IMG/VR virus record: IMGVR_UViG_3300043416_000076 | Span: 915-64,914 of that record | DNA: 64,000 nucleotides | Reading direction: 5' to 3' (one strand) | Source: a virus | Taxonomy: Duplodnaviria > Caudoviricetes | Part shown: positions 1 to 64,000 of the stretch, one piece after another | Position numbering within the stretch: position 1 is the stretch's first letter | How the letters are laid out: each line of letters opens with the position of its first letter | The notes under the pieces: generated by a model | Told to the model about the DNA's origin: nothing | What the model saw: only the letters and a program-made list of their open reading frames with translations | The model's database searches: none | Translations under genes and position numbers: made by a program

Positions 1-225
1 AACAGCTATCTTCCTCCTGTATCTTTGGGCGTTCCTCCTCCTAGTAAATCGCTGGGAGAAGACGTAGTGGGCTGGGTTGCTGCTTTGGTTTTGGTTGGGC
101 TGATGCTGCCACTGCTGGGTATGTTGTATCTGGACATACTAGAAGCCAAGCATGAGGTCAAAGCGCAGGTAGAGAAGGTAGAAAAACTCAGGCGTGAGCT
201 TGAACAGAAAGAACGGAATAAATAA
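1..225 (+). CDS. Membrane-anchored coiled-coil protein of the lysis region, 5'-truncated (frame is open from base 1)
   Basis: Frame 1 is open from position 1. A hydrophobic stretch (VVGWVAALVLVGLMLPLLGMLYL) is followed by a charged coiled coil. The stop overlaps the holin start. Confidence 0.6.
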   Translation, partial: NSYLPPVSLGVPPPSKSLGEDVVGWVAALVLVGLMLPLLGMLYLDILEAKHEVKAQVEKVEKLRRELEQKERNK

Positions 226-737
226 TGTTACCAATACTTGCATCCCTCCTAGGTAGCTTGGCCCAGAACGGGCTTGGTCTGCTGTCCTCTGCTATACAGG
301 CCAAAGGCAAGGAAGTCGTTGAGAACACGCTTGGCGTGAAGATTCCTGACAACCCAACCGCAGAAGACGTTTCCAAGCTGCGCCAGCTTCAGTTTGACCA
401 CGAAGAAAAGCTCCTTGAACTAGGCATTGAGAAGGCCAAGCTGGAGTTGGCTGAAATGGAAATGTTTGCCAAGGCCGCACAAAGTGATGCCGACAATGTC
501 ACGGATCGCTGGGAGGCAGACATGTCCAGTGACTCTTGGCTGTCAAAAAACATCCGGCCCATGTCCCTGATTGCCATTTTTCTGGGCTACTTTTTGTTTG
601 CCATGATGTCGGCCTTTGGTTTAAACGCCAATGAGTCCTACGTTTCCTTGCTTGGTCAATGGGGAATGTTGATAATGGGCGCATACTTTGGCGGCAGAAC
701 CATTGAGAAACTTGCAGAAATGAAAGGCAGAAAATGA
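225..737 (+). CDS. Holin, 3TM/GTA-holin-like
   Basis: Motifs DSWLSKNIRP and GAYFGGRTIEK with C-terminal TM helices; lies upstream of the endolysin. Confidence 0.75.
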   Translation: MLPILASLLGSLAQNGLGLLSSAIQAKGKEVVENTLGVKIPDNPTAEDVSKLRQLQFDHEEKLLELGIEKAKLELAEMEMFAKAAQSDADNVTDRWEADMSSDSWLSKNIRPMSLIAIFLGYFLFAMMSAFGLNANESYVSLLGQWGMLIMGAYFGGRTIEKLAEMKGRK

Positions 738-955
738 AAGCCAAGCTAACTTTCTTTGTGACCATGATGGTCAGCTTCACTTTGTGCGTTGTCATCATTA
801 GCATGGTTGGCGTTTTAATGACGGGTTTGTTTGACGAAAAAGTTGACAACGCTGAAATCTTTAAACTCATATCACCAGCATTTCAGACTATTGTCGGTGG
901 TTTTATTGGATTGCTGGCTGGTGTAAAACTGTCCCACGACGAGGAAGAAAAATGA
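734..955 (+). CDS. Small two-TM membrane protein (lysis accessory)
   Basis: Two hydrophobic segments; ATGA overlaps with both holin and endolysin. Confidence 0.6.
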   Translation: MKAKLTFFVTMMVSFTLCVVIISMVGVLMTGLFDEKVDNAEIFKLISPAFQTIVGGFIGLLAGVKLSHDEEEK

Positions 956-1293
956 GTTTATCTGACGAACAAGCCGCATTCCTGTTGGATGCCTGCAAAC
1001 TCATTACCTACGCCACGGAACAAGGCTTTAAGGTTACCGGTGGAGAACTTGCCCGCACCCCAGAGCAGCAAGCTATCTATGTCAAGACGGGTCGTTCCAA
1101 GACCATGAAGTCCATCCACCTCAAGCGGTGCGCCATAGACTTGAACTTCTTCAAGGATGGGAAGATAATCTGGGACAAGGCAACCATTGCTCCACTGGGC
1201 GCGTATTGGGAGTCATTGAATATCAAAAACCGCTGGGGCGGAAATTTCTCCAACCTTGTGGACTGTCCTCATTTTGAGCGTAACGTGGGTTAA
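952..1293 (+). CDS. Endolysin, peptidase M15 family
   Basis: SxH..(A)IDL zinc motif (SIHLKRCAIDL) and WGG...D.PHFE. Confidence 0.85.
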   Translation: MSLSDEQAAFLLDACKLITYATEQGFKVTGGELARTPEQQAIYVKTGRSKTMKSIHLKRCAIDLNFFKDGKIIWDKATIAPLGAYWESLNIKNRWGGNFSNLVDCPHFERNVG

Positions 1294-1295
1294 AA

Positions 1296-3674
1296 ATGCC
1301 ATTAACCAAAGTCGTATTCAAACCCGGTGTAAACAAAGAGAACACCCGATATACCGCCGAAGGTGGCTGGTATGACTGCGACAAAATTCGCTTTCGCCAA
1401 GGCACGCCTGAGAAGATCGGTGGATGGAGTCAAATCTCTGGGTATACCTATGACGGTACTTGCAGATCGCTGTGGTCATGGGCGTCCCTTTCCGGTATTG
1501 TTTATGTCGGGGTTGGTACTTACTTAAGGTTTTACATTGAAGAGGGCGGTCAGTACAACAACATTACGCCGATCAGGGCTTACGGTACGGGGCTGGTTGG
1601 CCCTTTTGCAGCTACCGCAAGCTCAACCACCGTCACGGTGACAGACGCATCACACGGCGCTACTGATGGCGATTACGTCACATTTCTTGGCGCTGTAGCT
1701 CTTAGCACGCAGACGTTTACACGCACAACTGCAACCAATTTTGTATTGTCCACGGCACTTGCAGCCAATACACCCGTTGTCCTCACAGTATCTACAGGCG
1801 GCGCTTTGCCGACCGGACTGCTGACTGGGGTTCAGTACTACATACAGGTAGTGTCCGGCACAACGATCCAGTTTGCCAACGTCCCCAGCGGTGCGGCGGT
1901 CAGCACATCAACGGCTGGCTCAGGCACATTCTCCCTGTATGTAAACAACGGCTTAACAGCAGATGTACTGAACCAGAGTTTCGCTGTTACTGTTGTGGAC
2001 GGCAACACATACACCATCACTACACCGGTAGCAGCAGGAGTCTATGACACAGGTAGCGGCGGGACAGTTAATGCCTACTATGAGATTCACATTGGCGCAG
2101 ATAATGCCCAGCCCATTACTGGCTGGGGTACAGGGTCATGGGGTTCAGGATCGTGGGGTACAGGGCAGTCTGGTACGTCTGCGGCTCGTCTCTGGTATCA
2201 AAACAACTTTGGTCAGGACTTAATCTACGGTTACCGTGGCGGAGCAATATATTACTGGAACGGCTCTATTGGCACGCAGCCATTGCCTTTTACTATTACT
2301 ATTGCCGTTCCCGGCGTTGTTACTCTGAGTTCCGGCTCCCTTATTGATGGCACGGCAGTTGTCTTAGAGTCCACCGGTACACTTCCAACAGGTTTGACGA
2401 TTGGCACAACTTACTACACAGGCGGAGCATCAGGTGCAACGGTAAAACTGGCTACATCTTTTGCCAATGCGCTGGCAGGCACATTCATTACAACCACGGG
2501 CACGCAGACTGGCACGCACTACATCCTGCCCAACGGTCTCCCGGTCACATCTTTGGGTGGGGCTTCAGATGTCCCTGCCCTTGCCAATTTTATAATGGTG
2601 TCGGATGCTAGCCGCTTCACAATAGCGTTTGGTTGTTCAGCCTATGCAGCCACAGACACAGTAATAGACCCCATGCTGATTCGCTGGTCTGACCAAGAGT
2701 CGGTAGTCAACTGGACTCCAGCGGTAACCAACCAAGCGGGCTTCCTGCGCTTATCCCACGGGTCGGAGATCGTAACCGCTGTTCAGACCCGACAAGAGAT
2801 TGTGGTCTTCACGGACACATCAATTTATTCTTTGCAGTATCTTGGCCCACCTTATGTCTGGGGTTCTCAGCTTCTGGGAGACAACATCTCCATAGCCGGG
2901 TACAACACCGCCATCGTTGCATCTGGGATTATTTACTGGATGGGTGTGGATAAGTTTTACAAATACGACGGTCGGGTTCAAACCCTGCGCTGTGACCTGC
3001 TTCGGTTTATTTACAGTGACATTAACCTTGACCAACAGGTTCAGTTCTTTGCTGGCACAAACGAAGGCTTTAATGAAGTCTGGTGGTTCTACTGCACATC
3101 GGGTTCTACGGTCATCAACCAATATGTAATTTACAACTACACCGAGGACATCTGGTATTACGGCTCATTGGGTCGGACAGCATGGCTGGACTCTGGCCTA
3201 GACAACTACCCGCTGGCGGCAACGTACAGCTACAACTTAGTCTTCCATGAGAACGGAATTGACGACAACACGACCAATACAACGCAAGCGATAGAGGCGT
3301 ACATCACCTCATCGCAATACGACATTGGGGACGGACACAATTTTGGTTTTGTCTGGCGTATCGTGCCTGACCTTACCTTCCGTGGCTCGTCTACTACAGG
3401 GTTAACTCCGCAAGTCACCATGTACTTACTGCCGCTTCAGAGTTCAGGCTCTGGGTACAACGACCCGGTGGAGTCTGGTAATCAGTCTGTGGGTGGAGTC
3501 AGCTACGCCAATGTGGATCGAATTGGTACGTACACCGTGGATCAGTTCACTGGACAGGTTTACACGCGAGTGCGCGGTCGCCAGATGGCTTTGAAGATTT
3601 CATCCAACCAGATTGGCACGATGTGGCAGCTTGGTGCGCCTCGTATCGACATTCGCCCTGACGGTAGGCGCTAA
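1296..3674 (+). CDS. Tail hub / DNA-stabilisation protein (P22 gp10 / tail tubular B-like)
   Basis: 792 aa, beta-rich; LIRWSDQES and related propeller-like segments; lies just before the ejection genes. Confidence 0.65.
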   Translation: MPLTKVVFKPGVNKENTRYTAEGGWYDCDKIRFRQGTPEKIGGWSQISGYTYDGTCRSLWSWASLSGIVYVGVGTYLRFYIEEGGQYNNITPIRAYGTGLVGPFAATASSTTVTVTDASHGATDGDYVTFLGAVALSTQTFTRTTATNFVLSTALAANTPVVLTVSTGGALPTGLLTGVQYYIQVVSGTTIQFANVPSGAAVSTSTAGSGTFSLYVNNGLTADVLNQSFAVTVVDGNTYTITTPVAAGVYDTGSGGTVNAYYEIHIGADNAQPITGWGTGSWGSGSWGTGQSGTSAARLWYQNNFGQDLIYGYRGGAIYYWNGSIGTQPLPFTITIAVPGVVTLSSGSLIDGTAVVLESTGTLPTGLTIGTTYYTGGASGATVKLATSFANALAGTFITTTGTQTGTHYILPNGLPVTSLGGASDVPALANFIMVSDASRFTIAFGCSAYAATDTVIDPMLIRWSDQESVVNWTPAVTNQAGFLRLSHGSEIVTAVQTRQEIVVFTDTSIYSLQYLGPPYVWGSQLLGDNISIAGYNTAIVASGIIYWMGVDKFYKYDGRVQTLRCDLLRFIYSDINLDQQVQFFAGTNEGFNEVWWFYCTSGSTVINQYVIYNYTEDIWYYGSLGRTAWLDSGLDNYPLAATYSYNLVFHENGIDDNTTNTTQAIEAYITSSQYDIGDGHNFGFVWRIVPDLTFRGSSTTGLTPQVTMYLLPLQSSGSGYNDPVESGNQSVGGVSYANVDRIGTYTVDQFTGQVYTRVRGRQMALKISSNQIGTMWQLGAPRIDIRPDGRR

Positions 3675-4330
3675 TGGCTACGTTTGATCCCAAGACGCTT
3701 GATTTCCGCAACCCGTTAGCTCCAAACCTACCGCTTGCTCCGATGGAGTATGAGCGTCAGTTTCAGGATCAGTTTGAAAACATTCTGCGTTTGTACTTTA
3801 ATCAACTTGATAATGCCTTTGGCTCTTTACTTGGCCCGACCGGCGGTAAGTATCTAAAGTTCCCTTACGGGGCATTCTCTAGCGATCAAGACCAAACCGC
3901 TGTTGCAAACACAGCTACGCTGATGACGTTAAACACTACAGATTTCTCCAATGATGTGTCAATCAGTTCGTCCAAGATTACTGTAGCAAACTCAGGTATA
4001 TACAACCTTCAGTTCAGCGTTCAATTAGAGAACGCAGACAACGCGCCGCAAGACACTTTTATTTGGCTTAAGCAAAACGGCGTAGACATTGTTGGCTCTA
4101 CTGGCAAAGTGGGTATGCCTGCTAGAAAAGGTGTTGGCGACCCATTTCATTCTATTTTTGGGTGGAATTACTTTGTAAGCATGACGGCAGGGCAGTACAT
4201 AGAAATTTACTGGTCAACAACCAACGCAAATGTCACCATCCAATTTTACCCAGCCTCTGGAACCCCAACCAAGCCGTCTACCCAGTCTGTCGTAGCCACA
4301 ATGTCATTTGTCTCAAGGCTTCCATCATGA
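3674..4330 (+). CDS. Virion structural protein
   Basis: Coupled to the tail hub gene; beta-rich C-terminal domain. Confidence 0.6.
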   Translation: MATFDPKTLDFRNPLAPNLPLAPMEYERQFQDQFENILRLYFNQLDNAFGSLLGPTGGKYLKFPYGAFSSDQDQTAVANTATLMTLNTTDFSNDVSISSSKITVANSGIYNLQFSVQLENADNAPQDTFIWLKQNGVDIVGSTGKVGMPARKGVGDPFHSIFGWNYFVSMTAGQYIEIYWSTTNANVTIQFYPASGTPTKPSTQSVVATMSFVSRLPS

Positions 4331-4336
4331 TACTAT
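4308..4336 (+). promoter_or_regulatory. sigma70-like promoter for the ejection-protein operon
   Basis: TTGTCT-17 bp-TACTAT with an extended -10 TG, 28 nt upstream of ATG 4365. Confidence 0.5.
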
Positions 4337-4364
4337 CAACCACCCCTGTTTAAATGAGGCAAAA

Positions 4365-5756
4365 ATGAGCCTACAGCACGCTGCAAAACACTTAGCTGCC
4401 CACGGCAGAGGCCCAGACACGGTTCTTGTTCACATGAGCAAGGGTGAAGTCAAGAGTTTAAACGACTTGGCTATGGCTCATGGCGGGCATCTCACCATCA
4501 ATCCTAAGACGGGTTTACCCGAAGCTGGCTTTCTTTCATCTATCCTACCAATGGCTCTTGGCTTTGGTTTAAACATGGCATTCCCCGGTCTTGGTCAGGT
4601 AGGCTCCGGCCTAATTACCGGCGCATTGGGCATGGCTCTAAACCCAAAAGGCGGTTTAATGGGTGGCCTGATGGCTGGCTTAGGCGGGTATGGCGGCGCG
4701 GGTTTGGGGCAGTCTTTGGCTGCGGCGGGTATGCAAGAAGCCACCGCCGCAGAGTTAGCCCAAAACCAAGCGTATCAGCAAGCACAAGCCACCGCGCAGG
4801 AACAAGCGTTGCAGCTTGGAGCAAATCCAACTACCGCAACGGGAATTGCAAATATACCGCTAACCCCCGATCAATACGCAGCCCAAGCTCAAAGCATAAC
4901 TGCACCATTAAATCAAATGAGTCAGGCTACAGCGGATAGGATTGCGGTTAATTCTGGTTTTGGTGATCCTAGTTTAACCACTAGCACAATGGGTAATCGC
5001 ATGGGAACCGCCTTTGAGGGGTTTAAAAGCTTAGGCGGAGAGTCTGGACGCGATGCATTTATGAACAATATTGGTGGACTCTCGGGTTTGGCTAAAACAG
5101 GCGCGATGGCTGCTGCCCCATTGCTTGCAGACGCAATGAAAGAAGATGCTCCTCCTGAAATAAAGACGGACAGTGACCCCGGTCAGCAATACAAATACGC
5201 AGCTAATCCAAGCAATCCAACGCCAGCATCCGACCGGTATGGGCGGGAACAAACATACTTTAATCCAACATACACAAACGCCGCTGCTGGCGGCATGATG
5301 GCTTCTGGCGGCATGGCTCTTGGGGGTTTAAGTAGTAATGCAGGGCCACTTTTAGAACGGCTTATGGGTAAAAGTTCTGGGGATCAACCCGGTGTCCCCG
5401 AAGGCTATTCATACGACCCTGACACCCAGCAGTACATAAAATTAGCATCTGGCGGCATCTCTGATGCCTACAACCTTGGCGGCTATTCAGATGGTGGTCG
5501 CTTGCTTCGTGGCCCCGGTGATGGTGTGTCTGACTCAATTCCTGCTGTGATAGGCAAGAAGCAGCCAGCCCGTCTGGCTGATGGTGAGTTTGTTGTACCT
5601 GCCCGGATTGTTTCTGAGCTTGGCAATGGATCAACAGAAGCTGGCGCACGCAAGCTGTACGCCATGATGGACAGAATTCAAAAAACCCGCAGCAAGACAG
5701 TTGGCAAAGGAAAAATTGCCAAAAACAGCAGGGCCGAACAGTATTTGCCAGCATGA
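4365..5756 (+). CDS. Internal virion / DNA ejection protein
   Basis: Start moved to ATG 4365 (GAGG upstream). G/A/M-rich membrane-interacting stretch, Q/A-rich helix, C-terminal GPGDGVSDSIPA...LADGEFVVPA block. Confidence 0.7.
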   Translation: MSLQHAAKHLAAHGRGPDTVLVHMSKGEVKSLNDLAMAHGGHLTINPKTGLPEAGFLSSILPMALGFGLNMAFPGLGQVGSGLITGALGMALNPKGGLMGGLMAGLGGYGGAGLGQSLAAAGMQEATAAELAQNQAYQQAQATAQEQALQLGANPTTATGIANIPLTPDQYAAQAQSITAPLNQMSQATADRIAVNSGFGDPSLTTSTMGNRMGTAFEGFKSLGGESGRDAFMNNIGGLSGLAKTGAMAAAPLLADAMKEDAPPEIKTDSDPGQQYKYAANPSNPTPASDRYGREQTYFNPTYTNAAAGGMMASGGMALGGLSSNAGPLLERLMGKSSGDQPGVPEGYSYDPDTQQYIKLASGGISDAYNLGGYSDGGRLLRGPGDGVSDSIPAVIGKKQPARLADGEFVVPARIVSELGNGSTEAGARKLYAMMDRIQKTRSKTVGKGKIAKNSRAEQYLPA

Positions 5757-6214
5757 GTTACGTCATCACCGCAGAGAAGTTTACCGACACGTACTTGGAG
5801 CTTGAACCCTTGTACAGGCAGCACTATTCTGAGATGATTGATCGTTTAAACAAAGAAGGTTTTGAGTACTCGCCATATAACCCAAGGCTGGATGAGTACG
5901 GCAAGTCCTGCGAGCGAGGGGATTTGTTGACTTTTGTGCTTCGGTTTGACGGTGTTGCCTGCGGCTACATCAATGTGTATGTTACGAGTGATATGCACAA
6001 CCAAGACCTGATAGCGCAAGAAGACACCATTTTTGTGGTCAAAGAGCATCGCAACGGAGTGGGCAAGAAACTTGTTCAGTTTGGATTGCAAGAGTTAAAA
6101 CGCCGTGGAGTTAAGCGGCTGCTTGTATCAGCAATGACTGATTTGCGGGTGGCAAAGCTTTGGGGCCGGATGGGCTTCAAGGAAGCTGCAACCCAAATGA
6201 TTTACAGATTTTGA
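5753..6214 (+). CDS. GNAT-family acetyltransferase
   Basis: Acetyl-CoA-binding-like motif (IFVVKEHRNGVGKKL) and LWGRMGF; ATGA overlap with the upstream gene. Confidence 0.75.
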   Translation: MSYVITAEKFTDTYLELEPLYRQHYSEMIDRLNKEGFEYSPYNPRLDEYGKSCERGDLLTFVLRFDGVACGYINVYVTSDMHNQDLIAQEDTIFVVKEHRNGVGKKLVQFGLQELKRRGVKRLLVSAMTDLRVAKLWGRMGFKEAATQMIYRF

Positions 6215-6223
6215 GGTTTAAAC

Positions 6224-8425
6224 ATGTGTAGTCCAGCACCATCAGCACCATCATCAACAACACAGACAACTGATCTGCCGGATTGGGCTAAGCCGTATGC
6301 CAAAGAAACATTGGCAAAGACTTCTGCGCTTACCGACATCAATCAAAACCCGTATCAGAAATACGGTGGCGAGCGGATTGCAGGCTTTCAGCCTATGCAG
6401 GAGCAAGCGTTTAAAACCATGAGTGGTATGGACGCAAGCCCAGAGGGCTTTGCTAAAGGCATTGGCTCTTACATGTCGCCGTACATGCAGAATGTGGTTG
6501 ATATTCAAAAGCGCGAAGCTGGTCGTCAATCTGATATTGCTGGTACTCAGCAACAGGCGCAGGCTACCCAAGCGGGCGCTTTTGGCGGTGGTAGAGATGC
6601 AATCATGCGGGCAGAACGTGAGCGCAATCTTGGTCAGCAGATGAATGACATTCAGGCCAGAGGCTCCCAAGCAGCCTTTGATCAAGCGTCAGGTCAATTC
6701 CGTCAGGGTATTACCCAACAATCAGGGCTTGCTCAAATGCAGGGGCAGATGGGTCAACAACAGCAGCAGCAAGAGCAACGCCCGCTGGATATGGCCTATC
6801 AGGACTTCCAGAACCAACAAAACTACCCGTATAAACAGTTGGGCTTTATGTCTGACATGGTCAATAGGCTCCCGCTTGGTCAGAAATCTACAGCGCAGGT
6901 ATACGACCAAGGCCCGGGCATGGTGCAGACTTTGGCGGGCTTGGGTGGCGCGGCCTACGGCTTCGGTAAATCGGGGATGTTTGGCGCAGAGGGCGGTTTG
7001 ATGGAGTCGTATGCTGACGGCGGGGTAACAAGCGACCAAAACGTAGAAAGTATTCTTGGCAGGCTCAGTGACCAGCAGTTGGCGCAAGCTAAAGAAACAG
7101 CGTTAAACCGCCGCGATATTGAACAAGCACAAATGATTGATGCAGAAATGGCTGAGCGTGCTTCGATCCGTGGTGGTCTGGGCGGCGCGTTTAACCAAAT
7201 CCCCATAGAGCAGCAAGAAGAAATGATGGCTGGCGGCGGTATTGTTGCGTTTGCTCCGGGCGGAGCTGCGAAAAGTAAAGACACCTATGGAAACAGGTTT
7301 GAACAAAGTTTGACCGACTTGAAAGCAATGTCTAATAAAGCCCCGGCAGAACAGACTCCAGAACAAAGAGATGAAGCTATTTCCGCCCGTATTCCAATGT
7401 TGGAAAAACGCTATGGCCCTGACATTACTCAACCATATTTAGAAGAAACTAAATCTAAACGGGCTGGGTTAACAGATCAAATGGAAAAAGACAAAGGTCT
7501 TGCTTTCGCTATGGCAAGTTTGGGAATGCTGAGCCGTAAAAGAACTCCGGGTGAAAGCCAGCGGAATCAACTTTTTTCTGGGCTGGGTGAAGCTGGGCAA
7601 ACATTTATCAGTGAAGTTGGCCGACTTAAGAAAGAAAACCGTGAGGTCGATGACAAGCTGCGTCAGTCTGAAATTTTGTTGGCTACCGCTCAACAATCTC
7701 GTAAGGAAGGCTTGATTAACAAAGCAGATGCTGAAGAAACCCGTGCACAAGATTTGAAGAGAGATGCGTTCAAAACTAATATTGATGTGCAAGGAAAAGT
7801 TGCCCAGCTTACAAGCGGTTTAGCGCAACAAGAAATGCAGGGTGCGAACGCGCTGAAAGTCGCGGGGATCACCGCCGCGGTTCAACGCGAAACAATGAAT
7901 AAGCCCGGCGAGTTGGAACGCATAATGGCCGACGTAGAAGCTATTCGCTCAGGCAAGAAATCATTTGCGGGTAAAACAGGCGAAGAAGGCGCTCAAGCTT
8001 ATAAAGAAACTCTTAGCCAAGTTGGTGAAGCACGGGGTGGCTATAGGTACTTGGGGCCAGATAAATCACCAGAACAAGCCGCAGCAATTAGAAAGCAGGC
8101 TTTGGATGACGACCGAGTGAAGGACGCTGGGCTTGCAATAATTGCGGCTGGTAGCGACCCCGTCAAAAAGCAAGCTGCACGAGAAAATTACGACCGTATT
8201 TTGCAGAGCGTTGAGCAGGGACTTAGAGATCAGATACAAGCTGGTAGGACGCAACGTGGCCCTGCTGATGCGACTACCGCACCGGCTAAATCTGCTGCGG
8301 CGGTGGGTAGAACTCCACCTCCAGCGGCTGTAGACATGCTGAAATCAGATCCTTCGGGCAAAAACAGGAAAGATTTTGACGAGATATTTGGGCCGGGAGC
8401 AGCAGCCAAAGCATTGGGGCAATAA
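6224..8425 (+). CDS. Internal virion / DNA ejection protein (Q/A-rich)
   Basis: 733 aa; AGAFGGGR motif, Q-rich helices; precedes the giant ejection protein. Confidence 0.7.
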   Translation: MCSPAPSAPSSTTQTTDLPDWAKPYAKETLAKTSALTDINQNPYQKYGGERIAGFQPMQEQAFKTMSGMDASPEGFAKGIGSYMSPYMQNVVDIQKREAGRQSDIAGTQQQAQATQAGAFGGGRDAIMRAERERNLGQQMNDIQARGSQAAFDQASGQFRQGITQQSGLAQMQGQMGQQQQQQEQRPLDMAYQDFQNQQNYPYKQLGFMSDMVNRLPLGQKSTAQVYDQGPGMVQTLAGLGGAAYGFGKSGMFGAEGGLMESYADGGVTSDQNVESILGRLSDQQLAQAKETALNRRDIEQAQMIDAEMAERASIRGGLGGAFNQIPIEQQEEMMAGGGIVAFAPGGAAKSKDTYGNRFEQSLTDLKAMSNKAPAEQTPEQRDEAISARIPMLEKRYGPDITQPYLEETKSKRAGLTDQMEKDKGLAFAMASLGMLSRKRTPGESQRNQLFSGLGEAGQTFISEVGRLKKENREVDDKLRQSEILLATAQQSRKEGLINKADAEETRAQDLKRDAFKTNIDVQGKVAQLTSGLAQQEMQGANALKVAGITAAVQRETMNKPGELERIMADVEAIRSGKKSFAGKTGEEGAQAYKETLSQVGEARGGYRYLGPDKSPEQAAAIRKQALDDDRVKDAGLAIIAAGSDPVKKQAARENYDRILQSVEQGLRDQIQAGRTQRGPADATTAPAKSAAAVGRTPPPAAVDMLKSDPSGKNRKDFDEIFGPGAAAKALGQ

Positions 8426-8427
8426 AC

Positions 8428-11400
8428 ATGGCAAACCCCTTTGCAAAATTTGCTCAGCCAGAGGTAGAGCAAAACCCATTTGCTCAGTTTGCCCGTCCGC
8501 AGGAAGAAACAGCCGCGCCTCAAAAACTAACACAACCACAAGAAACCACATCAAACCCACTCATTGGGTTGGTTGGCCGCACAGCTTCTTTAACCGGCGC
8601 TTTTGTAGATTCCGTGGCTGAGGTTGCCGAACGAGTCGGTGACAAATTGGAATTGGCTATGCCGTTGTCAGGCATACCCGCAGAAGACATCAAAAACAAA
8701 AAGCAGCTTCAGCCCCTGTTTGACTGGGCTAAATCGTTAAAAAATTATGATGAAAGCTTAGGCTACCAGCCAAGTACACAACTCAAAGAGTTAGGCAGCA
8801 ACCCACTTAATACTATTTTTTTTGTTGCCGAACGGGTAATAACGTCCGTGCCCGATATGGTTGGCGCAGTGAGAGCGCCTGTTGCTTACGTCATGGCGCG
8901 TACAAAAGAAATTTTGGACGAGCGCGTTAAGAACGACGAAAAAACGCTTGACGATGCTACTGTCGCAGACGTAACCGCTGCGGCTACCGCTGCTGTCATT
9001 GAGTCCACACTTGAACGCTTTGCCACCAAAGGTTTGTTCAAGCCCACTACCGCCAAAACAGCCACAGGCAGGATTGCCAAAGAAACAGGAATTCAGGCAG
9101 GTACTGAAGTTGTTGAAGAAGAAGCTGCGTATCTTGGTGAAGCCGCAGGAACTAAAAAAGGTCTCAGTGCAGAAGAAGCGTTAACTCGCGGTGCTGAAGC
9201 TGCAATCGTCGGTGGTGGTCTCGGTACTACTGTACAGGGCGCAAAGGAAATCTTTGCCCCTGAAAAGCCGCAGTCGGTTGAAAAGCAACGACAAACAATT
9301 CTTGACAGTTTGGCCTCTCAAGAAACAGGAGAACCCGCCGGTCTATTTGCAGATCAAGAAGGTGGTAAACCCGCTGGACAGCCCGGCCAAGAATCTCAAG
9401 TTGATCTTTATGCACAACGGGCTGCGGATGCGTTGGAATCCACAAACGCTATTGCGGGAAGAGGCGCTACTGTATCTGCAAAATACGGTGACGCAGATCA
9501 AACACTGCCGCCATCCAATGAACCTGCCGGATTGTTTGAAGACGTAGATACCGGCGCTGCTGCCACAACAACTCCCAACGCACCCGGTACTCCTGCCGCA
9601 CCTGCGTCGGCACAAACCCTTGAGGCCTACGGTGATTTTGTACGCCAGTACACCGACCTGAGAGACGAATACAACTCTCTACCTATGGGCCGGATAGATC
9701 AAGCGGGCATGAACCAGCGTGAGTTAATCCTAAAAGATTTGGCCGGAGTTATAGATGCCAACATGGGGCTTATCCGTAACAGGGGTGTTGCAGCGCAACT
9801 TAAAAACCCAATGTTTGACGGCTCGACGGTGTTGGCCAGACTTGAGCCAAATGCTGGCCAGCCTCGTGCAATGCAGGGTAACTTGTTTGGCGTGTTCCAA
9901 GCAGCTACCCGCCGCATGAAAAATGCTATGGCGTTGTCTGGGCAAAGTGTAGACGGGGCGATCACAGAGTTAGAAGATAACCGTGTCCGCATCCAAGAAA
10001 AGATTGACTCTGGTGGGTTTGATGATGCAACTATCATCAGTATGCGCCCCGCTGGTATGTCGTCTGGCCAAGCTCTCAAAAGTCGAGACTCAATCCTCCA
10101 AAACTTTTCACAGCGGTCAAACGCCGAGATTGATCAGGCGATTGATATGTTGCGTAGAGGTGTTGGCCAGCCCCGTGCGATGCAGAGTAATCTGTTTGGT
10201 TCGGAAGAACCGGAGGACAAACCCAAACCCAAACCACAAAAAGAACAAGTTGAAGAAGACTTATACGAAGACGAAGATAAAGAAGAAGTAAGGTACGACC
10301 AAAAAGGCAATCCTATCCGTGCGCCAAAAGTAGATACGGAACATGTTCCGCAAACAGAAGAAGGCGGCAAAATCAAAGGTTTCTTTGATTCCATCCAGTC
10401 TGTTTCTAATTCTCCGGCGGAACAAGAGCGTCACGGCAATTCTAGAAATACCGCTGCTGACACTATGCTGGAGTTTGATATTGCCCAGCCGGGCGAGACG
10501 ACCAGCGCTGGTGCACAGCAGATGCTCGACTATCTTGCCCGTCGTGTTGGTGGCCAAGAAAAATTAAACCAATTACTAGACGCGCTACAAAACGCAGACC
10601 CAGAGACGCAATCAGACTTACTAAAAAAAGCTGGGTTACCGGACATGACAGCACGTCGTGGCATGGATGAGTTCAGTTCACAGGTGCAGGAATATGTAGA
10701 CCAGATGATGGGTACAGGGGAAGGCCCGCTGTTTAATATAAGAACAAGTAAGATGCGCCCGTCAAAAGTTACTGGCACAAAAATACCGTACCAAGAAACA
10801 ATAACTACGGGTGCAATGGTAACCAGCGCCTACGCAACACCAAAAGGCGGCAAACCCCGCGAGCCAAGCCAAGCAATACGTGATGTAGTTCGTGACATAA
10901 ACGATAACAAACTGCGCCCAGCAGCTTTGATACTTAAGCAGATGATCGGCGGCAAGGTTTCTGCACAAGCCCAAGCTGCCATCACGTACTTGACCAATTT
11001 GAACCGGACTACATTTGGAGATGCCCTCAGAGATTTGGCGTTTGATCTTGCCTATTTTGAGGTAAACCGTAAACACTATGGCGCTGGTTCAACCTTTTAT
11101 AGAGAAGGTGGCGAGTACGCAAAAGACTTCCGTGCGTGGATTGCGGCTAACCTAGACCCATCTACATTGGAGTTGCTAGATGAGTTGGTTGCCGAGAACA
11201 AACAGAACGCTGGGGCAAAGAAAGAATATAGAAAAGCCAAGGCTGAGTACAACAAGCAGCTCAAAGCTCGAGTTGAAGAAGAAGGCGACAGAGCAGAGAA
11301 GAATGGGGCAAAGCTACCAAAAGCCCCAAAGAGAAAAAGAGAGCGCATCTCCAAGAAAATGTTGACGGAGATGGAAACGGAAGCGGGTGAAGGAGAAGAA

Positions 11401-14400
11401 GTTCTCAGTCCAACCAGAGAAATAAATCTGGAAAATATACCTTCTCTTGAGATGCTGTATGACGTGCATCCGGCTATTGTTAGGGAACTGGAAAAGGGCA
11501 ATACCCGTAAAGCGCTTGAGCTTCTTGCGCAAACAAAGAACAGCAAGTATTACGCCGAACTTGCGCAGCGCCTGCTAGATACTGGGTTCACAGCAAAAAC
11601 TCGTTTGATCGAGGCGGACAAGTTAGAGTCCCTATCAAACAACCCGCAGATTACAGAATCACTTAACGAGCGCTTGGATGCTCTGCGTGATTTGGTTGTT
11701 GCGCTGTACCCCCAAGAGCAGCAAGCAGCAATCATAAAAGACCTGAAGTCGGGTAAGTTACGCAATTTAATATTTGCTCTGGACACAATCCAAGACACAC
11801 TGAGTAGCAACAACGGCACTGAGTCCAATCAGCAGCTTCTTGACAGCGTTATGGACATAGTGGACAAGGAGTTTGCGTGGGATGGTAAGTACGATCCTGC
11901 AAGCGACACCATTGTCATGCGTCAAGGCAATAGCAAACTCACCAATCATTTGTTGTTGCATGAAACTGTTCACGCAGCTTCATCGTATTTGATCGACAAT
12001 GCTGACAAACTGGTTGGCATACAGCGTCAAGGTTATGAGCGCCTTGAAGAGTTGTTTAAGTACTCCAAAGATATGATGAATCAACAGGGGGTGACAGACA
12101 ACCCTTTCTACGGTTTACAGGACTTACATGAGTTTGTGGCCGAGGCGTTGACAAACCCCAAACTGCAAGCCGTGTTGCGCTCTTACCGGTACAAGGCTTC
12201 TTCGTTCTCTCTTTGGAATCGCTTTACTGATTCTATAAGCAAGATGTTTAAAGTGAAGCCCGGCGAGCCAAGCAACGTCATGGCCGAAGTCATGTTTGCT
12301 GCTGATGCAATGATGGCCGGTACGATGTCTTTGCAAGGTATGAATGAAGTGGGTGGGACTATCTCAGGGCCACCCGCGCCAAGAGCGATGGCCACTCAAA
12401 GGTCACCAAGAACTGTGCCCAAGGGCATGCCAAACCAACCGTCCACAATCAAACGTTGGATGATGGCCAGTACGTGGGCCAAAGGTAAGATGCGTGAGAT
12501 ACGCAGTATGGATTCGGCTGCACGCGGCGCGTATCTGGGTATGTTGACGTTACGCCAAATCAATGACTTGGTAGCTGGACGTATACCGCAGATAAACAAC
12601 TTTATTAACGTGGCGGAAAAGTTTCTGTCCCGCAAGTCACAGATACTTAAAGAGTCTGGTGACATATCTCGCAAGTGGGAACGCCTGCAAGCAGCTGATC
12701 CAGACATGTCACGACAACTTGGTGTTGTGATGCACAGCGCAACTATTTTAGAAGTTGATCCAGACAAAGCTACGTCTGCTCAACGGGCTAAAAATCCTGA
12801 GTTAATGAACAACTGGAAACAGTTAGACCCAGAAGCAAGAACTATCTACAGAGAAGTTCGTGATTTCTACGAGCGTCGGTACAGTAATTACAAGCGCCTC
12901 ATGAACCAACGCATCATATTTATGCGGAATATGGGCGTGTCTGAGGCATCAATCACAGAGATTCGTAACGAGTTTGAAAAGGGTAAACGGGCGGGGCCTT
13001 ACTTCCCACTGATGCGTTTTGGCCAATATTGGTATCAAATTGGTAAGGGGGCAAACCGTGAGTACTACATGTTTGAATCGCAGGGCGCAAGAGAAGCTCA
13101 CTTGCAAGCCCGTCTGGATCAAGAACCTAATAAAACTGCCCGCGATGCTTTAGAACAAACTATTGGCACAAACATAGGTGATGACTACCAGAAACAAATG
13201 GACTTGCACGCACGTCAATCTGAGTTTTTAAAGAATTCATTTGCTGCTGTAGACGGTATGAACATGGCGGGTCTTACACCAGCTGAAGCTGATAAACGTA
13301 AGACTGAATTAAAAGATAACTTGTACCAGACGTATCTGGCCAACCAGCCAGATCGCGGCATACGTAACGCCTTCATACACCGTAAAAGTGTTGCTGGTTA
13401 TTCTGAAGATGCGTTGCGCAGTTTTTCATCGTCGTCATTCAGCATGGCTTATCAGATGTCACGGTTGGAGTACTCCCCAGAGATGTTCTCCCAGCTTGAT
13501 GCCGCACGGTCGCAGATAAAAGGACGCTTTACCGCCGGTGCAAAATACGATGAAGCGCTTACCGCTGAGAATGATGAACTGCGTAGTTATGTCCGAGAGA
13601 TTGATAATCGTCTTGGTGCAATACTTAACCCGGAAGATACCGGCAAGTGGACATCGTACTTCTCAAACATAGGGTTTGTCTACTACCTAACTTCAATTGG
13701 CTCCGCGCTTGTCAACGTGATGGGCGGCGTAATGATTGGTGCACCAACGCTGATCGGTCAACAGGTTCGTGCAAATCCCGGTATGAGTTACGCGAGGGCC
13801 ACTGGCCGTGTTCTATACAACATGGGTAAAACAACCGCTGAAATCATGGCTACTGGTTTTGGTATTGAAGCTGGCGGGCGTGTAATAGACTCACGACTGT
13901 TATCTCCTTCGCTTGAAAGATCAAAAAGTCTGTCAACGATGGACAAGGCGGCATATAACCGTTTTGTTGCTGATGGCATTATTGATATAACCGCAGCTTA
14001 TGACCAGTCAGGTTTGGCAGCTAATCCAACCTCTGAGTACAACAGCATACCTAACCGGGCCATGCAGATCGTGGCCTACGCATTTCACCACGCTGAGCGG
14101 TTCAACCGTGAAATCATGGCCATGTCTGCTTTTAGATCGGCTATGGAGAAGAGGGCAAACTATCCCAACAAACAACAAGCGTTTGCGGAGTCAATTGCCG
14201 AAGCCAAAGACTTGACCCAACGGGCCATGTTTGATTACTCGTCAACCAACAAGCCACGTTTCTTGCAAAGTTCTCTGGCCAGAATTGTTCTCCAATTTAA
14301 ACAGTTCCCGCAGCAAATGACTTGGTTCTTGGCCCGAAACGCTTGGAACACATTTGGTAATTTACCCGAAGCAGAAAAACGTGAAGCCCGCGCCCGCTTT

Positions 14401-15312
14401 GTTGGCACGATGGGCATGGCGGCTATCTTCTCTGGAGTCACTGGTCTCTGGGGCTTTTCGACTGTGGCGGCTATTGTTGAAGCTTGTGCGGCTTTTGGCG
14501 ACGATGAGGACGAACCACCGTTTGATTTTGAGCTTGAGTTTGCAAATTGGGCGGTCAATACGTTTGGTGAAAACATGGGGACTATGGTGTCACGCGGTAT
14601 TGGCAACGCTGCCGGTGTTGATCTACATAGTCGCTTGAAACTTGACGGTATGTGGTTTAGAGACGGGCGAAATAATTTAGACGCGGAGGCTCAAGTAGAA
14701 GCTTTTCTGGTGGGCATACTGGGGCCAACAGTTGGCCTTCTACCAACCGCCGCTCGTGCCGTAGACCTATACAAAACAGGCCATGCTGATAGGGCGATTG
14801 AATCAATGTTGCCCGGGTTCGTTAAACAACCCGTAGTTGCCGCACGGTACGCGCAAGAAGGCGCTCGGACTATGCAGGGTGACATCATGAAGAAGGAGTT
14901 CTCTCCTTTTGAGTTGATGATGCAGGGATTGGGTATACGACCCGCTGACCTTGCGGAGATTCAGTTCCGAAACATCAAGGTAAAAGGACAGGAGCAGGAG
15001 ATACTTAAAAAACGCCAGAATGTGTTAAACATTTTTGGGTTGACTGTCATGACCAACGATGAAGAGGGAACACAGGCGGCGATCGAGAAAATAATAAAAT
15101 TCAACACCAAGTATCCTACGCTCGCAATAGACGTGGACACCATCTTCAAATCTATAGAGGGCAAGTTTGAAAAGTCAGCGCAAACTGACCACGGCCTGTA
15201 CATTGACCCCAAGCTGCGGTACTTATTTACGGATACTTACATTCAAAAAATAACGGAGAAAGAGAGTAAAAGCTCCGCTGAAGAAAATCCGTTCGCTAAG
15301 TTCGCACAATAA
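8428..15312 (+). CDS. Giant polyvalent / ejection protein with zincin metallopeptidase and PLxRFG domains
   Basis: 2294 aa; HETVH (11959-11973) plus downstream HEFVAE; PLMRFG (13006-13023); helical C-terminal region with a hydrophobic hairpin. Confidence 0.8.
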   Translation: MANPFAKFAQPEVEQNPFAQFARPQEETAAPQKLTQPQETTSNPLIGLVGRTASLTGAFVDSVAEVAERVGDKLELAMPLSGIPAEDIKNKKQLQPLFDWAKSLKNYDESLGYQPSTQLKELGSNPLNTIFFVAERVITSVPDMVGAVRAPVAYVMARTKEILDERVKNDEKTLDDATVADVTAAATAAVIESTLERFATKGLFKPTTAKTATGRIAKETGIQAGTEVVEEEAAYLGEAAGTKKGLSAEEALTRGAEAAIVGGGLGTTVQGAKEIFAPEKPQSVEKQRQTILDSLASQETGEPAGLFADQEGGKPAGQPGQESQVDLYAQRAADALESTNAIAGRGATVSAKYGDADQTLPPSNEPAGLFEDVDTGAAATTTPNAPGTPAAPASAQTLEAYGDFVRQYTDLRDEYNSLPMGRIDQAGMNQRELILKDLAGVIDANMGLIRNRGVAAQLKNPMFDGSTVLARLEPNAGQPRAMQGNLFGVFQAATRRMKNAMALSGQSVDGAITELEDNRVRIQEKIDSGGFDDATIISMRPAGMSSGQALKSRDSILQNFSQRSNAEIDQAIDMLRRGVGQPRAMQSNLFGSEEPEDKPKPKPQKEQVEEDLYEDEDKEEVRYDQKGNPIRAPKVDTEHVPQTEEGGKIKGFFDSIQSVSNSPAEQERHGNSRNTAADTMLEFDIAQPGETTSAGAQQMLDYLARRVGGQEKLNQLLDALQNADPETQSDLLKKAGLPDMTARRGMDEFSSQVQEYVDQMMGTGEGPLFNIRTSKMRPSKVTGTKIPYQETITTGAMVTSAYATPKGGKPREPSQAIRDVVRDINDNKLRPAALILKQMIGGKVSAQAQAAITYLTNLNRTTFGDALRDLAFDLAYFEVNRKHYGAGSTFYREGGEYAKDFRAWIAANLDPSTLELLDELVAENKQNAGAKKEYRKAKAEYNKQLKARVEEEGDRAEKNGAKLPKAPKRKRERISKKMLTEMETEAGEGEEVLSPTREINLENIPSLEMLYDVHPAIVRELEKGNTRKALELLAQTKNSKYYAELAQRLLDTGFTAKTRLIEADKLESLSNNPQITESLNERLDALRDLVVALYPQEQQAAIIKDLKSGKLRNLIFALDTIQDTLSSNNGTESNQQLLDSVMDIVDKEFAWDGKYDPASDTIVMRQGNSKLTNHLLLHETVHAASSYLIDNADKLVGIQRQGYERLEELFKYSKDMMNQQGVTDNPFYGLQDLHEFVAEALTNPKLQAVLRSYRYKASSFSLWNRFTDSISKMFKVKPGEPSNVMAEVMFAADAMMAGTMSLQGMNEVGGTISGPPAPRAMATQRSPRTVPKGMPNQPSTIKRWMMASTWAKGKMREIRSMDSAARGAYLGMLTLRQINDLVAGRIPQINNFINVAEKFLSRKSQILKESGDISRKWERLQAADPDMSRQLGVVMHSATILEVDPDKATSAQRAKNPELMNNWKQLDPEARTIYREVRDFYERRYSNYKRLMNQRIIFMRNMGVSEASITEIRNEFEKGKRAGPYFPLMRFGQYWYQIGKGANREYYMFESQGAREAHLQARLDQEPNKTARDALEQTIGTNIGDDYQKQMDLHARQSEFLKNSFAAVDGMNMAGLTPAEADKRKTELKDNLYQTYLANQPDRGIRNAFIHRKSVAGYSEDALRSFSSSSFSMAYQMSRLEYSPEMFSQLDAARSQIKGRFTAGAKYDEALTAENDELRSYVREIDNRLGAILNPEDTGKWTSYFSNIGFVYYLTSIGSALVNVMGGVMIGAPTLIGQQVRANPGMSYARATGRVLYNMGKTTAEIMATGFGIEAGGRVIDSRLLSPSLERSKSLSTMDKAAYNRFVADGIIDITAAYDQSGLAANPTSEYNSIPNRAMQIVAYAFHHAERFNREIMAMSAFRSAMEKRANYPNKQQAFAESIAEAKDLTQRAMFDYSSTNKPRFLQSSLARIVLQFKQFPQQMTWFLARNAWNTFGNLPEAEKREARARFVGTMGMAAIFSGVTGLWGFSTVAAIVEACAAFGDDEDEPPFDFELEFANWAVNTFGENMGTMVSRGIGNAAGVDLHSRLKLDGMWFRDGRNNLDAEAQVEAFLVGILGPTVGLLPTAARAVDLYKTGHADRAIESMLPGFVKQPVVAARYAQEGARTMQGDIMKKEFSPFELMMQGLGIRPADLAEIQFRNIKVKGQEQEILKKRQNVLNIFGLTVMTNDEEGTQAAIEKIIKFNTKYPTLAIDVDTIFKSIEGKFEKSAQTDHGLYIDPKLRYLFTDTYIQKITEKESKSSAEENPFAKFAQ

Positions 15313-15339
15313 AAAACGCCCCGCTTTTTACGGCGGGGC
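15311..15339 (-). terminator. Intrinsic terminator between convergent late and replication modules
   Basis: GCCCCGC (15318-15324) / GCGGGGC (15333-15339) stem; A-run at 15311-15316 gives a U-tract on the - strand. Confidence 0.7.
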
Positions 15340-15342
15340 AAA

Positions 15343-15579
15343 TTAAGGAGAGCGCAACTGCAAGTTGCCTTTAGATTGTACGCGCTTAACCCGCCAAACA
15401 CGCAAGCCCCTGACCCCATCTTCTATTACCAGCTTAATGATTGTTGCGTAGCCAAGACGCCGCAGCTTATGTTCTATGCGATCGCGTGCTGCTACGTCAT
15501 CAAGACACGGCACAAAGAAAGAGCTACCAACTGTAAATTCTCCCCAGTTAAGTTGGTACGTTACGCCCTCAATCCGCAT
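15343..15579 (-). CDS. Conserved phage hypothetical protein
   Basis: Start moved to ATG 15579 (MRIEGVTY...), overlapping the primase stop; SFFVPC...GLRVWR. Confidence 0.6.
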   Translation of the reverse strand: MRIEGVTYQLNWGEFTVGSSFFVPCLDDVAARDRIEHKLRRLGYATIIKLVIEDGVRGLRVWRVKRVQSKGNLQLRSP

Positions 15580-18406
15580 CGCCTTGCAGGTCAATACTGG
15601 GTGCAACCCCCAACAAATCAGAGTCAAACTCCAAGGCCACCACCGGTGGGGCGCTGATGTCTGTGCCAATGTCCAACCGGGTACGAACCTCGGCGATGAA
15701 CGCGCCCGTCTTGTTCAAAGCGGTCAGCAGGTCGGTGAACGTGATCTGCTTAAGTACACAGAAATCTTTGAGCGACTGGCGGATGATGTATATACGGCGT
15801 GTATCTGGCTCGTACCGGACAACCAGCGCCCCACGGGGTAAGAGCAGCGGGGCGGCGGCAATCCCTGACTTGGAACTGCTGTACTTGTTGACCACCAGAA
15901 TGTTCAGGTTGTGCTTCAGCAGGAACTCACCAACGATGGTGGCGTAGTCATTGAACGACAGTCGGGTGGTTGACTGCATGTCAGAAATCTCGGCTACCGC
16001 CCAGTCAAAAACTCGTTTGTGGTTGATGCTGTGCAGCCCTAGCTTGTGAGCAATCATCCCGCCCGTCAGATTTGCTGCCGCCATCCCTGACCAAAAGCGT
16101 TCTCGGGTGTCTATGTTTACGGCTTTGTCGAATCTGACCTGCACCTTCAGCGCAAGGTCAACAATCTCCTCTAGATTCTGCACAAGGTACTGAGCGTATG
16201 GCAGGCCAGCCAAACCGTAGTTACTGTGCAAGCGACCAAATACTTGCTTGGCCGAAGCCTTGTCGAGGTTGTTGGTTGGGTCAATCTTGTACTGCATCAA
16301 GCGCATCAGCTCGCCTTCTGAGGTTGACTTCAAGGACTCCAGCTTGTCGGTCATACTGGAGTTGGACGTGGCCACCATCATGGTCGCCCAGAATCCTTGA
16401 GACTCTCGCTCCTCATTGGAGGATGCTTTCATTCGGCGGCGCGGTGCGCCCTGCGTCACACTGTAGGCCAGATCAGAGAAATCATCGCCACTCATCTTTG
16501 TGATCTCATCCACACCCAAGGGTAGATTGCACATGACTGCCATACGGTGAAGCTTGACGTTCAGGGTATCTTTCCATTGCAGCATCAGTTCGTCGGGGTG
16601 ACCCCACACGCTGTTCATAACCTGAAGTATTGTTGACTTGCCTGTTCCAGATTTATTATTTATAAGGTTGATGATGCCGCCCTTGATACCCATAAATTTG
16701 ATAAGCGGTGCGCCAAATGCGGAGAATACTGCGAAGGCGTGTGGCTCAAAACCCGGCATATCGTAGACATTGATAATCTCTTTCCACTCGTCCAGCGATC
16801 CCGTAGGTCGTAGGGCGTGGGCAATATCCCGTGTCGCCTTGGAGGGTGGGCTGTACTTAACATAGCTCGCCCCGATCTCTCGGTTTCCAAGAATAAATTT
16901 CTCGTCATCATCAGCCCAACCAAATTGCAGCCTCATCATCTCCACCTCTTGTGTTATTTGTAGTTCTTTCGCACATTGCATCAGGTAATCTAGAATCAAA
17001 GCCATCTGGTTCACGCCAGCAATGACACCGTGGAAAGAAACGGTCTTCCTCAATTCGTCCTTACTCAGTGCATCTACCAACGGCACAGAAAATTCTTTGG
17101 CTCCATCCCTCGGGAGTACCCGCCGAATCAGGATCGTTTCGCCCAACGCGGGGTCGTACATCCGCTTGGTGACGAACAGGTCGTACTCATAAACAAGAGC
17201 AACTGAGGGGCCGTCACCATCATCGTTGTCTTCCTTCAAGTGTTTGTATATACCGCCGCTTTTACCGCGAAAATACCTATCTGGCAACTTAGGTACTACA
17301 AATTCAGCGGGCGCTACGTCCTTGCTTGTGGACTGGTACTCGATTACTTCCCCAACTTCGGATTTGGCGATCTCATGGCCAAGCACGATGGGCGATTTGA
17401 TCTTCCCCCGGTGATCGCACTTGTCGCAGATGCCCGGTGCGAAAGAATCAAATGTGTCGCAGGTGTAGGGGCCTTTGATCTGGCTGGCCTTGCGTTCCGT
17501 TGATGATGCGTCGTACTTCGGGTGGTTCTTGGATATCAGGTGAATCGCTTTGTCACGGTCTACGCAATGCTGGGCGATTGACAGCCCCGCCCGCCATAGA
17601 GGTTCCTCAATATTCTCCTGATCCTCAACTACCATACGCAACTGCTCGCAGCCAGACCCGTTTGCGGTCTTCTTCAGGATGGTGCGAAACCGCGATTGCT
17701 TATTACCAATAACGGCTTTTGTGAAGTCGTCTAATTCCTTGGGAGCATAAGGCTTCTTCACATCCACCAACGGCCCCATGCGTTCGGCAAAGTCTTCAAA
17801 CGTCATGGGCTGGGACAGATGCATCAAGACAACATCGTGCGGTGGGGTGTCCTTAAAGTTCTTTGTCCCCGGAATCCGCAACACCCGCGCCGCATCTGCT
17901 GGCACAGCGGGGTCAATAATGAACTTGTGTTCGAGGCACTTGGCCTTGAAAGTCTCAGCTACGGGTAACCACTTATCCTTGGCCACGGATTCGGTCAGCG
18001 GCCAGTAGACATGCCAGCCACGGCCAGAATTTACAACCGTTGGCCGGGGTAAGTTCATGATTTTGCACAGTTCTTTGAGTGCTTGCAGCCCTGTGGCCTG
18101 ATCCACATACCCTCTGATACGCCCACGTTTGTCGGGCTTGGCCTTATCCTCGCCGCAGTCAATGTCCAAGAAGAACGACTTCAGCGACCCGCAGTTGGAT
18201 GCGTCTCGGTTCTCATCAGTAATGAACTTCCCGCAGCCAAAGAATACATCTACGCCGTTGGCCACCAAATGGTCAGCTTCGGCTTCTACCTCTTGTATTG
18301 TTTTATGGTGGGTCTGTGAATGGTGTGTGCCATTCTTCAACCCCAGTACACAATAGAACCCTTCCTCTGAAGGGACTACTGCTTCAAGCAAACGAACATC
18401 CGCCAT
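15569..18406 (-). CDS. Primase-helicase: AEP/RepB-type primase N-terminus, Cys-rich linker, DUF927-like helicase
   Basis: FFLDID, NSGRGWHVYW, RVLRIPGT primase motifs; C..(x)..CDKC; Walker A SGTGKST. Start taken at ATG 18406. Confidence 0.85.
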   Translation of the reverse strand: MADVRLLEAVVPSEEGFYCVLGLKNGTHHSQTHHKTIQEVEAEADHLVANGVDVFFGCGKFITDENRDASNCGSLKSFFLDIDCGEDKAKPDKRGRIRGYVDQATGLQALKELCKIMNLPRPTVVNSGRGWHVYWPLTESVAKDKWLPVAETFKAKCLEHKFIIDPAVPADAARVLRIPGTKNFKDTPPHDVVLMHLSQPMTFEDFAERMGPLVDVKKPYAPKELDDFTKAVIGNKQSRFRTILKKTANGSGCEQLRMVVEDQENIEEPLWRAGLSIAQHCVDRDKAIHLISKNHPKYDASSTERKASQIKGPYTCDTFDSFAPGICDKCDHRGKIKSPIVLGHEIAKSEVGEVIEYQSTSKDVAPAEFVVPKLPDRYFRGKSGGIYKHLKEDNDDGDGPSVALVYEYDLFVTKRMYDPALGETILIRRVLPRDGAKEFSVPLVDALSKDELRKTVSFHGVIAGVNQMALILDYLMQCAKELQITQEVEMMRLQFGWADDDEKFILGNREIGASYVKYSPPSKATRDIAHALRPTGSLDEWKEIINVYDMPGFEPHAFAVFSAFGAPLIKFMGIKGGIINLINNKSGTGKSTILQVMNSVWGHPDELMLQWKDTLNVKLHRMAVMCNLPLGVDEITKMSGDDFSDLAYSVTQGAPRRRMKASSNEERESQGFWATMMVATSNSSMTDKLESLKSTSEGELMRLMQYKIDPTNNLDKASAKQVFGRLHSNYGLAGLPYAQYLVQNLEEIVDLALKVQVRFDKAVNIDTRERFWSGMAAANLTGGMIAHKLGLHSINHKRVFDWAVAEISDMQSTTRLSFNDYATIVGEFLLKHNLNILVVNKYSSSKSGIAAAPLLLPRGALVVRYEPDTRRIYIIRQSLKDFCVLKQITFTDLLTALNKTGAFIAEVRTRLDIGTDISAPPVVALEFDSDLLGVAPSIDLQGDAD

Positions 18407-18433
18407 ATTGTGTCCAAGCACGTCAAAGAGAAT

Positions 18434-18490
18434 GGGGGGCGACAGGGGCTGACGGTTACCCCGTTCGCTCCGTCGAGCTAGTCACCCCCC
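18434..18490 (-). ncRNA. Putative structured leader RNA upstream of the primase-helicase
   Basis: 10-bp closing stem (one G-U), two internal hairpins whose loops are complementary (GACG / CGUC); sits between the HTH stop and the primase ATG. Confidence 0.55.
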
Positions 18491-18497
18491 GGAAAAA

Positions 18498-18719
18498 CTA
18501 GCGACCCAAAAAAGTTGCAATGTCTTTCTGGTGATTTGCGCTGGGTACGTGGGTTCCGAAGAACCAGTTGTACACAGTCTGCTTAGTCACACCAAAAGAC
18601 TCCATGACATAGGCAACAGGGATGTCGTTGGAGATGCAAAACCTCCCCAGACGAACACCCAAGTTCTTTATGTCAGCCGCTTTATTGAGCCGCGCAACTT
18701 TCTGGCTGTATCCAATCAT
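18498..18719 (-). CDS. Small HTH DNA-binding protein (XRE/Cro-like)
   Basis: FGVTKQTVYNWFFG HTH signature; start ATG 18719 overlaps the upstream stop. Confidence 0.75.
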   Translation of the reverse strand: MIGYSQKVARLNKAADIKNLGVRLGRFCISNDIPVAYVMESFGVTKQTVYNWFFGTHVPSANHQKDIATFLGR

Positions 18720-19606
18720 TTGTCGTCGTCGCCCCACTCATCGACCAACGCAGAAAGGTTCTGCTTGGGCTTGACTTCAGGCGTAGCTTTCTTCTTCTCT
18801 GGCCGTACTGTGGGTTCCGGCACTTCTTCCTCTGCTTTAATTTCGGCGGCGGCAGACCCAGCCGGTGCAACCAACTTGGGAATCACAGGAGTTTCCTGCT
18901 TCTTAGTGAAGTTCATCTTGCCCGCATTGACAGCGACCTGCGTCTGCCCTTGGGCTACAGCGACTTGGTAGGTGTCCTTATCAAGGAACTCCGCGTTGCT
19001 AAACACCAGCTTGGGGAAATCGCTGTCGGTGTCAAACGTCAGGCGAGTGGCCAACATGTTTAAGTTGTAGCCTGAACTGGCAACGTACTTGGCGTATTGC
19101 AAGAACGGCATGTGGTCAACGTCGGCAGTACCGAAGATACTCTTTTGTGGCAGGATCAGTTGGAAGATGTCGCCGCCCACGTTGTTGCGCAAGGTAACAC
19201 CCAAACGCCATGAGTAACGGCAAGCCGCACGACCGGGGCCACCCGCACCTTTGATAGCTTGCGGGCAGTCCTTGCAGGTAGATGCTTGCGGGCCTTCAAC
19301 ATCCGCATCAGGGCGCTCACCATCGCTCGACCAGCAATCAGGGATTGAAGTCTCTTCGGCGTTGTACTCAGATGCGTAATACGACTTCTGCACAGTCTTG
19401 CTACCACTGACGATCACAACGTCCATGTGTGGCTCAACGTTCTTGGCAATCTCCTTGCCACCATCGACCAGACGGAAGACACGCCCGCGCAGTGTGATGC
19501 GCTTGACGCTACCACCGGATGAGGTGAAAGCTTTTGTAAAGTCATCCAGCGCCACGTTCTGCAAGTGGGCGGGAAGGTTCTCACGGTATGGGGTTACGTT
19601 GCTCAA
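18716..19606 (-). CDS. Putative ssDNA-binding / annealing protein
   Basis: Replication-module position; PDCWSSDG..PD, CKDCPQ..G....ACRY Cys cluster; acidic aromatic C-terminus (DEWGDDDK). Confidence 0.5.
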   Translation of the reverse strand: MSNVTPYRENLPAHLQNVALDDFTKAFTSSGGSVKRITLRGRVFRLVDGGKEIAKNVEPHMDVVIVSGSKTVQKSYYASEYNAEETSIPDCWSSDGERPDADVEGPQASTCKDCPQAIKGAGGPGRAACRYSWRLGVTLRNNVGGDIFQLILPQKSIFGTADVDHMPFLQYAKYVASSGYNLNMLATRLTFDTDSDFPKLVFSNAEFLDKDTYQVAVAQGQTQVAVNAGKMNFTKKQETPVIPKLVAPAGSAAAEIKAEEEVPEPTVRPEKKKATPEVKPKQNLSALVDEWGDDDK

Positions 19607-19616
19607 TTTTCTCTCC

Positions 19617-19817
19617 TTAAACTAAATTGGTGTTGTACAAGTGAATCAGCTCTTCTTTTGACATCTTGGAATACATATCACGCAGGTATGTATCTACCTC
19701 GTCTTCTGTGGTCAGGTGTTCACGCCCACATTCTTTTGTGTACGAAGCATCTTCGCGCATGTAGTCTTTCTCCAGTTCAACAAGTTTGTCGATTAGTTCT
19801 TGTTTATGTTCGTCCAT
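19617..19817 (-). CDS. Hypothetical protein
   Basis: ORF with RBS (AGGAGAG), fills the gap between neighbours. Confidence 0.55.
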   Translation of the reverse strand: MDEHKQELIDKLVELEKDYMREDASYTKECGREHLTTEDEVDTYLRDMYSKMSKEELIHLYNTNLV

Positions 19818-19827
19818 GTTTCTCTCC

Positions 19828-20247
19828 TTAGATTGATGCTGGTTTGCGTTTGACAGTGACAGCGTAACGGCTGTCGACGTTGAGACCCTCGGGGTACTCG
19901 TCTGGATGTTCGTCCAGAAAATCTTTCATGTTGGTATCGTGAATGCGTTTGTGCAGTAAACCAAACGCTTTGTGCTTGTCTACCAAACGGTACACTGCTT
20001 CCCAGTTGGTTGGGTTGTAGCGTTTCATCACTCGTTTAATGATGATGGTTCTTGCAGTTGACATGCTTGTGGTGTTATCAGCAAGCATGATCTGGACAAG
20101 TTTGTGCTCAATTTCAGCAAGCTGTTCGGCAAAGACTTTGTCTTCACCTTCAAACTTTTCCTTAAGTACTTCTCGCTCCGTTCGGATTCTGATGTACTCC
20201 GTAGACAGGTCGTCTACTGTTTCAGAGGTGGCTGCGCTCTCTTCCAT
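19828..20247 (-). CDS. Conserved phage replication-region protein (N-terminal coiled coil)
   Basis: ORF with RBS downstream of the promoter at 20303; LLHKRI motif. Confidence 0.65.
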   Translation of the reverse strand: MEESAATSETVDDLSTEYIRIRTEREVLKEKFEGEDKVFAEQLAEIEHKLVQIMLADNTTSMSTARTIIIKRVMKRYNPTNWEAVYRLVDKHKAFGLLHKRIHDTNMKDFLDEHPDEYPEGLNVDSRYAVTVKRKPASI

Positions 20248-20274
20248 GAAGTTCCTTTAGTTGTTGTGAGAGTT

Positions 20275-20305
20275 ATTATATGGCTTGTACTAGACTTTGT
20301 CAAGT
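20275..20305 (-). promoter_or_regulatory. Consensus sigma70 promoter with an operator-like palindrome over the -35
   Basis: TTGACA (20298-20303)-17 bp-TATAAT (20275-20280) on the - strand. Confidence 0.85.
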
Positions 20306-21679
20306 ATCTGCCAATTCTTTTTTGTAAAGATCAACCACTTTTTCGTGGTTTGTTATGTTGCTCTGCAACATGGCGTACAGCTTACGCTCGATGGGGCTTC
20401 CTTCGATGTGCACTATGGTCATGTTATTGCGCTGGCCCGGCCTGTTGATGCGGGCGTTGGCTTGCAGATACGTCTCTGTGGACGTAACCGGAGCGTACCA
20501 GATGACAACATTGGCAGCGGTCAGGGTTACCCCGTGTGCTGCTGCTTGGGGTTGTATCACCAGTACTTTTGGGTCTTTTGTTTCTTGAAAGTTTTTAAAT
20601 ATCCTTGTGCGTGCGTAAACAGGCACATCTCCATTGATGACTTCACAAGTAATACCTTCTTTAACGAGGTACTCACTGAGCATTGATATCGTGTGTTTGA
20701 ACGGTACGAAGATCAATACTTTATGGCTGGCCTCGTCAATCACTTCTTTGATGACGTTCAAACGATTAGACACATCAAACTCTATTACCGCTCCAGTGTC
20801 TGTGTACACCGAGCCGCAAGAAATCTGAAGCAACTTATTCATCTTTGCCGCCGCATTGACCGAGCTAACCTCCTCGCCCGCCGCCTCAATAAGCAGTTGG
20901 TCTTTGAGCATCTTGTAGTACTTGGACTGCGACGGAGTAAGCGCCGCAAACCTACTGATGTGCACCACTTCTGGTAGATCAAGGCATTCCTCCTTGGTAA
21001 ACCGAATCGCTGGCTGGAGCATATCAAACACAATCTGCTCTGCGTTGGGGCGTGGTATCCAACAATACATACTGAACTGCTGCATGACAGACTCGCGATA
21101 GTCGCCAAAGAAACGCGGTGCTTTATTAGGCGCACACAGACGGCCCAGTCCATACGCATCAAGCGGAGACTGCGAAGCAGGTGTTCCGGTCAGCAGCCAC
21201 AACCGTGTGCTTGGCGTGAGCATCCTGTTCATCAGCTTCCAGCGTTTGGTTTGGACGTTCTTGTAGGCGTTGGCCTCATCAATGACGATCAAATCAAATC
21301 TGCCGTAGTTCAGCAGCTCGTCCGCGATTGTGGCCAGACCGTCGTAGTTGATGATTACGAATTGAGCAGTGCCTGTGACAATCTTCGCCCGCTTCTTGGG
21401 GTCTCCGTACGCTACGTCTACAGACCGGTGCACCGCAAACTTAAACAGGTCAGCTTGCCACGCGGACTGCATGATGGACAACGGGCACACAACCAAGACG
21501 CGCTTGACTATGCCCGCATTTATGAGCTGGTCAGCAGCCCATATTACTGATGCAGTCTTCCCAGTACCTTGCTCGTTAAAGCAGAACGCCCGAGGGTTGG
21601 CCACAAGAAATGATGACGTTACTTTTTGATGATCAAAAGGCTCAAACCCCATAGGGCGCGGCCATGTGTAAGTCTGCAT
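20300..21679 (-). CDS. SNF2-family (SF2) helicase
   Basis: EQGTGKT Walker A, DEAN Walker B, LLTGTP, QANARINRPGQ. Confidence 0.9.
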   Translation of the reverse strand: MQTYTWPRPMGFEPFDHQKVTSSFLVANPRAFCFNEQGTGKTASVIWAADQLINAGIVKRVLVVCPLSIMQSAWQADLFKFAVHRSVDVAYGDPKKRAKIVTGTAQFVIINYDGLATIADELLNYGRFDLIVIDEANAYKNVQTKRWKLMNRMLTPSTRLWLLTGTPASQSPLDAYGLGRLCAPNKAPRFFGDYRESVMQQFSMYCWIPRPNAEQIVFDMLQPAIRFTKEECLDLPEVVHISRFAALTPSQSKYYKMLKDQLLIEAAGEEVSSVNAAAKMNKLLQISCGSVYTDTGAVIEFDVSNRLNVIKEVIDEASHKVLIFVPFKHTISMLSEYLVKEGITCEVINGDVPVYARTRIFKNFQETKDPKVLVIQPQAAAHGVTLTAANVVIWYAPVTSTETYLQANARINRPGQRNNMTIVHIEGSPIERKLYAMLQSNITNHEKVVDLYKKELADT

Positions 21680-21682
21680 GGG

Positions 21683-21937
21683 TTACTTCATTGATGAGTC
21701 GGGGTTACGTTTAAAGGATCGGTTTTTGCTGGGGGATTCAAGTTTGACCCCATCTTTGTTTGATCCACCTTTAGATAAAGCCTTGACGTGCGCAACATCT
21801 TTTCCGCTGCGATCAACACCTTTGGCATCAAGTTTTCGTCTGGCTCGTTGGCGTTCCATTCGGTCAGGCAACTCACTCCTGTCTTTTTGTTGTTCATATT
21901 CTTTCTTGTATGGTCTGGGTTTGTTTACGTACGGCAT
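21683..21937 (-). CDS. Small HNH-like protein
   Basis: DVAHVKALSKGGSN...LESPSKNRS beta-beta-alpha-like motif; basic. Confidence 0.55.
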   Translation of the reverse strand: MPYVNKPRPYKKEYEQQKDRSELPDRMERQRARRKLDAKGVDRSGKDVAHVKALSKGGSNKDGVKLESPSKNRSFKRNPDSSMK

Positions 21938-22103
21938 CTTGATTCTCCTTGTAAATGTTTATCATAGCCATTCTTTGGTTTTTTAGCACCCCTCTTAGCC
22001 ACTTTACGCCACCAATCTTTTTCCATTCTTGATACTCCCATTCAGTTAGCCGAACACCAATCGCTCTACCTGATTTAGTCAATTCAGATTTTGGTCTAGG
22101 CAT
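21894..22103 (-). CDS. Small DNA-binding protein (ribbon-helix-helix-like)
   Basis: MPRPK N-terminus, IGVRLTEWEY...GGVKWLR. Confidence 0.5.
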   Translation of the reverse strand: MPRPKSELTKSGRAIGVRLTEWEYQEWKKIGGVKWLRGVLKNQRMAMINIYKENQDAVRKQTQTIQERI

Positions 22104-22246
22104 TTGTGATCTTCTCCCGCAGATTTAGTTGTAAAAATTAAATGGCACTTGGTGCATTTGTAAAGCATTCCCTCTTGGACAACAGTCTTGCGCTCACCAC
22201 GCTCACCACGTAGCTTCCCAAAGAATGTTCTGATTACCTCAAGCAC
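22079..22246 (-). CDS. Small zinc-finger protein
   Basis: GTG start after AGGAGAAGAACA; CTKC...H.C. Confidence 0.5.
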   Translation of the reverse strand: MLEVIRTFFGKLRGERGERKTVVQEGMLYKCTKCHLIFTTKSAGEDHKCLDQNLN

Positions 22247-22511
22247 TGTTCTTCTCCTTGAGTTTGGCTGCTGCCCATGCAACCCCTTGGTCAAAGGTGT
22301 CGGGCATATCTTCAATTTCTTGCCAATCCTCATCCGTCAGCCCTACCCATTCACGTTTTTTATAAAACACTACTGAACCTTCACTTGGGTTTCTGCTAAA
22401 GATAGCGCCCATCCTGTGTCCATCTTCTATTTTCTCAACCGTTTCTTTGTCCAAGCAAACTACGTCAGACATATAGACCTTGTCTATTTCACGTTTCCAT
22501 ATTTCATTCAT
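22239..22511 (-). CDS. Hypothetical protein with WVGLT...KLKEKN C-terminal module
   Basis: ATG 22511 overlaps the upstream stop. Confidence 0.6.
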   Translation of the reverse strand: MNEIWKREIDKVYMSDVVCLDKETVEKIEDGHRMGAIFSRNPSEGSVVFYKKREWVGLTDEDWQEIEDMPDTFDQGVAWAAAKLKEKNSA

Positions 22512-22720
22512 ATCGACCACCCATCCTTGTTCCAATATGTCCCAAACCTTGGGGCTTTATCTTTGCTTCCAGCTAATTCAGACCATGCCGCCAACAATTG
22601 TTTATTGCCAAACCATTTGACGGTTTTAATTGCATCTGGGTGGGTAGAGTTCCTGCCTTCTTCATACAGTGCGTATGTCAGTCTAGCAATAATCCAATCT
22701 TTCTCATCTAGTTTGCGCAT
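22508..22720 (-). CDS. Hypothetical protein
   Basis: Part of the coupled small-ORF array. Confidence 0.55.
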   Translation of the reverse strand: MRKLDEKDWIIARLTYALYEEGRNSTHPDAIKTVKWFGNKQLLAAWSELAGSKDKAPRFGTYWNKDGWSI

Positions 22721-23084
22721 TGCGTCTCTCCTCTAAAGTAATTGCATGTGGAAAAAATGTGTAAGGAATAACCGCTTCTAATTTCTTTGTGTTGTGTAGT
22801 TTCTGTATGCGTGTCTGTAAAAACTCTGCCTTACAAACATCGCCCTTCAGCAAGTCTTCAACCCACATGGCGACAGACAGATCAACACACCACTTGCCGT
22901 AGGCGTATCCGTTCTTACCCTTGTCTACGCTTCCAACGCCACGGGATTCCCAGTCAAACAGTTCCCGCAAAGCGGCCTCGCTGAAGTCAAGTCCAGATAC
23001 TCCTTGGCCTTTAGCTGTTCTGCGATAGTGTGCTGCTCTCAGTGCATATTTCTTTGATATGCCGTTCAGCTTAAACAACTTCAT
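22704..23084 (-). CDS. Hypothetical protein
   Basis: ATG 23084 with RBS AAGGAG. Confidence 0.55.
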   Translation of the reverse strand: MKLFKLNGISKKYALRAAHYRRTAKGQGVSGLDFSEAALRELFDWESRGVGSVDKGKNGYAYGKWCVDLSVAMWVEDLLKGDVCKAEFLQTRIQKLHNTKKLEAVIPYTFFPHAITLEERRNAQTR

Positions 23085-23385
23085 TGTTTTTCTCCTTGGG
23101 CTTAATGTAGTCACTGTCTGTTATCCCTTTCTCCTTCAGATAAAACTCCATTGCAACAAGGTAAGGGTCAAAGCATGGCAACGGCGCATCGTCGTAGTAA
23201 TAGTATGTCGGCTTGTACTCATCCACTGACGTAACAGTCGTGCCGTCAACAACGTGGTGATACCTTGTTTGTTGCAGTTTGATTTTGTAACCCTCTGCTC
23301 TCGCTACTGCCAGCTTCAACTCAATACTGCCAATAGGCACGAAGTTCTTCCGTGTTTCATGTAGGGTAATTAACTTGTGCCTCAT
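23071..23385 (-). CDS. Hypothetical protein
   Basis: ATGA overlap; RBS AAGGAG. Confidence 0.55.
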   Translation of the reverse strand: MRHKLITLHETRKNFVPIGSIELKLAVARAEGYKIKLQQTRYHHVVDGTTVTSVDEYKPTYYYYDDAPLPCFDPYLVAMEFYLKEKGITDSDYIKPKEKNNEVV

Positions 23386-23681
23386 GTGTTCTTCTCCTTG
23401 AGTTTGGCTTCAACTGCGCTGATCAAATGCGAGAGTCCAAAGTTGTTGTCTCGCAAATAATCAGACTCCTCATTGGTCAGTTCTACCCATGTGCGCTGTG
23501 ATGGGTAGGTGTAGTTCTGCCCACAGTTGTGGCATTGCACAACGCCGTTAAGGGAATTCCATTTGACTGCACTTGCATCCGTGTAACCACAACAAGGCAA
23601 CGCCACAGGCTCTTGGCCTTCTAACTCTGCATATTGCTCAACTACCAACGCCTCAATTGCCTGTTTCAATACTTCAATCAT
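23382..23681 (-). CDS. Zinc-ribbon protein with WVELT...KLKEKNT C-terminal module
   Basis: PCCG...CHNCG; ATGA overlap. Confidence 0.6.
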   Translation of the reverse strand: MIEVLKQAIEALVVEQYAELEGQEPVALPCCGYTDASAVKWNSLNGVVQCHNCGQNYTYPSQRTWVELTNEESDYLRDNNFGLSHLISAVEAKLKEKNT

Positions 23682-23857
23682 GTGTTCTTCTCCTTGAGCT
23701 GTTGGTGTACTTCATTGTGAACATCAACGTACGTCCGTGCCCATTCTTGAGGAGATACGCCCGCCTTACGCCCAGCTTCACTCACTGCGATCATTGCCTC
23801 AAAAAACTTGTATCGCTCTTTTTCGGGCAATGCTTTGACCCATTCTTGGAATGTCAT
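23678..23857 (-). CDS. Hypothetical protein
   Basis: ATG 23857 after AGGAGAAGAACAC. Confidence 0.55.
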   Translation of the reverse strand: MTFQEWVKALPEKERYKFFEAMIAVSEAGRKAGVSPQEWARTYVDVHNEVHQQLKEKNT

Positions 23858-24249
23858 GTGTTCTTCTCCTGTCTTTGTTCGTAGCAATTCATTCCCATGA
23901 AGTCATCGGGGTGGAACAGCAGCTTGGGATTTGTGTGGCACGCCCCCTCCAACATGCCACTCTTCCTCGGCTCATGCTTTACACGGACAAGGTGCTTGCA
24001 GGTATTGCAGTTAGCCTCACTCTCGTCAAACAGGCGCTTGGACTTTTTAAAGAATGGCAGTGCAGTCGGGTGGCACACGTATGTACCGTTGACCTGTGGT
24101 ACGCATGGCCCCAAGAAGATGGCCTCTTCACGCAACACCTTTAGTCCCGTGTACTGGCAGGTGTAAAGCCCGTCTGCATCCGGCTCGTTGAGTATCGGCT
24201 TGCCGCTGGTGGGGTGGCGCTTCATCTGGGTTACTTCACGCCACGTCAT
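23854..24249 (-). CDS. Cys-rich hypothetical protein
   Basis: CNTCKH...C...C. Confidence 0.55.
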   Translation of the reverse strand: MTWREVTQMKRHPTSGKPILNEPDADGLYTCQYTGLKVLREEAIFLGPCVPQVNGTYVCHPTALPFFKKSKRLFDESEANCNTCKHLVRVKHEPRKSGMLEGACHTNPKLLFHPDDFMGMNCYEQRQEKNT

Positions 24250-24488
24250 GCTTTATCCTTTACCCACAAACAATCAAAAAAGATACGCATCATCAAGCGC
24301 ACAAACCAACTTGGTTCTTTGCCTTTTCTTGGGCGATACACAATACCCAGACTGTCGGGTCTGTTTCCAAATAAATAGCACTGCCATTCAGATTGTTCGG
24401 GCGTTGGTTCAAACTTGTAGTTTCCTTCCACACTAAGTTTGACCTGCTGCCCATCAGGTGTTTTGTACATAACCTCTGGGTTGTTCAT
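24246..24488 (-). CDS. Hypothetical protein
   Basis: ATG 24488, ATGA overlap. Confidence 0.55.
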   Translation of the reverse strand: MNNPEVMYKTPDGQQVKLSVEGNYKFEPTPEQSEWQCYLFGNRPDSLGIVYRPRKGKEPSWFVRLMMRIFFDCLWVKDKA

Positions 24489-24769
24489 TTTGCTTTCTCC
24501 CGCAGTCTTTTGATTTGATCGTCCCAGCGATTGCTGTTCATGTGCTTCCACCTCTCCAACTTGTCAGCTATGAATATCTCATTGCCTTTGAACAGGCGTG
24601 TGTTCAACGCCATGCTTGCCACTGTCTCCATGTCAACAGCGTGTTCACGCACTTCTTCTGCCCTGCGTTTCGCCCCGCCAATCGCAGACAAGATAATGCT
24701 CTGCATCATCATTGGGTCTTTTGAGCGATGCGCTACCTCGGATAAGAATTTTTGGTCTTCAATGTTCAT
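24485..24769 (-). CDS. Hypothetical protein
   Basis: ATGA overlaps on both sides. Confidence 0.55.
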   Translation of the reverse strand: MNIEDQKFLSEVAHRSKDPMMMQSIILSAIGGAKRRAEEVREHAVDMETVASMALNTRLFKGNEIFIADKLERWKHMNSNRWDDQIKRLREKAK

Positions 24770-25020
24770 TTCTTCATCTCCCTGATATAGATTGCCAGCG
24801 AATCCACAGTGTCTTTGCCGAAGCCTTGCAGCTTCTCAATGTGCTGTGCCACTTCTTCGATGGCTGCGTTGCGGGCTTCAAATTCAGCCATGACCTTATG
24901 CGCAGCGCGAACCACTGCGTCTTCAGTGGTTGCCTTCGTGGAACGCTTAATTGCCGCCAATCGCTTCTCAGCAAGCGCATCCCAGTCTTTTTTCTGCGTT
25001 GATTTGTTGAACTCAGTCAT
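24766..25020 (-). CDS. Hypothetical protein
   Basis: ATG 25020 with RBS GGAG; RNAAIEEVA motif. Confidence 0.55.
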   Translation of the reverse strand: MTEFNKSTQKKDWDALAEKRLAAIKRSTKATTEDAVVRAAHKVMAEFEARNAAIEEVAQHIEKLQGFGKDTVDSLAIYIREMKK

Positions 25021-25202
25021 AACTCTTTCTCCAATCGTTGCAAAACTTCTTGCTTTGTGAGTCGGTGTTCCCAGTTGCATCCGTTGGTTTCTTGACGCAA
25101 GCAACTCCACCAAACTTCGTAAGGATTCTCGGGGTATGGACAACGCCCTGCGTAAGACAGCTTGTATTTGTCACCAACTCTTTCAAGCCTGAACTCAGTC
25201 AT
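25017..25202 (-). CDS. Hypothetical protein
   Basis: ATGA overlaps. Confidence 0.5.
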   Translation of the reverse strand: MTEFRLERVGDKYKLSYAGRCPYPENPYEVWWSCLRQETNGCNWEHRLTKQEVLQRLEKEL

Positions 25203-25423
25203 GCTTGTCTCCTTTCCAAAATATGTGCAACGCTTTCATGGTTTGGGTAATGGTCAATCAACACTCGGCAACATCTGTCGCACAGACCATCGTGGTTGTG
25301 TAACCCCTCATGTGTGTAGTGCCAACACCGTGGACACTTAACGTAGTCGGGGTCATTCGCCAGCGACCGAACAACAACAGTTGGTTGTGGGGAACTTAAC
25401 TGCTCATACTGCTCGTCAGTCAT
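25199..25423 (-). CDS. Stand-alone zinc finger resembling the C-terminal Zn domain of isoleucyl-tRNA synthetase
   Basis: KCPRCWHYT...H.GLCDRC; ATG 25423 with RBS AGGAG. Confidence 0.6.
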   Translation of the reverse strand: MTDEQYEQLSSPQPTVVVRSLANDPDYVKCPRCWHYTHEGLHNHDGLCDRCCRVLIDHYPNHESVAHILERRQA

Positions 25424-25635
25424 GCCCTCTCCTTTAAAATCAATTCGACCAATCCTTCTGCAACTTTCTCGCTCAGTCCTTGCGCCACGACCTCGTATGG
25501 CTTGAGATGTTCTTCCCATGCTTCGCCATATCGGTCTTTGTGCATCTGCACCATCGTTCCCCATGTGCGCTCCCGCATAGCAAATGCCTCTATTGGTGTG
25601 TTTTTTCTTATATAGACCAAATACCTTTCAGTCAT
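25420..25635 (-). CDS. Hypothetical protein
   Basis: ATG 25635, RBS GGAGG. Confidence 0.55.
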   Translation of the reverse strand: MTERYLVYIRKNTPIEAFAMRERTWGTMVQMHKDRYGEAWEEHLKPYEVVAQGLSEKVAEGLVELILKERA

Positions 25636-25747
25636 CACGCCCTCCGTTTTGCATCCAGAAGATCGCCCATGAAAAGACTGCACCGATGACAATAACCATC
25701 AGTGCGCCAAAGCCCATCAATATCACCGTCACCAGTACGTCCCACAT
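25628..25747 (-). CDS. 39-aa single-pass membrane peptide (not in ORF track)
   Basis: Translated by hand: MWDVLVTVILMGFGALMVIVIGAVFSWAIFWMQNGGRDD; exactly fills the gap. Confidence 0.55.
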   Translation of the reverse strand: MWDVLVTVILMGFGALMVIVIGAVFSWAIFWMQNGGRDD

Positions 25748-25748
25748 A

Positions 25749-26312
25749 TCAGAGCTTTCCTATTTCACGGTTGAGATACCAAATAGCTTTCTCAAGGTCT
25801 TGCTTCTTGTCACCCTTGTGTTCAGCACGGCTGATGTACTTCACAGCGTTACCCATGTTGTAGTTGAGTTCCTTGGCTTCGATAAAGTCGATCGTCTCGA
25901 TTCCGCCCGTCTTGTAGTGCGCGGGGTGGTTCACAAGGTCAGGCGCTGGCCCAGTCGCTAACTGAGAAGCTAACGCGTCTTTAGCATCTTCACTCAACGC
26001 GTTGGTGTTTATCCAACTATAGATATACCCCTCCCCGTTTTCTGGCGTAGTTAAAGGCGATGGCGGTGTTTTTTTCTGCTTCAACAGTATGGCTTTTTGT
26101 TTGGCGTACTCTTTTGCATCGACACCCAATCTATTGGCTACCTCTACTTCTGCCGCAAGAAGCACAATATTTTTGGACATCTTTGTCTTTATCATGTACA
26201 CGATCTGATACGTCGTATCAAACTTTTTCGCAACCTCTGTCACTGATACGCTTGGGTGCGCTGTAATGTAACGACGAATCTTCTCTGCTCTGCTTAATTT
26301 TTTTAACATCAT
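25749..26312 (-). CDS. HTH fused to a DUF3310 (SaV / T7 gp1.7-like) domain
   Basis: N-terminal HTH (VTEVAKKFDTTYQIVY); VNHPAHY..GGIETID...GNAVKY..R...K.....DLEKAIWY. Confidence 0.8.
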   Translation of the reverse strand: MMLKKLSRAEKIRRYITAHPSVSVTEVAKKFDTTYQIVYMIKTKMSKNIVLLAAEVEVANRLGVDAKEYAKQKAILLKQKKTPPSPLTTPENGEGYIYSWINTNALSEDAKDALASQLATGPAPDLVNHPAHYKTGGIETIDFIEAKELNYNMGNAVKYISRAEHKGDKKQDLEKAIWYLNREIGKL

Positions 26313-26980
26313 TTCTCTCCTTGGTTGTGATCACAAGACGTGACTGGACACCAGCCACGACACGTAAAGTTGGGTTTCGGATTCCACATGTCGCTCTCTA
26401 CGGAAGCCTGAAGTTGTCCAACATCTGATACCCAGCTACCCCACAGTTCATCTTGTGAGTCAGCCAAGTAAGCAGTCTTTATAAAGTCGTCAGCGAACAG
26501 GAACATCAAGCCCGCTTTGACCTTCTTTACTTCTGGGAAGTGTTTAAATATTGCAAGGGACACAATCTCAAGCTGCTTGAGTTCGGCAAACTTGCTCGAC
26601 TTGCCCGTCTTGTAGTCCACAGTCAGGGCGGTATCCCCTTGCAAGATGATGATGTCTGCAACGCCACGCCACCACACGTTCTTGTCGAAGAACCCGCACG
26701 GCTTCAACTCAGCAGTCAGGCCGAGTTTGTTCTCGCAAAGTTTCTCCCCGGGCATATCTTTCAACACCTTCAGCGCTGGCTCTATGTGGCTGTATTTCTC
26801 AGGAATAGGACGACCCTTACCAACGTATTCTTCGGCTATCTTATGAATCTCGTTACCAAAAATAATAGCTTCGCCCAACGGCTCTTTGATATCCTTGGCC
26901 ACCTTGAGGTGGTAATACTTCTTCGGGCACTGCTGGTACAACGCTAAACTGCTGTACGACCAAGTAATAGGTTTTGTCAT
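26309..26980 (-). CDS. PD-(D/E)XK exonuclease (RecB/Cas4-like)
   Basis: WSYSSL...CP, GVADII, VDYKTGK, C-terminal C..C...C cluster. Confidence 0.85.
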   Translation of the reverse strand: MTKPITWSYSSLALYQQCPKKYYHLKVAKDIKEPLGEAIIFGNEIHKIAEEYVGKGRPIPEKYSHIEPALKVLKDMPGEKLCENKLGLTAELKPCGFFDKNVWWRGVADIIILQGDTALTVDYKTGKSSKFAELKQLEIVSLAIFKHFPEVKKVKAGLMFLFADDFIKTAYLADSQDELWGSWVSDVGQLQASVESDMWNPKPNFTCRGWCPVTSCDHNQGEK

Positions 26981-27255
26981 TTAGTTTCCTCTGTTAAAAA
27001 TTCAAGCCAATCTTTGATGTGCATAAGTTCTTTCGATTCTTCTTTCTTCATGTAACGAGAAAACTGATTCCTGCTGTACCTAAACTGCTCTACTGAAGTG
27101 ATAAAATCAAACTCCCGCAGTAGCATGTAAACCCACGAAGTAGTAATACCGTAACGCTTAGAAATTTCGTCAACTGATACGCCAGCTTTGCGCATGTTGC
27201 CAATCTCCATGAGGCGCTTTATCCTTCGCATGTGTGACTCTCTAGCAGTCGCCAT
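26977..27255 (-). CDS. Small HTH protein
   Basis: GVSVDEISKRYGITTSWVY. Confidence 0.6.
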   Translation of the reverse strand: MATARESHMRRIKRLMEIGNMRKAGVSVDEISKRYGITTSWVYMLLREFDFITSVEQFRYSRNQFSRYMKKEESKELMHIKDWLEFLTEETK

Positions 27256-29068
27256 AGTTCCTCGCCATTCCAGACTCGCAGTTAAGCGGCAGGTCTAAAG
27301 CCCAAGGGGGTGGTGTACGCATACATTCTTCGATGTAGGCCCGAGCTTCGTCTGCCTCGTCCTCTGGTACTACGCAAGCCACAGCGTCATGCACGGTCAG
27401 CACAACCCTGTAGCGTTTTTCAATCTGGATGATCTGCTCACCGATGACACAACGAGCAACGGCTTGGCACAAGTTCTCAGCAACCTTGCCCCCGTATATC
27501 TTGTTCAGCCCGCTACGTGTCTCGTATACAAATTGACCCGCAGAATCCTTAAGAAGTCCGGGGTAGTTTAGAAACAGACCGTTGGGTAGTTGTATTCCTG
27601 TGAATGGGGAACTTTCCAGCAAACCCACAGCGTCCACTTGGGCTGGCTTGTTGGCTAACATAAACTGAAGAATCATATTCAAATGATTCCACCAATTTGC
27701 AATCCGTCGGTTCACAGCGCGGTACTGCTTGATGATGTACTGGCAGTCATCAAAGGCCAAGTTCTTACCCATGTTGCCCAACTGAGTTTGAAACTTAATC
27801 GCCCCCATGCCGTATCCCGCACCAAGCACAGTAGTCTTACCAATGAACCGCTGATCTGCGGTGATATCGTCCTCCGGTGTACTGTATATAGACGATGCCA
27901 TGTGCTTGTACACATCAGCTTTCTGCCGGAACAACTCCAACAGATACGTCTCGCCCGCCAACCAAGCCAGCACCCTTGCTTCGATCTGCGATGAGTCACA
28001 GTCAATGATCACATGCCCACGAGGTGCAACGATGCACCGCTTGAGCTTGCCGCCCTCTGACCCACGACTTGGCAAGTTCTGTAAATTAATCTTGTCAGCC
28101 CCGCCCCACCGCCCAGTATGCGCGGCGTAGTATTTCAAAGGAATAGGTAGACGATTAAGCGAGCCACCAATGTGCCCCCTGCGTGAGATGTTGATAAACC
28201 GTTCTGTTCTTGTCTCCTCCAGCGTAGATTTCGCGCCAAGCCTAGCCGCAACAATAGCTTGCACAGCTTCGTTATGATGGCCAAGCAACGCCACAAAATG
28301 CTCATCGCTCTTCGCAAACGCATAGATAAACTTCTCTGGGTTTGCTGGACTGGGTTTCATGGGCGGTCGCACATACTGCCCTAACAATTCAGCGAACTTG
28401 GCTGAGCTGTTCAATATCTCTTTCGTTATCCCAGCATCAGTAAACAACTTGGCCTTACGCTCACGCACTGCACTCAGATGTTCTTCCAATTTTTGCGTAT
28501 CCAACTCCAACAGTGGATCGCTAAACATCCTGATCGTGATGTCGATAAGCCGCTTCTCCCGCACGGGGAATGTTGCGTTGAGTTCGTTGTAAAGCTTGTA
28601 CGTCAACTCCACATCGTTCTTGCAATACTCTCCGTATTTCGCCAACTGCTCCACGCCAAAGTCCTCTAAGCGCAATCCCTTGGCATCTACCACTTCAGTG
28701 CCTTTGACACCCAATCCAAAGTGTTCAACCAGCTTGGCCAAACTACCGCCCACCTGTGTACCCAGTATTGCTCTAGCCATAGACAACGTATCAAGCCATG
28801 CCTTGGGCTTCTGCCCAAACACCCATGTCAGGATGGCCGCGTCAAACATAGAGTTGTGGGCTAGAGCGAAGTGATTCTCCCAATCGAAGCCCGCCAGCCA
28901 TTCAGCGGTCTCCTCCATATCGCCCGTGAACCATTCAGCGGGGTTGTTGTTCACCTTGACCGATACCCCGATAACTTGGAAGCGTGAGTCACGTACATAC
29001 TCCTCAGTCGTCACCTTGGTGAGGCTGTAGTCTGAGGCGTAGTAAGTTTCGAAGTCGATAGTGATCAA
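27242..29068 (-). CDS. polA: DNA polymerase family A with 3'-5' exonuclease, no 5'-3' exonuclease
   Basis: IDFET (ExoI), HTGR, DSSQIEAR (motif A), K...LG.GYG (motif B), VHDA (motif C); TTG start at 29068 after GAGGA. Confidence 0.92.
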   Translation of the reverse strand: MITIDFETYYASDYSLTKVTTEEYVRDSRFQVIGVSVKVNNNPAEWFTGDMEETAEWLAGFDWENHFALAHNSMFDAAILTWVFGQKPKAWLDTLSMARAILGTQVGGSLAKLVEHFGLGVKGTEVVDAKGLRLEDFGVEQLAKYGEYCKNDVELTYKLYNELNATFPVREKRLIDITIRMFSDPLLELDTQKLEEHLSAVRERKAKLFTDAGITKEILNSSAKFAELLGQYVRPPMKPSPANPEKFIYAFAKSDEHFVALLGHHNEAVQAIVAARLGAKSTLEETRTERFINISRRGHIGGSLNRLPIPLKYYAAHTGRWGGADKINLQNLPSRGSEGGKLKRCIVAPRGHVIIDCDSSQIEARVLAWLAGETYLLELFRQKADVYKHMASSIYSTPEDDITADQRFIGKTTVLGAGYGMGAIKFQTQLGNMGKNLAFDDCQYIIKQYRAVNRRIANWWNHLNMILQFMLANKPAQVDAVGLLESSPFTGIQLPNGLFLNYPGLLKDSAGQFVYETRSGLNKIYGGKVAENLCQAVARCVIGEQIIQIEKRYRVVLTVHDAVACVVPEDEADEARAYIEECMRTPPPWALDLPLNCESGMARNYGDC

Positions 29069-29484
29069 GAGTGATTCCTCACGGCCTGCGCATATTGAGA
29101 CGCTTGAGCCGCGCTGTTGTTTGCTACGTTCTGCAAACCCATTGCCCCCACGCCCCAAGCCCCGTCCGAAACCGTCACCCCAGTTCCGCCAGTACTCACC
29201 ATCTTGTATCTCTGCGCGTCAAACATACTGTCTTCGCCTCTGTAACCCCTGTTCAACACAATCGACATAGCCGCATCTAAAGTCTCAGCGCGGTTAAGTT
29301 CCATTTGCGCTTTGTGGTGAGTGCGTTTGAGCATAAACCGTTCGTATCGCGTAAGGCTTGATTCGTCGGCCAAGTTACGCAACATTCTTAAGTGACTGGC
29401 ATCAAACTCAACATCAAACTTTTCAAGCAAAGCTTTTAGTTGATCGGGCAGTGGGGCGCGAAGTATCTTCTCGGTAAGTTTCAT
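29065..29484 (-). CDS. Hypothetical protein
   Basis: Overlaps with both neighbours. Confidence 0.55.
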   Translation of the reverse strand: MKLTEKILRAPLPDQLKALLEKFDVEFDASHLRMLRNLADESSLTRYERFMLKRTHHKAQMELNRAETLDAAMSIVLNRGYRGEDSMFDAQRYKMVSTGGTGVTVSDGAWGVGAMGLQNVANNSAAQASQYAQAVRNHS

Positions 29485-29822
29485 TTCTTTTCCTTTACAA
29501 GGTTTCTCAACAGATCACTTGTGTTATAGCTATCAACACCAATCAACACGTCTTTCAATTCGTCCATGTTGTTTTCGTTTATCACAAGGGCTACGCCTCC
29601 AGCGTTGCGGATGCGTTGCAGTTCGCGGTCTTGCAGGGCAGTAGTCTTTCCCTTGCCCGCTTTGCATTCGATGGCTAGGAAGTAACCATGCAAGCAGACT
29701 ATGATGTCGGGAATGCCCGCACGGCCTAAGCCGTTGGCTGCGGGAAAAAAGTAGTATGCTCCATGCTCTTTGAGCATATCGACACATTGGTTCTTTACTT
29801 TTCTTTCGGGGGTTACGGCCAC
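29481..29822 (-). CDS. VRR-NUC-family endonuclease / resolvase
   Basis: GIPDII...FLAIECKA...TALQ; GTG start at 29822 after AGGAG. Confidence 0.85.
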   Translation of the reverse strand: MAVTPERKVKNQCVDMLKEHGAYYFFPAANGLGRAGIPDIIVCLHGYFLAIECKAGKGKTTALQDRELQRIRNAGGVALVINENNMDELKDVLIGVDSYNTSDLLRNLVKEKK

Positions 29823-29844
29823 ACTTATCTCCTGTGAAGCCTCT

Positions 29845-29876
29845 AATATAGGGGTAACTTTAGACTTTGTCAAGTC
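29845..29876 (-). promoter_or_regulatory. sigma70 promoter of the replication module with a palindromic operator over the -35
   Basis: TTGACA (29868-29873)-17 bp-TATATT (29845-29850); AGACTT-N4-AAGTCT overlaps the -35. Confidence 0.8.
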
Positions 29877-29904
29877 TTTTTAATAGGGGTATCTACTATA
29901 CCCC

Positions 29905-29933
29905 GAACATACCAACGCGGTGTTGGTTTGTTC
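29905..29933. repeat. Early-region palindrome, copy 1
   Basis: GAACATACCAAC-GCGGT-GTTGGTTTGTTC. Confidence 0.85.
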
Positions 29934-29937
29934 AGGC

Positions 29938-29964
29938 AAAAAAAGACCCGCACATAGGCGGGTC
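29938..29964 (-). terminator. Intrinsic terminator ending the early region
   Basis: GACCCGC/GCGGGTC stem with a 7-nt U-tract on the - strand. Confidence 0.8.
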
Positions 29965-29982
29965 AAAGGGAGCAATCAAAGG

Positions 29983-30840
29983 TTACATAAGAATCATGAA
30001 GTGTTTATCATTGTACCTGTAACCTACGTCACGCACAAGTTCGTCGTCTTGCATTAGCTGTAGCACTGCGATACGCTCTTGCCACGACTGGGGTAGACTT
30101 GCGTACTCAAGCGCCATGATGACATCATGTTCATCCCTGAAGATGTACTGCCCGTCCTTCTCAGCGATGACGGTTGTTTTATCGTTGCCGCGCAACATCT
30201 CAAAGTCAGTCGCTAGTTCGTACTCACCCATAGCTTGCGCATACGCATCAGATTCAAAGATCTCCCTCATGTGGTTGTTGATCTCATCGGGGATGGGTAT
30301 GTCGCGGACAACACAGTACGCCCACTTCTGTAGGTACACGCTGTCTTTGATAAGCCTCCTGTCTGCAATAGGTCTTCGCAAGGCTTGCGTGCACTGAATC
30401 ACATTGGATGTGACTGTGTCAACGGCCTTCTTCAAGAACTCGCTGTGATCCATACGGATGAACGACTTCTTCACCTTACGTGCGGCAATGTCCAGCTTCT
30501 CTGTTCTGGTTATGTTCTGCCCGCCACGGACAGTCTCGATGCGCCACGACTTGATCTCGTACAACGGCTTGTATGAATTACGTCTGTACCCACTGTCAAC
30601 AGATATCTGCCCGAGCATCTCGCCCTCCTCTCGCACAATGATAGTGCGCGTGTAGGTAAACCCATCCGGTGCTTTACCTGCGGAGTCATCATACTTGTAG
30701 CCTATCGCTCTGGTTTGAGAATCCTTATTGGTTGTGAAAGCCCATTTCGGATTGTTGAGCGCGAGCTTATCCACCAGTACCTTGAGGTACGGGTCGATCA
30801 GCCTGTCTGCCGGTAGTCTTATGTTTGCAAAGTTACTCAT
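29983..30840 (-). CDS. Early hypothetical protein
   Basis: 285-aa ORF directly after the DUF3150-like gene. Confidence 0.7.
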   Translation of the reverse strand: MSNFANIRLPADRLIDPYLKVLVDKLALNNPKWAFTTNKDSQTRAIGYKYDDSAGKAPDGFTYTRTIIVREEGEMLGQISVDSGYRRNSYKPLYEIKSWRIETVRGGQNITRTEKLDIAARKVKKSFIRMDHSEFLKKAVDTVTSNVIQCTQALRRPIADRRLIKDSVYLQKWAYCVVRDIPIPDEINNHMREIFESDAYAQAMGEYELATDFEMLRGNDKTTVIAEKDGQYIFRDEHDVIMALEYASLPQSWQERIAVLQLMQDDELVRDVGYRYNDKHFMILM

Positions 30841-30844
30841 GCGT

Positions 30845-31717
30845 TCACCATTGGAATTTGTTGAGGATATCGTCTACGCTGTGCTTCAACTCAGCGCGTG
30901 CGCTAGGTATCTTGCGTAGGTCTTCCGCGTCGATGCCATTGATTGCTTTCTCTAGCATACGTCGAGCTTCTTCAAGCGCTGGGTCTTTCATCACGTTGAG
31001 TACGGACAACAGACCACATAACTCTAGAGCGTTGTTGACCAGACTATCGCGAAAGATATTGCGTTTGCCATCTTCCTTGTCAGTCAGGGTCTCACTCATC
31101 CGTGCCAACATCTTGTGCAGTCTGTCCCACGGATCACGCATAGCCTCGATCATCTTGTTGTTAAACATCTTGTCGTACTGCTCAGCCAAGTCCTGACGTA
31201 CACGTTCCTCGCATTGGATGCGGAAGTCACCCTTCTCTGGGACGGGGAGAAAGTTGAACTCAAACTTGAAGCGACGGGGCAAAGATGCGGCATCGGGAAA
31301 CTCTGACGCATCGAAGTACTTACCGAGCTTGAACGCCTGCGCACTAACCAACGTCGGGTAAGCTAGTATGAAGTCATTGACTAGCGAGTTGAAGTTGGAT
31401 TCCATAGTACCGAGCTGTTCACGATAGCTGAAGAAGTTCTCCATCGGGAGTAAGCCGATACCCTTCATCCACGGCAGGGTCTGCGTACCATTCCACGCAC
31501 GACACTTAGCCGCGTACTTCTCTATCTTGTTGAGATGATCACTGCCCGCCATGAGGTACTTGTACACAGAGCTTGCGTCTTGGTCAGCTTCCTTAGCTGT
31601 GTTCAGGTCAGCAGTGGTTTCCTTGTCACGCTTACGCGCAGTCCACGTACTGATACGGAGTTCGACAAGCATAGCCATAGAGGCCAGCGAGATTGAGGGA
31701 GATTCAAAAGTTTGCAT
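30845..31717 (-). CDS. DUF3150-like protein
   Basis: LVELRISTWTARKRD N-terminus; helical C-terminus (RDPW.RL...IFRDSL); ATG 31717. Confidence 0.65.
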   Translation of the reverse strand: MQTFESPSISLASMAMLVELRISTWTARKRDKETTADLNTAKEADQDASSVYKYLMAGSDHLNKIEKYAAKCRAWNGTQTLPWMKGIGLLPMENFFSYREQLGTMESNFNSLVNDFILAYPTLVSAQAFKLGKYFDASEFPDAASLPRRFKFEFNFLPVPEKGDFRIQCEERVRQDLAEQYDKMFNNKMIEAMRDPWDRLHKMLARMSETLTDKEDGKRNIFRDSLVNNALELCGLLSVLNVMKDPALEEARRMLEKAINGIDAEDLRKIPSARAELKHSVDDILNKFQW

Positions 31718-31745
31718 TTGGTTTCCAATATAGGTTGATTGACAC

Positions 31746-31774
31746 GAACATACCAACGGGATGTTGGTTTGTTC
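31746..31774. repeat. Early-region palindrome, copy 2
   Basis: GAACATACCAAC-GGGAT-GTTGGTTTGTTC. Confidence 0.85.
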
Positions 31775-32819
31775 AAAGTAACTCCGTGAATACGTTTACG
31801 TATTCCGAGTTCTGCTTGGTTGGGATTTCGCCCGCCCCAAGTGGCTCTTTCACAAAGCACTCGTCAAAGTGCAAGTGCAAAATGATTTCTTTGAGATACT
31901 CCATAGCGTCTGCACGGGTGAGCGTAATAGACCACATGAACTCATCAGCAACACGCACACGTCCTCGTTCGCCTTGCTGTCTAGTCATCACATAAAGCGC
32001 GGTTACCCAGTTGTCGCTGAGTGGGCCTGTGACCCAGTCCATAAACAACCTACAAGCTTCCGTGTGAAAGCCTTGTCTATTGCCACGCCATTGGCCTTTC
32101 CCGCCATGCGGTAAGTGCTCACGGTTACGCCCGATCTGCCATCGGTCAGGGGTGTTTGCATCTGCGGGTCTCATGACCCAGTCAGCCGACCACTTCTCAA
32201 ACCCTTTAATGGACATGAGACCAAGCTCTTTGTACAAAGCATCCATCGCGGCATCCATCTCGTCGACAGGATCTTTCGGGACGTTGTCGATCGACTGCAC
32301 CAACTCCATCCATTCGAGGAACGGCTCGCAGTCTCTGAGATACTTCTTCTCCACGCCACGCTTCTTTCTGATTGCGTACTCCATCGGAACGTCAATCAGT
32401 TCTATAGAATGCAGCGTGTCCTTGAACTTAAAGCTCTTGCCTTGGGGTAACAGGAACCTCTGTTCTTTGACAACCAAGCACATGCGCCCTCTGTCCCAGT
32501 CAAAACCTACGCTACTGGGTACGTAGTTCTGAATGTTCCCAACCACAAACGGTGAGTGGTAATGTGGAGAGAACACTTCGAATGTGTTGTCCGATTTCCA
32601 CACTACCAACGGCTTGCCGTAGTAGAGCAGTTGAACTGTGTCCTCGTCAGGCATAGCGATGCTCGCCATGTGGTGCTTCTTGCGCTCACCAAGTGGGACA
32701 GCGCCCTTCGCTTGCTTACTGCGAATAGGTGTAGTTGATTTGAATTTCTGTACCGCAGCCTCGAATGATTCAAGGCACGGCACGTTTGCTGTGTTGTATC
32801 CGCTGTATCCGTATCCCAT
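31773..32819 (-). CDS. Early hypothetical protein
   Basis: Long ORF with RBS AAGGAAG. Confidence 0.7.
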   Translation of the reverse strand: MGYGYSGYNTANVPCLESFEAAVQKFKSTTPIRSKQAKGAVPLGERKKHHMASIAMPDEDTVQLLYYGKPLVVWKSDNTFEVFSPHYHSPFVVGNIQNYVPSSVGFDWDRGRMCLVVKEQRFLLPQGKSFKFKDTLHSIELIDVPMEYAIRKKRGVEKKYLRDCEPFLEWMELVQSIDNVPKDPVDEMDAAMDALYKELGLMSIKGFEKWSADWVMRPADANTPDRWQIGRNREHLPHGGKGQWRGNRQGFHTEACRLFMDWVTGPLSDNWVTALYVMTRQQGERGRVRVADEFMWSITLTRADAMEYLKEIILHLHFDECFVKEPLGAGEIPTKQNSEYVNVFTELL

Positions 32820-32980
32820 CACATCTTCCTTTCAATAAAGAGGGAAATTAAGTGGCGAACCACCTGTCCGTTCGTAGGCTCAAAGCCCATCAGTCCTACC
32901 AGTTGTTCTCTTACGGTCTGCAAGAGATCAAAGGTTTCTTTGTTAAGGGCAACCGAGTACCCCGTTTTTGAATTGGTCAT
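32819..32980 (-). CDS. 53-aa putative DNA-binding protein (not in ORF track)
   Basis: Translated by hand: MTNSKTGYSVALNKETFDLLQTVREQLVGLMGFEPTNGQVVRHLISLLFERKM; RHH-like pattern. Confidence 0.55.
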   Translation of the reverse strand: MTNSKTGYSVALNKETFDLLQTVREQLVGLMGFEPTNGQVVRHLISLFIERKM

Positions 32981-33234
32981 CGTTTCTTCTCCGCAAGAAT
33001 CTTCATGTTGGTATCAATATCCAACTGCATAATCCCAGTCATTGGCGCAATGGTTGCCGCCTTCGGGTCAGGCTCGGCTATGACTGTGTTGTTTCTGTTT
33101 TCGTGCCCGTTACCAAGCCATGATGTAGTAATGCGTGACGCACCACACAAGACCCGCGAGATATCCATAGCCTCTTCCATGCCCAACAAAAACTTTTGAT
33201 CCCCAATAAAAAGAATCACTTGATTTTCATCCAT
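32977..33234 (-). CDS. Hypothetical protein
   Basis: ATG 33234 with RBS GGAGG. Confidence 0.55.
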   Translation of the reverse strand: MDENQVILFIGDQKFLLGMEEAMDISRVLCGASRITTSWLGNGHENRNNTVIAEPDPKAATIAPMTGIMQLDIDTNMKILAEKKR

Positions 33235-33664
33235 ACTGTTTTCCTCCAAGAACTACAAACCAACCCAATAAGGGGCTATCGTTTTTACATTTCACTGCGT
33301 ACGGGAAACCTTCTTCCAGTAATCGCAGCAGCTTGCTAGGGAATAGATACTTATTGGATGAGTCCTCACCCAAGTCATCTACTTCTCCCACCATCCAACG
33401 ATGAAGTTTCTCCAGACCATCAGGGTTCTTCAAGTCAAGCGGAGTAACTCCAGCGTTGTGCATCGCGCCCATCACCTCAACATGGTGGCCGAAACCTTCC
33501 GCGAATTCGACATCTGCGTCGACCCCTTGGATAAGTCTCATGCCCGCTGGGTTAAAGCGCGCCTCCAACCACGTGCAGTCTGTGTTCACCCCAATGGAGC
33601 GATACCACTTCTTGCATACGATCAGTGGATCAGCATCAGTTAGTAATGACGAGTTTTTGTCCAT
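33227..33664 (-). CDS. Hypothetical protein
   Basis: ATG 33664; overlaps both neighbours. Confidence 0.5.
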   Translation of the reverse strand: MDKNSSLLTDADPLIVCKKWYRSIGVNTDCTWLEARFNPAGMRLIQGVDADVEFAEGFGHHVEVMGAMHNAGVTPLDLKNPDGLEKLHRWMVGEVDDLGEDSSNKYLFPSKLLRLLEEGFPYAVKCKNDSPLLGWFVVLGGKQYG

Positions 33665-34934
33665 TCGGAACCTCGTAGTTATCGTTACCGATGATGCACC
33701 ACAGAGTAGGTTGCGTGATCGCAGACCACTTACCCTTGTTGGTGTGCATGTAACCATCACTCAGCATGATGATCGCGTCGGGCTTCAACTGCTTCTCAAG
33801 AATCAGATCAACCACAACGTCAGGGTTCGTACCACCACCGCCTTTGGGATTGGTGCGGTGCACAATGTCCTTGGTAGAACCTGTAAAGATTTCATGCGCC
33901 TGTACCTCTGCGTCCCAGTACACGATGTCGATGCGGTCGATGCCAACTGACTTGACCAAGCCATTCATCTCGGAGAGAAAGTCCGTGAGCAACTGCCCTT
34001 CTACAGAACCGGATGTGTCCATCGCCAGCAACAGATACTTCATGCGCTTGCCAAGGATGCTCGGCAGGATGATGTCTTGCCACAAGAAGTTCTTGTGCGC
34101 CCTGCGCCATGAGATAGAGTCCCTGTCCTTGATGTTGTTCCGGGTGAATCTTTTCAGCACCTCTCGCCAGTCAACCTTGGGGTTGAGAAGCTCGCCGATC
34201 TCGCGTGGTGTCTTGCCGCCAAACTTGCCCGCATAGATACCACCTTGGCGTATGGCCTGCTCGATCTCTTGGGTGAGTTGCTTCTTCTCTTCCTCGGACA
34301 TCTCTTGCGCACCATCCCAGTCATGGGCATCGAAGCCTTCCTTGTCACCGAACTTACCAACACTTGGTTGGTTTGTTCCGTCCTTGGCTTTGCCTTTGCC
34401 TGACCCGTCGATAGGATTGCCGTTGCCTTCCTCGCCTTCTTCACCTTTACCACCCTTGCACTTCTTCATGAGAATGTCGAAGACTTGCTTGGTGTCCATG
34501 CCACGATAAGCAGGGTCGAGTAAACCATCAAGCTCACCTGTTTCTTTAGAACGGGGAAACGCGATGAATTCCTCATCGGGATCCATGTCTACCAACTGGA
34601 TGTTGATCACGTAGTCGCACGCCGCGCCCGCTACCTTGGGGTTGATCTCTTTCAACGCTTTCCACGTTGTCATGTGGCGATAGCACTTGTGCATGTTCTC
34701 GTGCATGACAAGAAACGCCAACTCTTTGTCGGTCAATGAGTCAGCGAATGCTCTGCCGTACCCCGCGTCACGACCGTTCGTGTACGCTGTTACAGGTCGT
34801 TCATCTATCGTCGTAGACCCGACCATGAACAAGCCCGCGAAGAACGCAAACTTCTGGTTCCTCATCAAGCTCACATGTACCAACTCGATTCGTTTCTCGG
34901 CTGATAACTTACTCTTCACAATTACTGTACTCAT
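33636..34934 (-). CDS. Metallopeptidase-like + VWA domain protein (DUF2201-like)
   Basis: HENMH (HExxH), G/K-rich linker, MIDAS DTSGS, GGGGT..., LSDG. Confidence 0.85.
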   Translation of the reverse strand: MSTVIVKSKLSAEKRIELVHVSLMRNQKFAFFAGLFMVGSTTIDERPVTAYTNGRDAGYGRAFADSLTDKELAFLVMHENMHKCYRHMTTWKALKEINPKVAGAACDYVINIQLVDMDPDEEFIAFPRSKETGELDGLLDPAYRGMDTKQVFDILMKKCKGGKGEEGEEGNGNPIDGSGKGKAKDGTNQPSVGKFGDKEGFDAHDWDGAQEMSEEEKKQLTQEIEQAIRQGGIYAGKFGGKTPREIGELLNPKVDWREVLKRFTRNNIKDRDSISWRRAHKNFLWQDIILPSILGKRMKYLLLAMDTSGSVEGQLLTDFLSEMNGLVKSVGIDRIDIVYWDAEVQAHEIFTGSTKDIVHRTNPKGGGGTNPDVVVDLILEKQLKPDAIIMLSDGYMHTNKGKWSAITQPTLWCIIGNDNYEVPNGQKLVITN

Positions 34935-35119
34935 GATTGCTGTTCCTTTCTAAATTGTTCAAACTTTGCGACGACATCATCACGCACTTCTTTGTTCTCA
35001 AGAAGAACCTTGATGAATACATCCGCGCCTCTCGCCTCGCTCTTGTACTTGAGCGCATAGCCCGTAGCTATGATCGCCCACGCAAACAATACGATTTCTA
35101 TGGTCGATACTTCAATCAT
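34931..35119 (-). CDS. Small membrane protein
   Basis: N-terminal TM segment; RBS GGAGG. Confidence 0.55.
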   Translation of the reverse strand: MIEVSTIEIVLFAWAIIATGYALKYKSEARGADVFIKVLLENKEVRDDVVAKFEQFRKEQQS

Positions 35120-35276
35120 TTGGGTGTCCTCCTGTTTCTTTGACATCAAGAATCCACATCTCCAAGAGATGGGCTTCCTCGTTTAAGTCAAGCATGCGCA
35201 AGTGTTGAGCAAGCTGCATGCCGGTTTGATAGACCTTCTCGACGGTCTGTTCTCGGGTGGTCTCTGGTATCGTCAT
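35112..35276 (-). CDS. 54-aa hypothetical protein (not in ORF track)
   Basis: Translated by hand (MTIPETTREQ...GGHPND); RBS GGAGAG. Confidence 0.5.
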   Translation of the reverse strand: MTIPETTREQTVEKVYQTGMQLAQHLRMLDLNEEAHLLEMWILDVKETGGHPND

Positions 35277-35285
35277 GGTCTCTCC

Positions 35286-35540
35286 CTAGTTGGGTTTATC
35301 GGTGTCAAGCTCGACCATGTGCAACGCTTGCATGTCGTACACGTTAGAAACGGTATCCATCAAATCATCCTTGTCTATATCAAACTCAATGGTCATGCCG
35401 CAGAGCATATTGACAAGTACGTTCCAGACCATAGCTTTAGTCAACTCCGAGGCATTGAATAGTGCCCCAATGGCTTTCTGCACCGCACGTATACGCGCTT
35501 CTTCAATGTCATCAGCTCGTCTAACTTTTTCAATACTCAT
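35286..35540 (-). CDS. Hypothetical protein
   Basis: ATGA overlap, RBS AGGA. Confidence 0.55.
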   Translation of the reverse strand: MSIEKVRRADDIEEARIRAVQKAIGALFNASELTKAMVWNVLVNMLCGMTIEFDIDKDDLMDTVSNVYDMQALHMVELDTDKPN

Positions 35541-35722
35541 TTTGATTCCTTTAATAATTGTTTAAAGTCTTGCTCTATTCTTTCAAGTTTCCACTTAAAC
35601 TCTTCGAGCATCTCTCGTTTGTTTTCATACCCCATGTCTTTGTAAGACTCGCCTCTAAGTTGGTCGCACACATCAAAATAAATTTCTTGGATGTGCGTTA
35701 AGGTGTTTAACTCAATACTCAT
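35537..35722 (-). CDS. Hypothetical protein
   Basis: ATGA overlap, RBS AGGAG. Confidence 0.55.
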   Translation of the reverse strand: MSIELNTLTHIQEIYFDVCDQLRGESYKDMGYENKREMLEEFKWKLERIEQDFKQLLKESK

Positions 35723-35961
35723 TTTGCTCTCCTGATAAATTTACCTTCCAAGTCAAACTCGTAGGTAGGAAACTGCTGTTCCAACTGCTTGGCCATGCGA
35801 GTCATGGTTGAAGTGGCTTGCAATACCAGACCGCGAGCCTCGAGTACCTCGCCCGCTGTGGCTTTGTTGTTGTAGACCAGCTTGTGGACATGATCCTGCA
35901 TACGCTTGTACGTTGCAACCATGCCACGCCACGCCAATTTTGATTCTTCCAATGTCATCAT
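35719..35961 (-). CDS. Hypothetical protein
   Basis: ATG 35961 with RBS GGGGAG. Confidence 0.55.
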   Translation of the reverse strand: MMTLEESKLAWRGMVATYKRMQDHVHKLVYNNKATAGEVLEARGLVLQATSTMTRMAKQLEQQFPTYEFDLEGKFIRRAK

Positions 35962-36116
35962 GATTTCTCCCCTGTTGTTGGTGAACATTCCAACACCGTG
36001 TTGGTTTGTTCCTCGTCTACTACCACACTAATGATGCGAACGCCTTCAAAGATCTCGACAATCTCGTAGATCGCGCCCGCTCTGTCTAACGCATCGTAAA
36101 GTTCTGATGGTGTCAT
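35958..36116 (-). CDS. 52-aa hypothetical protein (not in ORF track)
   Basis: Translated by hand (MTPSELYDALD...GEKS); ATGA overlaps on both sides. Confidence 0.5.
   Translation of the reverse strand: MTPSELYDALDRAGAIYEIVEIFEGVRIISVVVDEEQTNTVLECSPTTGEKS
35983..36011. repeat. Early-region palindrome, copy 3
   Basis: GAACATTCCAAC-ACCGT-GTTGGTTTGTTC. Confidence 0.8.
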
Positions 36117-36286
36117 ACCTCATCCCCCTTGATTTCAACCATGCGCAACACACCCTCGGGTGCGGTTGCAACCACTGCGTCATACTGATCCCATGCCTGA
36201 CACCCATGACACTCGGCATCATGCGTGGGGCATCGCTCGCCCCAATAGAACAACATCGCTTCGTGTATTGCATTTCGTTCGTTCAT
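36113..36286 (-). CDS. 57-aa Cys-containing protein (not in ORF track)
   Basis: Translated by hand; WGERCP......C..C.AW; RBS AAGGA. Confidence 0.55.
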   Translation of the reverse strand: MNERNAIHEAMLFYWGERCPTHDAECHGCQAWDQYDAVVATAPEGVLRMVEIKGDEV

Positions 36287-36468
36287 TTCGTTTCCTTTCT
36301 GGATGACGCAAAAAACCCCAACACCATTTCGTATTCGTCGGGATACGCGTTTCTCATGTCAACCATCAACTTGACAAAAGCGTAATCGTTCTGCACCTCT
36401 TTCCTAAAAATGACAAGGCACTCGATTACATACATCCATGCAACTATTGCGTCTGTGTTCATGATCAA
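36283..36468 (-). CDS. Hypothetical protein
   Basis: Overlaps the AAA stop and the next start. Confidence 0.5.
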   Translation of the reverse strand: MIMNTDAIVAWMYVIECLVIFRKEVQNDYAFVKLMVDMRNAYPDEYEMVLGFFASSRKETK

Positions 36469-37544
36469 CCTTTCAATCCGGCAAACATGTACTGGTTCTC
36501 ACGCGCCCATGTAACGAACGAGGGGTGAGACATGACCCATGCTTTCTTGACAGGGATCTCGAGGATCTGGTTGATAAAGACAGCCTGTGTTTCTTTGGGC
36601 ATACGCTTGAGGTAGCGCATCCATGTTGCGAACGTCTCGCGGGTAGAGACAGCCACGGCCTTGAACGCCAAGATGCATTGAGCCGCTGGGCTTGTCGGTA
36701 TAGGGGTCGTATCAGGACTGGAGAGGATCGTTTCAGTCATGGGCAACTGATCGGACAGGGAGATGTACGCCTGCAAGTCCCGCGATGCAGGCCTACCGAT
36801 CGTGCCGTCGAGTGCCGCGATCAACGAATTCTCTGATATGTTGCGACGCACATTGATCCAATGCGATGCCTTGTACGCAGTACGGGGACAGAAGAACGCT
36901 TCCTGCGATGAGTCAGTCGGCTGATAGATGTACGTATTCTCTTTCTGCCCGCCATCCAAGTACGAAGCCATGCAATGCGGGTATTCCTTAACCCACGCTT
37001 GCATCTCAGGTGCTACGCCGTTGTTGCCCGCCCAGACCAACCACTCAGTCGCACTCGGTTTCATGTAGTTGATCCACGTCTCGCGGCTACGGGTATGAGC
37101 CTTGACATGATCACCCACATTGTCCGAACCCAAGTTGCCCGTCGTGAAGACAAGGGTCTCGGGGTGCAACTCATACTCGCCTTGTCTGCGCTCATGCAGT
37201 AGTGGGTGCAGGGTGTTGCGCACATAGTCATCAGTCTTTGTCCACTCGTCGATCATGATGACAAGGGGTTCGCCTGTGTGCAAACCATAACGCGCTGCGG
37301 GATAAAAATCCAAGGTACGAGTCGTGTGGTTGGGGATTGGCATACCGGACTGGCCGACATCGGTGTTGGGGCCGTCGATGTAGATGCCCTTGAATCCGGT
37401 GCGTTTGATGATCTCTTTGTGCATGGCAGTCTTACCAACTCCGGGTTCTCCAGTAAGGTGTACTGCATTCTCGCCCGCGTTGAGGATGAGGTCGACGGTC
37501 TCTGTGAAGTTGAGCCGACGGACAAATGATATTTCTCTTGACAT
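36465..37544 (-). CDS. AAA+ ATPase (MoxR/CobS-like)
   Basis: GEPGVGKT Walker A, VIMIDE Walker B, TTGN sensor 1. Confidence 0.88.
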   Translation of the reverse strand: MSREISFVRRLNFTETVDLILNAGENAVHLTGEPGVGKTAMHKEIIKRTGFKGIYIDGPNTDVGQSGMPIPNHTTRTLDFYPAARYGLHTGEPLVIMIDEWTKTDDYVRNTLHPLLHERRQGEYELHPETLVFTTGNLGSDNVGDHVKAHTRSRETWINYMKPSATEWLVWAGNNGVAPEMQAWVKEYPHCMASYLDGGQKENTYIYQPTDSSQEAFFCPRTAYKASHWINVRRNISENSLIAALDGTIGRPASRDLQAYISLSDQLPMTETILSSPDTTPIPTSPAAQCILAFKAVAVSTRETFATWMRYLKRMPKETQAVFINQILEIPVKKAWVMSHPSFVTWARENQYMFAGLKG

Positions 37545-37574
37545 TTTGATTTCCTTGATAAGAAAGAGTTATAA

Positions 37575-37604
37575 GAACATACCAACAGGGGTGTTGGTTA
37601 GTTC
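37575..37604. repeat. Early-region palindrome, copy 4
   Basis: GAACATACCAAC-AGGGGT-GTTGGTTAGTTC. Confidence 0.8.
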
Positions 37605-37879
37605 GATCGGGTGTTCTTCTGATTCGTATCCAACAGAACCTGCGGGGCAGCTTCGGGAGTTACGAGCATGTACGGCCCCTTGCCGTACGTCTGCACCACG
37701 CACCAAGATGCGCGATCAGCGACTGCGGCTTCTTGCCCGCAGTGTAGGCAGAGTGTGTAGCCAATGGCCCAACGCTCTGCATGGACGTCATCCCCGCATA
37801 GGGTGCATGACTTCCAGTCGAAACGATCATCGACGTGGCTGCCGTGATCGTCATTCAATTCTGTAGAATATGTAGTCAC
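37598..37879 (-). CDS. Zinc-finger protein
   Basis: CTLCG...R...GY.LCLHCG. Confidence 0.65.
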   Translation of the reverse strand: MTTYSTELNDDHGSHVDDRFDWKSCTLCGDDVHAERWAIGYTLCLHCGQEAAVADRASWCVVQTYGKGPYMLVTPEAAPQVLLDTNQKNTRSN

Positions 37880-38073
37880 AGGATGTTGTAGCCTTTGAGG
37901 TAGCGCATCTGCTCGAGGTCTTGGGCAAACTCGACGATGGTCAAACCGTAGTGTTCGTCGTCATGGTCGAAGAACTCATGAGACCCGTCGAGATCCATGT
38001 CTGGATCGACGGTGTTGGTTGCAAGGTAGTGTGAGTGCTGTAAGGCATCCCACTTGGTGTCTGTTGTACGCAT
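37876..38073 (-). CDS. Acidic hypothetical protein
   Basis: ATG 38073 with RBS GGAG. Confidence 0.55.
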   Translation of the reverse strand: MRTTDTKWDALQHSHYLATNTVDPDMDLDGSHEFFDHDDEHYGLTIVEFAQDLEQMRYLKGYNIL

Positions 38074-38105
38074 GAAGCATCTCCAATAAAGGACTGAAAG
38101 AACCC

Positions 38106-38135
38106 GAACAAACCAACAGGGTTGTTGGTATGTCC
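38106..38135. repeat. Early-region palindrome, copy 5 (flipped orientation)
   Basis: GAACAAACCAAC-AGGGTT-GTTGGTATGTCC. Confidence 0.8.
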
Positions 38136-38192
38136 GGACGGGCATTTAGAAGCGGTGCTGTTGTCATCACTCACCAATCTATCTAAAGATAT

Positions 38193-38221
38193 ATTGTAAC
38201 ACAAATTAAGTCATTTGTCAA
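38193..38221 (-). promoter_or_regulatory. Strong sigma70 early promoter
   Basis: TTGACA (38216-38221)-17 bp-TACAAT (38193-38198) with extended -10 TG. Confidence 0.85.
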
Positions 38222-38255
38222 TACCCAGTTCGTGTTTATAGACCCATAGTTCCTG

Positions 38256-38921
38256 TTATTCAGAATTCCGTTCCGACTTTACCTTGCGTTGCTGAGATAT
38301 GTGAGCAATCATCTTGTCGATACCAAATTCGATGTCCTCCCACGATTCGAGCGGGGTGTCGTCCTTGGGTTCTGGCTTTGGTTCCTCACGTAGCTTGATT
38401 GTCAGGACGGGCGGGCCGTCTTCGCTCGCCATGCGAATCTCTTTCCTCTTTGGAATGGCGAAACCTTTCTGTTTGAGGATTCCCTCGGTGTCATAGCCCG
38501 CCAACGATGCACTGTCCATGAGCATCTTGATGTGATAAGGGTTCTTCGGGCGCATCTCAATCAACTCCTCATCGGGCGGGGCGATCAGATGACGACTGGA
38601 TTCTTGCTCAGGGAGTAACGAATTGGGCTGGCCAGATGCAAACCGCTGAACACGGTACATCTTGGATTCGCAGTGATGGTATGGATTGACGCACCACTTT
38701 GTACCGCATAGGCTGAGCAAGCGGGGGCCAGCGGGCGGGAACCGGCAAATGGTGAACAGGATGCGCAAGACGGCGTTGGTGTTGAACTTGCCCGCCAAGG
38801 GGGAATTGGGTGAGAGTTGGGGTAAAGAGCATGAAGACTTGGGCCAAACGTAGCAGAGGTTCTTGACCTCGCAGTTGTCCAAAAGGTTGTCGGCGTTGTT
38901 GTACTTTGCGGTTCTAGTCAT
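38256..38921 (-). CDS. HNH / His-Me finger-like protein, possibly degenerate
   Basis: C...W at the N-terminus and LCGTKWCVNPYH. Confidence 0.5.
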   Translation of the reverse strand: MTRTAKYNNADNLLDNCEVKNLCYVWPKSSCSLPQLSPNSPLAGKFNTNAVLRILFTICRFPPAGPRLLSLCGTKWCVNPYHHCESKMYRVQRFASGQPNSLLPEQESSRHLIAPPDEELIEMRPKNPYHIKMLMDSASLAGYDTEGILKQKGFAIPKRKEIRMASEDGPPVLTIKLREEPKPEPKDDTPLESWEDIEFGIDKMIAHISQQRKVKSERNSE

Positions 38922-38970
38922 GATTTTTCCTTTCGCGGTGTTTTACACCATATATTAAATATCCGTCGCT

Positions 38971-38998
38971 ACTATATCATATCGGGCGTTGATGTCAA
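38971..38998 (-). promoter_or_regulatory. sigma70-like promoter
   Basis: TTGACA (38993-38998)-16 bp-TATAGT (38971-38976) with extended -10 TG. Confidence 0.6.
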
Positions 38999-39031
38999 TG
39001 AATTCGTGTGCTAGTTTTGTAAAGATAGAAA

Positions 39032-39182
39032 ATATATAACGTTGTTCCTGAAATTGACATAGTACAAACGGGAGAAAGGGCGAGGGGGGCCAAACACACC
39101 ATTCTCAACTTTTTCTATGTTGGGGGAGAGGATTCCTAGACCCGCTCTATACTATGTCAATTTCAGGAACAACGTTATATAT
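39032..39182. repeat. Perfect 33-bp inverted repeat (39032-39064 / 39150-39182) with 85-bp spacer
   Basis: ATATATAACGTTGTTCCTGAAATTGACATAGTA and its exact reverse complement. Confidence 0.9.
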
Positions 39183-39479
39183 ATTATATTATATTATTAT
39201 TATTATAGAGAGAGAGCTATACGATTCGGGCCTTTGCGCTCTTGCGGGCTGTGCGATAGGATAGAGTTATGAAGGATATATAATATAAGATGTAGTTATC
39301 TCGATAGGAAAACTAAGCCGATTCTACAAAACTTAAACCTATTTGGTGCATTTCGTGTGGTTTGGCTGTGCTTAGCCTGCGGCATCTATATAGTTGTGTG
39401 TGCAATGCAACATGAGCAATGCCCGCCTTACACTAGGCGAGCGGGTCAAGCGGGCGGCGTTAGACATAAAAGTAATAAA

Positions 39480-39508
39480 GAACAAACCAACAACGCGTTG
39501 GTATGTTC
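39480..39508. repeat. Early-region palindrome, copy 6
   Basis: GAACAAACCAAC-AACGC-GTTGGTATGTTC. Confidence 0.85.
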
Positions 39509-39538
39509 GCTTTGCCCGCAATGCAATGCACTTCGGGG

Positions 39539-39683
39539 CTACCGCGTTACTACCGGTGACTGGTATCTAACGATACGGGCGAGACGGGCACGAACACCAC
39601 GCCAGCATGGAGAACACCGCCCGCTTGGGACTACCGCGTTACTACAACATTCTGTTCCACAGAATGGGCTACCGCGTTACTAC
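39539..39683 (+). repeat. Three 15-bp direct repeats CTACCGCGTTACTAC
   Basis: Exact copies at 39539, 39631 and 39669. Confidence 0.85.
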
Positions 39684-39726
39684 CATAGTGACTGGCATCA
39701 CGGCGGGCCGCGCCATCGCGCAGGCC

Positions 39727-39751
39727 AAAAAAAATGGGGGCCGAAGCCCCC
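39727..39751 (-). terminator. Intrinsic terminator (UUCG hairpin)
   Basis: GGGGGC-TTCG-GCCCCC followed by an 8-nt U-tract on the - strand. Confidence 0.85.
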
Positions 39752-39756
39752 AAGGT

Positions 39757-39957
39757 TTACATCAAGCCCAATTTTTTCCGTCGGGCAATTTCATCATAAA
39801 CTTTGCCATACTCTCGCATGGTGCAACCCTTTATAGTTAAACTATAAAAATGAGAAACCAAGTACTCATTAGAAAACAAACGAACATTAAAAAACGGATT
39901 CATAAAAAACTCCCAAAAGTTAATCCATACATTCGTAGCTACGGATTTCCCAGTCAA
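39757..39957 (-). CDS. Possible small AT-rich ORF (start uncertain)
   Basis: Lies between the 2TM gene and the terminator; composition is atypical. Confidence 0.3.
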   Translation of the reverse strand: MTGKSVATNVWINFWEFFMNPFFNVRLFSNEYLVSHFYSLTIKGCTMREYGKVYDEIARRKKLGLM

Positions 39958-40108
39958 TCAGGAAAGCCAGCCCAATAAACGTGCCGGTAAAAACAAGGGT
40001 TTCCACCAACTCGATTTTGCCAAACCAACCCAAGGCCACAGACACGCCCGCCATCAGGAAAGAAAGAAACATAACAATGGTCATAAGTTTACGCATGAAA
40101 GACTCCAA
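39920..40108 (-). CDS. Small two-TM membrane protein (early)
   Basis: Two hydrophobic segments. Confidence 0.55.
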   Translation of the reverse strand: MESFMRKLMTIVMFLSFLMAGVSVALGWFGKIELVETLVFTGTFIGLAFLIDWEIRSYECMD

Positions 40109-40151
40109 AAGAAAGAATAGAAAAGATGGGCGCTGTCACCGCCCACCCAGA

Positions 40152-40931
40152 TTACTTCGCCTTCGACATGGCCACGATGCCAGCAGTCAGCATCTCGACC
40201 GACTCGACAGACCCAGCCTTCGCCCAGTCAGACGCGAGCTTTTTCAGCGCGTCGTGCAACTGTTTGATATCGCCCTGCAATTTAGCGACTTCAGGCTTAG
40301 CCCGCTCGGCCAACTGCTTTGTGATCGCAGTAGCTTCAGCCATCGACTTAAGGTCGCCCTTAGCAACCAATTCGGCTTTCAACTCGATCAATTCACCGTC
40401 ACCCTTGCCCGCGAACTTCGCCGCTTCCTTTGCCCGCTTCGCGGCCATACGCTCAGCATCAGCAGACTTTGCCTTCGGACTCTGCCAACCGAGAGCACGC
40501 AAACGGTTAGTCTGTCTTTCCCATTGACGCTCAGCCGCGTCGGTAGTAGGCGCACCCTCGTCGAAGTACTTAGCAATCGCCCATGTCCGGACTTGCAAGT
40601 ACTCAGGATAAGCAATCGGCACGAAGACCATAACGGGCTTGTTATCCTTCAACACGGGTTGACCCTCAATATCGAGTTTGGCCACGCGGGCTTTGATCGA
40701 TTTACCATCGACCACTTCCCACGCCGTCAACCAATCCAACAGCAGGGCATCCGCCTGTTGCACTTGCTCTTCGCCCTTCTTCATGAGCTTCTCGCCATGA
40801 GCAGTAGAGACAAAGATTTCTTCGAGAGAGGCTTGCGCCTCAACCAAGGAACGACCTGCGACCATCTCGACCGCAGAACCAATAGCGCTTTGAACAGGCG
40901 CAACGACTGTTTGTGTGGCTTTGTTTGCCAT
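40152..40931 (-). CDS. First early gene, A/K-rich helical protein
   Basis: ATG 40931 with RBS GGAG; strong codon periodicity. Confidence 0.75.
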   Translation of the reverse strand: MANKATQTVVAPVQSAIGSAVEMVAGRSLVEAQASLEEIFVSTAHGEKLMKKGEEQVQQADALLLDWLTAWEVVDGKSIKARVAKLDIEGQPVLKDNKPVMVFVPIAYPEYLQVRTWAIAKYFDEGAPTTDAAERQWERQTNRLRALGWQSPKAKSADAERMAAKRAKEAAKFAGKGDGELIELKAELVAKGDLKSMAEATAITKQLAERAKPEVAKLQGDIKQLHDALKKLASDWAKAGSVESVEMLTAGIVAMSKAK

Positions 40932-40968
40932 GATGTATTTCTCCAATAAAGAAACGAGCAAGACGCTC

Positions 40969-40998
40969 GAACAAACCAACGATTTTGTTGGTATGTTC
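40969..40998. repeat. Early-region palindrome, copy 7
   Basis: GAACAAACCAAC-GATTTT-GTTGGTATGTTC. Confidence 0.85.
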
Positions 40999-41361
40999 AA
41001 GCAGAAGGCATCACCCTTCCGCCATGATTTAATTATGACAGAATGGTTAGATTTAGGGGAAAACCGCACACCGATGTAATGCCAATGTATCCGGTCGACT
41101 CAGCCCGCAATGCTAAAGAACAGGCAGAAAAAAAAATCGCGAAAACTTCCGCCGACCATACCCCTTCGCAAGAACCAAAAGGAGAACTCGGAGACCCCCT
41201 CACCCCCAAATTGCGATAAGTGACTCCCCGCACACCATCACTGTGTTTTGCCCACCCGACGAGCAATTTTTTAAAGTGGGGGAGGGGGGTATAAAAAATT
41301 TTGGAGTTCTGCCGGTAGCACTCCACCAGAAACACCCCCCGGGTAGGATTCCTACCTCCTC

Positions 41362-41391
41362 TTGCACACGTATACATATTTCTGTTACAGT
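41362..41391 (+). promoter_or_regulatory. Putative late promoter upstream of terS
   Basis: TTGCAC-18 bp-TACAGT with extended -10 TG; preceded by palindrome GGTAGGA-T-TCCTACC (41342-41356). Confidence 0.45.
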
Positions 41392-41424
41392 CGCGCATCC
41401 TCTTCACGGAGTGCCCTTGATCAC

Positions 41425-42126
41425 ATGACCCTGCATATCACGCCTGACAAAACAATTCCGTTTCCGGACAACCTAGAACCGGAAGCGGGCGCGACGCTCT
41501 TCGAAAACATGCAGATCGCGTCGAACACGGCGGAAGTTCTCAAAGGGCTAGGCGCTCATGTCGATGACGACCCAGAGGCTCAACTCAAAGCGGACAACGT
41601 ATTCAACGACTTCTCCGAATTGGCCAAGCGCCAGTACGAAGAAGCGATGCTCCCCAAACGTGGCCCCGGTCGCCCACGCAAAGATCCCAACGCTCCACCA
41701 CCCCCGAGTAAGACACCGTCGTTGATGTACAGCTTGCCTGTAGCAGAACGAATCGGCACGATGCTCAGGGAGTACAACAACCCAATCGTTGCAGATGCCG
41801 CCGAACTTAGGTTAGTGGTCACCAACAAGCTGCTCGACCTAGCTTCATGCGGAGACCCCAAGATTGAGATCAAGGCGACCGAGATGCTGGGCAAGATAAG
41901 CGACGTGGGCCTCTTCTCCGAGAAGACGGAGATCACGGTTACGTACAAGTCGGTGTCTGATATAGACAACGCCATCAAAGATAAAATCAGGAAGATGCTT
42001 CTGGCCCACGGCGGGGAAATCACCACGGTGGACTTTGATCTGGACAGAGAGTTTGGAACACCCCCAGAGCTAGAAATGGTCGAGGTTGTGCAGGATCCGC
42101 CCAGAGAAGAACCCGATGCGCTCTAA
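41425..42126 (+). CDS. terS: Putative terminase small subunit
   Basis: Immediately upstream of and overlapping terL; AT-hook-like RGPGRPRK; helical C-terminus (IKATEMLGK). Confidence 0.6.
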   Translation: MTLHITPDKTIPFPDNLEPEAGATLFENMQIASNTAEVLKGLGAHVDDDPEAQLKADNVFNDFSELAKRQYEEAMLPKRGPGRPRKDPNAPPPPSKTPSLMYSLPVAERIGTMLREYNNPIVADAAELRLVVTNKLLDLASCGDPKIEIKATEMLGKISDVGLFSEKTEITVTYKSVSDIDNAIKDKIRKMLLAHGGEITTVDFDLDREFGTPPELEMVEVVQDPPREEPDAL

Positions 42127-43657
42127 CGTACAGTCAAGTACGCTTGACATGGAGCTGAATGCGTTGCTGGCGCAACTGGATAAGCTACCTGACCACCATA
42201 AAGCACAGATTCTGGAAGACCTAACCCGCCGCGAGGAGTTTTTAGAGAAAGATAAGGCCCGTAATACCTTCATGGGGTTTGTACATAAGGTCTGGCCAGA
42301 CTTCATAGGCGGGCGACACCACAAAATAATGGCCAAAGCGTTCGAGCGGGTGGTGAATGGGGAGTGCAAACGCCTGATTATCAACATGCCACCCCGCCAT
42401 ACGAAGTCGGAGTTCGCTTCCTATCTCCTTCCAGCATGGTTCTTGGGCAAATATCCGCACAAAAAGGTCATACAAAGCTCGAACACGTCCGAATTAGCGG
42501 TCGGCTTCGGTCGAAAAGTACGAAATCTTGTGGATTTGGACACTTACAGGGAGCTTTTCCCCGGTTTAGAGCTTCGGGCGGACTCAAAAGCGGCTGGCCG
42601 GTGGAATACAAGCAAAAACGGGGACTATTTTGCGATCGGTGTGGGTGGTACGGTCACCGGAAAAGGTGCTGACCTCTTAATTATCGACGATCCGCACTCT
42701 GAACAGGAGGCGGCGCTTGCCGCAAGCAACCCGGACGTGTTTGACAAGGTAACCGAGTGGTATACGTCCGGCCCACGGCAGCGTTTGCAGCCGGGCGGGG
42801 CGATCGTGATCGTTATGACACGTTGGGCGATGCGGGATTTGACTGGTCAGGTGCTCAAAGCGGCGGCGCAGCGGGGTGGGGAACAGTGGGAAGTTATTGA
42901 GTTCCCGGCCATTCTACCTTCGGGCAAACTTCTGTGGCCAGAATTCTGGAGTATGGAAGAGATGGAAGCGCTCCGCGAGGAATTGCCCAACAGTAAGTGG
43001 CAAGCGCAGTACCAGCAGAATCCAGTGGGTAACGAGTCAGCTATTGTGAAGCGGGATTGGTGGAAATGGTGGGAACCCGAGCGGCCACCGGTGTGTGAGT
43101 ACATTTTGCAGACGTGGGACACCGCGTTTGAGAAGAACAACCGGGCTGACTACTCCGCAGGAACGACTTGGGGGGTGTTCAAGAATGACGAGGACAACGG
43201 CCAGTCAAACATCATCTTGCTCAACACGTACAAGAAGCGGGTTGAGTACCCAGACTTAAAACGTGACGTGCTTGAGGAGTACAGAGAGTACGAACCGGAT
43301 GGGATTTTGATTGAGAAGAAGGCGTCTGGTGCGCCACTCATCTACGACCTGCGGGCGATGGGGATCCCGGTGCAGGAGTACACGCCAAGTAAGGGTCAGG
43401 ATAAAGTCGCCCGTTTGAACTCTGTCTCAGACATAATTGCGTCGGGTAAGGTATGGGTGCCCCGCACGCGCTGGGCAGAAGAGTTAGTAGATGAGATTGC
43501 AGAGTTCCCGTCGGGCGAGCATGATGACTTGGTTGACGCGACGACTCTTGCGCTCATGAGATTTAGACAAGGTGGGTTTCTCCGCTTACCAAGCGATGAA
43601 CCCGAAGAGACTCGGTATTTTAGAAGCCGCAGTAAAGAGCGGTTTTACACGGTGTAA
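42116..43657 (+). CDS. terL: Terminase large subunit
   Basis: INMPPRHTKS Walker A variant, IIDDP Walker B, YQQNP coupling motif, WDTA and DDLVD nuclease motifs. Confidence 0.95.
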   Translation: MRSNVQSSTLDMELNALLAQLDKLPDHHKAQILEDLTRREEFLEKDKARNTFMGFVHKVWPDFIGGRHHKIMAKAFERVVNGECKRLIINMPPRHTKSEFASYLLPAWFLGKYPHKKVIQSSNTSELAVGFGRKVRNLVDLDTYRELFPGLELRADSKAAGRWNTSKNGDYFAIGVGGTVTGKGADLLIIDDPHSEQEAALAASNPDVFDKVTEWYTSGPRQRLQPGGAIVIVMTRWAMRDLTGQVLKAAAQRGGEQWEVIEFPAILPSGKLLWPEFWSMEEMEALREELPNSKWQAQYQQNPVGNESAIVKRDWWKWWEPERPPVCEYILQTWDTAFEKNNRADYSAGTTWGVFKNDEDNGQSNIILLNTYKKRVEYPDLKRDVLEEYREYEPDGILIEKKASGAPLIYDLRAMGIPVQEYTPSKGQDKVARLNSVSDIIASGKVWVPRTRWAEELVDEIAEFPSGEHDDLVDATTLALMRFRQGGFLRLPSDEPEETRYFRSRSKERFYTV

Positions 43658-43666
43658 GGACACAAA

Positions 43667-46162
43667 ATGGCAACAAGTTCAATGGACAAAGCACTTTATC
43701 AAGCCCCTATGGGCCTTTCCGACTTGGCCGAACAGCCTGACTTGGAGATTGAGATTGAAGATCCGGAGTCAGTAAGCATCCACGCGGAAGGCTTAGATAT
43801 TGACCTGAAGCCGCAGAAAGAAACAGCGGATGACTTTGATGCCAACCTTGCTGACTATATGGAAGATAAGGAGTTGTCGCTTCTAAGTTCTGATCTTATT
43901 GACGACTTTGATAAAGACACAATGGATCGTAAAGATTGGATTAGAACGTACATTGAGGGTTTGAAATTGCTGGGTTTGAAGTACGAGGAGCGTACAGAGC
44001 CTTGGCAGGGAGCCTGCGGAGTGTTTCATCCTATGTTGACAGAGTCTGTGGTTAGGTTTCAGTCAGAAGGAATCACTGAAACATTCCCTGCTATGGGGCC
44101 AGTAAAGACTAAGATTGTTGGCAAAGATACCCCGGAGTCTGAAGAGGCGGCAGCCCGCGTGCAGGAGGACATGAATTATCAGTTGACAGAAGTCATGACT
44201 GAGTATCGTCCTGAGCATGAAAAGATGCTGTGGAACCTACCGTTGGCGGGTTCGGCGTTTAAGAAGGTGTACTTTGATCCAGCCAAAGGTCGCCAAGCGG
44301 CAGTTTTTATCCCCGCTGAAGACATAGTTGTACCTTATGGCGCGACTAGCTTGGAGACAGCCGAGCGCGTCACGCACGTCATGCGGAAGACAAAAAACGA
44401 GGTTCTTCGGCTGCAAGATGCTGGGTTTTATAGCGACGTGGACTTAGGTGACCCCGGCTATGAGTTAGATGATATTGAGAAGCAGAAGGCCGAAGAAGAC
44501 GGCATGTCCGCTACGCAAGATGAGCGGTTCCGTATTCTGGAGATGCACGTTGATTTAGACTTACCCGGGTTTGAACATAAGAAAAAAGGCAAGCCCACGG
44601 GCATTGCCCTACCTTACGTAGTTACCATAGAGAAATCTACCAACACTATATTAGCTATTCGGAGAAATTGGTATGAAGACGACAAGCTCCACCTCAAACG
44701 CCAGCATTTCGTCCACTACCAATACATCCCCGGTTTTGGTTTCTATGGTTACGGTCTTATCCACCTCATCGGTGGGTACGCGAAAAGCGCTACGATGCTC
44801 ATCCGACAGTTGGTCGATGCTGGGACGTTATCTAACTTACCCGGAGGTCTTAAATCTCGCGGCCTGCGCATTAAGGGAGACGACACCCCCATCCAGCCCG
44901 GAGAGTTCCGAGACGTAGATGTTCCAAGCGGCTCAATCAGAGACAACATCTTACCGTTACCGTATAAGGAGCCAAGTCAGGTTCTGTTTGCGTTGTTCCA
45001 AAACATAGTAGAAGAAGGCCGGGCGTTTGCCTCCAGTGGGGACATGAATGTGTCCGATATGTCAGCGCAAGCACCGGTCGGTACAACCTTGGCAATTTTG
45101 GAAAGAACTCTTAAAGTGATGGGCGCTATCCAAGCCCGTATGCACTTCACTATGAAGCAAGAGTTCAAGTTGCTCAAGGTAATCATTGCAGACTACGCCC
45201 CCGAGGACTATGACTATGAGCCAGAAGAAGGTAGCCGCGCTGCCCGTAAGTCTGACTACGACATGGTGGACGTAATTCCTGTAAGCGACCCCAACGCCGC
45301 GACTATGGCACAAAAGATTGTGCAATATCAGGCAGTTATGCAGTTGGCTCAACAAGCGCCGCAGCTATATGACATGGCTTTTTTACACCGCCAGATGATC
45401 GAAGTTTTGGGGGTTAAAAACGCCAGCAAGCTAGTCAAAACAGAAGATGATGCAATACCTGTTGACCCCACATCAGAAAACCAAGCGCTTCTGACTATGA
45501 AGCCCGTTAAAGCGTTTATGGAGCAGAACCACGAAGCCCATATTCAAGTTCATACCGCTGCTATACAGGATCCAAAGATTCAACAGTTAATGCAGGCTAA
45601 TCCAATGGCGCAGCAAATTATGGCGGCAGCAATGGCGCACATAAACGAGCACATTGCGTTTGAGTATCGCAAGCAGATAGAAATGGCAATTGGTACGCCG
45701 CTGCCTACAGAGGAACAGAACAAACAAGTTTCTCCGGAGTTAGCTGATCGGATTGCCATGATGACTGCGCAAGCAGCACAACAACTTCTACAGCAGAACC
45801 AGCAACAAGCTAAACAGCAACAAGCCCAGCAACAAATGCAAGATCCAATCGTTCAGATGCAGATGCAAGAACTTCAGATTAAGCAGGGCGAGTTGCAGTT
45901 GAAACAGCAGAAACAAGCCACGGACGCTGCGGCCAAGGCGGATCAAATCAGGATTGAAGAGTCCCGGATTGCGGTTCAAAAGGAAATTGCCGTTATGCAA
46001 GTTGCAGCAAACTCTGCCGCAAAACTTGATCAAATGAACAAGAAAGCTGAATCTGACGGGGCGCGTATGGGTATTGATATCGCAAAACACAAGGCACAAA
46101 TGCAGCAACAACGGTTTCAAACCATGCAGAACAGACAGCAACCAAAAAAGGACAGTAAATGA
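43667..46162 (+). CDS. Portal protein (P22-like, long Q-rich C-terminal barrel)
   Basis: Follows terL; GFYG.GL, Q-rich C-terminal helix. Confidence 0.85.
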   Translation: MATSSMDKALYQAPMGLSDLAEQPDLEIEIEDPESVSIHAEGLDIDLKPQKETADDFDANLADYMEDKELSLLSSDLIDDFDKDTMDRKDWIRTYIEGLKLLGLKYEERTEPWQGACGVFHPMLTESVVRFQSEGITETFPAMGPVKTKIVGKDTPESEEAAARVQEDMNYQLTEVMTEYRPEHEKMLWNLPLAGSAFKKVYFDPAKGRQAAVFIPAEDIVVPYGATSLETAERVTHVMRKTKNEVLRLQDAGFYSDVDLGDPGYELDDIEKQKAEEDGMSATQDERFRILEMHVDLDLPGFEHKKKGKPTGIALPYVVTIEKSTNTILAIRRNWYEDDKLHLKRQHFVHYQYIPGFGFYGYGLIHLIGGYAKSATMLIRQLVDAGTLSNLPGGLKSRGLRIKGDDTPIQPGEFRDVDVPSGSIRDNILPLPYKEPSQVLFALFQNIVEEGRAFASSGDMNVSDMSAQAPVGTTLAILERTLKVMGAIQARMHFTMKQEFKLLKVIIADYAPEDYDYEPEEGSRAARKSDYDMVDVIPVSDPNAATMAQKIVQYQAVMQLAQQAPQLYDMAFLHRQMIEVLGVKNASKLVKTEDDAIPVDPTSENQALLTMKPVKAFMEQNHEAHIQVHTAAIQDPKIQQLMQANPMAQQIMAAAMAHINEHIAFEYRKQIEMAIGTPLPTEEQNKQVSPELADRIAMMTAQAAQQLLQQNQQQAKQQQAQQQMQDPIVQMQMQELQIKQGELQLKQQKQATDAAAKADQIRIEESRIAVQKEIAVMQVAANSAAKLDQMNKKAESDGARMGIDIAKHKAQMQQQRFQTMQNRQQPKKDSK

Positions 46163-46353
46163 ACCAGCAAGCGCTTTCATACCTCCTCAAGGAAATTGAC
46201 AGGTTACGCGAGGATCAGTCCGTGTTTTTGAACGGCGGTGGCGCAAAGGATTTTGCCGAGTACCGGCATGTTTGCGGAGTTATTCGGGGTCTAACTCATG
46301 CAGATCAACTTGTCAGAGACCTTGCGCAAAAACTGGAGTATTCCGATGACTGA
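46159..46353 (+). CDS. Conserved small head-module protein
   Basis: EYRHVCGVIRGL motif; ATGA overlap with the portal gene. Confidence 0.65.
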   Translation: MNQQALSYLLKEIDRLREDQSVFLNGGGAKDFAEYRHVCGVIRGLTHADQLVRDLAQKLEYSDD

Positions 46354-46756
46354 ATTTGATGTCGCTGCTGTCGATTTGACAGGTATTCTTAACACGAGTG
46401 CCGAAGATAAAGCCAAGCAGTTGCCCGACCCTAAAACTTTCCGACTTCTGTGCGTTGTTCCTGAAGCGATGGAAGAGTTTGCGGATAGTGAAATTGGTAT
46501 TGTGAAGTCAAGTCAATCTATGTACTACGAAGAAGTACTGACCCCAGTCTTGTTCGTAATCAAAGTTGGCCCCGACGCTTACAAAGATACAACCCGGTTC
46601 CCCAGTGGGCCGTCGTGCAAGGAAGGTGACTTTGTCATCGTCCGCCCCAATTCAGGCACCCGCCTGAAGATTCATGGCCGTGAATTCCGCATCATCAACG
46701 ATGACTCGGTTGAAGCAGTTGTGGAAGACCCGCGCGGTATCACCCGTGCTGCATAA
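46346..46756 (+). CDS. groES: GroES-like co-chaperonin
   Basis: GIV mobile loop, VIKVGP, CKEGDFV, EFRIINDDSVEAVV. Confidence 0.75.
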   Translation: MTEFDVAAVDLTGILNTSAEDKAKQLPDPKTFRLLCVVPEAMEEFADSEIGIVKSSQSMYYEEVLTPVLFVIKVGPDAYKDTTRFPSGPSCKEGDFVIVRPNSGTRLKIHGREFRIINDDSVEAVVEDPRGITRAA

Positions 46757-46766
46757 GGAGTAACAC

Positions 46767-47753
46767 ATGGCAACAAAGTTTGACGATACCTACGAGTTCC
46801 CCGACGAGGTAGAAGCTAAGAAAGCTGCTGCTGAGGAGAAGTTTGAGATTGAAATTGAGGACGATACGCCTCCCGCTGATCGTGGGCGCAAGCCTATGAG
46901 AGAGCCAGTGGAAGACCCAACTGACGAAGAGTTGGCCACCTACGACGAGAAGGTTCAGGCGCGGATGAAGAAATTCACCCGTGGCTATCACGACGAACGA
47001 CGGGCAAAAGAACAGGCCGTACGGGAACGTGAGGCGACTGAAACCTATGCGAAACAGATCATTGAAGAAAATAAACGACTTCAACAACAGCTTTCTAGCG
47101 GAAGCAAGGTACTAATTGAGCAGTCGCAATCCAGCGCACAGCTTGAGCTTGACGCCGCCAAGAAAAAATACAAGGAAGCCTACGAGACCGCCGATGTGGA
47201 TGCGTTGGCCGACTCTCAAGCAGAAATTGCCAAAGCCACCCTACGTATGGACAGAGCTTCAGGGATGAAGCCCATTGAGGTAGATGAGCTGGGGTATGCA
47301 CCAGCGCAGCCACAAAAATCTAACGTCACCCCCCGAACCCAAAAGTGGCTAGACCGCAACGAATGGTTTGGCCCGGACGATGAGATGACTATGACTGCAA
47401 TGGGTATTGACAGACGTTTGCAGAAAGAGTATGGTGCGGACTATGTAGGTACTGAAGAGTACTTTCAAACCATTGATAAAACAATGCGCAAAAGATTTCC
47501 TGAGCACTTTGAGAGTGATCAGAGCTACGAGGAAGACGAATCGCCTCCTAAGAAAAGAACGTCAGAACCGGATGAGGATGATGAACCCCCACGCCGTGCA
47601 ACAAGAATTACTTCGCCTGTAGCCCCGGCTGCACGAAGTACACCGCCTAATCGCATTCGCTTAAAAGCATCTGAGGTTGAGACCGCGCGTCGCCTTCAGG
47701 TGCCCATTGAAGAATATGCTAAACAGGTTGCTTTACTTAGAAGAGGTGCTTAA
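46767..47753 (+). CDS. Capsid scaffolding protein
   Basis: Acidic coiled coil, N.WFG motif, C-terminal ARRLQVPIEEYAK; lies upstream of the capsid genes. Confidence 0.75.
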   Translation: MATKFDDTYEFPDEVEAKKAAAEEKFEIEIEDDTPPADRGRKPMREPVEDPTDEELATYDEKVQARMKKFTRGYHDERRAKEQAVREREATETYAKQIIEENKRLQQQLSSGSKVLIEQSQSSAQLELDAAKKKYKEAYETADVDALADSQAEIAKATLRMDRASGMKPIEVDELGYAPAQPQKSNVTPRTQKWLDRNEWFGPDDEMTMTAMGIDRRLQKEYGADYVGTEEYFQTIDKTMRKRFPEHFESDQSYEEDESPPKKRTSEPDEDDEPPRRATRITSPVAPAARSTPPNRIRLKASEVETARRLQVPIEEYAKQVALLRRGA

Positions 47754-47755
47754 TC

Positions 47756-48226
47756 ATGGAAAATATCGAGTCAAAAAAACCGCAAAATCGTATGGATCGC
47801 GCATTGGATACTAGGGCTACCGCTTACAGACCAACGTCTTGGCAAGCCCCTGAAACCCTGCCTCAACCAGATGATCGACCCGGTTGGAAACATCGTTATG
47901 TTCGTTTAAGCGCCAATGGTCAATCTGATCCATCAAATATTGCTTCTAAGTTACGTGAGGGGTATGAACCCTGCAAAGCAGAGGAATATCCTGAACTCAT
48001 GATGCACGCCGCCATTGAAGGTCGCTTTAAAGGTGGTATTGAAGTAGGTGGTTTGTTACTCTGCCGTATTCCAGCCGAGTTTATGCAGCAACGTGATGCT
48101 CACTTTGCAAAACTAAACAAGGCACAAATGGATTCTGTAGACAACACCTACATGAAAGACAACGATCCACGAATGCAAAAATTTGCGGAGCGTTCGTCAA
48201 AAGTAACATTCGGCCCCGGTTCTTAA
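47756..48226 (+). CDS. Conserved head-module protein
   Basis: HRYVR, KLREGYEP, GGLLLCRIP. Confidence 0.65.
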   Translation: MENIESKKPQNRMDRALDTRATAYRPTSWQAPETLPQPDDRPGWKHRYVRLSANGQSDPSNIASKLREGYEPCKAEEYPELMMHAAIEGRFKGGIEVGGLLLCRIPAEFMQQRDAHFAKLNKAQMDSVDNTYMKDNDPRMQKFAERSSKVTFGPGS

Positions 48227-48247
48227 ATTTTTTAAAAGGAGTCTTAA

Positions 48248-49072
48248 ATGGCTTATCCAGTGGTTAATGCCCCTTACGGGCTACGACCAGTCAACTTGAT
48301 TGGCGGTCAGGTATTTGCGGGGTCAACCCGTGAGCTACCTATCACCTACGGCTATGCTACAAACATCTTTTATGGTGACTTTGTAACATTAGTTCGCGGG
48401 AACTTGGAACGCATAAGCGTTTCAACAGGTGTTGTTGGTACATTGATGGGGGTTTTCCTCGGATGTTCGTACACCAACCCATTAACTAAACAAAAAACCT
48501 TCTCGCAATACTGGCCTGCGTCTACGCTTGCTGGTGATGCAGTGGCTATTGTTTGTGATGACCCTGATACAGTGTTTCAAGCTGTGATGGTTTCTGGTAC
48601 TACAGTGGTGGCTTCTGGTGCTCGCGCCATGATCGGTCAAAACTTAGCAGCAGTTAACAACACAGGCAGCACTACCACAGGTAATTCCGCTAATGCTGTT
48701 TTGGCAGATACCTCTTTAGCACTTACTGCGGCTCTGCCAATTCGTGTTATTGGGTTGGTTCCTGACTCTGTGGTGGCACAAGGTACAGGTGTTTACACTT
48801 CTATCTCTAGCGCTACTGTTACGCTTGCTTCGGCTCTTACGTTTACGCCAGTGGTTGGCTCTGACGTTGGCTCCATTGCTGCAAATGGTCAGTACATTGC
48901 CAGCGGTTCGTATGTTGCTTCTGTAACAAACTCTACAACAGTTGTGCTTAATCAAGCACCGCTAGTGGCGTTTGGCGCGGCTTCAACAATTGTCTTTAAC
49001 CAATACCCAGAAGTACTTGTGAAAATCAATTTCGGTTTGCACAAATACTATGCTGGTACAGCTGTTGCATAA
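48248..49072 (+). CDS. Capsid decoration / minor capsid protein
   Basis: Beta-rich; directly upstream of the major capsid gene. Confidence 0.6.
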   Translation: MAYPVVNAPYGLRPVNLIGGQVFAGSTRELPITYGYATNIFYGDFVTLVRGNLERISVSTGVVGTLMGVFLGCSYTNPLTKQKTFSQYWPASTLAGDAVAIVCDDPDTVFQAVMVSGTTVVASGARAMIGQNLAAVNNTGSTTTGNSANAVLADTSLALTAALPIRVIGLVPDSVVAQGTGVYTSISSATVTLASALTFTPVVGSDVGSIAANGQYIASGSYVASVTNSTTVVLNQAPLVAFGAASTIVFNQYPEVLVKINFGLHKYYAGTAVA

Positions 49073-49085
49073 GGAGTAACATAAA

Positions 49086-49997
49086 ATGGCTATTTCACGT
49101 GCACAACTACTGAAGGAACTTCTTCCCGGACTGAACGCTTTGTTCGGTATGGAATACGCTCGCTACGGTGAGCAACACAAAGAGATCTACGAAACAGAGA
49201 CCTCTGAGCGTTCCTTTGAAGAAGAAACCAAGCTGTCTGGCTTCTCTGCCGCACCTGTCAAAAACGAGGGTTCTGCCATCGCTTATGACAATGCTCAAGA
49301 GGCATGGACTACCCGCTACAACCACGAAACCATTGCTTTGGGTTTCTCAATCACTGAAGAAGCGATTGAAGATAACTTGTACGACAGCTTGTCTGCTCGC
49401 TACACCAAAGGTCTGGCTCGTGCTATGGCGTATACCAAGCAGGTTAAAGCAGCCGCTACTCTCAACAACGGTTTCTCCGCCGCTTATGTCGGTGGTGATG
49501 GTGTTGCTTTGTTTAGCACTGCTCACCCCTTGGTTAATGGTGGAACCAACTCCAACCGTCCTTCCACTGCTGCTGACTTGAATGAAACTTCGTTGGAAAA
49601 CGCTGTTATTCAGATCGCTGCATGGACAGACGAGCGTGGTTTGTTGATCGCCGCCAAGCCCAAGAAGCTGATTGTTCCCCCTGCATTGCAGTTCGTGGCT
49701 ACCCGCCTGTTGGAAACCAGCCTGCGTGTTGGCACTACCGACAACGACATCAATGCTCTGAAGAACAACGGTTCTATCCCTGAAGGCTACACCATTAACA
49801 ACTACTTGACCGACACAAACGGCTGGTATTTGACAACTGATGTGCCTAACGGTCTGAAGCACTTCGTTCGTTCACCCCTTGCTAACAGCATGGATGGTGA
49901 CTTTGATACCGGCAACGTCCGTTACAAAGCCCGCGAGCGTTACAGCTTCGGTTGGTCTGATCCGTTGGGAATGTTTGGTTCTCCCGGTACGTCCTAA
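49086..49997 (+). CDS. Major capsid protein
   Basis: MAISRAQLLKELLPGLNALFG...; optimised codons; strong RBS; followed by a terminator. Confidence 0.88.
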   Translation: MAISRAQLLKELLPGLNALFGMEYARYGEQHKEIYETETSERSFEEETKLSGFSAAPVKNEGSAIAYDNAQEAWTTRYNHETIALGFSITEEAIEDNLYDSLSARYTKGLARAMAYTKQVKAAATLNNGFSAAYVGGDGVALFSTAHPLVNGGTNSNRPSTAADLNETSLENAVIQIAAWTDERGLLIAAKPKKLIVPPALQFVATRLLETSLRVGTTDNDINALKNNGSIPEGYTINNYLTDTNGWYLTTDVPNGLKHFVRSPLANSMDGDFDTGNVRYKARERYSFGWSDPLGMFGSPGTS

Positions 49998-50007
49998 GAA
50001 GACTGAG

Positions 50008-50035
50008 AAGGGGGCCTTGTGCCCCCTTTTCTTTT
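50008..50035 (+). terminator. Intrinsic terminator after the capsid gene; its loop also reads as a -35 (TTGTGC-17 bp-TATATT at 50017-50045)
   Basis: AAGGGGGC-CTTGT-GCCCCCTT followed by TTCTTTT. Confidence 0.8.
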
Positions 50036-50054
50036 GATGTATATTGAACGCATT

Positions 50055-50125
50055 CCGGGAAACCCGGCGTATCAAACAGTCCCGGCTGACTGACATGCAA
50101 GATTGATACGCTATAACGCATGGAG
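50055..50125 (+). ncRNA. Putative multi-pseudoknot leader RNA
   Basis: Four complementary segment pairs (6, 9, 5 and 5 bp) within 70 nt; the last pair overlaps the RBS. Confidence 0.6.
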
Positions 50126-50133
50126 ATATTCTT

Positions 50134-50631
50134 ATGGGATTCGCAACTCACCTTGGCCCTTGGTTGTTGGGTACAGTTAAAAACACAACTGGCACTACCG
50201 CAGGCACTATCCGCAATATGGGCGCGACTATTGTTGCCCAGACTTACACGGCCCCCGCTTCTGTTATTTTGGCAAGCCCCGCAGCACAACAGATGTTTGT
50301 ACTCCCTGCTGGCGCTAAGATTGTTCGTTTTGGCCTCGAAGTTAATGTTGCCCTGACTGGCGCGTCTAACTGCGGCGTTACCATCGGTAGCAGCGGCACT
50401 GCCAACTTGTACATGGCTACGGTCAACACCGGCACTTCAGCGGTTCAGACTTCTCCAGCTACGATTGCAGCGGCTACTTCAGGTCTGTATGACAGCATTG
50501 GCACAACTGATGCAATCATTTACGGTACTTTTACCGCAGCTACTGCTGACGCTACTGCTGGTACGGTTACTGTCACTGTTGAGTACATTGTTCGTGACTC
50601 TGACGGTTCTGCCAATCCTTCACAGGCTTAA
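50134..50631 (+). CDS. Virion structural protein
   Basis: T/A/G-rich beta protein; RBS GGAG. Confidence 0.7.
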   Translation: MGFATHLGPWLLGTVKNTTGTTAGTIRNMGATIVAQTYTAPASVILASPAAQQMFVLPAGAKIVRFGLEVNVALTGASNCGVTIGSSGTANLYMATVNTGTSAVQTSPATIAAATSGLYDSIGTTDAIIYGTFTAATADATAGTVTVTVEYIVRDSDGSANPSQA

Positions 50632-50639
50632 TTGATCTT

Positions 50640-50659
50640 GGGGGCTTCGGCCCCCGTTT
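50640..50659 (+). terminator. UUCG hairpin (weak terminator or stabiliser)
   Basis: GGGGGC-TTCG-GCCCCC followed by only GTTT. Confidence 0.5.
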
Positions 50660-50668
50660 AAAAGGAGA

Positions 50669-50953
50669 TTGATTATGATGCAGACAGATGTAAAAAGCGG
50701 CGCGGCAGCAGCTAATGCAACCACCACCATTTTTGCTGGCCCAGCCCGTATTAAAGGTATATCCATCAGTTATTCAACAGGCGCAACGGTTGTTCTGAAT
50801 GATGGCACAGCCGGTACAGCTATGTTTTCTTTTACCGCGCCAGCGGCTGCGGGGGCTATCTATATGGTATTCCCCGGAGAGGGAATTAGATGTAGCACCA
50901 ATATTTCTGCTGTGGTATCTGCGACAACAACCGCAGTGGTGTTCTATGGCTAA
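50669..50953 (+). CDS. Small virion structural protein
   Basis: GPARIKG...PGEGIRC; RBS AGGAG. Confidence 0.7.
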   Translation: MIMMQTDVKSGAAAANATTTIFAGPARIKGISISYSTGATVVLNDGTAGTAMFSFTAPAAAGAIYMVFPGEGIRCSTNISAVVSATTTAVVFYG

Positions 50954-51200
50954 GAAGACTCCCTCCCTTGCAATTGGTCGTGGTGAAAAACTACCCGCTT
51001 CCAAGGGGGCGGGCTTGACTGCCAAAGGTCGTGCCAAGTACAACGCAGCAACAGGAAGCAACTTGAAGGCTCCACAGCCACAGGGTGGCAAGCGCAAGGA
51101 TTCGTTCTGCGCCCGTATGTCTGGTATGCCCGGCCCGATGAAAGATGAAAAAGGCAAGCCTACCCGCAAGGCAGCTTCTTTAGCAAGATGGAAGTGTTGA
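50946..51200 (+). CDS. Small basic protein (SFCARM family)
   Basis: ATG 50946; GLTAKGR..YN...GSNLK, SFCARM, LARWKC. Confidence 0.7.
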   Translation: MAKKTPSLAIGRGEKLPASKGAGLTAKGRAKYNAATGSNLKAPQPQGGKRKDSFCARMSGMPGPMKDEKGKPTRKAASLARWKC

Positions 51201-51207
51201 GGTAATC

Positions 51208-51510
51208 ATGGCTGATAACGAAAAATTCTTTACAGGCAAAGATGCCAATGGCGCTCCTCTTTACACATATCAAAATAACGCTATGTCAAAAGAAGATTTT
51301 GACAAGCAAAAAGCACAATCAGCAAATGAGATGGATGCTTTTAAAAATCAAAAAGATGATTTTGATTTACAGTTTGACGATATGAAAGCAAAACTCCTTA
51401 CGCTTAAAAAACCGCTTAAAAAAGCAAAAGGCGGAGCAATAAAAAGCTCGGCCTCTAGCCGCGCAGATGGCTGTGCTACCAAAGGCAAAACAAAAGGTAG
51501 GTTTGTTTAA
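51208..51510 (+). CDS. Small late protein with C-terminal RADGCATKGKTKG tag
   Basis: Ends ASSRADGCATKGKTKGRFV. Confidence 0.7.
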   Translation: MADNEKFFTGKDANGAPLYTYQNNAMSKEDFDKQKAQSANEMDAFKNQKDDFDLQFDDMKAKLLTLKKPLKKAKGGAIKSSASSRADGCATKGKTKGRFV

Positions 51511-52062
51511 ATGGCAAATTTTAAAACTCGTTCAGACGATGAGATTTTTTGGTCAAACAAGCCCGGAAACCGTGGAAAGACTTACCCCGGTGACGAGATA
51601 GCTCGTCAAGAATATGACCGAGATAAAGCGCGGGGGGAAAACAACCTCAGTACTGTGCGCAACTTCTTGTTTGGTAAGAGCGACGCAAGAAAGCGTGATG
51701 CTAATGATGCAATTGACAGGCGTATAGCAGAAAAAGGTCAGATTCCAATAGAGCCAGCAGGGCCTATGACAAAGAAAAGAACCCTGTCAGACAGAATTCT
51801 GGATAGTTTTCCTATGGCTACCATAAAAAATAACGCTGCTAAAGCCGGTTTTATTGAGCCACCTGTTTCTCTTAATGAAGACTCTGCAAGTAAAGAAAAT
51901 GAACGCAACAAAACAGACTTAATGCAAAAGCTGCTTGCTAGAAAGTCTGGGCTAAAAAAAGGTGGCGCGGTAAAAACCAAAAAAATGGCTTCTGGCGGCA
52001 CAGCCTCTAGCCGCGCAGACGGATGCGCAACAAAAGGCAAAACAAAAGGCAGGATTGTATGA
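51511..52062 (+). CDS. Late protein with C-terminal RADGCATKGKTKG tag
   Basis: Ends ASSRADGCATKGKTKGRIV. Confidence 0.7.
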   Translation: MANFKTRSDDEIFWSNKPGNRGKTYPGDEIARQEYDRDKARGENNLSTVRNFLFGKSDARKRDANDAIDRRIAEKGQIPIEPAGPMTKKRTLSDRILDSFPMATIKNNAAKAGFIEPPVSLNEDSASKENERNKTDLMQKLLARKSGLKKGGAVKTKKMASGGTASSRADGCATKGKTKGRIV

Positions 52063-52262
52063 ACGAACAAAATCAAGAAACTCTGAAGTATGCCCTTGAT
52101 GGTGCGTCCCTTCTCACTGTCATAGGAACACTTGTGGAATTCTTACCCGCCTTATCTGCAATTCTCAGTATTGTTTGGGTGGCAATCCGCATCTACGAAA
52201 CCGAGACTATGAAGAAATTGTTGAATCGCAAGAAAGACGACGATGCCAGCAACAAGCCCTAA
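52059..52262 (+). CDS. Small membrane protein (holin-like topology)
   Basis: ATG 52059; hydrophobic core, WVAIRIYET, basic/acidic tail. Confidence 0.65.
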   Translation: MNEQNQETLKYALDGASLLTVIGTLVEFLPALSAILSIVWVAIRIYETETMKKLLNRKKDDDASNKP

Positions 52263-52692
52263 ACAAAAAAAATTCATGGACGCTGCGGCGCACAACAAAG
52301 CGTTTGCCACACAAGCGGGCATCCCGCAGAAGGTGGCAAAGGACTTCAGTGGGGCCAGCAAAGGCATGAAGTTTGGGAAGGATCGTTCAGTCGCAACCCG
52401 TGCTGATCGTCAGACAATCAACAATCCTAAAACCAATCAAGGTAAACAGGAACTTTTTAAAGAAGGTGGAACTATGGCAACGAAAATGAACCCCGGTTTT
52501 ATGGCAATGATAGCTAAGAAAAAAGCTGGAGCCAAGTCAGAGATGCCTTCTAAGATGGGCAAACCTGTGATGAAAAAAGGCATGGACACTGCCAAAGACG
52601 GCATGAAGATGGCTAAAGGTGGTGGTGTCGAAGCCAAGGGTAAAACCAAAGGCAAGATGATCAAGATGAACAAGGGCGGCAAAGCCTGCTAA
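52243..52692 (+). CDS. Lys/Met-rich basic protein with a degenerate tag
   Basis: SPKQKKFM.AAAHN..FA...GIP; ends AKGKTKGKMIKMNKGGKAC. Confidence 0.7.
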   Translation: MPATSPKQKKFMDAAAHNKAFATQAGIPQKVAKDFSGASKGMKFGKDRSVATRADRQTINNPKTNQGKQELFKEGGTMATKMNPGFMAMIAKKKAGAKSEMPSKMGKPVMKKGMDTAKDGMKMAKGGGVEAKGKTKGKMIKMNKGGKAC

Positions 52693-52702
52693 GGAGTAAA
52701 TC

Positions 52703-53482
52703 ATGGCAAAAAGAAATAATTTAGCTGCTTTGGCCGCGCTAGCCGGGTTAGGCTACGTACTTACAAATCAATCTCGTAATAAAGTGGATTTGACCGAGAA
52801 GGATTCAAATCCTGATCGTAAAGCTCGACCAGACTCGACTGAAACCCGGGAAGCGCCTTTTAAGGCTACAAACGAGTCTGCGTACACCGGCACTACCAAA
52901 AACGACTCTAACACCGCTAAAAACATTGGTTTTGGGGGCGGGGATAACAGCGATAAAAATCTTAAACGTGTAGCCCCGGCTGAACCTATTCCAGTTAAAC
53001 CCCCTAAATTAGATGTGGTTACGAACAGTGCTTTGCCACCTGCCGAACCTAAACCTTCTGACAAGCCTCTGTATAAGCAAAACGTCACAATTGCTGGGGA
53101 TAAAAAGCGCACTGAAGGCAATCAACCAATGCCTTCTTTGAGAGCGGTTGAAGCAAAAGTGGCTTCAAATAAAACTGACGCATTGCGTAACGCCTCCCGC
53201 AAAACCGCTGCCTCAAACACCCCCAAAAGCAAAACCCCACCAGCATCGACCTCCACGGCTTTGAAAACACCTGATGCGCCTAAAAGTGAGACTACAAACG
53301 GTAAGTTTGAAATGCCAATTACTAAGTTCTTTAAAGGCATTCGTGAGCGCGGAGATGAAGATTTAGCCACACGAGGTCTGAAACGTGGCGGCACAGTCAA
53401 GATGGCTTCCGGTGGCATGGCTGCTTCTCGTCGTGGCGATGGTATTGCTCAGCGGGGTAAGACTCGCGGAAAGATGTGCTAA
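52703..53482 (+). CDS. Late protein with N-terminal hydrophobic anchor and tag variant
   Basis: LAALAALAGLGYVL; ends ASRRGDGIAQRGKTRGKMC. Confidence 0.7.
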   Translation: MAKRNNLAALAALAGLGYVLTNQSRNKVDLTEKDSNPDRKARPDSTETREAPFKATNESAYTGTTKNDSNTAKNIGFGGGDNSDKNLKRVAPAEPIPVKPPKLDVVTNSALPPAEPKPSDKPLYKQNVTIAGDKKRTEGNQPMPSLRAVEAKVASNKTDALRNASRKTAASNTPKSKTPPASTSTALKTPDAPKSETTNGKFEMPITKFFKGIRERGDEDLATRGLKRGGTVKMASGGMAASRRGDGIAQRGKTRGKMC

Positions 53483-53485
53483 ATC

Positions 53486-54040
53486 ATGGCAAAAATTGGT
53501 AGACGACCACTGGATGATGAGCAGCTTGAGGGCGGCGGCGCGGGCGCGGGTATCAGCGGAACCAAGTACAGCAAGATGCCTTCTTTGAGAGGTAGCGCCA
53601 GCACAATAGGCGACCTCAGAAAAATCAATCAGGACACCTCTAACTTACGCGGTAACGCCAAGAAGGTGACTGAAGATGCCCAAGATCGCGCAGCGGCCCG
53701 AACAGGCGTGCGTGCAGCAGGTGCTGGCGCTGCCGCAGCAGGTATAAAAACCGCCGTCAGTGATGACTCTGAGGATAAAAAAGACGATAAAACTCCTTCT
53801 CGTGCTGGCATGGGCGAGATTATTTCCGGTAAAGGTATGGCTGACGGCGGCAAGGTTCCAGTTCAGCAATTGCCGTACATGGGCGAAAAACCTGAGTCTC
53901 GCATTCCACCTCCTGCGCAACGCAGTAAGCCCAATTCAGAAGTGAAAATTCCTAGCAAGAACTACAGCGGCGGCGGTACTGCTTCCAGCCGTGCAGATGG
54001 CTGCGCAACCAAGGGCAAAACCAAGGGTCGATTTGTATGA
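53486..54040 (+). CDS. Late protein with C-terminal RADGCATKGKTKG tag
   Basis: Ends ASSRADGCATKGKTKGRFV. Confidence 0.7.
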   Translation: MAKIGRRPLDDEQLEGGGAGAGISGTKYSKMPSLRGSASTIGDLRKINQDTSNLRGNAKKVTEDAQDRAAARTGVRAAGAGAAAAGIKTAVSDDSEDKKDDKTPSRAGMGEIISGKGMADGGKVPVQQLPYMGEKPESRIPPPAQRSKPNSEVKIPSKNYSGGGTASSRADGCATKGKTKGRFV

Positions 54041-54327
54041 TGTCTTCTCGCGGCATGGGCAACATTAACCCGTCAAAGATGCCGGGGAAGAAGGTCGTTC
54101 GTCGTAAAGACAAGCCGCAGGATGTGGACATGTACGCTGAAGGCGGCAAAGCAAAATCCAAAGTAAATGAGGCGGGCAATTACACCAAGCCTGATTTGCG
54201 CAAACGTATTTTCAACAGCGTCAAAGCTGCGGCAATCGTAGGTACAGGCGCAGGGCAATGGAGCGCTAGAAAAGCGCAGGTCATGGCTAAACGCTACAAA
54301 GCCGCAGGCGGCGGGTATCGTGATTAA
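54037..54327 (+). CDS. Small basic protein
   Basis: NYTKP.LRKR...GQWSARKAQ...YK.AGGGY. Confidence 0.7.
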   Translation: MMSSRGMGNINPSKMPGKKVVRRKDKPQDVDMYAEGGKAKSKVNEAGNYTKPDLRKRIFNSVKAAAIVGTGAGQWSARKAQVMAKRYKAAGGGYRD

Positions 54328-54556
54328 AAAGCCCCAGCAATCCCTAAAAAACTGGGGCGAACAAGATTGGACAACTAAAAGTGGTAAAAAATCTTCTGAC
54401 ACTGGTGAGCGATACCTTCCAAAAGCTGCGATCAAAAGTCTCAGCCCTGCTGAGTACGCTGCGACAACACGTGCAAAACGTGCTGGCAAAGCTAAAGGGA
54501 AACAATTCGTGAAGCAACCCCCCAAGGTAGCAAAGAAAACGGCAGGATTTAGATAA
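54320..54556 (+). CDS. Small basic protein
   Basis: Q.SLK.W..Q.W.TKSGK...GERYLP. Confidence 0.7.
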   Translation: MIKKPQQSLKNWGEQDWTTKSGKKSSDTGERYLPKAAIKSLSPAEYAATTRAKRAGKAKGKQFVKQPPKVAKKTAGFR

Positions 54557-55482
54557 TGGCAAACACTTCCGGCGCAGTAAGTTTTAACCTAGACCTCACC
54601 GAACTGGTGGAGGAGGCGTTTGAACGCGCCGGGGGTGAGCTTCGCACGGGCTATGACCTCCGTACAGCCAGACGCAGTTTAAACATCATGTTTGCCGACT
54701 GGGCCAACCGAGGCATCAACCTGTGGACGATAGAGACAGGGATAATTGATCTGGTGCAGGGTCAAAATACTTATCCGTTGCCCAACGACACGATTGACCT
54801 GCTGGAACACGTCATCCGCACCGGCGGTAATTTAGCCTCAACACAGGCTGACTTGACCATTACGCGCATTAGCGTTTCTACCTACGCAACCATACCAAAC
54901 AAGATTCAGCAAGCCAGACCTATTCAGGTATGGATTCAGCGCTTTAATGGTCAAACATCACCGACAGATATAACCCTAGATGGGGCAATCACCAGCACCG
55001 ACACAACAATTACTTTGGACTCTGTGGTGGGGCTTCCCGCCGCTGGGTTCATCAAGATCGACAGCGAGATCATCAACTACGGATACATTGATGGCAATGT
55101 CCTGAACAACTGCTTCCGCGCCCAACAAAACACTACAGCAGCGAGCCACGCTGACAATGCCGCTGTTTATTGGGAGCAAGTCCCAGCAGTCACCGTTTGG
55201 CCCACCCCAGACAATGCGCAGACCTACCAACTTGTGTATTGGCGCTTACGTCGTACCCAAGACGCGGGCGGCGGTGTCAATATTATGGACGTGCCGTTCC
55301 GCTTCATTCCTTGCATGGCTGCTGGCCTGTCGTATTACATTGCGGGAAAGATTCCGACCGGTATGGAAAGAATCCCGATGCTAAAAGCGCAGTATGACGA
55401 GGCTTGGGAACTAGCAGCATACGAAGATCATGAGAAAGCTGCACTGCGTCTTGTCCCCCGTCAGACCTACATTGGGAGGTAA
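54556..55482 (+). CDS. Head-tail connector / neck protein (gp4-like)
   Basis: ARRSLN....WANRGINLW; VTVWPTPD; RFIPCMAAGLSYY. Confidence 0.65.
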   Translation: MANTSGAVSFNLDLTELVEEAFERAGGELRTGYDLRTARRSLNIMFADWANRGINLWTIETGIIDLVQGQNTYPLPNDTIDLLEHVIRTGGNLASTQADLTITRISVSTYATIPNKIQQARPIQVWIQRFNGQTSPTDITLDGAITSTDTTITLDSVVGLPAAGFIKIDSEIINYGYIDGNVLNNCFRAQQNTTAASHADNAAVYWEQVPAVTVWPTPDNAQTYQLVYWRLRRTQDAGGGVNIMDVPFRFIPCMAAGLSYYIAGKIPTGMERIPMLKAQYDEAWELAAYEDHEKAALRLVPRQTYIGR

Positions 55483-55484
55483 CG

Positions 55485-55874
55485 GTGGGTAATCGTTTTG
55501 CCGCAGGCAAACATGCAATATCGGAGTGCGACCGATGTGGGCAAAGGTTTAAACTGAAAGTCTTGAAGACGGAGATCATTAAGACAAAGAAGTATGACCT
55601 GTTGGTCTGCCCGGCTTGCTGGGATCCCGACCATCCACAGTTGCAGTTGGGTATGTACCCAGTGGACGATCCGCAGGCTTTGAGAAACCCTCGCCCTGAT
55701 CGCAGCTATGTTGTCTCTGGGCTGTTAGCCGATGGGGAGTCAGGCGGTGGTAGCCGAATCTTTCAGTGGGGCTGGAACCCAGTGGGTGGCTCTCAGGGAG
55801 TTGATGCAGTTCTAACGCCAAACAACTTGGCGATGGTGGTGGAACTTGGTACAGTTACGGTAGCAACGACATAA
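55485..55874 (+). CDS. Zn-binding late protein
   Basis: CDRCG...CPACWD.DHPQL. Confidence 0.7.
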   Translation: MGNRFAAGKHAISECDRCGQRFKLKVLKTEIIKTKKYDLLVCPACWDPDHPQLQLGMYPVDDPQALRNPRPDRSYVVSGLLADGESGGGSRIFQWGWNPVGGSQGVDAVLTPNNLAMVVELGTVTVATT

Positions 55875-55884
55875 GGAGTCAGTG

Positions 55885-56064
55885 ATGGACAAGAAAGATT
55901 TAAAACAAGACAAGAAAATGATCGCGGGTGCTGTGCATAAGCATGAGAAAAAGTTGCACCCCGGTAAGCCTATGACTAAATTAGCCAAGGGCGGTGTGAC
56001 CACTGACCAAATGAAAGCTGTTGGTCGTAACATGGCACGCGCAAACAATCAAAGGAGCGGTTAA
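55885..56064 (+). CDS. Small basic protein
   Basis: LAKGG motif; RBS AGGAG. Confidence 0.6.
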   Translation: MDKKDLKQDKKMIAGAVHKHEKKLHPGKPMTKLAKGGVTTDQMKAVGRNMARANNQRSG

Positions 56065-56330
56065 TGGCTAAATTCAGCGACAAACGAATGGGCAAAGAAG
56101 TGGGTAATGCCGCTGTCTATGCTGCACCACACACCATGACTGGCAAAGCTGTTGGCATTGAACCCAACCCCGGCAAAATGCCTAACCGCAGCAAACTTGA
56201 TACGCTTGATGTGAGTATTGGCGGCATCAGCAAATCTGCTGGCGACGAAAAGATTAAAACTGATGGCATCAAAATGCGCGGTACTGGCGCAGCCACCAAA
56301 GGCTTGATGTCTAGAGGCCCAATGGCATGA
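56064..56330 (+). CDS. Small basic protein
   Basis: Ends GIKMRGTGAATKG....GPMA. Confidence 0.65.
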   Translation: MAKFSDKRMGKEVGNAAVYAAPHTMTGKAVGIEPNPGKMPNRSKLDTLDVSIGGISKSAGDEKIKTDGIKMRGTGAATKGLMSRGPMA

Positions 56331-56995
56331 ACTACACCCAGCTTGTAATTGCAATTCAGGATTACACGGAGAATAGTTTTAACTATTCGACTGATCCTAC
56401 GCCTATCAATACCTTTATTGATCAGGCGGAGCAACGCATTTACAACTCGGTTCAGTTTCCTTCCATCCGCAAGAATGTTACGGGTACAACCACAAGCGGC
56501 AATAAGTACTTGTCTTGCCCAGATGATTTCTTGGCGGTGTTTTCAATGGCTGTGGAAACCACGGACGGGCAAGAGTTTCTCTTAAACAAGGATGTAAACT
56601 TCATTCGTCAGGCGTACCCCAAGGCAACTGACACAGCAACGCCGAAGTACTATGCTTTGTTTGGCCCGACGGTAGCGGCAAGTGTTGTCTCCAATGAACT
56701 GTCGTTCATTCTTGGCCCAACACCTGATAGTGGCTACACAGTCGAACTTCACTATTACTATTACCCTGAGTCAATTGTCACTGCATCTACAACATGGTTG
56801 GGCGACAACTTTGACTCTGTACTGTTATATGGCTCACTGGTTGAGGCGTATACCTACATGAAGGGCGAAGCTGACATAATGACGTTTTACAACACCAAGT
56901 ACCAAGAGGCACTTGCACTGGCTAAACGCTTGGGTGATGGTATGGAGCGTCAGGACGCTTACAGGTCTGGGCAGTATAGACAGGCGGTGACGTAA
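56327..56995 (+). CDS. Tail tubular / adaptor protein
   Basis: FIDQAEQRIY, P.YYA, GPTPD..Y.VELHY, LLYGSLVEAY. Confidence 0.65.
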   Translation: MNYTQLVIAIQDYTENSFNYSTDPTPINTFIDQAEQRIYNSVQFPSIRKNVTGTTTSGNKYLSCPDDFLAVFSMAVETTDGQEFLLNKDVNFIRQAYPKATDTATPKYYALFGPTVAASVVSNELSFILGPTPDSGYTVELHYYYYPESIVTASTTWLGDNFDSVLLYGSLVEAYTYMKGEADIMTFYNTKYQEALALAKRLGDGMERQDAYRSGQYRQAVT

Positions 56996-57420
56996 TGGCT
57001 TTCCAAGGAAACTTTGCGTGCAATACGTTCAAAACAGGGCTGATGGACGGGACGTTCAACTTTACGTCCGGCACGTTCTACATGGCTCTGTACACTAATG
57101 CAGCCACGCTTAATGCCTCTACCACGGCTTATACAGCTACGGGCGAAGTTGTGGATACAGGGTACACGGCTGGTGGTCTTGCTCTTACGATTGCACAGAC
57201 TCCAACGGTAGGCAACTCAGGCAATACGGCGTACATCTCCTTTGACAATGCAGTCTGGAGTGGCGCTATTACGGCTCGGGGGGCATTAATTTACCAGAGT
57301 GGGGGTGGCAACCCAGCGGTTTGCGTGCTAGACTTTGGCGCAGACAAGACTTCAACCACAACATTCACGGTACAGTTCCCCGCTGTATCAAACACATCAG
57401 CAATCATAAGGATAGCGTAA
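56995..57420 (+). CDS. Tail structural protein
   Basis: FYMALYT...TTAY...GEV...GY.AGG; paralogue of 57628..58119. Confidence 0.7.
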   Translation: MAFQGNFACNTFKTGLMDGTFNFTSGTFYMALYTNAATLNASTTAYTATGEVVDTGYTAGGLALTIAQTPTVGNSGNTAYISFDNAVWSGAITARGALIYQSGGGNPAVCVLDFGADKTSTTTFTVQFPAVSNTSAIIRIA

Positions 57421-57617
57421 TGGCACTTGTAACCACAACCAAAGGCGACATGGACGATTCTTTGCTTGAAAAGCGAGAGGGAACCGTGGATAATGATAAC
57501 GAGGCAACCACATGGGTGGAGTACTGGTTAGAGGGTGAACTTGTTCACCGTTCTGCACATGTGACTTTGAAGAAACCGCCCACTTTTGCCGGTGGCGAAA
57601 CCGCTTCTTTAACATAA
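57420..57617 (+). CDS. Small tail-associated protein
   Basis: ATG 57420 overlaps the upstream stop; WVEY...GELVHRS.HV. Confidence 0.6.
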   Translation: MALVTTTKGDMDDSLLEKREGTVDNDNEATTWVEYWLEGELVHRSAHVTLKKPPTFAGGETASLT

Positions 57618-57627
57618 AGGAAATATC

Positions 57628-58119
57628 ATGGCTAATACTCAATCAATGTGTACTTCTTTTATGAGCGAGCTTATGCTTGGTCAACATCAGCTTGGCACTT
57701 CAACTATTGTGTCTCGCGGCAGCTTGACCGCACCTACTACAGATACGCTCAAAGCGGCTTTGTACTTGGTATCAGCCACTTACAACGCATCAACCACGGC
57801 ATATTCTGCTACTGGTGAAGTGTCTGGTACAGGCTATACCGCTGGCGGAGTGACGGTAACAAATGCCACAACCCCAACCTCGACCAACAGTTCTGCAACT
57901 GCTGGCGTGGCGTATTGGACTCCTTCAGCTTCATTTGTTTATACAACGGTGACGTTGACTACCGCGTTTGATACGGTTCTTTTGTATAACTCCACTCAGA
58001 GCAACAAGGCTATCAGTGTCCACACGTTTGGCTCACAGACCATTACGGCAGGCACGTTCACTCTGACCATGCCGTCAAACACCACAACCACAGCACTTAT
58101 TCGCTTAGCAACAACTTAA
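57628..58119 (+). CDS. Tail structural protein (paralogue of 56995..57420)
   Basis: LKAALY...STTAY...GEV.GTGY.AGG. Confidence 0.7.
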   Translation: MANTQSMCTSFMSELMLGQHQLGTSTIVSRGSLTAPTTDTLKAALYLVSATYNASTTAYSATGEVSGTGYTAGGVTVTNATTPTSTNSSATAGVAYWTPSASFVYTTVTLTTAFDTVLLYNSTQSNKAISVHTFGSQTITAGTFTLTMPSNTTTTALIRLATT

Positions 58120-58145
58120 TGCGGAGGCGGCGTAGGCCGTAGACC

Positions 58146-60200
58146 ATGTTTGGTATCTCCGCATTTTCTCAGGCACCATTTTCTGCTCTTGGTGAAAGTG
58201 CGGCTGTTAGCGCTGCTCTAACAGGCGTATCGGCGACTGGGAATGTTGGTTCTGTAACAGCAACTACTACGGTTGCTCTGTCTGGTGTATCGGCCTCGGG
58301 TGCTGTTGGAACAGTTACAGAGACAAACACAGTCGCGCTTACCGGTGTTGCGGCTTCTGGTGCTGTTGGAACAGTTACAGAGACAAACACAGTCGCGCTT
58401 ACCGGTGTTTCAGCTTCAGGTTCGGTTGGCACAGTAACACCTTCCCGCTCTGTTGCTCTGTCTGGTGTATCGGCCTCGGGTGCTGTTGGCACAGTAACAC
58501 CTTCCCGCTCTGTTGCTCTGTCTGGTGTATCGGCCTCGGGTGCTGTTGGGGACGTTACAGAGACAAACAGCCCTGCCGAAAACGGCAACCAAGCCACAGG
58601 TAGCGTTGGCACAGTAACGCCCTCCCAATCTGTTGCTTTAACGGGGGTATCGGCCTCGGGTGCTGTTGGGGACGTCACAGAGACAAACAGCCCAACAGAA
58701 AATGGCAATGCTGCAACAGGTAACGTAGGCACGGTATTAAATAGTGCTGCTGTTACTCTAACTGGGGTTTCAGCTACAGGTAACGTAGGTACATTAGGCT
58801 TCAGTAAATCTTTTGCTTTAACGGGCGTTGCGGCTTCTGGGGCTGTTGGAAATGTTACAGCAACCAACACAGTTGCGCTTACCGGTGTTGCGGCTTCTGG
58901 TGCTGTTGGAAATGTTACAGCAACCAGCACAATTACCCTGTCTGGGGTCTCCGCTTCTGGCGCTGTTGGGTCTGTAACAGAGACAAACACAGTCGCGCTT
59001 ACCGGTGTTTCAGCCATAGGTTCGGTTGGCACGGTAACAACTTCCCGTTCCGTCGCTTTGACTGGAGTTCTAGCTACCGGTAGTGTTGGGTCTGTAACAC
59101 CTTCCTACTCCGCCGCGCTGACAGGTGTTCAGGCTTCTGGGGCGGTTGGCACAGTAACCCCATCTCTCACCGTTGCCCTGACTGGTGTTCAAGCATCAGG
59201 TGCTGTTGGTACATTAGGCTTCAGTAAATCTTTTGCTATTACAGGGGTTCTAGCTACAGGCAGTGTCGGGTCTGTAGCGGAAACTACTTCGGTTGCCTTG
59301 ACCGGTGTTGCGGCTTCTGGAGCCGTTGGCGCAGTTACAGAAACTAATACAGTTGCCCTGACTGGGGTTGCGGCTTCTGGTGTTGTAGGTACTGTAATCC
59401 AAAGCAAATCAGTTGCCCTGACGGGCGTGGCGGCTTCGGGCTTTGTTGGGACGATGATCTACAACGAGTCGGATGCAACAACTGGCGATGTAGCCACAGG
59501 TTCGGTTGGCACAGTAACACCTTCCCGCTCTGTTGCTCTAACAGGGGTCTCAGCGTCTGGGGCTGTTGGCACGGTAAGTAATGGAGCCAGCACAGTTGCC
59601 TTGACTGGTGTTTCTGCGACAGGGGCTGTTGGAACAGTTACAGAGACAAATACTGTTGCTATTTCTGGTGTATCAGCTACTGGTTCTGTTGGTACTGTAG
59701 TTCAAAGCAAAACATTTGCGTTAGCAGGTGTTCAGGCTACCGGTAGCGTTGGGACAGTGGTCTACACTCAGTCAGATGTGACATCCGGCGATGTGGCTGT
59801 AGGATCAGTTGGCACGGTAACACCAGCAATTTTGGTTGCTTTAACGGGCAATGAAGCAAGCGGCTCGGTTGGTACAGTAGTATTTGAGCAAATAGCTGAG
59901 TTAACTGGGGCTGAGGCTGTTGGAAGCGTTGACTCAGTTGGCCCAAATATTACGGTTGCCCTGTCTGGGGTTCAGGCGGCAGGCTCAGTTGGAACTGTAA
60001 TTGCTATTTATTGGAAGCTGATTGATGACAGTCAGACAGCAAACTGGCAAAATATCACGGATTCACAAACACCGGGCTGGGCGGCTATAAACAGTAGTCA
60101 AACAACAAGTTGGCAGAATGTGGGAACATCCCAAACTCCCGGCTGGACAGACATTCAAAATGCAGAGAATGCTGACTGGGAAGTGATTGAAACGGTTTAA
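58146..60200 (+). CDS. Repetitive fibre protein, about 30 x 20-aa G/S/T/V/A repeats
   Basis: Consensus LTGV(A/S)A(S/T)G(A/S)VGTVTxxxxVA; C-terminal 11-aa Trp repeats. Confidence 0.8.
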   Translation: MFGISAFSQAPFSALGESAAVSAALTGVSATGNVGSVTATTTVALSGVSASGAVGTVTETNTVALTGVAASGAVGTVTETNTVALTGVSASGSVGTVTPSRSVALSGVSASGAVGTVTPSRSVALSGVSASGAVGDVTETNSPAENGNQATGSVGTVTPSQSVALTGVSASGAVGDVTETNSPTENGNAATGNVGTVLNSAAVTLTGVSATGNVGTLGFSKSFALTGVAASGAVGNVTATNTVALTGVAASGAVGNVTATSTITLSGVSASGAVGSVTETNTVALTGVSAIGSVGTVTTSRSVALTGVLATGSVGSVTPSYSAALTGVQASGAVGTVTPSLTVALTGVQASGAVGTLGFSKSFAITGVLATGSVGSVAETTSVALTGVAASGAVGAVTETNTVALTGVAASGVVGTVIQSKSVALTGVAASGFVGTMIYNESDATTGDVATGSVGTVTPSRSVALTGVSASGAVGTVSNGASTVALTGVSATGAVGTVTETNTVAISGVSATGSVGTVVQSKTFALAGVQATGSVGTVVYTQSDVTSGDVAVGSVGTVTPAILVALTGNEASGSVGTVVFEQIAELTGAEAVGSVDSVGPNITVALSGVQAAGSVGTVIAIYWKLIDDSQTANWQNITDSQTPGWAAINSSQTTSWQNVGTSQTPGWTDIQNAENADWEVIETV

Positions 60201-60208
60201 GGGAAAAA

Positions 60209-60667
60209 ATGGCACTGGTACTTGCAGATCGGGTAAAAGAAACTACCACTACGACTGGTACTGGAACAGTGACGCTGCTTGGGGCATCAACTGGCTACCA
60301 ATCATTTTCTGTTGTTGGAAACGCCAACACCACCTACTACACCATTGCTGGACAGACTGGATCAGAGTGGGAAGTTGGCATTGGCACATACACCTTGGTG
60401 GGTACGCTTTTGGCTCGGACAACTGTTTTAGCCTCTAGCAACGCTGGATCGGCTGTAAATTTCAGCGCAGGAACAAAAGATGTGTTTGTCACCTACCCAG
60501 CCGGTAGATCGGTATCTGGCGGCGAAGGTTACACAGAGAACGATGCCACGATTGACGTAAGTTCGACCATCAACACGGGCAGGAATGCTATCAGCGCAGG
60601 CCCAGTCACGTTAGCTTCAGGTATCACGGTGACGGTTCCGTCTGGCTCCGTCTGGACTGTTGTCTGA
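60209..60667 (+). CDS. Tail fibre anchor protein
   Basis: MALVLADRVKETTTTTGTG; WEVGIGT; FSAGTKDVF.TYPA. Confidence 0.7.
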   Translation: MALVLADRVKETTTTTGTGTVTLLGASTGYQSFSVVGNANTTYYTIAGQTGSEWEVGIGTYTLVGTLLARTTVLASSNAGSAVNFSAGTKDVFVTYPAGRSVSGGEGYTENDATIDVSSTINTGRNAISAGPVTLASGITVTVPSGSVWTVV

Positions 60668-60699
60668 TAAACCAATAGAATGCAAAAAGGAGTTTAAAC

Positions 60700-61308
60700 G
60701 TGGCATCCTCATACACAACACTGCTAGGGCTTGTACTGCCTGTAACCGGGGAACTCACGAATACGTGGGGTTCAGCGGTGAACTCATCCCTGACGCAACT
60801 GATTGAAGATTCTATTGCTGGCTCTGTGAGCCAGTCAGTCACATCAGCAGATTGGACTCTGACAACCACCGCAGGCGGCGTTGCTAACCAAGCTCGTTTG
60901 GCTATCCTTATTGCTACTGGTGCGCCCGGAACAACAAGATATATCTATGCCCCGCAGTTGAGCAAGATGTACGTTGTGGTCAACAACTGTACGGATCAAA
61001 GCTCTGTTTACATCCGTGGCGGCACATCGGCCTCGTTTACTACCGGTGTTGAGATTGAAGCAGGGAGTTCTGCGCTTGTTGCATGGGATTCAACAATAAG
61101 CCCTAGCGGGGATTTCATTAAGGTAGCAGGCGGAGGTGGCGGCGCGTCTGGTACAGGTGGTGACCAGATATTTTTTGAGAATGATCTGACAGTCACTGGA
61201 AGCTATACCATTCCCACAGGCAAGAATGCCGGTACGTTCGGGCCAGTTTCGATAAATTCCGGTGTAACCGTGACTGTTCCGTCCGGTTCTGTGTGGTCGG
61301 TTGTTTAA
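60700..61308 (+). CDS. Tail fibre / structural protein
   Basis: ELTNTWG..VN; shares the C-terminal VTVPSGSVWxVV with the upstream gene. Confidence 0.7.
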   Translation: MASSYTTLLGLVLPVTGELTNTWGSAVNSSLTQLIEDSIAGSVSQSVTSADWTLTTTAGGVANQARLAILIATGAPGTTRYIYAPQLSKMYVVVNNCTDQSSVYIRGGTSASFTTGVEIEAGSSALVAWDSTISPSGDFIKVAGGGGGASGTGGDQIFFENDLTVTGSYTIPTGKNAGTFGPVSINSGVTVTVPSGSVWSVV

Positions 61309-61318
61309 AGGATAAAAC

Positions 61319-62194
61319 ATGAGTTCAGTAGCCATTTCAGGAAACGCAAGCGGGGCAGGTGTATTTACCATTGCCGCCCCAAACTCAGCAAGCAGTCGCA
61401 CATTAACGCTTCCAGATGCAACAGGGACTTTAAGTCTTGGGTCACAAATACAATCAATTTCCGCTTCTGTTGCAGCAAATGCAATGACAATTTCAGCTTC
61501 TGGATTAACATTAGATTTTCGTAATACTACATTAGGTAGCGGTACTGTTACGACTGTGTCTGGAACTCCTGCAAACTTGGTCATTTCCAGCGGATCAACG
61601 CTAGGCACAGTAAGTGCTGTTGCTTCACGGATTGTGGTCATTGCCCTTAACAATGCTGGAACAATCGAATTAGCTGCGGTGAACATCAGTGGTGGAACTC
61701 AACTTGATGAGACAAACCTTATTAGCACAACGGCTGAAGGCGGGGCTGGCGCAGCAGATAGTGCATCAGTAGTTTATTCAACAACAGCCAGAACATCTGT
61801 TGCATACCGTGTAATTGGTTATATTGACTCTACCCAAGCCACAGCAGGAACTTGGGCTACTGCACCCAGCACTATTCAGGGTGTGGGTGGTCAGGCTCTG
61901 GCTGCTATGAGTAGCTTGGGGTATGGGCAGACTTGGCAAGCACCATCTAGGGCAATTGGAACTACTTACTACAACACCACAGGAAAACCAATAATGGTAA
62001 CGGCGGTATATGCAAATACCTCAACAAATCAAACAGTTGGGTTTACTGTTGCCGGGGTTAATATTAGTTTTGACCAAAACTCAACTGCAAACACAGGTGC
62101 TGGCGGAACTTTAATTATTCCGCCGGGGGCTTCTTATGTAACGTACACAAGTGCTGGGACTCTAACACTTACAGCATGGTCTGAACTTCGTTAA
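61319..62194 (+). CDS. Tail fibre protein
   Basis: T/S/G-rich; C-terminal TYYNTTGKPIMV...IPPGASY tip module. Confidence 0.7.
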   Translation: MSSVAISGNASGAGVFTIAAPNSASSRTLTLPDATGTLSLGSQIQSISASVAANAMTISASGLTLDFRNTTLGSGTVTTVSGTPANLVISSGSTLGTVSAVASRIVVIALNNAGTIELAAVNISGGTQLDETNLISTTAEGGAGAADSASVVYSTTARTSVAYRVIGYIDSTQATAGTWATAPSTIQGVGGQALAAMSSLGYGQTWQAPSRAIGTTYYNTTGKPIMVTAVYANTSTNQTVGFTVAGVNISFDQNSTANTGAGGTLIIPPGASYVTYTSAGTLTLTAWSELR

Positions 62195-62203
62195 GGATAA
62201 AAA

Positions 62204-62473
62204 ATGCCACATTACAAAGATGCTCAAAACAAATTGCATTTTCTTGATGACAATTCATTTGTTCATCTACTCCCTACTGGATCAGTTCAAATCACTGATA
62301 CAGAAGCAGAAACATTGCGCCCTGTGTATACACCAACATATGCACAAAAACGTGCGGCTGAATATCCCCCAATGACTGACTACCTTGATGGCGTAGTTAA
62401 AAGCGACCAAGCGCAGATTGATAAATACATAGCCGACTGCTTGGCAGTCAAAGCTAAATATCCAAAGGTGTAA
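62204..62473 (+). CDS. Tail fibre assembly chaperone-like protein
   Basis: YAQKR..EYPP..DYLD...VKAKYPK. Confidence 0.65.
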   Translation: MPHYKDAQNKLHFLDDNSFVHLLPTGSVQITDTEAETLRPVYTPTYAQKRAAEYPPMTDYLDGVVKSDQAQIDKYIADCLAVKAKYPKV

Positions 62474-62476
62474 ACC

Positions 62477-63295
62477 ATGACAGCAAAACTTGACGGAACA
62501 AACGGGCTGCTCCAGCAGTACGACTACCAAGTCTTAACGACTGCGTTCTCCTACACATTTGCAGCAGGAACAACTGTTCTGGTAATAAACCCTGCCGGTA
62601 CGTTGGCAACAGGCACGATCACAATGCCTGCGGCCCCTGCTGACGGGATGACGATTACAGTGGAGTCCACGCAACAAGTGACTGCGCTCACCATGTCCGG
62701 TAATGGCGGTACGGTTGTTGGCCCTGCTATACAACTGATCCCCAACCAACCTCTTTCATGGGTCTATCGCCTAACAAACACCTCTTGGTATCCGCTGTTT
62801 GGTGGTGCTGGTCGGGCATCTGCTTTGGTCAGTGGCACTGCGGTTGCGTCTACCAGTGGTACGAGTATTGACTTTACAGGTTTGCCGAGTTGGGTAAAGC
62901 GTTTGACGGTCATGTTTACTGGTGTGAGTGTGAGTGGCACAAGTCAAATTCAAGTTCAATTGGGGACTTCTGGTGGTGTTGTTGCAACAGGCTATTTAGG
63001 CTCTGTTGATTCTTCAGCAACTACGGTAGGCGCAAGCACTTTTACTACAGGGTTGGCATTAGAAAGAGCGGGTGGTGCTACTGCGGCTGGTTTACGAAAT
63101 GGTTTAGTAACTTTTGCAAATTTAACGTCAAATACTTGGGCTGGTTCTGCGCTTATTGGCTATAGCAGTTCTGGGTTAATATCTTACAGCGCAACATCTA
63201 TTCCTCTCGGCGGCACACTAGACCGAGTTCGCATAACCACCGTCAACGGCACAGACACCTTTGACGCTGGTTCAATCAACATTCTTTACGAGTAA
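62477..63295 (+). CDS. Tail fibre / receptor-binding-associated protein
   Basis: SGT..ASTSGTSIDFT.LPSWVKR; LDRVRITT.NGTDTFDAGSINILYE. Confidence 0.7.
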   Translation: MTAKLDGTNGLLQQYDYQVLTTAFSYTFAAGTTVLVINPAGTLATGTITMPAAPADGMTITVESTQQVTALTMSGNGGTVVGPAIQLIPNQPLSWVYRLTNTSWYPLFGGAGRASALVSGTAVASTSGTSIDFTGLPSWVKRLTVMFTGVSVSGTSQIQVQLGTSGGVVATGYLGSVDSSATTVGASTFTTGLALERAGGATAAGLRNGLVTFANLTSNTWAGSALIGYSSSGLISYSATSIPLGGTLDRVRITTVNGTDTFDAGSINILYE

Positions 63296-63301
63296 ACAAT
63301 C

Positions 63302-63517
63302 ATGACACACAGAACAGTAGTTAATTGCGAAACAGGCGTAGTCACTCAAGTGGAGTACACCGCTGAAGAACAAGCCGTACATGATGCGGCAGTAGCTGCA
63401 CAAGCACTTGCAGAAGCCCAAGCACTTGCAGAAGCCCAAGCACTTGCAGAGGCACAAGCCGCAGCAGAAGCATTGGCTGCTCAACAAGCAGTACAGCCCC
63501 CAGCACAAGGAGCGTAA
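63302..63517 (+). CDS. Small tail accessory protein with AQALAE repeats
   Basis: VVNCETG.V...T.EE motif; 18-bp tandem repeat. Confidence 0.65.
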   Translation: MTHRTVVNCETGVVTQVEYTAEEQAVHDAAVAAQALAEAQALAEAQALAEAQAAAEALAAQQAVQPPAQGA

Positions 63518-63519
63518 AC

Positions 63520-64000
63520 ATGGCAACCACAATTAGCGGAACAGCCGGTGTAACGTTTCCCGCAGGTGGCGTAGGCAATCCAGCAAGCGCTGTCGTTGGG
63601 CTAACCGACACTCAGACGTTGACGAATAAAACGCTTGGCTCTGGCCTTGTTGCCGGGGCGAGTCTTATTACCTCTGGCACTGCGGTTGCAACAACTAGCG
63701 GTACAAGTTTTGATTTTACTTCTATTCCATCATGGGTGAAGCGCATTACTGTCCAATTTGTTGGTGTAAGTACAAACGGCGCTGGCAATATTAGAACGCA
63801 AATAGGTTCTGGATCGTTTACGATTTCGGGATATTTGGGGTCAAACGGATTTTTTACTACTACGCCTGTTACTGAGGCGGCTACAACAGGATTTACAATT
63901 CAAAACGTAGCGGGTGCAGGGCAAATTTTGCACGCTACAACAACAATAACTTTGGTTGATGCGTCTACATATACATGGGTTGCAACATCTGTAGGGGCAG
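63520..64000 (+). CDS. Tail fibre-associated protein, 3'-truncated (paralogue of 62477..63295)
   Basis: ATG 63520 with RBS AAGGAG; open to the window end; SGTAVATTSGTSFDFTSIPSWVKR. Confidence 0.7.
   Translation, partial: MATTISGTAGVTFPAGGVGNPASAVVGLTDTQTLTNKTLGSGLVAGASLITSGTAVATTSGTSFDFTSIPSWVKRITVQFVGVSTNGAGNIRTQIGSGSFTISGYLGSNGFFTTTPVTEAATTGFTIQNVAGAGQILHATTTITLVDASTYTWVATSVGA

Follow-up and report, generated by a model that had tools for sequence, protein, structure and literature searches.

A structured RNA in the leader of the primase-helicase gene of this phage is almost certainly a member of the int-alpA family (Rfam RF02996). It lies on the minus strand of the window, by which we mean the whole 64,000-nt stretch analysed here (positions 915 to 64,914 of IMG/VR record IMGVR_UViG_3300043416_000076; Duplodnaviria; Caudoviricetes); this viral record is 64,914 nt long, carries direct terminal repeats and is covered almost entirely by the window. 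The match runs from 18488 to 18421 (minus strand), spans model positions 1-71 of 71 and scores 39.0 bits against a gathering score of 35.8. RF02996 was the sole above-threshold Rfam match in the window, and no second or divergent int-alpA copy was found there at E values up to 5. An earlier note on this DNA, made from the sequence alone, had described the compact fold and had proposed an Rfam search. That search identifies it as a motif of phages and mobile elements that is already catalogued. The fold is real and conserved, and the window holds a new copy of it.

The int-alpA motif was catalogued in the Weinberg et al. 2017 survey (PMC5737381), the main text of which contains no discussion of it. 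Rfam types RF02996 as 'Gene; sRNA'. In the searchable literature we found no functional study or experiment on any member, and the name occurred only incidentally, in two papers, as a gene order or as an entry in an sRNA table.

Fold and parts of the element

The letters at 18490-18434 (minus strand) match the transcription in the earlier note, and the three-way junction described there, a 10-bp closing stem around two hairpins, is the minimum-energy fold at those coordinates on the minus strand. Folding of 18500-18425 (minus strand) gave -36 kcal/mol (z -3.55), a stability reached by 1 of 200 dinucleotide shuffles, with the three-way junction making up 78% of the ensemble. The plus strand of the same interval adopts a different and weaker fold. 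Because of this weaker fold, and because several pairs are G-U only in the minus-strand reading, the strand assignment holds. The interval 18434-18490 that had been assigned to the element contains the junction but is too short at the 3' side: it leaves out the partner of loop 2 (18425-18421), and the functional unit extends to the start codon. From 5' to 3' the parts are as follows.

18498..18500, minus strand: UAG, the stop codon that ends the upstream 79-aa HTH ORF; 7 nt separate it from the 10-bp P1, 9 nt from position 1 of the Rfam model
18491..18497, minus strand: U-rich spacer UUUUUCC from the stop codon to P1; most family members have a GUUU/UUU tract here
18481..18490, minus strand: P1 5' strand GGGGGGUGAC, based on the fold and on clade and family covariation
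18480-18479, minus strand: junction UA before P2
18467..18478, minus strand: P2 hairpin GCUC-GACG-GAGC, 4 bp, whose loop is the conserved GACG tetraloop of the family
18463..18466, minus strand: junction J2/3, GAAC, one nucleotide shorter than the family consensus GAAAA
18445..18462, minus strand: P3 hairpin GGGGU-AACCGUCA-GCCCC, 5 bp with an 8-nt loop; pseudoknot letters CGUCA at 18454-18450
18444, minus strand: junction U between P3 and the P1 3' strand
18434..18443, minus strand: P1 3' strand GUCGCCCCCC, pairing with 18490-18481
18426..18433, minus strand: linker AUUCUCUU, 8 nt, G-free and pyrimidine-rich
18421..18425, minus strand: site A, UGACG, pseudoknot partner of loop 2 (-6.5 kcal/mol) and end of the Rfam match
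18410..18421, minus strand: putative rudimentary P4 hairpin GUG-CUUGGA-CAC, with a weak Shine-Dalgarno (SD) sequence GGA in its loop
18404..18406, minus strand: AUG at which the 945-aa DUF927 primase-helicase starts, 27 nt downstream of P1 (26-45 nt in the family)

The RF02996 model consists of a three-way junction followed by 22 positions past P1, of which the last six align with UUGACG. The window copy agrees with the consensus in its three-way junction, its junction letters, its GACG loop and the pairing of its 3' tail with the P3 loop; it also lies in phage DNA, immediately before the start of a gene. The conserved letters C-UA-G, a GACG-type loop 1, CGAA..G and CUG, taken from the model and 65 members, are all present. 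The copy differs from the consensus in having GAAC rather than GAAAA at J2/3, GGGGU/GCCCC rather than GCGGG/CCCGC in P3, and a longer P1 (10 bp). Its P4 hairpin has only 3 bp, where typical members present the SD in a hairpin of 4-7 bp; it is not conserved throughout the clade, and its loop is not complementary to the P3 loop.

We also considered a tRNA or tRNA-like gene and rejected it: ARAGORN found none in the phage, and the D-arm-like UAGCUC...GAGC is probably a coincidence.

The fold is conserved in relatives of the phage and across the family

We collected 21 viral contigs encoding the same primase-helicase at 69-100% identity; these form the clade referred to here. In the clade alignment 98% of cells were paired and the RNA core was invariant, while sequence just upstream of the RNA was unalignable between clade subgroups. 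Two P1 pairs, 7 and 8, have two-sided substitutions (U-G/C-G/U-A and G-C/G-U/A-U); covariation in homologues had been proposed as a check, and it is seen in these compensatory changes. Beyond the U-rich tract, the non-coding box UGACGUGC is invariant in the clade save for one A-to-G change, and it contains the UGACG that is complementary to loop 2. In relatives with a deletion of 2 nt, the GTG at 18421 is not in frame. A megablast search of the phage collection gave no match to near-identical known phages.

The wider family was drawn from three sources. A pattern scan of viral contigs yielded 12 real members, and a similar scan over prokaryotes, with each species represented by a single genome, yielded 35; both of these samples held the GACG loop and the GAAAAG junction fixed. 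A third sample, free of pattern bias, came from searching 300 sampled genomes with the Rfam model and comprises 30 places. In these searches int-alpA was present in 4/151 and 13/151 genomes, the latter figure being that of one proteobacterial class. One proteobacterial genome (G186) holds four copies on four contigs (L088, L100, L105, L106), each scoring 67-76 bits.

In an alignment of 66 family sequences the three nested helices were 91% paired, compared to 67% after shuffling, and 16 of 17 pairs showed compensatory changes (covariation score 0.60 versus 0.16). For P1, compensatory changes were seen in 7 of 8 pairs. Every well-parsed member shares an anatomy that extends past the junction: P1, linker, site A, P4 hairpin and start codon. 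The linker is mostly 5-10 nt long with 4% G and 75% pyrimidine, and in many members it is C-rich. Site A comprises 4-8 nt complementary to the P3 loop. The P4 hairpin begins 0-4 nt after site A and has 4-7 bp and a purine loop of 5-9 nt that holds the Shine-Dalgarno sequence. The start codon follows 0-5 nt after the hairpin and 26-45 nt after P1 (62 members).

Loop 1 is GACG in most members and otherwise UAGCU, CUGAUC, AGCGCA or similar. The loops that are not GACG (L084-L087, L090, L093, L094, L096, L097, L102-L104) nearly always contain a self-complementary tetramer, AGCU, GAUC or GCGC.

Loop 2 very probably pairs with the 3' tail rather than with loop 1

In the window, loop 2 (CGUCA) is complementary to site A (UGACG), which lies 8 nt beyond P1, with a pairing energy of -6.5 kcal/mol. 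The only two pseudoknot substitutions in the clade, A-to-G in site A and C-to-U in loop 2, both still pair as wobbles. Across the family the letters of the two partners vary together: CCUUC/GAAGG, CCUAC/GUAGG, GCCCA/UGGGC, UCCUCG/CGAGGA, ACAUCC/GGAUGU, UCAUUCC/GGAAUGA and CCGCA/UGCGG are among the loop/site-A pairs.

Because MAFFT loses register in the variable linker, we chose an alignment-free test that compares the duplex energy of each P3 loop with its own tail to that with permuted tails. For 50 distinct loops from about 65 diverse members, counted regardless of kinship, the mean energy was -7.0 kcal/mol with own tails and -3.9 +- 0.2 kcal/mol with permuted tails (z -14; 0 of 5000 permutations). 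With kinship again ignored, the difference was repeated in the sample found by the Rfam model only (z -7.3) and among loops that are not anti-SD-like (z -7.4). On the strength of these comparisons, this element very probably forms a pseudoknot between the P3 loop and the 3' tail.

The earlier note had instead proposed that the junction is locked by kissing of loop 1 and loop 2 (GACGG with CCGUC), in an RNA specific to the replication initiator and possibly a primer or self-cleaving. The 5-nt complementarity is present and invariant in the clade, and as free strands the kissing pair is stronger than the loop-to-tail pair (-8.2 versus -6.5 kcal/mol). However, loop 1 is a closed tetraloop: since its four nucleotides are closed by a C-G pair, a 5-bp kissing helix would need P2 to be melted. 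Loop 1 variants such as UAGCU, CUGAUC and AGCGCA are not complementary to their own loop 2, which is already accounted for by site A. Across the family, complementarity of at least 4 nt between the two loops occurs at chance level, in 3 of 50 distinct loops versus 1.26 +- 1.08 after shuffling. The GACGG/CCGUC match is best explained as a by-product of a clade pseudoknot that uses CGUC/GACG. As the downstream genes of the family are generally not initiators and no ribozyme family was matched, we consider this model very improbable, and the tail pseudoknot takes its place.

Gene context of int-alpA elements

As the earlier note had described, the RNA is flanked by the HTH stop codon (18500-18498) upstream and the ATG of the primase-helicase (18406) downstream. 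The upstream ORF encodes 79 aa with a weak Cro/CI-type HTH and is not AlpA-like, and no tyrosine integrase (PF00589) was found in the 64.9-kb phage. The context that gave int-alpA its name, a tyrosine integrase and an alpA-type regulator on a mobile element, is thus lacking here; it is not a defining feature. Other viral members also have no nearby int and carry capsid or HTH genes upstream. The commonest setting, found in 16 of 44 members, is an upstream ORF for a P4-type tyrosine integrase, and the gene order in these islands is int, RNA, a gene of unknown function, then HTH. Compared to this typical context, the window copy follows a small Cro/CI-like HTH gene and precedes an essential primase-helicase rather than an island gene.

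One such island lies on the E. coli G749 chromosome NZ_CP014488.1 (L107). There int-alpA occupies 3983764-3983851, with a tyrosine integrase before it and a hypothetical 293-aa gene after it; the latter precedes a 72-aa HTH regulator, and the RefSeq record annotates no RNA at this place.

The genes downstream of family members are mutually unrelated and include endonuclease VII, HNH nucleases, a methyltransferase, the present primase-helicase and many proteins of unknown function of 180-350 aa. Because of this diversity int-alpA is not primase-specific, and we reject primase-specific autoregulation. Control specific to the initiator protein, as put forward in the earlier note, does not hold for a family whose members precede many kinds of gene. 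The copy studied here fronts an essential replication gene of an apparently non-temperate phage, which shows that the motif is a general-purpose leader and not an accessory of integrase and alpA.

A same-strand upstream ORF of at least 90 codons that ends at most 90 nt upstream was present in 56 of 68 members (L026-L106, e.g. L027, L042, L088). In 27 of these 56 the distance from its stop codon to P1 is 6-9 nt, and in 35 it is 6-14 nt, usually with a GUUU tract in between. A spacing of 6-9 nt puts P1 at the mRNA entrance of a terminating ribosome and equals the spacing of frameshift and readthrough pseudoknots. No sigma-70 promoter was found just upstream of P1 in the window. A -10-like 'nATAAn' box before P1 in many members was examined as a candidate and discarded; it consists of the stop codon of the upstream ORF plus the GUUU spacer.

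Proposed role in translation initiation of the next gene

The earlier note had proposed a structured minus-strand RNA in the primase-helicase leader with a cis-regulatory role, and the fold and the start-codon distance make this the best reading. A role as replication primer, which it had also raised, found no support. On balance we favor a role in cis on translation initiation of the next gene, here the primase-helicase. This proposal draws on sequence comparison, namely on the constant distance to the start codon, on the SD hairpin that abuts the pseudoknot, and on a second complementarity of the P3 loop, to the SD sequence.

That second complementarity is a property of the family. Complementarity between the P4/SD loop and the P3 loop is greater within a member than between members (z -9.3 overall and z -4.9 among loops that are not anti-SD-like; kinship ignored in both), and the P4/SD loop shares longer words with site A than expected by chance. 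These data suggest that typical members may be two-state anti-SD switches. The P3 loop would pair either with site A as a decoy, giving the pseudoknot with the Shine-Dalgarno sequence free in the P4 loop, or with the SD loop itself, turning translation off. Candidate triggers for such a switch would be a ribosome terminating just upstream, a protein, dimerisation or the order of folding. If the loop does toggle between a decoy and the ribosome-binding site (RBS), the family would be a common and portable translational control module of mobile DNA.

The two-state switch is not evident in the window copy, in which P4 has 3 bp, the Shine-Dalgarno sequence is weak (GGA) and there is little complementarity between loop and SD. 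Loop 2 pairs with the SD zone at -3.4 kcal/mol, compared to -6.5 kcal/mol with site A. Since the SD-side pairing is this weak, the window copy may be a more static gate. In its leader the ribosome-binding region would be kept docked in a defined structure, and this would restrict translation of the primase-helicase or couple it to the upstream gene, so that primase-helicase synthesis could be set independently of translation of the upstream HTH gene or be handed on from it. With no SD-side pairing to consider, the phage clade offers a simple test case.

For the window, the analysis is mostly a clarification: the structure is genuine and a copy of a catalogued orphan motif, and the kissing detail was wrong. 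The family itself merits attention. It is structurally elaborate and widespread: members were found in 13/151 genomes sampled from one proteobacterial class, in numerous phages and in islands with P4-type integrases.

Alternative explanations and similarity to known RNAs

For the clade of this phage the main rival is a branched intrinsic terminator or attenuator, in which P1 and the U-rich tract would partly stop transcription between the HTH and primase-helicase genes, setting the ratio of the products and perhaps freeing a short RNA. The fold is very stable, and the 10-bp P1 has six G-C pairs at its base. Clade linkers (AUUCUCUU, UUUCUCUU, AUUUAAU and the like) have U in at least 5 of 8 positions or are A+U-rich, and the Rfam consensus includes a weakly conserved U run after P1. 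However, such a tract is found in a minority of the family: of 63 members, 18 carry 5 or more U among the 8 nt that follow P1, and 10 contain a run of 4 or more U; the family linker is better described as G-free and pyrimidine-rich, often with much C. Nor would termination explain why the pseudoknot covaries, why an SD hairpin is present or why the start codon lies at a fixed distance, and the scan tool makes no terminator call here because the loop is branched. We regard termination as an unlikely function of this element and not as a property of the family.

A second alternative is a trans-acting, immunity-type sRNA with the logic of C4 and CI RNAs, in which the junction is released from the leader by processing or termination, leaving the P3 loop free to base-pair with complementary sites in other transcripts, ribosome-binding sites among them. 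In C4 of phages P1 and P7, a' and b' pair with a2 and b2 at the icd RBS; in CI of satellite P4, seqB pairs with seqA and seqC. Int-alpA resembles these RNAs as a structured RNA encoded in the leader of a phage or satellite early or replication operon, and, in the family, in having one loop with two complementary targets of which one covers an RBS. The analogy to P4 CI drawn in the earlier note applies to this logic only; the window copy lacks the RBS site, and no C4 or CI antisense RNA model matched at E values up to 10 in 17500-19500 or up to 5 in the whole window. Unlike in C4 and CI, both target sites of int-alpA lie downstream within 40 nt, so cis pairing is the simplest reading.

The sRNA type assigned by Rfam is in line with a trans-acting RNA, and P1, closed like an acceptor stem, might be a substrate for RNase P or RNase E. 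Yet an RBS and a start codon then follow at a fixed distance in nearly every member, which fits a cis element. Within the window, 8-mers complementary to loop 2 occur at chance (53 versus 51.5 expected), and the SD sequence of the primase is not complementary to loop 2. Overall, we consider a trans-acting role improbable.

Under a third alternative the element would serve structure or stability and would not switch. It could insulate the downstream cistron against RNase E scanning, Rho or sliding ribosomes, or it could dimerise through the GACG loop. In its favor, the topology matches class 1a xrRNAs of flaviviruses, the stop codon sits at mRNA-entry distance, and loop 1 is GACG or contains AGCU, GAUC or GCGC. 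GACG tetraloops contribute to RNA contacts in retroviral packaging and dimer linkage; the tetraloop is identical in these otherwise unrelated RNAs, and such contacts differ from the loop 1-loop 2 kissing in the earlier note. Together with the self-complementary tetramers of the non-GACG loops, the retroviral contacts suggest that loop 1 may self-associate between two leaders. However, what is shared with xrRNAs is secondary-structure topology only, and a stability element gives no account of an SD loop that covaries with the P3 loop. We give this explanation little weight compared to translational control.

Class 1a xrRNAs and int-alpA are alike, in topology only, in the P1-P2-P3 junction, a pseudoknot between L3 and S4 just 3' of P1, and a P4 hairpin; the pseudoknot has 2-7 bp in xrRNAs and 4-8 bp in int-alpA. 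For the small 5'-end pseudoknot PK1, which closes the ring in xrRNAs, the analogue would be pairing between the U-rich 5' flank and the A-rich J2/3; J2/3 hardly varies, so that covariation gives no readout. Unlike xrRNAs, int-alpA lies between two translated genes and not in a 3' UTR, and it has neither sequence similarity to them nor an Rfam match. An Xrn1-type exonuclease, the usual target of xrRNAs, has no obvious counterpart in the likely hosts; to our knowledge, gammaproteobacterial and betaproteobacterial hosts generally have no 5'-to-3' exonuclease.

Recoding pseudoknots for -1 frameshifting and readthrough offer a further comparison. Like these, int-alpA places its structure 6-9 nt after an A-site codon, here the upstream stop. 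Unlike these, it lacks a slippery sequence; in the window, the reading frame beyond the stop is closed after 13 codons, and the downstream gene has its own SD sequence and start codon.

Because the fold topology equals that of class 1a xrRNAs, we keep, as a distant prospect based on analogy, a mechanical reading. A knot-like RNA with xrRNA topology and a stacked P4, at the mRNA entrance of the ribosome terminating on the upstream gene, might act as a directional roadblock that shields the downstream cistron, or might retain that ribosome close to the structured RBS and pass it to the next gene, with loop 1 coupling two leaders. If so, int-alpA would be a bacterial and phage counterpart of the mechanical RNAs of eukaryotic viruses and of termination-reinitiation elements.

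Other features of the window

Roughly 30 nt into the primase-helicase ORF, at 18359-18374 (minus strand), there is a terminator-like hairpin, CCCUUC-AGAG-GAAGGG followed by UUCUAUUG, which may have arisen by chance or may serve as a second checkpoint on the gene. At 50000-50047, a hairpin region behind the capsid gene gave sub-threshold Rfam matches to STnc320 (25.7 bits) and ctRNA_p42d (23.1 bits; E 1.6), which are probably just a terminator hairpin. On the plus strand, 8428-15312 encodes a 2294-aa ORF whose C-terminal 900 residues match PHROGs for DarB-like antirestriction and giant virion proteins. Since the preceding ORFs match a DNA ejection protein and a virion structural protein, the 2294-aa product is probably an ejected giant protein.

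Follow-up and report, generated by a model that had tools for sequence, protein, structure and literature searches.

Domains with which aminoacyl-tRNA synthetases handle their tRNAs also exist as free-standing proteins: Trbp111 and CsaA are homologues of the C-terminal tRNA-binding domain of MetRS, and AlaX, YbaK and ProX of synthetase editing domains. The phage protein described here resembles this group in that a tRNA-handling synthetase module would again occur as an independent small protein. It differs from these proteins in fold and in parent enzyme, and its family is viral whereas they are cellular. Furthermore, if the phage module works as in isoleucyl-tRNA synthetase (IleRS), it would read a specific anticodon base, whereas the Trbp111-type set contacts the tRNA elbow or acceptor end.

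The closest described system is the C-terminal zinc-binding domain (ZBD) of type-1 IleRS (IleRS1), a treble clef of about 31 residues that is regarded as exclusive to IleRS1, in which it replaced the ARD3 domain once, and the source of which is unknown (PMC13752280). This domain is essential for the recognition of base 34; in the Staphylococcus aureus enzyme, the backbone of Arg888 hydrogen-bonds G34 and the ring of Trp890 stacks on it (PMC11685878, PMC3575796). C-terminally truncated IleRS retains isoleucine activation and loses transfer (PMC11685878). In Escherichia coli IleRS, the corresponding tryptophan, W905, disfavours U34, and the wild-type enzyme prefers the LAU over the UAU anticodon by 360-fold; exchange of this residue for Arg or Lys (W905R, W905K) enables recognition of UAU, and the IleRS of Mycoplasma mobile, a species that reads with tRNA-Ile(UAU), carries Arg865 in place of the tryptophan (PMC3575796).

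We analyzed a window of 64,000 nucleotides from an IMG/VR phage record that is complete, carries direct terminal repeats and is only slightly longer (64,914 bp), and followed up a 74-aa open reading frame (ORF) that a first-pass annotation had described as a stand-alone zinc finger of IleRS type. A literature search found no description of a stand-alone or phage-encoded IleRS ZBD. The reading towards which we lean, with modest confidence and from sequence comparison and gene context, is that the 74-aa protein would bind the anticodon loop of tRNA-Ile and that, in this phage, it would be aimed at the tRNA-Ile of the host.

The Gene and Its Genomic Context

The gene lies on the minus strand at 25199..25423, stop codon included, and its translation contains both stretches that had drawn attention to the ORF, KCPRCWHYTHEG and NHDGLCDRC. 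Its true start is the ATG at 25423, which is preceded by the ribosome-binding site AAGGAGAGGG (25425..25434, minus strand; AAGGAG at 25434-25429), with GGAG 5 nt before the ATG. A 121-aa in-frame extension of the ORF was rejected as the gene, given that homologues also begin with MTDEQ. The gene is tightly embedded, its ATG overlapping the TGA stop of an upstream 90-aa gene (ATGA) and its stop overlapping the ATG of a downstream 61-aa gene at 25202. The protein has 49 close homologues, an exhaustive phmmer search of 1.84 billion cluster representatives returned 168 clusters (50% identity) at E ≤ 1e-3, and dN/dS is 0.04-0.14 in unsaturated pairs (relatives 90-99% identical in protein). Thus, the 74-aa ORF is a real gene under strong purifying selection.

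The leftward operon that contains the gene also encodes a family A DNA polymerase, an HTH protein, a PD-(D/E)XK nuclease and a DUF3310 (nucleotide-kinase-like) protein. The window has a G+C content of ~49%, and no tRNA genes were found in the window phage. Near-identical DNA is present in many freshwater metagenomes. The large terminase shares 48-56% identity with its counterparts in phage DSL-LC04 (Gammaproteobacteria), the pelagiphages HTVC027P and HTVC023P and some cyanophages; host assignment via this protein was dropped, since the identity is this low and is spread over such different phages. Four lake metatranscriptome runs contain small parts of the region, including one 151-nt contig that covers 25331-25481 at ~97% identity and may be DNA carry-over.

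In the same four runs, many short contigs match a junction element of ~30 nt at 23382-23414 (also at 23678 and 23857) and nothing else of the region, and run into unrelated sequence on both sides. This repeated gene-junction element therefore occurs in many other genetic contexts in these lakes.

The position of the 74-aa gene among replication genes would also suit a protein that binds some other nucleic acid, either as an mRNA-binding translational regulator comparable to phage Mu Com or as a replication factor for DNA or ssDNA, with the finger holding a flipped base. Mu Com is a precedent for small phage zinc-finger RNA regulators, and the phage genome contains six hairpins with anticodon-like loops, compared to 0.7 in mononucleotide shuffles. 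However, the shuffle control is crude and the hairpins are scattered in coding regions, several of them on the non-transcribed strand; on the same grounds, we rejected them as mimics of an anticodon arm. In addition, neither Mu Com nor a DNA-binding finger family was matched in Pfam at E ≤ 10 (the HMMER filters drop most matches above ~0.1), and the Fpg finger, a DNA-binding relative, is not detectably similar to the phage finger. We consider this explanation quite improbable.

A Zinc Finger of the IleRS Type

Pfam family PF06827 (zf-FPG_IleRS) covers the fingers of both IleRS and Fpg/Nei, and the 74-aa protein by itself scores 20.5 bits against it (E 4.4e-4), below the gathering threshold of 21.3 bits. 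In a six-frame search of the record the match scores 20.9 bits, and 21.8 bits with its frame neighbours, which the tool counts as over the cut-off; the Pfam search proposed as a check by the first-pass annotation thus fell on either side of the threshold, depending on the search. The model matches 29 of 85 diverse family members at E ≤ 0.01 (best 1.2e-7), with no other family recurring, and unnamed clusters of 63-75-aa proteins with PF06827 are present in the Atlas. No NCBIfam match was obtained for the 74-aa protein.

The C-terminal finger of Fpg/Nei is likewise a C4 finger, of similar length, and the first-pass annotation had considered the phage finger closer to that of IleRS. Profile comparisons agree. 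When the 85-sequence family alignment was compared by hhalign with 33 IleRS tails, 34 columns aligned with a probability of 98.6% (E 8e-16), whereas 11 columns aligned with Fpg/Nei tails at a probability of 6%. In six-frame searches of five bacterial genomes with the family profile, the significant matches (3.5e-10 to 3e-4) were C-termini of ileS-sized frames only; the remaining rows had E > 0.1, and none coincided with an Fpg/Nei finger, although PF06827 detects such fingers in these genomes. In an even sample of Pseudomonadota, 89 of 121 genomes were matched, nearly all of them by a single match at the end of a frame of 920-1130 aa, and two of these frames are ileS by TIGR00392. Matches in cellular genomes are thus almost exclusively IleRS, and generic phage zinc fingers were not the best hits.

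The finger occupies codons 29-52 (25268..25339, minus strand) and reads K-C30-P-R32-C33-W34...L-C48-D-R-C51-C. The four cysteines C30, C33, C48 and C51, the predicted zinc ligands, are invariant in the 85-sequence alignment and fit a CxxC-x(12-16)-CxxC arrangement, and the spacer between the CxxC pairs is 13-14 residues long in 168 of 189 members. The four ligands and their spacing are those of the IleRS1 ZBD, as are the K-C-P-R-C-W-H-Y and L-C-x-R-C motifs and the residues that contact wobble base 34. Judged by these alignments, the C4 finger is homologous to the ZBD of type-1 IleRS and not to the Fpg finger. The finger is preceded by a lead-in segment at codons 16-27 (TVVVRSLANDPDY; 25343..25378, minus strand). 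In some genomes, IleRS alignments start at profile positions 14-25 and so reach this segment, which, also on inspection of IleRS tails by eye, may correspond to the IleRS stretch that leads into the ZBD. The 74-aa protein is nevertheless a derived module and no synthetase: unlike IleRS1 it stands alone, without the Rossmann catalytic core, the editing domain or the helical anticodon-binding domain.

Structure comparisons with the model of the 74-aa protein (pLDDT 92.6) were uninformative for so small a domain. Foldseek gave no PDB match at E ≤ 0.001, VIA-align peaked at a Z of 2.8, with rows of RING/U-box type, a VIA comparison with the PDB gave Z ≤ 2.4, and BFVD viral models gave nothing at E ≤ 0.001. 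A second metal site formed by H38, C52 and H60 was considered and rejected, as these positions show no co-variation.

IleRS tails themselves vary. In the Dependentiae/Babeliales (L052, L055, L061, L064 and L073), IleRS ends directly after the finger with tails like ...GLCDRCAAIIKR, unlike proteobacterial IleRS, which bears an extra ...NVAGxGExRKFA tail. One of these genomes (L061) gave the best match to the phage profile among the five bacterial genomes (E 3.5e-10), ahead of the proteobacterial enzymes.

A Diverse Viral Family With Long Forms

Proteins of the family are 55-280 aa in length, as counted over the 150 clusters listed of the 168, and no IleRS or other synthetase is among these 150 matches at E ≤ 1e-3. 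Members were located on IMG/VR phage contigs and metagenome contigs, and all members found are encoded on uncultured phage or phage-like contigs, whereas published work treats the ZBD as confined to IleRS1 (PMC13752280). The species-genome collection yielded a single full-length stand-alone member, on a MAG contig (L049), where it is surrounded by the phage genes ERF, SSB, MazG and DUF1376. The 74-aa protein has no match in PHROGs v4 at E ≤ 10, and tblastn with three family members returned nothing significant from 50,697 deposited phage records.

Behind the finger, all members share a motif that none of the compared IleRS tails has. It consists of a helix, the sequence [FWY]-P-[DN]-H-E-S-V-P-x-I and a second helix, and in the window protein it takes up codons 53-74 (25202..25267, minus strand). 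This conserved C-terminal helix-turn-helix ([FWY]-P-D-H-E-S-V-P-x-I) distinguishes the phage family from IleRS1.

The exhaustive phmmer search also revealed about 10 clusters of long forms (144-184 aa); a word-index search for longer or fused relatives had found none, which is weak evidence. The long forms align from ~40 to 155 of an HMM built on the last 170 residues of IleRS, a span that corresponds to the C-terminal junction (ARD2) domain plus the ZBD, and they also bear a phage-specific C-terminal tail. For example, residues 33-151 of one long form (P0133) are 33% identical to residues 858-975 of a Babeliales IleRS (E 7e-8). The top PDB matches of its AlphaFold model (pLDDT 77) are IleRS1 structures, namely 1QU2, the S. 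aureus enzyme with tRNA-Ile (E 1.3e-4), 8C9F (1.7e-4) and 8C9E (3.7e-4), each with a probability of 1.00 and over 144-154 columns. The junction/ARD2 domain and its fold are thus common to IleRS1 and the long-form relatives. Given the junction domain of the long forms and the IleRS1-like model of P0133, the window protein is a reduced form, made up of lead-in, ZBD and added tail, of a module that once held more of IleRS.

The first-pass annotation had proposed a captured synthetase module. This is borne out insofar as the finger is specifically that of the IleRS1 ZBD; it does not hold as a simple capture by the present phage, considering the absence of IleRS from the 150 listed matches, the age and diversity of the family, its own conserved C-terminal helix and its long forms. 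The window protein is the short form of an old and diverse phage family and no recent capture from a host. It is also conceivable, though unlikely, that the viral family is related to the donor from which IleRS1 obtained its ZBD, instead of being a derivative of IleRS.

Two other sequences from this comparison are ambiguous. One (P0188, 142 aa) has two tandem matches to the IleRS-tail HMM, at residues 2-67 and 69-142, which points either to a protein with a duplicated ZBD or to a mis-assembled piece of IleRS. The other (P0196, 135 aa), with E 1.7e-35 against the same HMM, may be a true IleRS fragment and not a family member.

The long forms, which reproduce the whole junction-plus-ZBD module, also bear on the possibility that the family modulates host IleRS, docking in place of or beside the enzyme's flexible ZBD and either inhibiting charging or altering the anticodon that is accepted. 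Truncated IleRS, which activates isoleucine without transfer (PMC11685878), fits such a role. So does the 360-fold poorer charging of tRNA-Ile(UAU) than of the LAU form by the Trp-type E. coli enzyme (PMC3575796), so that phages bringing a UAU tRNA would need such help. However, the host enzyme's ZBD, present in cis, should out-compete a free copy, and a Trp-type copy in a phage devoid of tRNA genes would add nothing to a Trp-type host enzyme. We regard a modulator of IleRS as very improbable.

Residue 34 and Neighboring tRNA-Ile(UAU) Genes

The phage KCPRCWHY aligns with KCERCWNY of S. aureus IleRS (residues 882-912; 1FFY), which places R32 on Arg888 and W34 on Trp890. R32 is kept in 187 of 189 family members. 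At position 34, 119 of the 189 have Trp, 24 Arg, 22 Tyr and 7 Lys. Variation at position 34 between fixed neighbors is as expected for a specificity-determining site. The same position varies among IleRS ZBDs, for which R865 of M. mobile, a Lys in M. haemofelis and the E. coli W905R and W905K mutants are examples.

Four diverged members of the family have a tRNA-Ile(UAU) gene nearby, and none of the four has Trp at position 34. The tRNA gene lies 20 nt upstream of an Arg-type member (L115/P0073), with no other tRNA present, and ~100 nt downstream of the Gly-type long form P0133 (L128 and L129), where a tRNA-Val gene is found 3 nt downstream. It is 1.4 kb away from a Met-type member (L046), in a locus that also has tRNA-Arg(UCU), and 1.6 kb away from a Tyr-type member (L191), in a locus with tRNA-Leu(CAA). 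The four proteins are 44-58% identical to one another and their tRNAs 59-70%, and the gene order differs. Across the 90 unique family genes for which context was retrieved, tRNA-Ile(UAU) was present in the locus for 4 of 19 non-Trp members vs none of 71 Trp members (Fisher p = 0.0015, a value inflated by the close relatedness of many Trp-type contigs and by unequal flank lengths, in a sample for which several loci were picked because the member was non-Trp or long).

By analogy, the non-Trp members beside tRNA-Ile(UAU) mirror the IleRS biochemistry of W905R/K and of M. mobile Arg865. As in the variant enzymes, Trp is absent and one member has Arg; unlike in those enzymes, the residues that replace Trp beside UAU tRNAs include non-basic ones (Y, M and G besides R). 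A link of the family to tRNA-Ile therefore appears to be supported by independent genomic evidence, that is, by adjacency to UAU genes together with co-variation of residue 34. Most family loci have no tRNA gene within 10 kb, and the idea of a general tRNA enrichment near the family was dropped; our claim is therefore limited to the association of tRNA-Ile(UAU) with non-Trp members. The tRNA link of the family depends on distant relatives that are in the minority. A tRNA with a CAU anticodon (tRNA-Ile2 precursor or tRNA-Met) lies within 5 kb of three Trp-type members; one of these tRNAs has a 1:72 mismatch and is initiator-like, and BLAST against E. coli was uninformative.

Several features count against tRNA binding, most of them at the same time in favor of a small zinc-ribbon adaptor that works through protein-protein contact, for instance with host RNA polymerase, the replication machinery or a defense protein. 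The IleRS-like finger would then be a mere inherited scaffold that does not bind tRNA. The 74-aa protein is small and mildly acidic (net charge -4, pI 5.9; family median pI 6.3) and is not an obvious high-affinity RNA binder. In IleRS, the ZBD provides few tRNA contacts, and it is mainly other domains that hold the tRNA. The conserved C-terminal helix-turn-helix is specific to the family and, having no known counterpart, could be a protein-binding surface. Furthermore, the gene is part of the replication module, beside DNA polymerase, the PD-(D/E)XK nuclease and DUF3310, in the window phage and similarly so in close relatives, and tRNA genes are absent from this phage and from most contexts of the family. 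On the other hand, an adaptor leaves unexplained why both wobble-contacting residues are retained, why W, R, K and Y alternate at position 34 in the way seen among IleRS lineages that read different anticodons, and why non-Trp members lie beside tRNA-Ile(UAU). No conserved neighboring partner gene was found either; the neighbors vary and include DNA polymerase, PD-(D/E)XK nuclease, DUF3310, large terminase and ERF/SSB genes. An adaptor role seems to us fairly unlikely.

A broader possibility is that the family comprises trans-acting anticodon-specificity modules, each paired with a particular tRNA-Ile species. Non-Trp forms would then escort the phage tRNA-Ile(UAU), which a Trp-type host IleRS rejects, and would either permit its charging or guard its unmodified U34 from attack or from misreading of AUG. 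Trp forms would likewise serve the G34 or lysidine tRNA-Ile of the host. We think that this generalization is unlikely to hold.

Some distant family members are found near other genes of tRNA metabolism. A 194-aa member (L126) lies inside a cluster of eight tRNA genes with PNKP-HAD and exoribonuclease-like genes. On this 6.9-kb contig (L126:1-6906), the tRNA genes are interleaved with genes for a dCMP deaminase, an Rv2179c-like exoribonuclease and a PNKP-type HAD phosphatase, and the contig looks like a phage tRNA supply-and-repair island. Another member (L123) is near an RNA ligase and a tRNA-Gly gene, and two more have a Thg1-like gene (L119) or a phage AspRS gene (L122) in their surroundings.

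Some contigs of the family also provide observations of separate interest. On the 5.5-kb contig of a Lys-type member (L119:836-3558), a Thg1-like gene (tRNA 5'-end repair/guanylyltransferase family) adjoins a 648-aa TnpB/Cas12f-like gene. A 92-kb phage-like metagenome contig (L122:3580-5469) encodes a full aspartyl-tRNA synthetase, with tRNA_anti-codon, tRNA-synt_2 and GAD domains, 2.5 kb upstream of a 280-aa family member. On a 173-kb T4-like cyanophage contig with an Arg-type 238-aa member (L116:2245-4234), psbA (Photo_RC) was called as parts of 93 aa and 271 aa around an HNH gene, an arrangement suggestive of an intron that carries a homing endonuclease.

Proposed Role and Significance

Under the tRNA-Ile binder reading, to which we give modest preference, the family would go back to the C-terminal module by which bacterial type-1 IleRS recognizes the anticodon. 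The protein would bind the anticodon loop of tRNA-Ile, with the flipped-out wobble base presumably held between the backbone of R32 and the ring of W34. The target in the window phage would be host tRNA-Ile (GAU and/or lysidine-AUA), because this phage has the Trp form and no tRNA genes; for relatives in which position 34 is R, Y, M or G, it would be the tRNA-Ile(UAU) that they encode themselves. Additional contacts, to RNA or to a partner, are probably made by the C-terminal helices specific to the family. What such binding would bring about is the part of this proposal of which we are least sure; the first-pass annotation had suggested that the module could shield tRNA-Ile from anticodon nucleases, serve as a decoy or bias translation. 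We would place first a shielding of the tRNA-Ile anticodon loop against being cleaved or modified in the infected cell, second an assistance to, or steering of, aminoacylation by host IleRS, and third a competitive inhibition of IleRS.

Free-standing tRNA-binding domains of synthetases are known; what is new here is a viral family built on the anticodon reader of IleRS, in which residue 34 appears to track the anticodon of a neighboring tRNA. To our knowledge, no phage-encoded stand-alone anticodon-reading module has been known before, and this family would be the first. A large viral family of proteins that consist of a free-standing ZBD or of junction domain plus ZBD also bears on the origin of the ZBD itself, which is regarded as exclusive to IleRS1 and as acquired once from an unknown source (PMC13752280). 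The residue-34 rule (Trp vs non-Trp) makes a sharp prediction on tRNA-Ile preference that is cheap to examine. If tRNA-Ile is indeed bound, these proteins would be a new player in the contest of phages and hosts over tRNA, besides anticodon nucleases, phage tRNAs and repair enzymes, and could account for the use of phage tRNA-Ile(UAU) in hosts with an IleRS that disfavours UAU.

Follow-up and report, generated by a model that had tools for sequence, protein, structure and literature searches.

Eight dispersed near-palindromic sites in the early block of an uncultured freshwater phage: a conserved array consistent with stoperator-like operators

The best described arrays of dispersed operators in phages are the stoperators of Cluster A mycobacteriophages, which are recognized by repressors such as L5 gp71, Bxb1 gp69 and the TipsytheTRex repressor (PMC9283540, PMC6550527). 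Stoperators are asymmetric 13-mers that are bound by a monomer of a two-domain repressor and occur genome-wide in these temperate phages; their orientation is tied to the direction of transcription, and they are thought to halt elongating host RNA polymerase (PMC9283540, PMC6550527). Dispersed palindromes at gene junctions have also been described in plasmid RK2 (KorB operators), in Cluster O mycobacteriophages (17-bp repeats) and in phiC31 (conserved inverted repeats); where assigned, the binders are ParB/KorB or helix-turn-helix (HTH) proteins. Multi-site control of elongation has been studied so far mainly in temperate actinophages. The locus described here resembles the Cluster A arrays in that one short site is repeated in short intergenic spaces within transcription units and near promoters. 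In contrast to the 13-mers, however, its site is a near-palindrome of 29-30 bp with two equivalent bipartite halves, and it is confined to the early block of a phage for which no lysogeny genes were seen in the searches made. Furthermore, the orientation rule of Cluster A does not apply, as the polarity of the sites flips within one co-directional block. The array shares its palindromes at gene junctions with the KorB, Cluster O and phiC31 systems, but those are shorter (12-17 bp) and have other sequences. Arrays of this kind are thus known from other phages, and the present sites, most likely docking sites for a phage protein that controls the early genes, represent a new form, for which we can name a candidate binder only.

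The window, i.e., the whole stretch of DNA analyzed, comprises 64,000 nt of an uncultured freshwater phage with a 64.9-kb genome, and all positions are counted from its first letter. The lineage consists of freshwater podoviruses and is related through its terminase to cultured SAR11 phages and cyanophages. A first-pass annotation of the window had reported seven copies of an imperfect palindrome with spacers of 5 or 6 nt, restricted to the early region. All seven coordinates held, while an eighth copy, at 34350-34378, had been missed. A scan of the whole 64,914-bp record returned exactly eight copies, whereas a control pattern returned none; all eight lie within the early block (29905-40998), and the genome has no copy beyond the early genes, as had been claimed. 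Five copies have a spacer of 5 nt, and the other three one of 6 nt. The pattern GAACAWACCAAC-N5/6-GTTGGTWTGTTC is matched exactly by the copies at 29905, 31746, 39480 and 40969, and with one arm mismatch each by those at 35983, 37575 and 38106. One hundred dinucleotide shuffles produced 0 exact matches, the chance expectation for full copies being 0, and half-sites with ≤1 mismatch numbered 17 versus 0.87 expected. In 596 Gb of prokaryote genomes, the exact pattern has a single match, in Acinetobacter; this was an unrelated, terminator-like perfect palindrome, and the idea of a host-genome repeat was rejected. A search of GenBank phages found no near-identical DNA, and the Rfam covariance models gave no match at the sites up to an E value of 1.

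Six copies are intergenic or lie in a leader, one is intragenic and one is located past a terminator (Table 1). The copy at 35983, previously placed inside a small ORF, is better read as intergenic, between a 75-aa gene that ends at 36046 and an 80-aa gene that starts at 35961 and has the ribosome-binding site GGGGAG. Most copies had also been said to sit 20-40 nt upstream of minus-strand gene starts; this is true of five of the eight, which end 21 (site 4), 28 (site 2, DUF3150 gene), 30 (site 5, AAA ATPase gene), 32 (site 6, ATG at 38073) and 37 nt (site 8) before a minus-strand ATG with a Shine-Dalgarno sequence. As to the others, the center of site 1 is at about −81 relative to the start inferred from the promoter at 29873-29845, and the same order of terminator, site and promoter is repeated in the relatives L029, L039, L049 and L063. 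Site 7 is found downstream of the terminator at 39752-39735 and of three GTAGTAACGCGGTAG repeats, and site 8 is preceded by a possible extended −10 element (41040-41032). The promoters are not part of the repeat unit, and only about three of the eight copies are accompanied by one.

Table 1. Sites, transcription signals and genes of the early block, in window coordinates
Feature	Position	Strand	Description
Site 1	29905..29933		between the terminator at 29964-29945 and the sigma-70-like promoter (29873-29845) of the replication genes
Site 2	31746..31774		left arm overlaps the TGA stop of a 349-aa gene
Site 3	34350..34378		one mismatch; in frame within a 432-aa DUF2201 metallopeptidase/VWA gene, low-complexity linker
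Site 4	35983..36011		intergenic, 21 nt upstream of the ATG at 35961
Site 5	37575..37604		TAA stop of a zinc-ribbon gene in the left arm (GAAC-TAA)
Site 6	38106..38135		leader, about +51 to +80 from the promoter at 38221-38193
Site 7	39480..39508		in a 0.8-kb non-coding control region
Site 8	40969..40998		37 nt upstream of the g1 ATG (first early gene)
Replication-module promoter	29845..29873	-	just past site 1; sigma-70-like, TTGACA-17-TATATT
Promoter upstream of site 6	38193..38221	-	sigma-70-like, TTGACA-17-TACAAT with TG
Promoter of g4	38971..38998	-	sigma-70-like, TTGACA-16-TATAGT with TG
Intrinsic terminator closing the early block	29945..29964	-	strong; separated from site 1 by 11 nt
Intrinsic terminator after the first early transcription unit	39735..39752	-	strong
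g18	32819..32980	-	53 aa, ribbon-helix-helix-like look
MoxR-type AAA ATPase gene	36465..37544	-	site polarity changes around this gene
g4	38256..38921	-	221 aa, first gene after the strongest early promoter
g1	40152..40931	-	259 aa, opens the leftward early block

Relatives were fetched with the MoxR-type AAA ATPase gene as an anchor. A motif scan extended from the genome to these relatives, which the first-pass annotation had suggested as a check, revealed the same kind of site in the same approximately eight slots of about 45 related viral contigs, and these slots are conserved in position relative to the ATPase gene. An unbiased anchored scan of the window and 49 related loci yielded 253 sites, whereas shuffled and reversed sequences gave 3 and 14, respectively, and in complete relatives the sites are likewise limited to one block of about 10 kb. 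A cultured relative, Planktothrix phage Pag-Yong1, has sites of the form GGTTCA-N3-TGAACC. A site approximately 65-90 nt before the match to g1 is near-universal, the slot of site 5 is found throughout the family, and the intragenic slot of site 3 is kept in most clades, each with its own site type. Across clades this last slot falls in two reading frames and encodes unrelated peptides, and selection therefore acts on the nucleotides.

Each half-site consists of a conserved outer block, an A/T triplet (arm positions 5-7) and a conserved inner block, which often extends one pair into the 5-bp spacer. The outer block is GAAC in the clade of the window and GGAA in other clades; the inner block is CCAAC in the window and mostly YCGAC elsewhere. 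Within one genome, the outer and inner blocks are common to all copies, while between clades both arms of all copies change together (CCAAC, SCGAC, TCGAA, CCCTT and TCGAC; GAAC versus GGAA), which is the pattern that a single trans-acting reader predicts. The stems are conserved in sequence and the loop bases, including the central three, are free. Across the family, the spacer is 5 bp long in 171 of 184 sites, and the geometry is therefore fixed.

Arm position 6 had been described as a mismatch that gives each copy a polarity, with a switch of polarity along the array. A homo-mismatch is indeed present at this position in all eight window copies, and on the plus strand it reads T/T in the copies from 29905 to 37575 and A/A in those from 38106 to 40998. 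Exactly one half carries AAA in seven of the eight copies, a distribution that is only marginally non-random (binomial estimate of about 0.03). In a set of 160 sites of the family, pairing at arm positions 5-7 was observed at 58, 52 and 83 versus about 66, 60 and 87 given independent composition. The arms pair only about as often as independence predicts, and selection does not maintain a continuous stem. Perfect palindromes were seen 3 times among the 253 sites against approximately 9 expected, a depletion that is only marginal, and selection for a mismatch was rejected because positions 5-7 pair near independence family-wide. Judged by these comparisons, the A/T triplet is most likely not read base-specifically, and the "fixed mismatch" of the window is the window clade's version of an unread triplet whose arms vary independently.

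We give an even chance to the reading that the eight sites are duplex-DNA binding sites for one two-fold symmetric phage protein and form an operator array of the early block. Recognition of the duplex is favored because the arms of the triplet are independent, the loops are free and the stems are conserved in sequence, and also because one slot is kept in a coding region in two frames and another behind a strong terminator. Moreover, the concerted change across the lineage implies a dedicated dimeric binder, as in the dispersed palindromes of other phages. The array probably serves to control early transcription by host RNA polymerase in a stoperator-like manner. The host enzyme would transcribe the early block, the binder would be made early, with g1, whose own leader carries a site, as the best candidate, and this protein would then occupy all the sites and coordinately control early transcription. 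The sites are positioned about 30-50 nt after early promoters and in the gaps between stop codons and the ribosome-binding sites that follow them, and the most likely action would be a block to the elongating polymerase, possibly together with bridging between sites. From these patterns we infer the binding of a protein, its identity and a repressive effect. Every early transcription unit is marked by this one type of site, which varies together with a single early protein and is retained even within a gene, and it offers a concrete, testable handle on gene timing in phages that apparently lack an RNA polymerase of their own. If binding holds here, multi-site elongation control would extend to lytic phages of abundant aquatic bacteria.

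The first-pass annotation had regarded the copies as a network of cis-elements and had offered multi-site operators, extruded hairpins and RNA-processing stems as explanations. The network proved real and conserved, and stoperator-like operators fit it best; the preference for a hairpin, argued from variable spacing and a fixed mismatch, fails given the near-constant spacer of the family, the independent arms of the triplet and the sequence-conserved stems with their free loops. That the sites act as RNA stem-loops in polycistronic early transcripts, as stability barriers, processing sites or elements of translation coupling, is in our judgment rather unlikely. T7 early mRNAs, with their intercistronic processing stems, provide a precedent, five copies stand 21-37 nt before a start codon, three follow promoters, and the predicted hairpins reach −9 to −13 kcal/mol in the window (family mean, −11.2). 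However, sequence-conserved stems with free loops are the opposite of the usual protein-recognized RNA hairpins, the copies within a genome show no compensatory changes, positions 5-7 pair at chance level, and between clades all copies of a genome change together. Cleavage at the intragenic slot would destroy the mRNA, site 1, like its orthologues, is located past a strong terminator, and Rfam gave no match at the sites. The stem of 12 bp at most is also too short for a classical RNase III substrate; the RNase III sites of T7-type early mRNA span roughly two turns of double-stranded RNA interrupted by an internal loop and are intercistronic only, unlike an array that has an intragenic slot.

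A reading of the sites as extruded DNA hairpins or cruciforms, recognized by an injected or early protein during N4-type promoter use or stepwise DNA entry, appears very unlikely. The restriction of small inverted repeats to the early region of a podovirus recalls the promoters of the N4 virion RNA polymerase, whose hairpins have a 5-7-bp stem and a 3-nt loop, and in many copies the inner block plus a frequent A...T closing pair would form just such a structure. An AAA ATPase/VWA module is common to the early block and N4-like phages, in which the ATPase homologues are 22-24% identical, and the polarity of the sites could mark one strand. Nevertheless, PHROGs and Pfam detected no virion or other phage RNA polymerase among the proteins longer than about 450 aa, including a 2294-aa ejection protein (a very divergent enzyme could be missed by this search), and the early block is already served by good sigma-70-type promoters. 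The loop bases are unconserved, and in contrast to the N4 hairpins, eight dispersed copies are present, among them an intragenic and a post-terminator one, with both polarities in one co-directional block. The outer 4-bp block, which beyond a 3×3 internal loop would add little to a DNA hairpin, is yet strictly conserved. Even less probable is that the repeats are recombination substrates at gene-cassette boundaries or core sites of a site-specific recombinase. Their 12-5-12 layout is like that of recombinase core sites, they lie at gene junctions, and gene content between some of them varies among relatives, two of which have a different stretch upstream of site 4. On the other hand, homology ended within 15 bp of the sites in 5 of 326 cases versus 13 expected at random, and the searches made turned up neither a recombinase nor an integrase. 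The spacers differ between copies, so that recombination between copies would be blocked. In the mobile promoter-early stem-loop (PeSL) cassettes of T4-type phages, an early promoter is part of the repeat, which marks recombination junctions, whereas here promoters are outside the repeat unit and breakpoints are not enriched.

The operator reading has difficulties of its own. A symmetric dimer does not predict a conserved polarity switch, and this counts against a duplex operator: the switch, near the ATPase gene, is conserved in 21 of 22 genomes, and the genes concerned are all on the minus strand, yet the polarity of the sites flips within this co-directional block. Local strand composition was dismissed as its cause, the correlation being weak (rho of 0.27). 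The 6-bp spacer of three window copies would be disfavored by a rigid dimer, every copy can form an RNA hairpin at a position typical of leader RNA elements, and a roadblock within the DUF2201 gene would truncate that gene's own mRNA. The array might instead be a polar, mirror-arranged scaffold in which g1, whose fold has no known relative, would bind and bridge all the sites and fold the early block into one nucleoprotein body, a proposal that we regard as quite unlikely. The better-conserved half of each site tends to face a center near the ATPase gene, and the nucleoprotein body would switch off or shield the early block as a unit. If this were true, it would define a new family of genome-organizing phage proteins and a new bipartite site type.

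For either the operators or the scaffold, g1 is the candidate protein. Co-variation with site type was examined for the early proteins encoded in the 20 kb around the ATPase gene. The distance between g1 sequences correlated with the distance between site types (Spearman coefficient of 0.77; partial coefficient of 0.68 when controlling for ATPase distance). Much of this correlation comes from the deep GAAC/GGAA split, and the genomes are phylogenetically non-independent. The partial correlation was ≤0.38 for all other early proteins, which leaves g1 as the only one that co-varies with site type. By co-variation, g1 is the best candidate for the site-binding factor; in Cluster A, the binder co-evolves with its sites, and such a relation may hold for g1. 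The protein is mostly helical and rich in Lys, Ala and Glu; searches for a known family, DNA-binding domain or fold and for a match in PDB or viral structures found none, and GenBank phages contain no homologues of g1, g4 or g18. The operator reading is weakened by the lack of a recognizable DNA-binding domain in g1 and of co-variation in g4, which bears a suggestive fold. A possible specificity switch in g1, where an R/K before an invariant Pro is replaced by Ser where the G10 of the site is replaced by A, turned out to be a weak lead: it agrees with the window clade and with L067 and is contradicted by L076, which has Thr at the switch position together with CGAC sites.

Nuclear factor I (NFI) recognizes TTGGC-N5-GCCAA as a dimer, and the MH1 group was listed only from eukaryotes in a 2017 classification (PDB 9xvd, 5nm9, 6fzs and 1a73; PMC5714182). 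In the window sites, the inner blocks likewise are 5-bp inverted half-sites that stand 5 bp apart (CCAAC-N5-GTTGG). The N-terminal zinc domain of g4 has the motif C-x4-C-x-N-P-x-H and a four-ligand zinc site, and its best fold matches, all weak, are NFI and the His-Me-finger-derived DNA-binding domains of Smad MH1 and I-PpoI (Z scores of 3.3, 3.1 and 2.3; Foldseek probability of about 0.12-0.15). However, nothing links g4 to the sites: its correlation with site type was 0.01 (partial, −0.06), and L033 and L027 have a common site type and clearly different g4 sequences. Despite the hint of a DNA-binding-like fold, g4 is therefore no more than a second candidate. The small protein g18 was rejected as the specificity determinant, as it is 96% identical in L026 and L027, the sites of which are CCGAC and TCGAA, respectively.

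Between ~15.5 and 41 kb of the window, genes are read from the - strand; from 41.4 kb onward, the terminase, portal and virion genes occupy the + strand. Replication genes (DNA polymerase, exonuclease, primase-helicase and helicase) are found below 29.9 kb, and the leftward early block at 29.9-41 kb combines small genes without assigned function with genes for a MoxR-type AAA ATPase, a DUF2201 metallopeptidase/VWA protein and a DUF3150 protein; PHROGs and Pfam searches of the window's large proteins revealed no RNA polymerase. A pattern search of the window recovered the exact palindrome GAACAWACCAAC-N5/6-GTTGGTWTGTTC at sites 1, 2, 7 and 8 (0 matches in 100 shuffles) and, with ≤1 mismatch per half-site, sites 3 to 6; at this threshold, 17 half-site matches were observed and 0.87 expected. 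All seven copies listed in the first-pass annotation were thus recovered, but its count had overlooked an eighth, site 3. The full 64,914-bp record, of which the window spans bases 915-64914, contains these eight copies and none beyond (reversed control pattern, 0), and the confinement to the early region (29905-40998) noted from the window therefore holds for the whole record.

Coordinates of the palindromic sites and transcription signals (window unless a related locus, L0xx, is named)
Feature	Coordinates	Context
Site 8	40969	precedes g1, the first early gene (- strand reading)
Terminator	40148-40124	
Terminator	39752-39735	
Site 7	39480	within 0.8-kb non-coding region
Promoter, sigma-70-type, near-consensus (-)	38998 (start)	
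Promoter, sigma-70-type, near-consensus (-)	38221 (start)	
Site 6	38106	about +51 past promoter 38221
Site 5	37575	includes TAA stop of zinc-ribbon gene; ahead of ATPase gene
Site 4	35983	between small genes
Site 3	34350-34378	inside DUF2201 gene
Site 2	31746	overlaps TGA stop; ahead of DUF3150 gene
Terminator	29964-29945	
Site 1	29905	11 nt past last early terminator, before replication-module promoter
Promoter, sigma-70-type, near-consensus (-)	29873 (start)	
-10/hairpin promoter, window	38193-38221	
-10/hairpin promoters, L026	7119, 7517	
-10/hairpin promoter, L027	9566	
-10/hairpin promoters, L033	8377, 9567	
-10/hairpin promoter, L040	8719	

In its terminase, the phage shares 48-56% identity with lake phage DSL-LC04, Pelagibacter phages HTVC027P and HTVC023P, and Planktothrix and Synechococcus phages. 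Seven further IMG/VR contigs (DNA 77-97% identical to the window) carry the exact pattern, with arms retained and spacers variable. A scan of relatives, as suggested in the first-pass annotation, was extended to 49 related loci retrieved with the ATPase as probe (protein identity 99-54%), and nearly all of them bear the same kind of element with clade-specific arms: GAACAWACCAAC (window), GAACAAASCGAC, GAACWWATCGAA, GAAC...CCGAC, GGAAWWACCCT and GGAA/GGAC/GGAG...TCGAC. When pairing was demanded at arm positions 1-3 and 9-12 alone (numbered from the outer end inward), 253 sites were found; shuffled sequence gave 3 and reversed sequence 14. Measured from the ATPase start, the sites occupy about eight slots whose distances are conserved, and two complete relatives (63.6 and 64.8 kb) likewise have all of theirs within one ~10-kb block. 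The existence of the cis element itself is firmly established; its binder and the effect of binding are what we infer.

Position statistics over 160 non-redundant sites revealed that arm positions 1-3 and 9-12 are almost invariant within a genome, that changes at positions 4 and 8 are coordinated between the two arms from clade to clade, and that positions 5-7 are A/T-rich and match between arms about as expected from independent composition (58 observed vs ~66 expected, 52 vs ~60 and 83 vs ~87, the expected values being our own calculation from base compositions). Most spacers begin with A and end with T around a free centre, and their length is 5 bp in 171/184 sites and 6 bp in 13/184; the general half-site reads GRAM-WWW-YCGAC(A). 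In all eight copies of the window, position 6 and its partner are the same base on one strand, which had been taken for a fixed mismatch. Since the arms match at positions 5-7 at the independence level, this mismatch is rather the clade's own form of a triplet that, judging from sequence statistics, is probably not read base by base. Seven of the eight copies combine one AAA half with one ATA-type half, which is only marginally non-random (~0.03, simple binomial estimate).

The polarity switch described earlier was borne out: the position-6 base on the + strand is T in five copies (29905 to 37575) and A in three (38106 to 40998). Across relatives, sense-strand variable triplets are T-rich (mean +1.7) in sites upstream of the ATPase gene and A-rich (mean -2.0) in those downstream of it, with the same direction in 21 of 22 representative genomes, and the better-conserved half of each site tends to point toward the ATPase region. 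A symmetric dimer does not predict such polarity. Local strand composition explains little of it (rho 0.27); stop codons in the left-arm triplet, present in 35/184 sites, account for part.

Several observations point to recognition of the sites as duplex DNA. Stem sequences are conserved and loops are free, no compensatory changes occur among copies of one genome, all copies of a genome shift together relative to those of another clade, and spacer length is nearly fixed. Moreover, the end of the early block shows the order terminator, site, promoter in distant relatives as well, and an RNA element located past a terminator and before a promoter would seldom be transcribed. The slot within the DUF2201 gene is retained in most clades, each with its own clade's site type, in two reading frames and with unrelated peptides (e.g., GTNQPSVGKF, EQSDGSSDSS and GNDRQGVDGS), which indicates selection on nucleotides; RNA cleavage at this slot would destroy the mRNA. 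Because every copy can fold as an RNA hairpin (-9 to -13 kcal/mol) and five copies lie 21-37 nt ahead of a start codon, we keep the RNA reading as an unlikely alternative; the sites matched no Rfam family. A role as cassette junctions or recombination marks is argued against by homology breakpoints between relatives, which are not enriched at the sites (5 vs 13 expected). Frequent occurrence in host DNA, which the first-pass annotation regarded as contrary to its proposal, was not observed: 596 Gb of prokaryote genomes contained a single exact match to the motif, a perfect, terminator-like Acinetobacter palindrome without flanking similarity, and the sites are therefore not a host repeat.

As for the protein that might read the sites as DNA, ten conserved early proteins were compared across related loci, and g1 (259 aa) was the only one to track site type: its distance correlates with site type at Spearman 0.77 (partial 0.68 controlling for ATPase distance), one deep split supplying much of the signal, and the next best protein reached 0.38. 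In an informative trio, g1 is 69% identical in the pair of the same site type and 46% in the pair of different types, whereas the ATPase and five other early proteins show the reverse order. The g1 leader bears a site in nearly all relatives, and the protein is mostly helical and lysine-rich, with no family, name or fold match. These comparisons make g1 a candidate reader, a lead and not proof. A proposed residue-to-base switch in g1 broke down in one lineage. The g1 proteins of the window clade (40152-40931, - in the window) and of a few relatives contain a ~35-residue insertion, a predicted small beta domain (residues ~70-105), absent from most of the family.

The 53-aa protein g18 (32819-32980, -) has a ribbon-helix-helix-like pattern, but two genomes with unlike sites share it at 96% identity, and it is thus not the specificity determinant. 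The protein has an invariant core, GF-x-PT-x-GQ; it is conserved across 39 relatives, and no Pfam family matched it.

The gene for g4 (38256-38921, -; 221 aa) comes first after the strongest promoter; the distance of this protein fails to track site type (Spearman 0.01, partial -0.06), and it ranks second to g1 as a candidate reader. Its N-terminal domain has four invariant zinc ligands (C23, C72, C77 and H82; motif C-x4-C-x-N-P-x-H, here C-x4-C-V-N-P-Y-H), and the AlphaFold model (pLDDT ~90, residues 10-145) weakly resembles Smad MH1 (Foldseek rmsd 2.7 Å over 76 columns, probability 0.15; VIA Z 3.1), an NFI homodimer on DNA (Z 3.3) and I-PpoI (Z 2.3). NFI recognises TTGGC-N5-GCCAA, a geometry equal to that of the inner blocks of the phage sites. 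The presumed position of the I-PpoI catalytic His is not conserved in g4. All three matches fall within the His-Me finger group, where MH1 represents a nuclease fold whose catalytic activity is lost and whose DNA binding is retained; a 2017 classification listed MH1 from eukaryotes only (PMC5714182). If these weak matches hold, the phage protein g4 would contain a DNA-binding domain of the His-Me-finger type in degraded form, and so a phage member of that group. For a middle segment of g4, the match to RNA polymerase subunit RPB6/omega was not significant (E = 0.36).

Among described systems, the operator/stoperator arrays of Cluster A mycobacteriophages come closest, with many sites in short intergenic regions where the phage repressor halts elongation (PMC9283540). 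The layout is alike; however, Cluster A stoperators are asymmetric and their orientation follows transcription, whereas the sites described here are symmetric and do not follow it, and searches of this phage revealed no lysogeny genes. We know of no earlier description of this form of array.

In relatives, early promoters have in common a -10 element that runs directly into a small hairpin (TATAAT-CTAC-TTTA-GTAG), and each has a palindromic site 30-60 nt further on. Between terminator 39752-39735 and site 7, GTAGTAACGCGGTAG occurs in three exact copies (39539-39683, -; 0 expected by chance), two of them inside a longer repeat starting CCAGTCAC. As the same 0.8-kb non-coding region holds a 33-bp inverted repeat and an AT-rich tract, it may be an origin or control region.

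The AAA ATPase-DUF2201 metallopeptidase/VWA-DUF3150 module (30845-37544, -) is also present in the cyanophage Pag-Yong1, and N4-like phages encode homologues of the ATPase with 22-24% identity. Planktothrix phage Pag-Yong1 (OL906435.1; L086), a cultured distant relative that also shares the terminase, contains 37 copies of GGTTCA-N3-TGAACC in the whole record (≤1 mismatch; control 0), distributed genome-wide, densest in the early block (15 in 11 kb) and often directly after a stop codon; it could offer a tractable system for the dispersed palindromes of this lineage.

Follow-up and report, generated by a model that had tools for sequence, protein, structure and literature searches.

A covarying double-pseudoknot RNA leader in front of a predicted capsid cement gene of freshwater and marine phages

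The capsid locus and its predicted cement gene

The window, that is, the whole 64-kb stretch of DNA analyzed here (64,000 nt), represents an almost complete 64.9-kb phage genome with terminal repeats. On its + strand, the gene for the major capsid protein, which is 64–67% identical at the nucleotide level to those of Pelagibacter phages HTVC023P and HTVC027P, among others, is followed by an intrinsic terminator, an interval containing the leader described below, and a gene of 165 codons. The features of this region, in the order in which they occur, are the following:

49086–49997, + strand: gene for the HK97-like major capsid protein, 303 aa (Pfam Phage_capsid_4; PHROG major head protein)
50005–50035, + strand: strong intrinsic terminator 3' of the capsid gene, an 11-bp G+C stem followed by a T-run
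50017–50045, + strand: sigma70-type promoter, with the −35 element at 50017–50022 (in the terminator loop/arm), a 17-nt spacer and the −10 element at 50040–50045
50052, + strand: predicted transcription start, an A lying 7 nt past the −10 element and 3 nt before helix A
50055–50059, + strand: helix A, the 5' strand of pseudoknot PK1 (partner 50081–50085; pairing replicated in a second collection)
50063–50067, + strand: facultative strand A2, which competes for helix A by local hairpin formation in only ~60% of relatives
50067–50075, + strand: 5' strand of stem P2 (partner 50103–50111)
50076, + strand: near-invariant unpaired A 5' of P3 (A in 70/72 relatives)
50077–50088, + strand: hairpin P3, with a 3-bp stem (50077–50079 with 50086–50088) and a 6-nt loop that holds the PK1 3' strand (50081–50085)
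50089–50090, + strand: near-invariant unpaired AC 3' of P3 (69/72 each)
50094–50098, + strand: helix B, the 5' strand of pseudoknot PK2 (partner 50118–50122)
50101–50102, + strand: near-invariant unpaired GA 5' of the P2 3' strand (G in 65/72, A in 68/72)
50103–50111, + strand: 3' strand of P2, covarying with 50067–50075
50118–50122, + strand: helix B', the PK2 3' strand, which abuts or overlaps the Shine-Dalgarno sequence
50122–50125, + strand: Shine-Dalgarno core for the cement protein, sharing 1 nt with PK2 and lying 8 nt upstream of the start codon (ATG, 50134)
50134–50631, + strand: predicted gene for a capsid cement (decoration) protein, 165 aa (AF2 model, Foldseek, synteny)
50640–50655, + strand: G+C hairpin with weak U tract, just 3' of the cement stop codon (sequence and fold; not called by the terminator scan)

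The 165-aa protein matched no Pfam or PHROG family, and more than 3000 homologues of it were found in metagenomes. Its AlphaFold (AF2) model (pLDDT 82.6) has a jelly-roll fold, for which the best Foldseek matches in the PDB were a chain of the capsid asymmetric unit of cyanophage Pam1 and the trimeric cement proteins of Helicobacter phages KHP40 and KHP30 (E-values of 6e-5 for 7eel_H, 4e-4 for 7dou and 5e-4 for 7dn2). The syntenic gene is annotated as 'cement protein' in the lake phage DSL-LC04 and as 'minor capsid protein' in phage Pag-Yong1. Both features by which we recognize a cement protein, namely, a jelly roll like those of solved cement proteins and a gene adjoining that of the major capsid protein, were thus found, and the structural model, together with synteny and annotation, identifies the 165-aa product as a predicted jelly-roll capsid cement protein. 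By analogy with cement-decorated capsids of this type, such a protein is probably needed at about the same copy number as the capsid protein. Farther downstream (50799–51200), a 133-aa open reading frame ends in a DUF6321 domain (Pfam E = 2e-22), a domain also located at the C-terminal end of PHROG families that are much longer.

The cement genes located behind the leader vary greatly. Across 150 loci, they encode proteins of 57–248 aa with several unrelated bodies that have in common an N-terminal arm of ~10 residues. For instance, in locus L001, the capsid protein is 99% identical to that of the window and the leader region 94% identical, compared with 45% for the cement protein. The conserved stretch consists of the leader and the first ~20 codons, and the remainder of the cement gene is replaced, such that the gene acts as a swappable cassette (window positions 50134–50631; loci L001–L160). 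Given that a common RNA core precedes all the cement bodies, a trans-acting partner of this RNA, if there is one, is probably common to these phages rather than residing in the variable part.

Covariation and distribution of the leader fold

An earlier note on this DNA, made from the sequence alone, described four complementary segment pairs in the capsid-to-cement interval, and all four are present. The fold of this single sequence proves nothing, because it is no better than that of shuffled controls: for the 95-nt element alone, z = −1.2, with 27 of 200 shuffles being equally good (not significant), whereas a longer fold (z = −2.8) owes its significance to the terminator. The case for a structured RNA therefore rests on comparison with relatives. 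A search of IMG/VR with the capsid protein yielded 80 loci, with capsid proteins 87–99% identical, and a covariance model was built from 23 loci using only the nested helices P2 and P3. Because PK1 and PK2 were left out of the model, the pair counts reported for them are not fitted to it.

In the resulting alignment of 72 relatives found via the capsid gene (A2), 93.8% of the cells of the four-helix structure were paired, compared with 20–41% when the 3' partners were slid by 1–3 columns. Changes on both sides were detected in 19 of the 22 pairs, with 400 compensatory cells in total, and the covariation score was reached by none of 500 shuffles. All four helices contribute to this signal. PK1 (50055–50059 with 50081–50085) was paired in 98.6% of the cells, with compensatory changes in three of its five pairs (pair make-up CG/UA 45/26, GC/AU/UA 57/10/3 and GC/AU 64/8); P2 was 94.5% paired, with compensatory changes in all nine pairs; and PK2 was 84.1% paired, with double-sided changes in all five. 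P3 was paired throughout (100%); its closing pair is C-G without exception, and the middle pair, with 33 double changes, is UA in 39 of the 72 relatives, AU in 24, CG in 7 and GC in 2. RNAalifold independently recovered P2 and P3. In a second collection, 27 contigs from the GTDB genome collection, 89.6% of the cells were paired and 21 of 23 pairs showed compensatory changes. In addition, G-U pairs are frequent when the alignment is read on the + strand, which fits an RNA transcribed from that strand.

These comparisons uphold three of the four helices named in the earlier note and, with them, its central proposal of two pseudoknots crossing a 9-bp stem: PK1, P2 and PK2 covary strongly both in the 72 relatives and in the second collection. 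The fourth helix did not survive in the form in which it was drawn. A 5-bp inner helix (50077–50081 with 50088–50092) had been proposed, for the outermost pair of which only 3 of the 72 relatives have letters in the alignment and the score of which was matched by 17 of 500 shuffles; it was dropped in favor of the conserved 3-bp version, P3. Similarly, a sixth PK1 pair (50060 with 50080) is present in the window and is not kept among the relatives. The local hairpin that had been suggested to compete with PK1 (50055–50059 with 50063–50067) exists and covaries, but characterizes a subclass only, with 73.8% of cells paired overall; it is absent from several other sequence classes among the relatives. 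This hairpin has the appearance of either a switch or an intermediate in folding. A naturally occurring form of the leader (L213:3943-4024) has P2, PK2 and a short P3 with a 4-nt loop, without the partner strands of PK1.

The strands of the leader follow each other in the order A, P2, P3, A' (in the P3 loop), P3', B, P2', B'. The 9-bp P2 encloses the 3-bp P3, the loop of which pairs with the first nucleotides of the transcript to form PK1, and the strand between P3 and the 3' arm of P2 pairs with the stretch just 5' of the Shine-Dalgarno sequence to form PK2. Within the P3 loop, one linker nucleotide lies on the 5' side of the PK1 strand and none on the 3' side; with such linkers, known pseudoknot geometry suggests that stacking of PK1 onto P3 is feasible, in the manner of a permuted H-type pseudoknot. 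Five unpaired junction positions (50076, 50089–50090 and 50101–50102) are near-invariant, being conserved in 65–70 of the 72 relatives.

Could the conservation instead reflect a feature of the DNA, such as a recombination junction for cement cassettes or an operator for a DNA-binding regulator? Retention of the leader and the first ~20 codons next to a replaced gene body, as in L001, would be in line with such a role. However, compensatory double changes affect 19 of the 22 pairs, including those of the crossing helices, G-U pairs are tolerated on one strand only, and the primary sequence drifts while the pairing is kept, which neither a recombination arm nor a protein-binding DNA site would predict. 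The compensatory changes essentially exclude a purely DNA-level explanation, to which we assign a very low probability, and we regard the existence of a selected, cis-acting RNA fold as nearly certain.

The model matches occur once per locus, on the + strand, and end at the ATG of the following gene; a single copy is present in the 64-kb window. Matches were found in 72 of 81 sources of the capsid-search set, in all 78 of a set retrieved by sequence pattern, and in 27 of 39 from the GTDB collection. The 22-nt core pattern matched at least 120 IMG/VR contigs, and the 78 new loci obtained in this way all contain a full model match, with capsid proteins down to 40–65% identity to that of the window. 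Thus, the motif, present in hundreds of phages from freshwater and the sea, is abundant among phages with widely diverged capsids. Its carriers include cultured phages of SAR11: in Pelagibacter phage HTVC023P, it precedes gp41 (46.7 bits, E = 4e-8), and in HTVC027P, a divergent copy with both pseudoknots still visible precedes gp62. Phage DSL-LC04, also an isolate, carries it before the cement gene (22.9 bits). Podophages of the HTVC023P type have been reported as the most abundant group of pelagiphages (PMC12753301). Owing to its presence in cultured SAR11 phages, the leader can be tested experimentally.

The motif was not found in Pag-Yong1 or in Roseobacter phage CRP-901, each of which has a structured gap in front of a cement-like gene. 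These gaps (L082:4904-5007 and L254:2732-2871, respectively) contain other G+C-rich complementary segments and are possibly unrelated leaders with an equivalent job. Three GenBank records of 65,014 bp each (OQ594354, OL906435 and PP438419), named for Synechococcus phage MinM2 and Planktothrix phages Pag-Yong1 and Pra-JY27, gave identical match statistics under different cyanobacterial host names, as would three differently permuted deposits of a single genome. Contigs of the phage group, many of ~50–63 kb, have also been binned into metagenome-assembled genomes (MAGs) of more than 10 phyla (loci L201–L251), including Nanopelagicales, Methylopumilus, Bacteroidota, Saccharimonadales and Chloroflexota. 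Host inference from these bins was rejected, since such a spread probably reflects mis-binned phage DNA, which makes the host labels unreliable and leaves no host signal.

Promoter, ribosome-binding site and possible functions

The earlier note also assigned the leader a promoter of its own. In the window, this promoter has 8 of 12 consensus matches, below the threshold of a consensus scan, but its position is conserved among the 72 relatives. Sigma70-type −35 and −10 elements with a spacing of 16–18 nt at a conserved position were found across these relatives: a −10 hexamer with at least four of six matches is present in 71 of the 72 (five of six in 58), and the −10 ends 8–9 nt before helix A in 53. 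A perfect −35 consensus occurs in 14 of the 72 relatives examined, where the terminator does not overlap the promoter. An extended −10 was considered and discarded, the TG being correctly placed in only 15 of the 72 relatives and missing from the window. Adenines are enriched 3 and 2 nt before helix A (in 42 and 40 of the 72 relatives, respectively). Together with the conserved spacing between promoter and helix A, this enrichment places the predicted start of the transcript 0–3 nt before PK1.

The spacing is independent of the upstream neighbor, be it the capsid terminator or an inserted gene. In about one-quarter of the relatives, an extra segment of 400–1240 nt with a gene separates the capsid gene from the promoter and leader, which indicates that the element belongs to the cement gene. 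Hence, its proposed placement behind the capsid terminator is true of the window, whereas the association that persists is with the cement gene and not with the terminator. In loci with the inserted segment, such as L020, L066, L108 and L109, the cement promoter has a perfect −35, and in one locus, the segment contains a match to the abiF RNA motif (RF03085; L032:1798-1835; 45.5 bits against a gathering score of 37). At the other end of the cement gene, the G+C hairpin at 50640–50655 is probably the 3' end or an attenuator of the unit, and its location after the stop makes the cement gene look self-contained. From these sequence features, positions 50052–50133 are predicted to be the complete 5' untranslated leader of a short separate unit composed of promoter, leader, cement gene and 3' hairpin. 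The claim of a multi-pseudoknot leader with its own promoter, acting in cis on the next virion gene apart from the capsid transcript, is thus borne out.

Contigs from freshwater metatranscriptomes cover the region, and their summed depth dips over 50001–50077, although contigs of this kind can neither show transcription starts nor rank genes; a strain indel lies where RNA contigs end near 50100. One contig from an RNA library (record 13) spans the terminator and the leader, so that read-through RNA may exist. The knot might act as a nuclease block, that is, an exoribonuclease-resistant fold that stops 5'-to-3' decay at its edge, or as a self-cleaving RNA that frees read-through capsid transcripts; a double pseudoknot around a junction with the 5' end paired in recalls the logic of flavivirus xrRNAs (PMC12397905). 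Yet the helix order is unlike that of flavivirus xrRNAs or of HDV-like, twister and pistol ribozymes, no Rfam ribozyme model matched, and a conserved promoter predicted to fire at the 5' edge of the knot makes cleavage unnecessary. The MAG bins holding these contigs span many phyla and point to no single host with its set of RNases. We consider nuclease resistance or processing improbable.

The best complement between the region of helix B and the tract before the ATG is 6–8 bp long in 67 of 71 relatives, and the 3' end of PK2 falls within −1 to +5 nt of the start of the Shine-Dalgarno core in 64 of 69 scorable relatives. The core itself is fully paired in 13 of these 69, overlaps PK2 by 1–2 nt in 7 and abuts it in ~44; in the window, only its first G lies inside PK2. 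The helix had been described as sequestering the ribosome-binding site: it does overlap the core, but by a single nucleotide here, and full pairing is found in about one-fifth of the family. That the contact is so constant argues for a coupling of PK2 to ribosome binding; the variation in overlap speaks against simple sequestration being the mechanism shared throughout the family.

A sensor would account for several of these observations. In such a scheme, a small molecule (riboswitch) or a conserved protein such as the capsid protein, a host factor or the ribosome (operator) would stabilize or melt PK2 and thereby switch cement translation on or off, matching decoration to capsid assembly. 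The near-invariant unpaired nucleotides at the P2/P3/PK2 junction could be read in this way, as could the meeting of PK2 with the Shine-Dalgarno region, covered in full in the 13 relatives mentioned above, the covarying alternative hairpin that rivals the pairing of helix A in ~60% of members, and a topology that is that of H-type pseudoknot translational riboswitches. Conversely, no riboswitch model matched, a structural gene, such as the one regulated here, offers no hint from metabolism as to a ligand, and most members leave the Shine-Dalgarno sequence unpaired; autoregulation by the body of the downstream protein is unlikely, given that these proteins are unrelated past the short N-terminal arm. 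Sensing of a ligand or protein is, in our estimate, a somewhat doubtful explanation, and on/off switching in step with capsid assembly is held with the same reserve. If the leader is a sensor, it would tie virion decoration to a cellular or assembly signal.

We tentatively favor, with a little less than even confidence, a cis-acting leader that sets cement output through burial of the 5' end, and hence message stability, combined with presentation or gating of the Shine-Dalgarno sequence. PK1 would protect the transcript from decay that depends on its 5' end (RppH, RNase E or RNase J) by concealing that end; the short, constrained distance from the promoter to helix A supports this role. PK2 would govern the way in which the ribosome site is displayed, occluding it partly or wholly in some members and stacking end-on in others, such that the two pseudoknots together would set the output of cement protein independently of the terminated capsid message, with the 3' hairpin closing the unit. 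This combination of stability and translational effects, for which our confidence likewise stays just below even, is favored by the covariation of the fold, the single + strand copy located at the ATG, the promoter spacing, the PK2 contact and the 3' hairpin. Several observations run counter to it: the Shine-Dalgarno overlap is variable, with no single gating mechanism evident from the sequences, the competitor hairpin exists, the L213 variant lacks PK1, and gp61 of HTVC027P has a high transcript level. As a stabilizer or enhancer, the leader would represent a compact, portable expression module.

Published RNA-seq data for HTVC027P bear on the combined model. At 15 h, the capsid gene reached ~75k TPM, compared with 12k for gp60, 28.6k for gp62 and 9.4k for gp63, and at 9 h, gp62 (~12.8k) exceeded the capsid gene (~10.4k) (PMC12753301, Table S3). 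The leader-bearing gp62 was thus 2–3 times as abundant as its neighbors gp60 and gp63 at 15 h (calculated from PMC12753301), which fits a separate promoter, a stabilized message, or both. The tiny gp61, located upstream of the predicted promoter, also had a high TPM (PMC12753301).

Comparison with catalogued RNAs and known systems

A scan of the window with the 4227 models of Rfam 15 at E <= 10 gave only weak matches, which fall on the terminator, and none on the element; nor did a scan of 20 diverse loci at gathering thresholds place anything on it. Polynucleobacter-1 (RF01718; a 141-position model with a 37-bit threshold), which the earlier note had singled out for such an Infernal comparison, showed no match at E <= 10 across the phage genome. 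Literature searches found no description of a leader of a cement or decoration gene or of RNA-level regulation of a capsid cement gene. IMG/VR has previously been mined for covarying intergenic motifs, including those within 25 nt of start codons, and the cement leader may be among the 8,495 candidates of that study, although a search of its main text found no leader of this type of gene mentioned (Fremin et al. 2023; PMC10690425). Leaders with two covarying pseudoknots are rare, and most of those that have been studied are riboswitches, ribozymes, or RNAs that engage the ribosome or nucleases. The possibility that the cement leader founds a new class of sensing or machinery-engaging RNA, be it a riboswitch or protein operator by which cement synthesis is timed to capsid maturation or the first exoribonuclease-resistant fold from a phage or bacterium, appears to us rather unlikely.

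The leader has two of the generic hallmarks of a riboswitch, namely, a conserved, covarying fold in a 5' leader and near-invariant unpaired nucleotides that could line a pocket. As in preQ1-II, SAM-II, SAM-V and guanidine-III, the leader is short, its 5' strand pairs across a second helix, and its last strand reaches the Shine-Dalgarno sequence. SAM-V occurs in Pelagibacter, which is also the host of two phages carrying the cement-leader motif. Unlike these H-type riboswitches, however, the cement leader contains a second pseudoknot and an embedded 3-bp hairpin, has no match to their covariance models, precedes a virion-protein gene, and leaves the Shine-Dalgarno sequence mostly adjacent to, rather than paired within, the knot.

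The leaders of T4 gene 32, Escherichia coli rpsO (S15) and the alpha operon (S4) likewise place a pseudoknot directly in front of the ribosome-binding site, in each case that of a gene with high expression. The rpsO knot sits on the platform of the 30S subunit and traps initiation. The cement leader differs from all three in that it shows no sequence or model similarity to them and that the protein encoded downstream is hypervariable, which makes classical autoregulation unlikely.

With flavivirus xrRNAs of classes 1 and 2, the leader shares a three-way-junction-like core tied together by a pair of pseudoknots, with the 5' end engaged in one of them (PMC12397905). The partners are swapped, though: in the cement leader, the partner of the 5' end is a hairpin loop, and that of the junction strand is the 3' tail. 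To our knowledge, xrRNAs occur only in viruses of eukaryotes. Small self-cleaving ribozymes offer no closer parallel, as the Rfam models for the HDV-like, twister, pistol, hammerhead and hatchet families found no match on the element, and we know of no fold among these that its helix order would fit. Thus, the cement leader, judged by its predicted architecture, is not a member of the H-type riboswitches, nor does it belong with rpsO, T4 gene 32 or the flavivirus xrRNAs.

The ompA and T7 gene 10 leaders are 5'-terminal stabilizers of abundant, separately transcribed messages. In these leaders, as in the cement leader to the extent that promoter spacing locates its 5' end, the structure begins a few nucleotides from the start of the transcript. 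By comparison with the double pseudoknot, they are simple hairpins, devoid of conserved tertiary pairings and invariant junction nucleotides. Given that a plain 5' hairpin is enough for stabilization, the double pseudoknot and the five near-invariant nucleotides of the cement leader point to a more specific partner.
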